A model generated the notes under the pieces. That model was not told where the DNA came from and did not search any database. It was given only the letters and a program-made list of their open reading frames with translations. Below, piece after piece: positions 1 to 24,031 of a DNA stretch of 24,031 nucleotides. Each line of letters begins with the position of its first letter. Positions within the stretch are counted from its first letter, which is position 1. The stretch is from positions 1 to 24,031 of IMG/VR virus record IMGVR_UViG_3300031912_000058; one strand, given 5' to 3'. This stretch comes from a virus (Duplodnaviria > Caudoviricetes). Position numbers and translations under genes: made by a program.

Positions 1-341
1 TTGCTGTGCATTTCGAACCAGACATCCACCCGAGGAATCACACCGTAGGCGTTGCCGGGCGAACAGACCCAAATGGTCCAGCTGGGGTCCTTGAACGGAG
101 CAAGGTCCCGGGAGGACGGGGCGGTCCCGATCATGGCGATCTTGAGGGGAGGTTTGGGTTCGGCAGACAGGTGGGGAGAAATAGGCTTGGCTTCCGGAGG
201 AATAACCGGCGGTGGCAGCGTCATATCCGGAACTTCTATTTTCCTAAGCTTGGGCCTACCCCGCGCGCGAACGGGCTCCGGACCATTACCCCCCTTCAGA
301 AGCTCGGTTCCAGTTGGGGTTATCTTGGCGATATTGTCCAT
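1..341 (-). CDS. Hypothetical protein, truncated by the window edge; N-terminal motif resembles GT42 sialyltransferase / Maf-DUF115 nucleotide-binding strand
   Basis: Not in the ORF track; translated by hand. ATG at 341 follows AGAAGGG and the frame is open to the edge: MDNIAKITPTG...PLKIAMIGTAPSSRDLAPFKDPSWTIWVCSPGNAYGVIPRVDVWFEMHS. Co-directional with the operon. The family call is weak. Confidence 0.7.
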   Translation of the reverse strand, partial: MDNIAKITPTGTELLKGGNGPEPVRARGRPKLRKIEVPDMTLPPPVIPPEAKPISPHLSAEPKPPLKIAMIGTAPSSRDLAPFKDPSWTIWVCSPGNAYGVIPRVDVWFEMHS

Positions 342-378
342 GGTAGCGTACCCTTCTATCGATTATGCCATCCTGGTA

Positions 379-1188
379 TCATCCTACCCCCATCATAGGC
401 AATGTGCTACTTTTGGTGACAACAGCCGCAGAAACAGCATGACGGATTGCGCTGGTTATGTCGAACTGCTGCGGAAACCAAAAGCCCCACGGATCATCGG
501 CCCACTGCCGCAATTGCGGCATCGACAGAACCGTAGTGGATATCATCGCAACAGCAAGTGGAAAATTTGAAAACTCATTCGAAGTGTCGTTGCCGATGGT
601 CCAAAGGTTCGTGCTCGAAGCAGCGGATGTCTGGCTGACGCTGCTCGTGAAAACCTGCCCCGTGATCATGTCCCTCATTACATAGTTGATGATGCTGCCA
701 CTGAACAAAGGCGCCGACATCGCAATGAAATAGCAACGTCCGACTGTCGGAGTGAAGGAAGCCGCATTGTCTGTATTGGTGTACAAGCATGGCTTGCCGC
801 TATGCATCCACCATCCCCAAGCGTTGCCGGCAGTCGCAACACACTGGTAAGCGCCCCCGTTCGTGGTCGTGTATCGAAAGATCGCAGCTGCCGTAAAATT
901 TCCAACGGGAACACTCGGGAAAGACGTGCCAAGTGCCTTGCACCCGGTCCCTGCAGTCAAGTTTGGACCGATTATCCCATCCGTTCCGACTATCGCGCTG
1001 GTTATTTGTGAACCTTGGGTGTTTACACAGCCTAGCCCGGTCAGCAAATTGATGTAGTTGGCATTAAGTGGATTGACAACGACTGCAATCTGCGCGCCCG
1101 GCGTCGCAGGATGCGCCGGGTTGATCCCCGGCGATGAGCGAGGATAGGCCAGTTTGCTGGCGGGCCGGATTGGAAAAATAAGCGGCAT
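379..1188 (-). CDS. Putative virion protein with concanavalin A/LamG-like beta-sandwich
   Basis: 269 aa; TAATG coupling with the upstream gene; beta-rich pattern ending TIGND...LSMPQLRQWADDPW, as in phage LamG-like domains. Confidence 0.6.
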   Translation of the reverse strand: MPLIFPIRPASKLAYPRSSPGINPAHPATPGAQIAVVVNPLNANYINLLTGLGCVNTQGSQITSAIVGTDGIIGPNLTAGTGCKALGTSFPSVPVGNFTAAAIFRYTTTNGGAYQCVATAGNAWGWWMHSGKPCLYTNTDNAASFTPTVGRCYFIAMSAPLFSGSIINYVMRDMITGQVFTSSVSQTSAASSTNLWTIGNDTSNEFSNFPLAVAMISTTVLSMPQLRQWADDPWGFWFPQQFDITSAIRHAVSAAVVTKSSTLPMMGVG

Positions 1189-1679
1189 TAGTTATTCAGC
1201 TGGATGTTGTAAGTCCGATACATCACGGTCTGCGTTCCCGAGGTGAACGTAAATCCACTGTTGTTCTGCAGCGCCAGCTTGAAGGTGCCAGGCGGAATAA
1301 TCACCTGCTGAATGAATCCCACCAGCGTCGTCTGCGATGCTGCTGCAACCAACGGAATCGTACCGATTGGAGGGAAGGTCGGTGTTTTCGCGGCCTGTGT
1401 TCCCGCAACAAACTGCCCATCCCCATACGTCGTCCCGTCGTCCAGCAACGCATAAAGCCACAGCGCAAGATTGGCGCCGGCGGCAATGGTGCTTGAGGCA
1501 ATGGCGCACCGCACCGAAATATCCATGAACATATCCAGATTGGTCTGGTTCGCGACGCCAGTCACACTGCTCAGCACGGCACTGCCATTCGGCAACGAGA
1601 CAAGGTCGGCCGAGTTGATCACAGTGGTCCAGGTAAAACCGACGCCATTACCTGCAGTCCATGCTGTCCTGTTCGTCAT
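1188..1679 (-). CDS. Putative virion structural protein
   Basis: 163 aa, beta-rich; TAATG overlaps on both sides. Confidence 0.7.
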   Translation of the reverse strand: MTNRTAWTAGNGVGFTWTTVINSADLVSLPNGSAVLSSVTGVANQTNLDMFMDISVRCAIASSTIAAGANLALWLYALLDDGTTYGDGQFVAGTQAAKTPTFPPIGTIPLVAAASQTTLVGFIQQVIIPPGTFKLALQNNSGFTFTSGTQTVMYRTYNIQLNN

Positions 1680-2140
1680 TATGTAAGCCCTGCATTCTGC
1701 GCGTCCGCAACCGAAAGACCACCGAGAGTCTGGCTGTTAAACGGATAACTGTTGTCCTCGCACCACGTATGAATGTAGTTATCGAAAGGAGCCACCAAAG
1801 CCGCCAGCGCCTGAAGGGTCTGAGTCTTGCCCGCGAACATGTTCTGTATGGCTGTCCGGACCGACGTGCCTTTCGAAGCGTCGATCGACGCATCCAGGAT
1901 CAACAGTTGAAGCTGCGCGACCTGAAGCGCGGTCAACCCGGCCAAGTCGGTCGCAACGATCGTGTTGATGATCTGGGTGCCGGTGAACATCGCCTTCTGC
2001 GGCGCCGCCACGGTCCATCCATTCACCTTGGCCACCTTCTGAGCGGTCGTATCGCCCGGAGCCAACCCAGACCCCGTAACACCAGTCGGCGGCTGGGTTG
2101 GACTATTCCAGGCATTGATGAGCGCCGTGTAATCCACCAT
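1679..2140 (-). CDS. Hypothetical phage protein
   Basis: 153 aa; AGGAGG Shine-Dalgarno upstream; coupled to the next gene. Confidence 0.75.
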   Translation of the reverse strand: MVDYTALINAWNSPTQPPTGVTGSGLAPGDTTAQKVAKVNGWTVAAPQKAMFTGTQIINTIVATDLAGLTALQVAQLQLLILDASIDASKGTSVRTAIQNMFAGKTQTLQALAALVAPFDNYIHTWCEDNSYPFNSQTLGGLSVADAQNAGLT

Positions 2141-2147
2141 CGGCCTC

Positions 2148-3446
2148 CTACGTATTGCTCACATAAAGACACGTTACATACAGCGTCGTCGTAGCTGGCG
2201 AAACCGTTGCAGTCCAGTTGTTCGCCGCGGTCGCTTGCGGCACCGCACTATCAACCGGCAGCATGAAACCACGCGTGTCGTTTGCCGGTACTTCGAAAAC
2301 AAACCGTGTCGTGCCAGCCGTCGCATCCTTGATGGTCACAAGCGCCACCGTCGCGCTGCTGTTCGTTAAGGTCAAGCCATACAAATCCTGAAATACACCC
2401 GCAGCGCCAGCGGTGAGAACCGTGGTCTCAGTCGATGCCGTGATCGAAGTGTTCTGCACGCCTTTGAGTTGCCGGATCGCGCCGACTACGACCTGCTTGC
2501 CCTGCTTGTCAAACGTCGCATTGACACGCTGACCATCCGAAACCGCGGTCGGGTTCGTCGTCTTGGCGAGGCCGCCGATCTTGACAGGGTAGCCCGCATC
2601 GGTCGCAGCATTTGCCGTATCGCCGGACATTGCGGATTGTAGATTGGCCGGGTTGCTCTGGAACACCTGCTCGTCGCCAGGAAGCGAACCAACGACCCAG
2701 AACAGCGTCAAAGTGCCCGTGCCAGCAATCACCGTCGACAACCGGACCCGGATAAAAGCACACCCTATCGTGAGAATCTGGAATTGCTGGTTGGCGTTCG
2801 CCGTCAAGGTATACGGGTTGGCCAGCAGCGTATTGGTGATCGGATCGATCAAGCGCGATGTCGGGATGGCTTTGTATGTCGTTCCGGCATCATAACTCTC
2901 TTCAAACGTCAGCGCGCCGCCCGTGATCGTCGTCGTCGTAACCATCGAGCCGACAATTGAACTGTAGAGAACCTGACCAAATATGAAAGCCTGCCAGGTA
3001 CCGAGCGTTGTCGAACTGTTCCACGCCGCGGTGGTCAGCGATGAAAACGGCTGCACAACTCGCGTATTGGCCTGAGCATCAAGCTGCAGCGGACTGCAAT
3101 TGCCCGAGGTGATGGTCGTCGGCGTCGTATTGAACTCGCCACCCGTCAGAATCATGTTGGCCGGCGTCGCGACATTCTGGGTCGAGGCCGCATCAAGAAT
3201 GCCGCCGGCATTGCCCAGGACGCGCGCCACTGTGTTCAATCTTCCGCCCGTGTCCAACGTCAGAGCGTTGATTGTCGCATTGGTATAGGTGGGAGCAGAG
3301 GTTACAACTGCCCCCTGACACATCGGGCCGCCCTGCACCGTCGTCGTCGTCGTCGCAGCAGGTGGGATCGTCAGGCCAAGCGTAGTGATCGTCCCCGTGC
3401 CGCTAGTCGGTACGCCATTCGTAATGCTTACAACCGGATCACTCAT
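2148..3446 (-). CDS. Thr-rich putative virion/tail protein
   Basis: 432 aa, Thr/Ala/Gly-rich, multi-domain beta character; start abuts the upstream stop. Confidence 0.75.
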   Translation of the reverse strand: MSDPVVSITNGVPTSGTGTITTLGLTIPPAATTTTTVQGGPMCQGAVVTSAPTYTNATINALTLDTGGRLNTVARVLGNAGGILDAASTQNVATPANMILTGGEFNTTPTTITSGNCSPLQLDAQANTRVVQPFSSLTTAAWNSSTTLGTWQAFIFGQVLYSSIVGSMVTTTTITGGALTFEESYDAGTTYKAIPTSRLIDPITNTLLANPYTLTANANQQFQILTIGCAFIRVRLSTVIAGTGTLTLFWVVGSLPGDEQVFQSNPANLQSAMSGDTANAATDAGYPVKIGGLAKTTNPTAVSDGQRVNATFDKQGKQVVVGAIRQLKGVQNTSITASTETTVLTAGAAGVFQDLYGLTLTNSSATVALVTIKDATAGTTRFVFEVPANDTRGFMLPVDSAVPQATAANNWTATVSPATTTLYVTCLYVSNT

Positions 3447-3917
3447 TTACAGCTTCCCAAATAGTCCCTTAACCGCCTTGTCTCTTGCTTCTGCCATATG
3501 CTTCCTGATAAGCGGAGTGTCGTCTTCGCGACCATCCGCATAAACTTCCATGACTGCTCTTTCCATCGCACCCCGGATAATAGGAACAGCGCTTTCCACC
3601 ACACTGGATGCTGAACCAAGCGCAATGCCAACACTTCGCTTGACCTGGGGATACATCCGCTCCGCCGAGGGCCTTTCCGCGTCGGGCAGCAACGATGGAT
3701 GATTATGATCCAGCAGCCACCGATGCGAGTAGTAACGCTGCCGCTTGGTCAGGATTAGCATCCTGGTTCGCGCCATGTGCAGCGTGACCATCGCTTCGAA
3801 GTTCGTTTCCGGCTGCGGTGCATCCGGAGCAACAAGATGCCATAGAGACCGGATGCCATCGACATCCATTTCCTCAAGACACTGCTTGATGGCCGCATCG
3901 CTGTCCATCATCGCCAC
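3447..3917 (-). CDS. Hypothetical protein (charged, helical)
   Basis: 156 aa; fills the gap in the operon; GAGGGG upstream; start may be ATG 3911 or 3908. Confidence 0.75.
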   Translation of the reverse strand: MAMMDSDAAIKQCLEEMDVDGIRSLWHLVAPDAPQPETNFEAMVTLHMARTRMLILTKRQRYYSHRWLLDHNHPSLLPDAERPSAERMYPQVKRSVGIALGSASSVVESAVPIIRGAMERAVMEVYADGREDDTPLIRKHMAEARDKAVKGLFGKL

Positions 3918-3923
3918 CCCTCG

Positions 3924-4376
3924 TCAGAGCAATGTGATGGTCGATGCCGTAGACAATGACGGCGTGACACCATTGCCCGTGACAATGTTCGGCGTCACCG
4001 TTCCCATCCACAACAGCGTCTGCGTGCCAGTTGGCGGCGACGCATTGGAGAACGATGTCGAGAAATTCGTCACGGTACCCGAACCGCCAGTCCCAGCCGG
4101 GAAGTTGATCGCAGCAACCGGCGATGTGCTGGCTGGGCCGGTCGCCGTGACCGTCCAGCCGCCCGAGGTTCGCGCCACGTTGACCCGGGTGTAACCTGTA
4201 TAAGCAGCCTCACTCGTGGCGGCCGTCCCCGCAGTGCCTGGATCAGCCGTATGCAGAGCAACCCCGATCTGCGTCTGCGGGGAGGTTGCCGCGTTGTCCG
4301 CGTAATTCGCCCAAGCCGTCGCGTTGTAGATCAGTTTGAGGATATTAGTCTCAGTCGTGCCGCCAATATTTGCCAT
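3924..4376 (-). CDS. Conserved phage tail-associated protein
   Basis: 150 aa; AAGGAG SD; LHTADPG...SEAAYTGYTRVNV...INFP motif typical of a widespread phage tail protein family. Confidence 0.75.
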   Translation of the reverse strand: MANIGGTTETNILKLIYNATAWANYADNAATSPQTQIGVALHTADPGTAGTAATSEAAYTGYTRVNVARTSGGWTVTATGPASTSPVAAINFPAGTGGSGTVTNFSTSFSNASPPTGTQTLLWMGTVTPNIVTGNGVTPSLSTASTITLL

Positions 4377-4387
4377 TGTCGTCTCCT

Positions 4388-6394
4388 TTAGAAGCCATAG
4401 TACAAATACGTTGGCGTGTACGATGTCGAAGAACCAACGCCACTTGCCGTTCCTGTCCCACTCGCACTGCCAACCGCAGAAACGGTCGCCGCACCAACCC
4501 CACTCCCCAAGCCAGTCCCGCTCGCTGAACCCTGACCCGCAGCTTGTGCAGCCGCTGCACCCGTGCCGGACGCGCTGCCGGTTGCCGTGACCGTCGATCT
4601 ACCAACCGCCGAGGCAGACCCGCTTCCGCTCGCTGCACCCTGCCCAGCTGCCTGTGCCGCCGCTGTGCCCGTGCCGGACGCAGATGCAGGAGACCTAGCC
4701 GTAGAGGCGCCCACGGCACTCGCTGTGCCTGTCCCGCTCGCACTGGCCGGCGAGGATGCAACTGAGCTGCCAACAGCGGAAGCGGACCCGGTTCCTGTTG
4801 CACTCGCAGTCGCCGAGGCGGTCGAGGCACCCACACCGGAAGCCGTGCCCGTTCCACTCGCTGCAGCCGTAGCCAATGCCGTCGAAGCACCGACACCGTT
4901 CGCGGTGCCTGTGCCTGTCGCGCTGCCAACCGATTCCCCAATACCGATCGCAGAGGCCGTGCCCGTCCCGGATGCAGAGCCAACGCTTGACGCAAAGACC
5001 AAACCAACCGCAGAGGCACTGCCTGTCCCCGTCGCAGCGCCTTGACCAGCTGCCTGCGCAGCAGCGGAACCCGTGCCTGTCGCACTACCAATCGAGGAGG
5101 CTGTCGAGGCGCCGACAGCGACTGCGGACCCCGTGCCTGCTGCCGTGCCTTGCCCAGCCGCCTGAGCTGAAGCCGTGCCTGTACCTGTTGCAGAGCCCGT
5201 CGAGCGAGCCACGGATGCACCAACACCAGACGCAGCCCCTGTTCCGGCCGCTGCACCCTGTGCCGCCGCTTGAGCGCTGGCAGTGCCTGTACCAACCGCA
5301 TTACCAGTCGCAGAAGCAACCGATGCCCCGGACGCACTCGCCGTACCGGTTCCAGCTGCCGTGGCCGTTCCCGTAGCGGTGGACGCTCCAACAGCGCTTG
5401 CTGTGCCAATACCAGCCGCTGCAGCGACAAAAGCAGCGCCCGATAGCCCGCTCGCGGTGCCCGTGCCCGTCGCACTGCCAACACCAGTCGCAATCGCAGT
5501 CCCAACAGCACTGGCTGCGCCTGTGCCTGCTGCACTGGCGGTCCCGGAACCAGTCGACGCGCCCGTGGCAGAGGCCGCACCCGTTCCAGCTGCACCACCG
5601 GTCGCAGTGAAGGTTGCGGCTCCAACGGCACTCGCGGCACCAGTTCCAGTCGCAGCTCCAACGGACTGAGCCACCGAGACACCGACACCAGATGCCGCTC
5701 CCGTACCATTAGCATTGCCCTGCCCCGCCGCTTGTGCCTGTGCTGTGCCCGTCCCCGCCGCACTGCCCACCCCAGAATTGGTGGACGCTCCAATCGCGAA
5801 GGCCGTACCCGTCCCCACCGCACTGCCAGCACCCGATACGGTCGAAGCTCCAACCCCGCTCGCATCGCCAATGCCCGCTGCTGCAGCGACAATGGCAGCA
5901 CCCGACAACCCACTTGCCGCGCCCGTCCCCGCCGCATTCCCAACACCAGAAAGGGTCACGGTTGAACCGGCTGCCGCCCCGCCTATTCCCGCCGCATTCC
6001 CAATACAGGAAATGATCGCAGTTGCCGCCGCACTCGCATCGCCCGTACCTGAGGCATTCCCCACTGCAGAAGCAATCGAGACACCAACGCCACTGGCATC
6101 GCCTATTCCACTCGCCGTGCCCGTCCCCGATACGGGCGGACCACTTACAGTGACCAGCGGGCCTATGGTCCATTCGGCGCCATCCCACGTCCAGACCGGT
6201 ATTCCAACCGCTGGAGGGTATGGCCATTGCTCGCCGTAAGTCGGCGAGTCTGGAAAGTCCAACCCCAGCACCGACAATGGTTTGGGATACTTCGTCCATT
6301 TCACGCCATCCCATGTCCAGACCGGCACGCCCTTAGTTGGCGGTGAAGGCCATTGTTGACCGACTGATGGCGTATTTGGAAAATCCAGCGGCAT
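4388..6394 (-). CDS. Gly/Ala/Ser/Thr-repeat putative tail fibre/spike protein
   Basis: 668 aa; duplicated N-terminal LDFPxxPxxGxQWPxPP...PVWTWDGxxW motif followed by dozens of G[SN]A[AST]GTGxASxVG repeats. Confidence 0.8.
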   Translation of the reverse strand: MPLDFPNTPSVGQQWPSPPTKGVPVWTWDGVKWTKYPKPLSVLGLDFPDSPTYGEQWPYPPAVGIPVWTWDGAEWTIGPLVTVSGPPVSGTGTASGIGDASGVGVSIASAVGNASGTGDASAAATAIISCIGNAAGIGGAAAGSTVTLSGVGNAAGTGAASGLSGAAIVAAAAGIGDASGVGASTVSGAGSAVGTGTAFAIGASTNSGVGSAAGTGTAQAQAAGQGNANGTGAASGVGVSVAQSVGAATGTGAASAVGAATFTATGGAAGTGAASATGASTGSGTASAAGTGAASAVGTAIATGVGSATGTGTASGLSGAAFVAAAAGIGTASAVGASTATGTATAAGTGTASASGASVASATGNAVGTGTASAQAAAQGAAAGTGAASGVGASVARSTGSATGTGTASAQAAGQGTAAGTGSAVAVGASTASSIGSATGTGSAAAQAAGQGAATGTGSASAVGLVFASSVGSASGTGTASAIGIGESVGSATGTGTANGVGASTALATAAASGTGTASGVGASTASATASATGTGSASAVGSSVASSPASASGTGTASAVGASTARSPASASGTGTAAAQAAGQGAASGSGSASAVGRSTVTATGSASGTGAAAAQAAGQGSASGTGLGSGVGAATVSAVGSASGTGTASGVGSSTSYTPTYLYYGF
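4430..6130 (-). repeat. Degenerate coding tandem repeats (approx. 14-19 codon units)
   Basis: Recurrent GTGTAS / GSASG / AQAAGQG units; these explain the many shadow ORFs on both strands. Confidence 0.8.
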
Positions 6395-6829
6395 TCATCC
6401 GATTCTCCAATCCGTCCCATCATCATACACAGGAACCCCATTGCTGCCTCCGCCAGCGACAACAGTACCAAATGCAGTTACCGTAGCATCTGTCACGAAT
6501 GCACGACGCCCGGTATAGCCAGCGACAGGCAGATTGCTAACGATAACCCCGGTTCCATCTCCACCACCATCATTGGAGACCGAGACCCATTGCTGGGACG
6601 TACCGTCATCATAATAGACGTAAAGCTGACCATTGGAGCTGTTAAACCACAGCATTCCGGCAGTGATATTACTCCCTGTCGGTGGTGTGGTTTGTACAAA
6701 GGTCAGAGTTCCGGTGCCACCAGCGCCACCGTCCTTAAGAACGCCGGGCGCAAACCATGACGCAACGTTTCCGGGGGCTATGGGGGGTATCCAGAAGAGA
6801 GCTTCAACGCCGCCGCCGCCAACTGCCAT
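6395..6829 (-). CDS. Putative tail-fibre-associated protein
   Basis: 144 aa; GGAGG SD; GMLWFNSSNGQLYVYYDDGTSQQWV motif seen in phage fibre modules. Confidence 0.7.
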   Translation of the reverse strand: MAVGGGGVEALFWIPPIAPGNVASWFAPGVLKDGGAGGTGTLTFVQTTPPTGSNITAGMLWFNSSNGQLYVYYDDGTSQQWVSVSNDGGGDGTGVIVSNLPVAGYTGRRAFVTDATVTAFGTVVAGGGSNGVPVYDDGTDWRIG

Positions 6830-6839
6830 CTAGAGCCTC

Positions 6840-7418
6840 CTAGATGCTGGCCGCCGCAGCCTTGATCGCCTTGATGGCGGCGTCATACCTGGATTTGGTG
6901 GACGTGTACTCCTGAAGGGCAGCTTCAGCCTTTGCTGCAAGCTGATTCGCGTGACGTTCGGCGTTGGCAATATCGCGCTTGGCCACTATCAAGGCAGTGT
7001 CGGCCTGATCCTTGATACGCTTAGCTTCCTCGTAGAGAGCCCGCCGTTCTCCATCTAGCTTCTCTGCATGATCAGCCTTGTCCTTGGCATCGGCCAGCTT
7101 AGCCTGAATGTCGGCCTTTGTGCTATCTAGCCAGTCCTGATGGGCTTTCTTGGCAGCTTCCATCTCTTTTTGGAACGCAATGCGATCGGACGCGATCTTT
7201 GTCTTGGCGGTCTCCTTGATGGACTCGACGGAATCCAGGATATCCCGGGCGGCATGACCGAGCTTCAAGTCTTCCTGAGCTTTCTCGAAAGCCTGCTTGG
7301 CGGCCTGAAATTCCTGAATGCGCGCCTTGGCGCCATCTTTGGACGTCAACAGCTCCATCAGGGCTCCGATATCAAGGGAACCGCCACCAGAAGACAGACC
7401 TGATCCGCCGACGCTCAT
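6840..7418 (-). CDS. Coiled-coil hypothetical protein
   Basis: 192 aa, A/K/E/D-rich heptad-like pattern. Confidence 0.75.
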   Translation of the reverse strand: MSVGGSGLSSGGGSLDIGALMELLTSKDGAKARIQEFQAAKQAFEKAQEDLKLGHAARDILDSVESIKETAKTKIASDRIAFQKEMEAAKKAHQDWLDSTKADIQAKLADAKDKADHAEKLDGERRALYEEAKRIKDQADTALIVAKRDIANAERHANQLAAKAEAALQEYTSTKSRYDAAIKAIKAAAASI

Positions 7419-7420
7419 GG

Positions 7421-7837
7421 CTAGTCACCTGCGGCCTGTATCAAGGTCATCGTAACCGTCTGGGTCGATGATCCTGCGGTCACCACATTAAGCCTGATGG
7501 CCCGGATTGGATAGGCATAGTTACCAGTGGCATTGGTGCTGGCCGCCGTGATGCCGGAATTAGGGAACCAGACCATACTGGTGGATGGAATGGTCATGTA
7601 ATCATCGAAAGAATGTTCCACGTTATAGGAGGTCACCACACCGCCCAATTGGCAAGTACAGCCAATACCGATATTGAATGGGTTCCGCATGATGTCCGGA
7701 TAATAGATAGACCCAGCCCAGTACCCGCCCAATTGCGTCGGCGGCACAGGCGTTCCTCCACCGGAAGGGCCCGAGGAATTGTAAGTGCTCGAATACCCGG
7801 TTGTGGTTGTGGTGAAGACTAATCCGGCAGTGGGCAT
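7421..7837 (-). CDS. Putative virion beta-sandwich protein
   Basis: 138 aa; AGGAGG SD; Ser/Thr-rich; similar to 8031..8351. Confidence 0.75.
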   Translation of the reverse strand: MPTAGLVFTTTTTGYSSTYNSSGPSGGGTPVPPTQLGGYWAGSIYYPDIMRNPFNIGIGCTCQLGGVVTSYNVEHSFDDYMTIPSTSMVWFPNSGITAASTNATGNYAYPIRAIRLNVVTAGSSTQTVTMTLIQAAGD

Positions 7838-7845
7838 TTGGCCTC

Positions 7846-8028
7846 CTATCCGTGGTGGAAGCCCTTCAAGGTCTTCGCCAGATTGGCTCGCCTGCGCAAC
7901 GTCGGATTAGACGAATGACTTGCCTTTGCAAGCTTGGATGCCGGTATCTTCTGACCTTGCGGAACGCCCAACTGAGAATGCAGAGCCCCGGGATGCTTGA
8001 TTGCTGACTGAATCCATTTCTTGGCCAT
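7846..8028 (-). CDS. Small basic conserved phage protein (MAKKWIQSAIKHPGALH...)
   Basis: 60 aa. The start is re-called to ATG 8028, immediately after the stop of 8031..8351; the track's longer version overlaps that gene. Confidence 0.75.
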   Translation of the reverse strand: MAKKWIQSAIKHPGALHSQLGVPQGQKIPASKLAKASHSSNPTLRRRANLAKTLKGFHHG

Positions 8029-8030
8029 GA

Positions 8031-8351
8031 TCACCCCAATGACTGCAGCATCTTCAAGGTGGCTGTCCCGGCTGACCATCCTGTAGATGATAGCCGCAGG
8101 CCCGCAACAGGGCTTAACAGGGTAACGGTAATGCCATCGATCTGGTATGCCGTGGAATAATGTGTCGTGGAAATATTGCTCCAAGATGGGCTGGGCGTGC
8201 GGGCAAGATCATCCATCGTGCATTGGATGGTAAAATCGATGGTGGCGGTGTTCGAAGACTGCGTCACCTGCACCATGGTTGTCTTGGCGAGACCCGTACA
8301 GGCGAGGGCCGGTGAAGCACCAGCCGAAGATAGGGTTACATACATCGCCAT
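8031..8351 (-). CDS. Putative virion beta-sandwich protein
   Basis: 106 aa, Ser/Thr-rich; fits operon spacing. Confidence 0.7.
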   Translation of the reverse strand: MAMYVTLSSAGASPALACTGLAKTTMVQVTQSSNTATIDFTIQCTMDDLARTPSPSWSNISTTHYSTAYQIDGITVTLLSPVAGLRLSSTGWSAGTATLKMLQSLG

Positions 8352-8354
8352 CGG

Positions 8355-8534
8355 TCAGTCTCGCTTGCTTGCCAACCAGATATTCGTATCGATGGAATTG
8401 ATGCTACTGCTTAATGTACTCTGCCCCTGTGGAACAGCAAAACTCCAAAGCTCATAGTAAAGCGCCAGACTGCTGTTAATATTCGTATTCAGGGGCTGTA
8501 AGGTCGAATTGATCTTCCCGGTCAGCGTAACCAT
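8355..8534 (-). CDS. Small hypothetical protein (59 aa)
   Basis: Below the track cut-off; hand translation MVTLTGKINSTLQPLNTNINSSLALYYELWSFAVPQGQSTLSSSINSIDTNIWLASKRD; TAATG coupling at 8534; fills the gap exactly. Confidence 0.65.
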   Translation of the reverse strand: MVTLTGKINSTLQPLNTNINSSLALYYELWSFAVPQGQSTLSSSINSIDTNIWLASKRD

Positions 8535-8806
8535 TACTTGCAGCTCGCCGTATTCTCTTTGATCCTGGCTGACGAGAACGGCGACTTACCGGCCCGTCCG
8601 CCCCGTGCATACTTGTCCATGCGGGCCTTGGACTTCTTGCCCATGACCTTGCCACCCTTCTTGAAGCCGTTATCCTTGGACTCGGCTTCCTTCATGACCT
8701 CACTGTCAGCGGCATTATATTTACCGCGATGCCCCATTTCAGACTGGTCCTTGCCGCCGCCACTTTCGCGACCACCCCTTTTGAACTTCGCTGCTTTACC
8801 GGCCAT
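8534..8806 (-). CDS. Small Lys/Gly-rich basic protein with repeated [FY]xxGG motifs
   Basis: 90 aa; start re-called to ATG 8806 (MAGKAAKFKRGG...) behind AAGGAGG. Confidence 0.75.
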   Translation of the reverse strand: MAGKAAKFKRGGRESGGGKDQSEMGHRGKYNAADSEVMKEAESKDNGFKKGGKVMGKKSKARMDKYARGGRAGKSPFSSARIKENTASCK

Positions 8807-8819
8807 GGATGGGCCTCCT

Positions 8820-9818
8820 TTAGACAGAACTAAAATGCGTCGGACCAAACAGCGCCGATGCATCGGCAGTGCCAATTGCCTGCATCTGCAGGGGCGATGG
8901 CTGAATGAACATCTGCACGCGATAGTTACCGCCAGCCGCCACACTTGACGTATAGGTTCCGCGAACATCTGGCGTGGTTGAGCCTTGGGTTGGGTAAGTC
9001 GAACCCAGCACCACGGTTACAGAGGATAACAGGACAGCCTGATTGTAAGTATAAGCATTTGAGGATACCGACACGCTGGCAAACTGGCCGACATAGTTCA
9101 GACGCGCGGGCCAGCCGTAAACATCAGCCACGCCAATCCACACACCGGTCGAAGTCCAAGTGGTCGAATTTGTGACCGCGCTGATATACTTGAAGGCCTT
9201 CTGACTTGTGACCGTAGAGCTACCAGCTACGCTCCCAGACGAGATAACCGATTCGGTCATCTTGTAGCCATACATATCACGACCGGCGATGGTATAGAAA
9301 CCGGCATTGGTGGTTGTGCAGGAATTGAAGGTAATGCAGCGGCCAGTTCCAGCCGCCGGGTTCCACATCACGATGTTGCCACTTTGGCCATAGGGCACAA
9401 AAGCTGCCGTGCTATCAATGGCCCAAACCGTCACGGCTTGCCCAGTCTCCGGAGCTACAATTTGTGTCTGAATGAACCCAGCACCCGTTGCACTGATTGT
9501 AACGTTCTGCCCGCCACCAGTTACAACACCGCCATTGACAAGACCGTTGGTTGATACTGCGGATGGAATATAATCTATGAAGATTTCGCCGTTATAGAAC
9601 GCGGCGATTTGATTGGCGGAAAATCCAATTGCAGCTGAGGAATTGGGGTTGGCGGAACCTCCGGGATTGTAACGATAGAACGGACGCGGGTCCATCATGC
9701 CCGTACCGAGATCGTCTACCGAAGGTCCCCGATCCTCATTGTACTGCGCGGCAGCACCGGACGACGTGACGGTGATGCCATACTGGACGGATGGGCCAGA
9801 GTTTGCGTTGATGACCAT
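8820..9818 (-). CDS. Putative virion structural protein
   Basis: 332 aa, Ser/Thr/Gly-rich; TIAGRDMYGYKMTE...GVADVYGWP motif; downstream of capsid; TGATG coupling with the HNH gene. Confidence 0.75.
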   Translation of the reverse strand: MVINANSGPSVQYGITVTSSGAAAQYNEDRGPSVDDLGTGMMDPRPFYRYNPGGSANPNSSAAIGFSANQIAAFYNGEIFIDYIPSAVSTNGLVNGGVVTGGGQNVTISATGAGFIQTQIVAPETGQAVTVWAIDSTAAFVPYGQSGNIVMWNPAAGTGRCITFNSCTTTNAGFYTIAGRDMYGYKMTESVISSGSVAGSSTVTSQKAFKYISAVTNSTTWTSTGVWIGVADVYGWPARLNYVGQFASVSVSSNAYTYNQAVLLSSVTVVLGSTYPTQGSTTPDVRGTYTSSVAAGGNYRVQMFIQPSPLQMQAIGTADASALFGPTHFSSV

Positions 9819-10366
9819 CAGGCAACTCCCGAATTGGAAAACTCGCCGTGGATTGCCGCGATGGCATGCTTTCGATCCTCGAAAGCCTCTTCAGCAGTAT
9901 CCCACGATTGTTTTGACCAACTCATCTTGTTATCAACCCTAATATGCCATTTCCATTTTCGACCGCATAGAGCGACACCTTTGAAGCCGCTGGTATTATT
10001 CTTTGCCTTCTTTTGGTTCCACTGCTGCTCTGAAGGTGTGGCCTCCCGTAAGTTCTCCAATCTATCGTCTAACGTTTCACCGTTAGCATGATCGATTGTC
10101 TGTTTAGGCCAACGACCATGAACTAAAGCCCATATCACATGCGTACTGGGGTATCGTTTACCATCGATAGAAACAGATCGATAACAAGTTCCGTTTTCCT
10201 TTGTCCTTCTTACACATCCCGCTGGTGACCCAGCCCGTACTCGCTTTCCCCTGTTTCCACCACCGACAGCAATAACCCAATACAGGCTTCCAGTTTCAGG
10301 CTCGTATCGCAGTAATTCTTGCACCCGCGCGATTGAAGTCCTAGGCTTGTCCGCTTTCCTTGACAT
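9818..10366 (-). CDS. HNH homing endonuclease with C-terminal AP2-like domain
   Basis: LLRYEPETG N-terminus, HVIWALVHGRWP..IDHANGETLDDRLENLREAT (HNH_3 type) and NNTSGFKGV; AAGGAGG SD; more AT-rich than its neighbours. Confidence 0.9.
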   Translation of the reverse strand: MSRKADKPRTSIARVQELLRYEPETGSLYWVIAVGGGNRGKRVRAGSPAGCVRRTKENGTCYRSVSIDGKRYPSTHVIWALVHGRWPKQTIDHANGETLDDRLENLREATPSEQQWNQKKAKNNTSGFKGVALCGRKWKWHIRVDNKMSWSKQSWDTAEEAFEDRKHAIAAIHGEFSNSGVA

Positions 10367-10385
10367 GATATCCTCCTTTTAGTAT

Positions 10386-10419
10386 AAGGGGGTATATCAC
10401 GTCTAGGGTTATCCATCAA
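10386..10419 (-). promoter_or_regulatory. Possible sigma70-type promoter for the HNH gene
   Basis: TTGATG-N17-TATACC with TGn extension in an AT-rich spacer. Confidence 0.25.
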
Positions 10420-10455
10420 TGTCCTTTCTTGTTTTTACCAACCACTTGATTTTCA

Positions 10456-11377
10456 TCACGAAGTTGGGAAGTTGCCATAAACTGATCTCCAATCGTAATA
10501 GCCAAAGGAGTATCGCTGATAACCCTTTACAAGCAGGTTGTCAGTGGTAAATTCGACACTCATGTCCATTTCGAAGGGGATGCGGTCCATGTAGATCAGG
10601 CCATCCACGTTGGTCAGCAGGAACCACGCAAACGAACTGGTCAGGTAATCATTGATGATGAAGCCTTCCTTGAAGCTGTCGTTCATGCCAAGGATGGCGT
10701 TCACGTCGTTGTCTGCCGTGCCGGGCCGAAGCTCTGACCTGAACAGACGGAGCGCAATGGGTTCCAACTGTGTGGGAATCACAGCCTTGCGGCCACGGGC
10801 GTAGATTTTCAGGCCCGCATTATCCCGCCACGTCGAACGGACCGAGATACCTGCATTGAGCAATGAGGTCTCGTTGAGGTCTTGGTCGGTGCCCGGACGG
10901 TTGCCGATGGTATTGCCGTCAATCGGATGGGTCGGCGAGAACAAGGCCTGCCCATCACCGCCCACGGCATTATTAAAAGTCGTACCTGTATTGAAGACAT
11001 TGGCACCATAGATTTCTTCCGTTTGCTGGAAAGATGCCATCAGACCATCGTTGGATGGGCCAAACTCTGCCTTGTAGAGATTGTCATCGATGGCCTTGCG
11101 GGTGATGGCATAACCAAGGCCGATCTCGTTGTGCTCTTGGTTATACACATAGCGCTCGCCAGCCGCATTGTCGAAGGCGGTCACACCACCTTCCTGCTTC
11201 AGCTGCGCGAGCCCCAGATAACGCATCGAGGCCCGGCGCTCTAGCGCCATCTTCGAATCAGTGGTGCGGAAGAGTTTCTGCCACTGACGTTCGATCTGTT
11301 GATACTTGCCGCTGACTCCCCAGAGCTTAAAGCCCCGGCAAGAGCAAATCGCGAATCTGCGCTAATGCTACTGGCAC
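10456..11377 (-). CDS. Major capsid protein (HK97-fold type), interrupted after codon 16 by a 7-nt gap containing UAA
   Basis: Track ORF 10456..11250 has capsid motifs (GYAITRKAIDDNLY, GDGQALFSPTHP, NDVNA, YLTSSFAWFL, RYSFGYYDWR). The frame extends upstream as LWGVSGKYQQIERQWQKLF, and a second frame from GTG 11377 gives MPVALAQIRDLLLPGL*. Joined product is 304 aa. Confidence 0.85.
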
Positions 11378-11510
11378 GGGAATCCTAACCTTTCTCGTTG
11401 CACTGAAGGTGCGTAAATATCATAGCGCAACAGTACTATGATACTACGAAGGACCTTCCTCGAAAGAGAAAGGCTGGGCGAAAAACATGGCCTATGGTCC
11501 ATCTTTCCCA
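11378..11510 (-). promoter_or_regulatory. Structured RNA leader upstream of the capsid gene
   Basis: Five nested inverted repeats spanning the whole intergenic region and overlapping the capsid ribosome-binding site. Confidence 0.6.
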
Positions 11511-12152
11511 TTAGATACCAGTGGTATTCTTTCGATCCCAGTTGTTGGGCGCGACAATCACGATGTTGCCGAGGCTGGTGTTGTCTGTGCCGTTCTGGCC
11601 GGGCGGCACCCAGTTGGAATAAAGGTCCATCAGGCGGAACGGCAGGGTGTTGGTTGTCGCAAAGCTAGAGCTATTCAGCGTCACATTGGACACACCGGTT
11701 AGAGTGTTGCCCATCGAAGATGTGCCTGAACTAAACCCAAAGTTCAGGCCAATGTATGAAGCTGAAATAACTGACCCGGTGGTGCCGCCTTGACCGGTCG
11801 AGCACTGCACCGTCCACAACATTTCAGGGTCGGTGGACACCCACGCCGCAGCATCCAAGGTGCCGGATGATGTCAACACGGACCCGGGAAAATACGGCTG
11901 CCATGTTTTGCGGGCAATAGCAGGCAGGTAGTATTCGCAGCCCATGAAGATGCCACGAATCTGGCCATTGCCAGAAATGGTGGACCCGCCGACGACATAC
12001 GGTCCTGCCGAGGATGTGCAGACTGGATCACCCGTGAAATACAGATTGGCGTCGCTGGATGCGATGGTCAGCTGTTCGAAACCGCCGGTCGGCGGGCTGC
12101 CGTCCAGACGGCGCCACTGACGAAAGCCAAAGGGTGCGATGGTGTTGACCAT
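11511..12152 (-). CDS. Putative head decoration / minor capsid protein
   Basis: 213 aa; MVNTIAPFGFR, YFTGDPV, GIFMGCEY motifs; directly upstream of capsid; AAGGAG SD. Confidence 0.7.
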   Translation of the reverse strand: MVNTIAPFGFRQWRRLDGSPPTGGFEQLTIASSDANLYFTGDPVCTSSAGPYVVGGSTISGNGQIRGIFMGCEYYLPAIARKTWQPYFPGSVLTSSGTLDAAAWVSTDPEMLWTVQCSTGQGGTTGSVISASYIGLNFGFSSGTSSMGNTLTGVSNVTLNSSSFATTNTLPFRLMDLYSNWVPPGQNGTDNTSLGNIVIVAPNNWDRKNTTGI

Positions 12153-12163
12153 GGTAGCTCCTT

Positions 12164-12270
12164 ACGCAGATGTTGCGTTGAGTGAGCCACCACAGCGCGT
12201 GATGGAGGGGATTGGTCCAGCGCGAACCGAGAATTATGGCATTGTTATGTCAGGAACCCAGGAAAGTCAA
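12164..12270 (-). promoter_or_regulatory. Putative internal promoter and leader with tandem GCGCU-loop hairpins
   Basis: TTGACT(12270-12265)-N17-TAACAA(12247-12242); hairpins at 12214-12228, 12187-12205 and 12164-12178. Confidence 0.55.
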
Positions 12271-12271
12271 A

Positions 12272-12808
12272 TTACTCGTCATCCTTAGGAACGACAAACG
12301 GTTCATAGGATTTTTTAACGCCGGATACCCGGCGGGCACTTCTGTGCTTGGTGTCAAACGTGACACCCTCAATATCACCACCAAATATCTGGGCTTCCTT
12401 GCCCTTGACCTGTCCGGTCGCCTTCTGAAATTCCCGTTCCTCCACCATCTGGCACATCTGTTCAGAACGCTCACACAGCACCAAGCCGTCGTATTCGATA
12501 AAGCCTTGATAATCCACGGGATGATACATCCCGGGATGGCGCGTGGCCGGGACAGGTTCCCAGCCACGCGATTGAAAGCGGCCAAAGCGCCGCGCCTGTT
12601 GCTGGCCCAGAACGGAATAGGTTTTCCATTCATAGCGCATGCCCGTAGGCCACAGATGGCGGGGCACGTCGAGGAAACCGCCCTCTTCCTCGGCGTCGAG
12701 GATTTTTGCAAATTCCTCGATGGACACTGGCTTGGCCGTTTTTGGCTTAGCAGGTTCGCCCTCAAAAGGATTGGCTTCAACCGTAGAGGGCTTGGGCGGT
12801 CGTCCCAT
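12272..12808 (-). CDS. Conserved head-module hypothetical protein
   Basis: 178 aa; AAGGAG SD; GMRYEWK...GWEPVP...GLVLCER motif; lies between scaffold and capsid. Confidence 0.8.
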   Translation of the reverse strand: MGRPPKPSTVEANPFEGEPAKPKTAKPVSIEEFAKILDAEEEGGFLDVPRHLWPTGMRYEWKTYSVLGQQQARRFGRFQSRGWEPVPATRHPGMYHPVDYQGFIEYDGLVLCERSEQMCQMVEEREFQKATGQVKGKEAQIFGGDIEGVTFDTKHRSARRVSGVKKSYEPFVVPKDDE

Positions 12809-12830
12809 TTTGGGTTCTCCTTATTATATA

Positions 12831-13256
12831 TTAGGTGGGGGAGGGCTTCGGGGTTGGCGCCTGACCCGGAGGCTTCGGCTTGCCACCGCCACCCTCTGGA
12901 ACATAGACCAGAACCCATCCCCACCTATCTGTATAGTACCATTGCCAGCCTTCACCAAGACCGCCACCCGGCGGGCAGATCGGTGGCTTATCCGGGATAT
13001 CAGGGATTTCAGGTGGGTCCGGCAGAACGATCGGATGGGTTGGAACCGGCGGGGGTGTGTAGATCGGATGGGCCGGTTCGACCGGCGGCCAAGCGCCAAC
13101 CGGCGGCGCAATCGGGTGGGCCGGGTGTGGCGGGATCGGGGTGCCGACACCATAACCCGGGTCTACCTGAAAAGCTCCCATGCCGGTAATCGTTACGTTC
13201 TTGGTATTTCCTGCACTGTCAGTAATGGTACCGACAATAATGACGGATTGAGCCAT
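12831..13256 (-). CDS. Proline-rich hypothetical protein
   Basis: 141 aa; GAAAGGA SD; PAHPI/PAHPI/PTHPI repeats and a W/Y-rich segment. Confidence 0.7.
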   Translation of the reverse strand: MAQSVIIVGTITDSAGNTKNVTITGMGAFQVDPGYGVGTPIPPHPAHPIAPPVGAWPPVEPAHPIYTPPPVPTHPIVLPDPPEIPDIPDKPPICPPGGGLGEGWQWYYTDRWGWVLVYVPEGGGGKPKPPGQAPTPKPSPT

Positions 13257-13267
13257 GTCCTATCCTT

Positions 13268-14347
13268 TCAATTGATGAGTCCATCACGCTTGGCTTTCTG
13301 CATCTTCAGAAGATTCTTGGCATAGGTCACTTCATCGATGCCGGACAGGGCGGCGATCTCGCGCTGTTCTGGATCGAGTGTGATCTTGCCACCGGTCTGC
13401 TTGCCGGTAGATGGGCTGGTAGCAGTCTTAGATGGCGGGGCTGCGACAGGGGCTCTGGTCACTTCCTGTTCCTCTTCTTCAGGTTCGGCATAACCCAACC
13501 GCTGTTCGATATGCTGGAAGTATTGCTTGGACCCGGCCCGGTATTTCAGGTCCTCGGTCTCGATGTGGGCCGCCTGCAAGCGCATGTTGACGCGGTTGTC
13601 GGTCATGGTCTCAGGGTGCGCCTTCAGCCAGTCCTTCTGGCTTTGCAATAAATTGGGAATGGTGTCGATATATTCTTCGACGCTCATTTGCCGCTGCTGT
13701 TGCGGTTGCTGCGGTGGCTGATTGGCGCGCTGCTTGGCCTGATAGGCCTCGCGGCTTTTTTGGTCTTCAATCGCGACCTTGGCATCTTCAAACTGGGCCA
13801 ACCGGCTTTCGGCGCGAGCCAATCGCCGGTTGGCATCTGCCACGAGCTTATGATCCCCAGCCTCACTCGCAGCGGCAATATCGTACTGGGCGCGTTCGGC
13901 TTCCGACTGAGCGCGGCCAATGGCATTGAGAATAGCGTCATATTCCGCATCCTCAGCCCTTACGCGATAGCTTCCAGCTTCGTATTCGCGCTGTTCACGG
14001 GCACGTTCGGCATCCTGCCTGGCGCGGATTTCATTTTGAAGACGCTTGTCGCTTTCGGCATTCGCCCGGCGCATATCCTCAAGCTGGCGCTTGAGATCGC
14101 TTACGTCTTCTTCTTCAGTGATATCTTCATGTAAATCTCGTGATCTATTATCCTTCCCAGCGCCAGAAACAGATGCTTCCTCGCTGCGTAACGCTTTACC
14201 TCTTCCATCTGCTGATCGAGCATCTTCATCAAACGGGTTTTCCCCGACTTCGACTTCGCCTTCCGGCGCGAACTCGACCGTAAGGGGCTTGTCTTTTGGG
14301 ACATTGGCGGCTTCTTCCTTGGTGCGGACAGCACGAATGCGGGGCAT
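13268..14347 (-). CDS. Putative capsid scaffolding protein
   Basis: 359 aa from re-called ATG 14347 (TAATG coupling); acidic N-terminus, long coiled coil, C-terminal ITLDPEQREIAALSGIDEVTYAK helix motif. Confidence 0.7.
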   Translation of the reverse strand: MPRIRAVRTKEEAANVPKDKPLTVEFAPEGEVEVGENPFDEDARSADGRGKALRSEEASVSGAGKDNRSRDLHEDITEEEDVSDLKRQLEDMRRANAESDKRLQNEIRARQDAERAREQREYEAGSYRVRAEDAEYDAILNAIGRAQSEAERAQYDIAAASEAGDHKLVADANRRLARAESRLAQFEDAKVAIEDQKSREAYQAKQRANQPPQQPQQQRQMSVEEYIDTIPNLLQSQKDWLKAHPETMTDNRVNMRLQAAHIETEDLKYRAGSKQYFQHIEQRLGYAEPEEEEQEVTRAPVAAPPSKTATSPSTGKQTGGKITLDPEQREIAALSGIDEVTYAKNLLKMQKAKRDGLIN

Positions 14348-14757
14348 TAGAGGAAAATCTCCGGGTTCTTGGCGCGCATTTTCAAGGTCCGATCCGTCAG
14401 CATACGGCAGGCAGTACCATTGACCATCACCTGCCAGCCGTCGCCGACGCGGTAGACGATCCAATCGCCTACGTTGACTGTTTGCCCCATAAAATCCGTA
14501 GTCTCGTTTGACAGAAAGGCCGTAGGCCCAGTCTTCAAGACAAGCCCCACCTTACCCTGATACTCGTCTTCATCAATGTTCTGGCCGGGCCGAATAATGC
14601 CACCTTTGGTGACTTCAGGGCGAATGTAAATCCCAACCAATATCTGATTGTGGAACACATCAATCTCGGAGAGATCGCCAACGGCTTCAAGCAAAGCCTC
14701 TTTCGGATTGGTCGCCAAGGCCAGTTGCTGGGTCTTGGGAGCAGAGATAACCGGCAT
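14347..14757 (-). CDS. groES: GroES-like co-chaperonin
   Basis: NQILV...TKGGII mobile loop, GLVLKTGP and VGDWIVY motifs; ATG 14757 overlaps the upstream TGA. Confidence 0.8.
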   Translation of the reverse strand: MPVISAPKTQQLALATNPKEALLEAVGDLSEIDVFHNQILVGIYIRPEVTKGGIIRPGQNIDEDEYQGKVGLVLKTGPTAFLSNETTDFMGQTVNVGDWIVYRVGDGWQVMVNGTACRMLTDRTLKMRAKNPEIFL

Positions 14758-14939
14758 CACTTCCTCATATCATCAGCAACGGTTTCCATTTCGGCAAGAA
14801 CAGCCCTCAGGGCATGCAGATAGCCCAAACTGTACTTGTATTCATCGAAGCTCGTCAATCCAGATTGGGTCATGCTCGACGCCATCATGTCGTACATGAT
14901 GCCAATCTTTTCGCGCAAAAGGGCCTCAAACCGGTCCAC
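14757..14939 (-). CDS. Small conserved head-module protein
   Basis: 60 aa; G.LTSFDEYKYSLGYLHAL motif; coupled on both sides. Confidence 0.7.
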   Translation of the reverse strand: MDRFEALLREKIGIMYDMMASSMTQSGLTSFDEYKYSLGYLHALRAVLAEMETVADDMRK

Positions 14940-15286
14940 TAATTTGAACCCATGATCGCCTTGAACGGTGGCTTGGGCATATGAGCTTTCTCCAAACGCC
15001 CGATGCCACTCTGCGCACTGGCACTCATGCCCGGTGGTTCCATGATATCCTTGGGCTGCCGATTGACCAGGGCACCCGCCTTCGGCTTGTTGACGGCGCC
15101 ACCCGCCTTGAACCCCGGCGCAGCGGACTGGTTGCGGTGCTGGCCGCTGTGCGAGCTTTCGTGGACGCCGCCCGCCTTGTTCTCGCCAACCGCGCGCATC
15201 ACGGGGATGACCAGATTGTTCTCTTTCCCCATGGCCTTGGCCTTGGCCTTATGAGTTGCGAAGGCCTTATCCCTGTATTCCTTCAT
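14939..15286 (-). CDS. Small basic protein with FKAGG motif
   Basis: 115 aa; ATGA overlap; AAGGGG SD. Confidence 0.7.
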   Translation of the reverse strand: MKEYRDKAFATHKAKAKAMGKENNLVIPVMRAVGENKAGGVHESSHSGQHRNQSAAPGFKAGGAVNKPKAGALVNRQPKDIMEPPGMSASAQSGIGRLEKAHMPKPPFKAIMGSN

Positions 15287-15504
15287 GTGCAGTCCCCTTC
15301 CTTCATAACTTTACCGCCAGACTGAAAGTCCATCCGGTCAGGTTGGCTGGGTGGCGTCATCGGACCGCCATGCTTGGGATGGCTGATCGACGCAAACCTG
15401 TCCGCTTTGTCGGCCGGGCTTTCGAAGTTGGCGGGCGATCCGGAAATATTGCCCATCTTCTTCCGGCTGGACGTATGGGATTGCGATGCAAAGGGATTAG
15501 CCAT
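15283..15504 (-). CDS. Small hypothetical protein with FQSGG motif
   Basis: 73 aa; GAGGA SD; overlaps the portal stop. Confidence 0.65.
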   Translation of the reverse strand: MANPFASQSHTSSRKKMGNISGSPANFESPADKADRFASISHPKHGGPMTPPSQPDRMDFQSGGKVMKEGDCT

Positions 15505-18376
15505 TGGATTTCCTCGCCGCTGGTTTTGGCTTCGGTTTCATCTTGGCGACCTTAATCTGCGCGTCGGCGCCGATCTTGGCAATACGTTCCTTGCTCTGGA
15601 TTTCCTGACGCTTGGTCACACGGTCCTGCCGGTCCATGTTGCGCTTGTGCTTGAGTTCAAGCTTAGAAGTCTTGCGCTCGTGTTCTAGCTCGGCTTCCTG
15701 TTTCTCGCGCTCTAATTCCATAGCATGATGATGCTTCTCACGTTCCAGTTCCATGGACTGTTCGTGCTTGTCGCGCTCCAAATCCAGCTTGGACTGGTTT
15801 TCAAAGTGCTTGTTGGCCATATCCATGACCATGCCGCCGCGCTTGAAAGTCTGTTCATTCTGCTGATGCTGAAGATCAAGTTCATGCTGCTGCTGCTGTT
15901 GCGCCATATCCTGCTGGGATTCGACATTGGCCCGGTGGTGGTCGAGCAACATATCCATGGCCTTCTGATGCAGATTGGCATCAACCTCCTTGCCATGGAT
16001 GATGCTTTCCTCCTGAATGCGCAGCCGCTCCAGAACCTGTTTCATCTGCTCGGACCGCTCGCGGGACTCACGGTCGGCCGCCTTGTCGGACGACTGGATT
16101 TGAGCCAGCTTCAGTTTCAGCATGGCCTGCATGGTCTGAGATTGCTGCTGCTGGGCATTGGCCTGCTGCTTGGCCTGTGCCGCAATCAAGGACGGATTTG
16201 GCGGTGGTGGTGCAGGCGTCTGACGGAATAGACCCTCGGGATCGATACCGGTAATCCGCATAATACGGGTATCCACGGCGATAGGATCATACAGATCGGG
16301 CGCACTTTGCTGCAAAGTCTTGATGACCACAGCCTTGGCGATCCGGTGCATCGATGTCGGGTTGTTGGGATCAGCCACTGGGACAAGGTTGGCGTCCTTC
16401 AGGCAAGCAATGAATTGCTCTTTGCGCCAAGGCGGGATCGCATTGATGTAACCGTGGCGCCAGAACGCATCCGGGTCTTCAAGAAAGCGCTGCTTCAGAA
16501 GCTGGAATTCCTTGGCTTGGGCCGCATGGAGCCTTTTATGGACAGCATCCATGACCTTGGTGTTTTGCTCGATCATGGCCAAGATGGTACCGACAGGGGT
16601 TTCGGCGTTGCCTTCGCCGATATCGACCTGTGCGGAGCCACCAACGCGCTGGCCCAGCTGCTCCAGATTTTGCGTCAAGTTCACAAAGGCCGCACCGGGG
16701 TCTTTGTAAGGGATCGGCATGATGGCTTGCTGGATGGGCAGGTTACCGGTGTCCAGTGCGACACCCGCGCCCGGCGGCACCCGGAACAGGTTGGTTAGCT
16801 GCCTGCCGTACTCCTTCTTGTAAATAAAACCCGGAAAGGATGCGAACATTCCGGCATCAAGTTGTATACGGAGGGCGGCCGTAAGGGCAGTGGTGATGTT
16901 GCCGAGGATATGAATGAGACCAATGCCGTAGAATCCAAGGGCACGAACGAATGGAAAATCAACGAAGTACTCCCGAGCCATGCACATCTTATCGTCTTCG
17001 TCCCAATTGCGGCGAAGGGCGAGGATTTGACGGCTTTCTTTGTGAATCGTGACAACATAGGGAAGTTGAAGCCCGGTGATCTTTCCCGATCTGCTTTTAT
17101 GTTCGAAGCCCGCAATATCGAGTTCGCAGTAGCACTCATAGATCTCGTGTTCCGAATCCTGCGGTCGCTTGACAACTTGCTTGATGCCGTCGATCTCCCG
17201 CTTTTTCTCGGTGACCGGGTCCTCCATAGGGTACTGGGTTGGCATCAAGTCCAGATTGTCCCGGTAAGCTCCGGCGATCTGCATCCTTTTCAAATAGGAT
17301 GGACGCATCTTGATGCGGTGCGTGATCCGTCCGCAGTTCTCAAGGTTGTTTTCGGCATTGGACACGATGAGGTCTTCGGCGTCGATACTTTCCGAGACCG
17401 GCCGCCGTTTGATCGGATCGTTGTAGACTTTCTTGACGCCCTGCCCACCAGCGCCGATCCAGAACAGCATCCTGTCCGTATCCGGAACATATTCAGTCGC
17501 AACCGTCATCAGCCAATGGTTCAGACCGGTTTCCAACGCTTCCGCCATTTCGTCGGAGTGCTGCGACATGATCCCGGGAATGACCGGCTTGGGCGGCGCC
17601 ATCAGCCCGGTTGGCGGGGGCGGTGGTTGGGGTGGCGCTCCACCCGGCGGCATTCCAGGCGGCATACCGGGCATCCCGCCCGGAGGTGGACCGGGAGGTA
17701 ATGGCCTCCCTCCGGGCGGTACGGGAGGTGCAGGCTGGGGCCCACCTCCTATCGGTGGTCCGCCGGAAGGTGGGGGAAGTGGACCACCGGGTCCTTGTGG
17801 CATCGGACCCTGACCTAATTGCGGCGGGGGTGGCGGGGGCGGCGGTGGAACTGGTGGCTGCGTCAACTCCTTGGGCGGAATTGGATTGTCGTTTCGTATC
17901 TTAAGAGGACCGGAGGCAGGTAATAGTTCACCTCTAGCTGTGGCCTGAAATCTGAGGACAGCTTCGAGCAGTAGGGGGTGTTGGACTTTAGAGACACCCT
18001 CTGCCGTAACCTCACCTGTAGGCTCGTGAAGCTTGAGTCCCAATAGGGCGATACCTCGTGAACGGGTATCCAGCCAGTCTCGCCGTGAATCATCGTCGTT
18101 CTGAATCCCTTCAAGCAGTTCCGATGCAATCCGCGCCAGTTCCCCCGGTTCGATGTCGTCCGCAAGGTTGCCAAACCACTTTGGTTTGGCATGTCCGTTC
18201 ATCCTTGGCTTAAAGTCCAGAGTGAGCGACCCGTCTGGATTTTCTGTATGTCCCACACCGTTATGGATCGTCGTAGCCATCCCTGTGGGATTGCCGAGAT
18301 CAATGGTACTCGGCAATTTAAAAGGGTTAGGTCGTTGGGGATCTGGTAAAAGCAGTGGATCAAGCCGACTAACCAT
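15497..18376 (-). CDS. Portal protein
   Basis: 959 aa directly after terL; HPLLLEAVLRFQA..ELLPASGP, KKVYNDP, LPYVVTI, GFYGIGLIH..G and ETPVGT..A motifs; long C-terminal coiled coil (P22-like architecture). Confidence 0.88.
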   Translation of the reverse strand: MVSRLDPLLLPDPQRPNPFKLPSTIDLGNPTGMATTIHNGVGHTENPDGSLTLDFKPRMNGHAKPKWFGNLADDIEPGELARIASELLEGIQNDDDSRRDWLDTRSRGIALLGLKLHEPTGEVTAEGVSKVQHPLLLEAVLRFQATARGELLPASGPLKIRNDNPIPPKELTQPPVPPPPPPPPPQLGQGPMPQGPGGPLPPPSGGPPIGGGPQPAPPVPPGGRPLPPGPPPGGMPGMPPGMPPGGAPPQPPPPPTGLMAPPKPVIPGIMSQHSDEMAEALETGLNHWLMTVATEYVPDTDRMLFWIGAGGQGVKKVYNDPIKRRPVSESIDAEDLIVSNAENNLENCGRITHRIKMRPSYLKRMQIAGAYRDNLDLMPTQYPMEDPVTEKKREIDGIKQVVKRPQDSEHEIYECYCELDIAGFEHKSRSGKITGLQLPYVVTIHKESRQILALRRNWDEDDKMCMAREYFVDFPFVRALGFYGIGLIHILGNITTALTAALRIQLDAGMFASFPGFIYKKEYGRQLTNLFRVPPGAGVALDTGNLPIQQAIMPIPYKDPGAAFVNLTQNLEQLGQRVGGSAQVDIGEGNAETPVGTILAMIEQNTKVMDAVHKRLHAAQAKEFQLLKQRFLEDPDAFWRHGYINAIPPWRKEQFIACLKDANLVPVADPNNPTSMHRIAKAVVIKTLQQSAPDLYDPIAVDTRIMRITGIDPEGLFRQTPAPPPPNPSLIAAQAKQQANAQQQQSQTMQAMLKLKLAQIQSSDKAADRESRERSEQMKQVLERLRIQEESIIHGKEVDANLHQKAMDMLLDHHRANVESQQDMAQQQQQHELDLQHQQNEQTFKRGGMVMDMANKHFENQSKLDLERDKHEQSMELEREKHHHAMELEREKQEAELEHERKTSKLELKHKRNMDRQDRVTKRQEIQSKERIAKIGADAQIKVAKMKPKPKPAARKSNG

Positions 18377-18390
18377 GATACCGCCCTACA

Positions 18391-21012
18391 TCAACACGGA
18401 TATAACACGCCCATTCTGGGTCTATACCTGTATTGTTCCTCAATCTCGTATCTGGCCTCTTCGCGGGTCAGGGCATAGCCAAAGTCGCGCAAGTACCGCA
18501 TAGCCATGGTCACGCTGTCAACCAGGTCGTCATGGGTGCCTTTCGGGAAGACGGCGCACTGGTTGATGACCTGATCAGCCCAAGTGATGCCCTTTGGCGT
18601 GTAAACCATCCCATCCGCAAATAGATGAATGATGCTGTGCGCTCGCGCCACCTTGTCCCGGTCAACCATGCCCTTGCCAGGATTGACCAATTCGATGCCA
18701 AACAGGCCGTTAAAGCCAATCAGACGCCTGATTTCCTGACTGACAGACAAGCCAGACGCCTTGCTTTCGATCAGAAGTCTGTCAACCGGCGGACGGCCGG
18801 TTGCCAGATCACCTGCGCAAGATTGGATGACCTTATTGACCAGCGCATGCATTTCCAGACGTTCGTTCCAAGCGTGCAACAGGATAAATTTCGGGTTCCG
18901 GTTGGCGTCCCTGAACAAGCCCCAGATCGTCAAGGCGCTGGCGTCGTTCTCCTGTTTTTCGGTATAGGCTGTATCCAAAGAAGCAAGAATGTACTCAATG
19001 TTTTCAGGAAACTTAGGCGCATCCCAAGTTTGCCAATAGTCGCGGCGAATGATTGAACCACCCCGGATTTCAGGGCTTTGCTGGTACTGACCGGACCATG
19101 CATACTCTTTCTTGGCATGCCGAATTTCTTCACACTGTTCCGTGCCAAACCGTTCCGGCCACGCAAGGTCACCTTCATTGTGACGGGGATCGACCCAAAA
19201 GACTTTCTCCGGGGGAATTTCTTGGTCATCCCAGAGATCGAAGTTTCTGATCTTTCCTTCAACATCATAGCCGCATACCATCCCGTTTGGCACATAGTAC
19301 ATGGGGATGCATAAATGCGTGTACCCGAGATCATTATCCAACGCGACGCCGGACACATCTTCCTCATGCAGCCGCTGCTGTATCACGACAATGGCACTTT
19401 CCTTGGGGTTATTCAGACGATCTGGCACAACTTCGGTAAACCACATATTTGTGGTCCAACGCACCGCTTCACTTTCCATCATCATGGTGTTGTTCGGATC
19501 ATCGATTACAAAGCGGTCTCCGCGTTCACCGACGCCGATGCCGCCGACCGACGTCGCGAGCTTCCATCCGGTCTGATCATTGGCGAACTTGACTTTGGTG
19601 AACTGCTCATTGGAGATACGAAACCGGCCCCGCCAAAGCCGCTGGTAGCGCTCACTCATGACGACATTGCGGCAGCGCAAATTATCGCGCTCTGTCAGAT
19701 GGTTCGAATAGGAAGCACAGACATAGCGATACCATGGTCGATTCTGCGGACCCCATTCCCACGCAGGCCAGAAGACGTTTGTAAGAAGTGAATTTCTCGT
19801 TACAAAACAATGACTTGCTGCAACATAAATGCCCCCATCTACTTCAATACAATTGACGACTTTCTGACCAATCGGAACCACAGATTTTATATATCGATAC
19901 CCAATGCGACTTGCGCGGGGCGGTATTTTTCTGGCGTCGAGACGAGATTGTTTTCTTTCTAGTTTAAATACCTTAGCGCCAAGTGGCGGCGTAAACCTTA
20001 ACCTATTGCCATTACGAGAGGCCTTGATGCCAAGGCTGGATAAAATCCTATGCAACCCATCGATGATCTTTTCATTTTCACTAGTAAATCTGCATCTTAC
20101 CTGACCATCTCGATCTATGTCAGCCTGACCATCACTATCCATAAGACCACGAACAAGTTCCCAGCGCTGGGCTACACTACCCTCAAAATATTCCTCCGGA
20201 ATATGTTTATTTTTGACAAGGTCAAAATAGTGAAGTCGTTCTTTTAGATCATCTATTTGAACTCGGTGGGCGGTTCCAGTACCCACCACTTCCCGCCCAA
20301 GGATTTCTACATGAGCCAAATCCGTTTTCCCGCAATAGATAACTGCCAAACCAGCATCTCCGTCACCAAGCCAATATCCCAACAAATATGGCTCAATTTC
20401 GAGATCGGCACGCGGGAATTGAATAGGAGCGGACATAGGAATGCGATCTGACCGCTGGCGCCCCTTACCAACAAGGAGGTCTCTGGTCTCTACGATTAAG
20501 GACTTTCTGCCCCACTTTCCTCTTCCATCATGGTTTTGATTGGGAAAATCTCTTTCAATCGCCCATTCATGAGCGGCGCCAGCCGTAATCTTTAAACCAT
20601 CGTCAAATGTAATCTCGTAACATGGTTCCAGCACATTGGGCGTACGATTGGTGATCACCCGGGGCAAGCCATCTGGCCCAAAAACATAGTCCCCAATTCT
20701 CAATGCCCCGTGAGGTTTCCAGCCGCCAAGGGTCGGGACCAGGGTTTCGTAAGTTATCGCCTTGGTAAAGCCAGGTGGAACGTTAATTAAGAGCCTCCTT
20801 ATTTCGCCCTTGGTGACAGCCTGTAAATGCTCGGCAATGGCGGTAATCGCCCACCCTTCCACAAAGGGGATGGCTGGTTCCACAACCGGCCAGACATAGC
20901 GCACGAAGGAGAGTAAATCTCCCTCCATGGCCCGGGCTTCAGCCTTTTCACGAAGCTTGGCGGTCGCCAGTGTCACATTTCTGGCTATTTCTGAACGCAG
21001 GAGATCATTCAT
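18391..21012 (-). CDS. terL: Terminase large subunit with intein
   Basis: RLLINVPPGFTK/S Walker A, VIDDP Walker B, QRLHEED, YQQSP, SLDTA, LIESKASG and FPKGTHDDLVDS nuclease motifs. Confidence 0.95.
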   Translation of the reverse strand: MNDLLRSEIARNVTLATAKLREKAEARAMEGDLLSFVRYVWPVVEPAIPFVEGWAITAIAEHLQAVTKGEIRRLLINVPPGFTKAITYETLVPTLGGWKPHGALRIGDYVFGPDGLPRVITNRTPNVLEPCYEITFDDGLKITAGAAHEWAIERDFPNQNHDGRGKWGRKSLIVETRDLLVGKGRQRSDRIPMSAPIQFPRADLEIEPYLLGYWLGDGDAGLAVIYCGKTDLAHVEILGREVVGTGTAHRVQIDDLKERLHYFDLVKNKHIPEEYFEGSVAQRWELVRGLMDSDGQADIDRDGQVRCRFTSENEKIIDGLHRILSSLGIKASRNGNRLRFTPPLGAKVFKLERKQSRLDARKIPPRASRIGYRYIKSVVPIGQKVVNCIEVDGGIYVAASHCFVTRNSLLTNVFWPAWEWGPQNRPWYRYVCASYSNHLTERDNLRCRNVVMSERYQRLWRGRFRISNEQFTKVKFANDQTGWKLATSVGGIGVGERGDRFVIDDPNNTMMMESEAVRWTTNMWFTEVVPDRLNNPKESAIVVIQQRLHEEDVSGVALDNDLGYTHLCIPMYYVPNGMVCGYDVEGKIRNFDLWDDQEIPPEKVFWVDPRHNEGDLAWPERFGTEQCEEIRHAKKEYAWSGQYQQSPEIRGGSIIRRDYWQTWDAPKFPENIEYILASLDTAYTEKQENDASALTIWGLFRDANRNPKFILLHAWNERLEMHALVNKVIQSCAGDLATGRPPVDRLLIESKASGLSVSQEIRRLIGFNGLFGIELVNPGKGMVDRDKVARAHSIIHLFADGMVYTPKGITWADQVINQCAVFPKGTHDDLVDSVTMAMRYLRDFGYALTREEARYEIEEQYRYRPRMGVLYPC
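19792..20760 (-). mobile_element. Class 3-type intein with LAGLIDADG homing endonuclease (323 aa)
   Basis: Junctions PPGFTK/AITYET and FVTRN/SLL; LLGYWLGDG and LVRGLMDSDG motifs; lower GC than the exteins. Confidence 0.92.
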
Positions 21013-21018
21013 GGGGCC

Positions 21019-21053
21019 ATTATAGCGCCTGCCTTAATTTAGACAAACTGTCT
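21019..21053 (-). promoter_or_regulatory. Putative sigma70 promoter for a leaderless terL transcript, with a palindrome over -35
   Basis: TTGTCT(21046-21041)-N16-TATAAT(21024-21019), 6 nt before the ATG; AGACA-aac-TGTCT at 21041-21053. Confidence 0.6.
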
Positions 21054-21068
21054 CCCCAAGATGGGTTT

Positions 21069-21266
21069 ATGAACATCAAAGACCTTCGCAGACTGCGTGA
21101 CGACACCCAACGTCGTTGGGCTGAACTCCACCGTCTTGGCGACTACGACGCCAACACCCCTTACATCAAAAGCACCCTCTGGAACTTACTCCATCTGATT
21201 GAACACGCCATTCAGATGCACCCCGACCTCGGAAAGAGGGCCCGCAAGACAAAGAAGGCTCCCTGA
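21069..21266 (+). CDS. Small hypothetical protein (65 aa)
   Basis: Start re-called to ATG 21069 (MNIKDLRRLRDD...) to avoid overlap with terL; TGATG coupling to the next gene. Confidence 0.6.
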   Translation: MNIKDLRRLRDDTQRRWAELHRLGDYDANTPYIKSTLWNLLHLIEHAIQMHPDLGKRARKTKKAP

Positions 21267-21838
21267 TGCAGGCTCCCACCCTCAGATCAGCCCGGCTGAT
21301 CCTGTCCGAACCCATGATCCATCGCGGTATGGATATGACGCATTATCTGAAGTGGCTGAACGACCCGGTCGTCACGCGTTATTCGGAACAACGGCATCAG
21401 AAACACACCAAGGACAGCCAGTACAGATACCTGCAATCCTATATCCACAATGAGGACATGTACTGGGATATCAAGCTTGAGGAAAACCCTATCGGGTCAA
21501 TGACCGCGTTGCTCGACCATGCCAACATGGTCGCCAATGTCGGCATCCTGATCGGGGACGTGCGCTACTGGGGACGTGGCTTTGCCTGCGAAGCCTATGA
21601 CGCCGCCTGTGAATATCTGTTTGGCGAGCGCTTTCGCAAGATCGAAGGCGGCACCATGGCTTGCAATGAGGCCATGATCAGTGTCTTCAAGAAGCTTGAG
21701 TTTACCCAAGAGGCCGTGATCAAGGACCACTTCCTGTTCAACGGACAACCAAAGGACCTGCTCATCTATGGCAAAATCCGCGCCACCAAAGTCCTCGCCC
21801 TCAAATCAGATCAAAGAGAACGGCGAGGCCCAGAATGA
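21266..21838 (+). CDS. GNAT acetyltransferase, RimJ/RimL type
   Basis: LRSARLIL, YLKWLNDPVVTRY, VGILIGDVRYWGRGFA and NEAMISVFKKLEF..E motifs. Confidence 0.88.
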   Translation: MQAPTLRSARLILSEPMIHRGMDMTHYLKWLNDPVVTRYSEQRHQKHTKDSQYRYLQSYIHNEDMYWDIKLEENPIGSMTALLDHANMVANVGILIGDVRYWGRGFACEAYDAACEYLFGERFRKIEGGTMACNEAMISVFKKLEFTQEAVIKDHFLFNGQPKDLLIYGKIRATKVLALKSDQRERRGPE

Positions 21839-22652
21839 TGTCCTCGGGTTCTGGAATGAAATGGCTGAGAAATACGGTCACTCCGATAAGGCCACCAACC
21901 CAGATCAGCACTACCGCAAGCTTGAAATAGAATCTATTCTTCGGGTCATTGGCTTGATGCCCCATGAGACCATCCTTGACGCTGGTTGCGGGAACGGCTT
22001 CACCACGGATATGATTGGCGACAAGTTTCCGGATTCTGATGTTGTTGGGGTGGATTTTTCGCCGAAGATGATCAAACAGGCGAAGGATTTGGGCAGTGGA
22101 CCCAATATCGAGTTCCACGAGGGCGACGTTCTATCTCTGTCGCGCAATCGATATCTTATTCCGCGTCATTATGACGTGGTCATTTCTACGCGCTGTCTCA
22201 TCAATTTATCGAACTGGGAAGAACAGAAAATTGCCATTCTCGAAATGAGAAAGATGCTGAAACCTGATGGTCGCCTGATCTTGGTGGAAAACTTCAAGGA
22301 AGGCTTGGCAAACCTCAATCTCATTCGCAACGCGCTTGGCCTACCTCCGATCACCGAACGCTGGCACAATTTCTACATTCCGGATGACAGTTTCAAGCGA
22401 TTTATTGCCCAGGGACAGAACATCTTCGCGCTCGAATACAGCGAAAACATCGGCCATTTCTACTACATGGCGTCCCGTGTGCTCTATGCCAAAATCTGCC
22501 AGGAAAAAGGTATCGAACCCGATTATGACAGCGATATCAATAGAATTGCAGCGCAGATGCCGACCTTCGGCAATGAATGCGGATGCTCTCCCAATCTCCT
22601 TCTGGTCTTGAGGAACGCAAATGGAAGTACCCCAAACCGAAGCCTTTCTTAA
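21768..22652 (+). CDS. Class I SAM-dependent methyltransferase
   Basis: ILDAGCGNG motif I, VGVDFSPKMI, YDVVISTRCLINL, LKPDGRLILVE. Confidence 0.9.
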   Translation: MAKSAPPKSSPSNQIKENGEAQNDVLGFWNEMAEKYGHSDKATNPDQHYRKLEIESILRVIGLMPHETILDAGCGNGFTTDMIGDKFPDSDVVGVDFSPKMIKQAKDLGSGPNIEFHEGDVLSLSRNRYLIPRHYDVVISTRCLINLSNWEEQKIAILEMRKMLKPDGRLILVENFKEGLANLNLIRNALGLPPITERWHNFYIPDDSFKRFIAQGQNIFALEYSENIGHFYYMASRVLYAKICQEKGIEPDYDSDINRIAAQMPTFGNECGCSPNLLLVLRNANGSTPNRSLS

Positions 22653-23232
22653 AGGCGAAGGCGATGCATGGTATCATCGCAACAAGGACAAGCCAAAGCG
22701 TGACTCCATCACGCCAATGGTCATAAATCTTGACCTGAAGCCCACAGAGATCGTCGTGTTTGGTTGCTCTGACGGCTGGCAAGTTGACAATCTGCACCAG
22801 CTTTTTCCAGACGCCCATATTCTCGGCGTTGATCCATCACACGACGCCATCGAGGATGCACGCAAGTCATACAAAGCCCCACGGGTCGAATTCATGGTTG
22901 GCACGGTTGATTTCCCCAAGATCAAATCCGCCGATCTGATCATCTATGCCTTTTGCCTATATCTGGTGGACCGCAACCTGTTGCAACGTGTCGTCATGGA
23001 AGCCGACGCTATGTTGCGCGAAGGTGGCCATATCATCATCCATGATTTTGCTGCCCTGAATCCGCGCAAGGTGCCCTACAAGCACAAGGAAGGCCTGTTC
23101 TCCTACAAGATGAACTATAGCAAACTTTGGACGGGCAACCCGGCCTATCAGTTGATCGGTGAGTTTTACCCCGATACAGAAACCCGCGTTTGGGCTTTGC
23201 GCAAAGATACAGATCAGGGATGGGCCCTATGA
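22621..23232 (+). CDS. Class I SAM-dependent methyltransferase
   Basis: GAGGA SD; FLKGEGDAWYHRN, VFGCSDG (variant motif I), GVDPS, LREGGHIIIHDF. Confidence 0.82.
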   Translation: MEVPQTEAFLKGEGDAWYHRNKDKPKRDSITPMVINLDLKPTEIVVFGCSDGWQVDNLHQLFPDAHILGVDPSHDAIEDARKSYKAPRVEFMVGTVDFPKIKSADLIIYAFCLYLVDRNLLQRVVMEADAMLREGGHIIIHDFAALNPRKVPYKHKEGLFSYKMNYSKLWTGNPAYQLIGEFYPDTETRVWALRKDTDQGWAL

Positions 23233-24031
23233 AAATCGGCATCCTCGGCTATGGATCAATTGGACGGCGACATACCAAGAACGCTACAGCGCTTGGTCAT
23301 CAAACTCGCGTTTATGATCCTCAAATCGGTGACTTCACGCGTGAACATGTCATCGGATGGGCCGACGCCATCATTGTGGCCTCACCTACGGAAGATCACG
23401 TTATTGATCTTCATGATTCCCTTGCATCCGGAAAACACGTGCTGGTCGAAAAGCCGATTGGCTATGATAGCCCGAATACAATCGAGAACATTTTTTCAAA
23501 CGCCGCGTATGACCTCATTGTCGCCACCGGCTTCAATCTGCGTTTTCATTCCTGCGTTCAAGAAACAGTCAGAGTTCTCAATAAGGGCTTGCTCGGTGAC
23601 ATTCAGTGCGCATCGTTCTCCGTTTTGCAGAAATCCGACAAATCGCCCTATCTGCGTGATGGCGTCATCCGAAATTGGGCTGTTCATGAGATCGATCTGG
23701 CGCATTTCTTCTTCGGCGAGGGCGGAGTCATTCAATGCACCGCTCCAATGGACGATCAAGGCAAGGATTCGACCGAGTGCTTCATCACTATGAAGTTTCC
23801 GTCCGTTGCGGACCGGGTTTTCATTCAGGCCGACTACTACACCGACCCACAGCAGCGATTTTACTGGATCGAGGGCAGCGTAGCTTCAATTTATGTCAAC
23901 CTGATCCGCCGTGAGATCGCCATGCGCATCAATGGCGAAGGCATGGCATTGTATTTTCAGGGTCATGACAGCTTTGATGACAACTATGTCGATGAACTCA
24001 AGACGTTCATCAACGTCATAGAGACTTCAGA
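23229..24031 (+). CDS. Gfo/Idh/MocA-family NAD(P)-dependent oxidoreductase, truncated by the window edge
   Basis: Not in the track; ATGA overlap; hand translation open to the end: MKIGILGYGSIGRRH...IIVASPTEDH...HVLVEKP...GFNLRFH...HEID. Confidence 0.9.
   Translation, partial: MKIGILGYGSIGRRHTKNATALGHQTRVYDPQIGDFTREHVIGWADAIIVASPTEDHVIDLHDSLASGKHVLVEKPIGYDSPNTIENIFSNAAYDLIVATGFNLRFHSCVQETVRVLNKGLLGDIQCASFSVLQKSDKSPYLRDGVIRNWAVHEIDLAHFFFGEGGVIQCTAPMDDQGKDSTECFITMKFPSVADRVFIQADYYTDPQQRFYWIEGSVASIYVNLIRREIAMRINGEGMALYFQGHDSFDDNYVDELKTFINVIETS

Follow-up and report, generated by a model that had tools for sequence, protein, structure and literature searches.

The major capsid gene on a 24,031-nt stretch of tailed-phage DNA (the whole of which is referred to here as the window) is interrupted near its 5′ end by 7 extra nucleotides that include a stop codon, and this interruption is a real feature of the gene. 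A second phage, G001, carries a 6-nt version. Comparison of the two suggests that the gap, 7 nt in one and 6 nt in the other, is probably crossed by a programmed ribosomal hop from CUU to CUC, giving a capsid protein of 304 aa, and that the arrangement is borne on a cassette; the gap is likely to have arrived with a mobile HNH nuclease.

Results

The capsid gene is interrupted

On the minus strand of the window, GTG 11377, with an AGGA ending 5 nt upstream, opens 16 codons (translation VPVALAQIRDLLLPGL) that are closed by a stop, CUU-UAA. Read from 11328, the +1 frame gives KLWGVSGKY… and stays free of stops down to 10456, and its product matches the PHROG 371 major head protein. Capsid homologs are 304 aa long, with the N-terminus MPVALAQIRDLLLPGLWGVSGKY. 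As this length is exactly 16 + 288, the 7 nt are extra, and their removal brings back the length of the family. L5, D10, L11, L12, P14, G15, L16, G18 and G21 were invariant among 58 aligned capsid homologs. The capsid has no sequence relative in the PDB, and its AlphaFold model (pLDDT 36) was too poor for use. CUU and CUC would both be decoded by tRNA-Leu(GAG); neither the window nor G001 contains tRNA genes. Features of the locus are listed in Table 1.

Table 1. Features of the interrupted capsid locus (window coordinates).
Feature	Position	Strand	Remarks
213-aa gene upstream, in synteny among relatives, without a family match	11511..12152	-	
Structured leader, 133 nt	11378..11510	-	z -4.16; alignable to that of G001
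Hairpin of the leader, conserved between window and G001 (one C-G/G-C double change)	11419..11442	-	
SD-like elements GAGAAAGG and AGGA	11383..11396	-	First predicted to pair with 11466-11473
Capsid codons 1-15, GTG start; apparently part of a laterally shared cassette	11333..11377	-	84% identity to G001; remainder of the gene, 65%
5′ stem-loop predicted within codons 2-13, its end 6 nt short of take-off	11339..11373	-	
Hairpin enclosing the gap; core CCRGGG/CUCUGG, gap as its loop	11316..11342	-	
SD-like RGGG abutting take-off, 7 nt before landing (6 nt in G001)	11333..11336	-	
Putative take-off codon CUU (Leu16), whose 3 nt begin the 7-nt gap	11330..11332	-	Same in G001
Stop codon UAA (UGA in G001)	11327..11329	-	
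Extra G bringing the gap to 7 nt	11326..11326	-	Absent from G001 in alignment
Putative landing codon CUC	11323..11325	-	Sole CUY triplet, in any frame, within ~50 nt of take-off in both phages
Post-gap major capsid ORF (residues 16-304)	10456..11325	-	PHROG 371; Mu-like gpT, E 1e-4; PF25209 (precomputed)
Downstream HNH endonuclease	9818..10366	-	Probably not the gap's partner

The gap is genuine and rare

A first-pass annotation, made from the window alone, had described a capsid gene broken from GTG 11377 by a 7-nt gap, CUU-UAA-G-CUC. This was borne out: 100% identity across the site was seen in another four contigs (L002, L087, L090 and the pair L001/L089, taken as one; L088, of the window's own length, was left out of this tally). 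Logan contigs from 5/8 runs (X6, X12, X7, X20 and X1, the last of which may be the window's own source run) bridged the gap without break or joint, and in runs X4, X13 and X23 the site was not covered. The run evidence consists of assembled contigs rather than raw reads, a level at which rare alleles are invisible. The assembly error that had also been entertained is therefore excluded. The 24 listed holders are soil metagenomes, which may all stem from one campaign; no RNA data set was among them, which bears in neither direction on expression. Proteins of the window phage were found on 18–21 contigs of up to 75.6 kb, the genome size of the family. Because the copies are identical at the site, selection after acquisition is not measurable in the window phage.

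Intact 5′ ends accounted for 302 of 304 distinct homologous sequences (301 flagged as such plus L043, an alignment offset). No indel was present between Met1 and Gly21 in any of 202 full-length homologs, nor did any of 167 intact full-length capsid genes start with GTG. A scan for gaps of 1–30 nt between DLLLPG and LWG gave 26 matches, comprising two copies of the window, L372 (described below) and 23 unrelated sequences. No third gap lineage was found: a stop after LLPGL occurred in viral contigs only in the two window copies and G001, and the same pattern gave 13 matches in GTDB, none of them a capsid. Scanning with AIKDLLLPG, the site was intact in all 120 stretches listed of about 1300; with QIRDLLLPG, the 119 listed of about 280 included two interrupted sites (a window copy and G001) and two unrelated sequences. 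The gap lineages found number two only. Two other candidates, L084 and L085, were rejected as chance matches, and the 280-aa record P0212 sits on a contig equal in length to L215, in which the gene is intact. Another capsid homolog, known from a single contig, has a 14-nt deletion and frameshift near codon 215 (L291:698-701), which is probably an error or a pseudogene.

A second phage carries a 6-nt version

The first-pass annotation had suggested looking for the same gap in homologous 5′ ends; the scan for gaps described above brought to light the version in G001, in which one pair of the stem differs (G-U versus A-U). The insertion is therefore not private to one genome, and a template-switch mutation confined to one defective prophage, as raised earlier, is unlikely. 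L372 sits in G001, a 71,643-bp record with one capsid match that, on the basis of its terminal repeats, is a complete phage genome. The site reads GTG...CCA GGG CTT TGA CTC TGG, placing CUU-UGA-CUC at the same codon with an in-frame gap of 6 nt; this gap is known from one contig, assembled in three sources. Common to both phages are the GUG start, a related leader, the same hairpin, and the take-off and landing codons. TGA is an ordinary stop in G001, where it closes 43/86 ORFs, and reassignment of the codon was rejected on this ground; the other G001 genes that aligned to window genes had no internal stops.

Neither simple shift nor readthrough serves both phages. A +1 shift in G001 ends 4 codons on, after DSGA, and readthrough in the window ends after 23 codons, so that only a frame-independent event repairs both genes; a CUU-to-CUC hop restores 304 aa in each. 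The prfB-type +1 shift that had been offered as an alternative fails on the G001 stop, and also on the SD-like run, which abuts CUU. The hop is the best reading because the second phage keeps take-off, stop and landing while the gap shifts from 7 to 6 nt. Of the earlier proposal of a hop with the architecture of T4 gene 60, the hop itself has been strengthened by the codons kept in G001, but gap size, target gene and stem geometry depart from the T4 model.

The capsids of the two phages are 67% identical after the gap, and in a tree each nests among intact relatives; a joint clade of the two was rejected (p-AU 0.0006, in a test of 36/79 rows made up of those nearest to either phage, HNH carriers and outgroups). 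Identity between window and G001 is 84% over the first 45 nt and 65% downstream. The nearest intact sisters of the window phage and G001 show 69% and 62%, respectively, over the first 45 nt, and 81% and 83% beyond. The 5′ identity of 84% is in itself unexceptional, being reached by 7.8% of 1491 comparable pairs. The first 15 nt are common to the two gap phages, and codons 2–5 are shared by none of 71 intact genes. The 5′ codons of the pair differ by five synonymous changes and one Ala/Ser change. Judged from these alignments, the first 15 codons of both genes appear to be mosaic and laterally shared.

Candidate recoding signals

A candidate 5′ stem-loop is predicted before the take-off codon. 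Of its 13 named pairs, which were defined from the G001 structure, 11 can form in the window and all 13 in G001, compared with a maximum of 10 among 104 intact 5′ ends, and synonymous sites show one A-U/G-C double change. The predicted energy is only modestly low, with 7/104 intact ends as low; in both phages it lies inside the synonymous null, of which fractions of 0.32 and 0.14 were as low. RGGG is present in both gap phages and in 3/107 MP-type 5′ ends, a set unscreened for stops. The anti-SD duplex at RGGG is estimated at about -5 kcal/mol in the window and -3 kcal/mol in G001, and the best anti-SD pairing abuts or overlaps CUU.

The hairpin over the gap, already noticed in the first-pass annotation, held up on folding (UUA loop, -14.9 kcal/mol, z -2.58; 3/200 shuffles as good); longer windows around it were unexceptional (z -0.5 and +0.1). 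All 6 pairs of its core can form in both gap phages, and the 6-bp stem is possible in 2/101 intact Trp17-type genes. Take-off codon and stop lie at the apex and the landing codon in the 3′ arm. Since the hairpin would hide the landing codon during a hop, it may act at the DNA level or be a by-product. The gap stem and RGGG overlap and are not independent signals. Stem-loop, RGGG and gap stem are all leads, resting on two sequences.

The leader and an antisense nuclease

HEG-less relatives have a spacer of about 10–15 nt before the capsid gene, with an SD and ATG. The window leader probably derives from an antisense NUMOD4-HNH gene, as a remnant of its 5′ end, because it aligns with the G001 leader and encodes on its opposite strand IIAQQYY, resembling MIVQRYY of the G001 HNH. 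The hairpin at 11419..11442 covers, on the opposite strand, the annotated start of the G001 HNH gene. G001 was the only relative of the leader among the fetched loci, and none was found among cultured phages. A sigma-70 promoter was looked for in the leader and not found. An ATG overlapping the stop of the upstream gene (TAATG) begins a frame of 47 codons that crosses the leader (11363-11512, minus strand) and ends inside capsid codons 4–5; no G001 counterpart was noticed, and the frame may be due to chance. The G001 leader for its part has an extra 7-bp inverted repeat with TTGACGA arms (L372:1125-1142), absent from the window. An extra 133-aa ORF (L509:191-592) lies between the upstream gene and the HNH gene in G001, and DNA similar to it is found directly before the capsid gene in L466, the intact sister of G001.

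In G001 an intact 276-aa NUMOD4-HNH gene, likely to be selfish, starts 60 nt upstream of the capsid gene in antisense orientation; this gene is missing from the window. Seven other 5′ ends (L134, L123, L116, L101, L142, L437 and L094) combine a related antisense NUMOD4-HNH gene, 38–60% identical to that of G001 over the matched parts, with an intact capsid gene. As these seven are free of gaps, the nuclease can do without one. Such genes have been inserted repeatedly into the intergene before the capsid, and the DNA upstream is common to L101 and L116 although their capsid backgrounds are divergent. Deviation from the family mode in codons 2–15 was 9.4 in the seven HNH-adjacent 5′ ends (a set excluding L091, L115 and G001) versus 6.7 in 90 others (p 0.004, relatedness uncontrolled); in codons 30–43 the same groups did not differ (p 0.4). 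This deviation would fit a nuclease that co-converts the first codons of the capsid gene, the gap being one lineage's block on cutting, and the context suggests a mobile cassette of nuclease plus hop, comparable to T4 mobA/gene 60. No support emerged for the earlier suggestion that capsid synthesis is gated by release-factor or tRNA status; it is a homing-endonuclease cassette that the surroundings indicate.

HNH-like genes also occur downstream of the capsid in 19/199 loci. The downstream HNH was rejected as partner of the gap, 18 of the 19 carriers having an intact capsid gene and the downstream nuclease of G001 being a different protein.

Other genes

The remaining window genes had been described as intact, and those checked match their expected families. 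The terminase large subunit (18391-21012, minus strand, 873 aa) has a LAGLIDADG-type insert at about residues 84–409, probably an intein, which is lacking from the G001 terminase. A GroES-like co-chaperonin gene (14347-14760, minus strand) lies within the head module, and a 668-aa repetitive protein rich in Ala, Gly, Ser and Thr is encoded at 4388-6394 (minus strand). At 21266-24031 (plus strand) the window carries GNAT, two methyltransferase and GFO/IDH/MocA oxidoreductase genes. G001 has a larger cluster (40129-48928, minus strand), in which the starts of the ORFs look, by eye, like nucleotide-sugar or nonulosonic-acid enzymes.

Alternative explanations

That a single shifty site is recoded in two ways, by a +1 shift (CUU to UUU) in the window and by UGA readthrough in G001 with two extra residues in each, is unlikely. 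CUU-U-stop is indeed the RF2 shift site, as set out in PMC5009743, and the frames required are open, +1 in the window and 0 past the UGA in G001. The mechanism, however, would have to switch through a 1-nt indel and to tolerate an insertion in a segment where 0/202 homologs have one; RGGG lies 0 nt rather than 3 nt from CUU, and the kept CUC would be left unexplained. Excision of the 6–7 nt loop from the mRNA and religation of the ends, whether the work of the structured leader or of enzymes from host or phage, would likewise be frame-independent. In both phages the gap coincides exactly with the loop of a conserved 6-bp stem that few intact genes can form (2/101), and the leader is strongly structured. 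Such a mini-intron is nevertheless very improbable. An Rfam search of 9500-13000 gave nothing at threshold, its two sub-threshold matches both lying outside the site, where neither a group I intron nor a known ribozyme core was found. Group I introns have a U before them and a G at their end, and no excision register satisfies both rules here; the in-frame stop, moreover, is kept right after CUU in both phages. To our knowledge, excision of such a loop is without bacterial precedent.

The two readings in which no ribosome or splicing step joins the segments carry slimmer chances still. One is a gene split into a 16-aa peptide and a capsid begun from an internal start (ATG 11250 in the window, codon 25 in G001). 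Gene callers make the same choice, with records of 264, 256 and 280 aa, and genes split by nucleases into working halves are described in 10.1101/2022.08.31.505936. Yet the window offers no in-frame ATG, GTG or TTG before codon 41, so that 24 conserved residues would go missing; the start would have to differ between the two phages; and nine N-terminal residues between L5 and G21 are invariant in the 58 aligned homologs. We see hardly any likelihood in this split, and give the least credence of all to capsid genes that are simply dead, in defective or helper-dependent phages. A second capsid gene could lie elsewhere, the window being a 24-kb fragment, and its 24 listed holders may share one campaign. 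Against this, G001 is a complete genome in which the capsid gene is single and the other aligned genes are free of stops; proteins of the window phage are spread over the 18–21 contigs of up to 75.6 kb; and the cassette reached two clades and diverged there with its 16 codons still open.

Discussion

Under the favoured reading, the CUU-to-CUC hop, the ribosome would pause with CUU in the P site and the stop in the A site, and peptidyl-tRNA-Leu(GAG) would let go of its wobble codon CUU. A forward push might come from refolding of the stem-loop in codons 2–13 and from anti-SD pairing to RGGG at zero spacing. The tRNA would then re-pair at the better-matched CUC, with RGGG now 6–7 nt upstream, and translation would resume at UGG. 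By analogy with T4 mobA/gene 60, the gap would probably serve to shield the capsid gene against cutting by the antisense NUMOD4-HNH next to it, and the window phage would since have lost the nuclease. Yield is the main weakness of the hop: a capsid needs very high output, and unprogrammed hops, among them the stop hops treated in 10.1101/2024.12.09.627546, are low-level.

Programmed bypasses described in the sources consulted are those of T4 gene 60 and its homologs, the yeast mitochondrial byps and the terminase of Streptomyces phage phiHau3, and searches of the open-licence literature turned up no account of a capsid gene read by bypassing. In T4 gene 60, according to 10.1101/2022.08.31.505936, the insert blocks nicking by MobA and outlasts the nuclease. 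The capsid gap would work alike without being a member of that system, and no sequence homology is claimed. As in T4, take-off and landing codons are matched (CUU/CUC in both phages), a stop directly follows take-off (UAA in the window, UGA in G001), and an essential gene would be kept at its normal protein length. The 5′ stem-loop of gene 60 may have a counterpart in the candidate a few nt before take-off. There is also an adjacent free-standing HNH gene, intact in G001 and present in the window only as a probable remnant; the nuclease can apparently be lost while the gap stays, and a divergent tract looks co-converted. The mini-SD of gene 60 lies ~6 nt before landing (stem-loop and mini-SD spacings are given in 10.1101/2024.12.09.627546); RGGG lies 7 and 6 nt before CUC, but 5′ of the gap. 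The differences are considerable: the gap is 6–7 nt rather than 50 nt, the codons are CUU/CUC rather than GGA/GGA, and the target is a major capsid gene, unsplit and without NTE/CTE tails, rather than a topoisomerase. The nuclease here is a NUMOD4-HNH, antisense and upstream; the stop occupies a hairpin loop, whereas in T4 the stem-loop's 5′ side contains the take-off codon; and one version, that of G001, is in frame.

In size and proposed signals, the capsid gap is closer to the phiHau3 terminase than to T4 gene 60. PMC10732093 reports bypass gaps of 10 nt in the phiHau3 terminase and one of 7 nt in a prophage of S. catenulae, demonstrates by mass spectrometry bypassing of phiHau3 g6/7 in E. 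coli with UAA replacing UUA, and proposes a 5′ stem-loop and flanking SD as signals, as well as regulation. Shared with phiHau3 are the very short gap and the slow A-site codon right after take-off; its gap of 7–10 nt with 5′ stem-loop and flanking SD may have a counterpart here in gaps of 7 and 6 nt and in a candidate stem-loop and RGGG, both weakly supported. Unlike phiHau3, in which the rare sense codon UUA is the trigger, both phages have true stops, and the gene is that of the capsid, with a link to a nuclease; the main text of PMC10732093 does not contain the word 'homing'.

The prfB (RF2) +1 shift shares the CUU-U-stop core, which in G001 extends to CUU UGA C, but its SD-like run stands at 3 nt and not 0 nt, and the main ORF is in the +1 frame in the window only, the G001 ORF being in frame 0 with +1 a dead end. 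The synthetic stop hop of PMC5009743, in which 9 nt specify one amino acid, has exactly the layout of CUU-UGA-CUC in G001, although a natural case must be efficient and programmed. The same source knew of no natural in-frame stop hop as of 2016.

The broader proposition, that a frame-independent stop-hop of 6–7 nt supplies the major capsid and spreads with the antisense NUMOD4-HNH that it blocks, we regard as evenly poised. If it is true, CUU-UGA-CUC in G001 is a natural in-frame stop hop, and the pair of 6-nt and 7-nt gaps is a ready test of whether a 5′ stem-loop and zero-spaced SD set the distance of the hop. A capsid hop would have to be efficient with only 16 codons and ~50 nt of context, which would be the smallest testable module for programmed bypass. 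Genes of this kind get miscalled, as truncated capsids or as readthrough. The finding would make nuclease-plus-bypass cassettes a general third shield for homing endonucleases, beside introns and inteins, and would place a scaled-down equivalent of the bypass in T4 gene 60 within the virion's most abundant protein.
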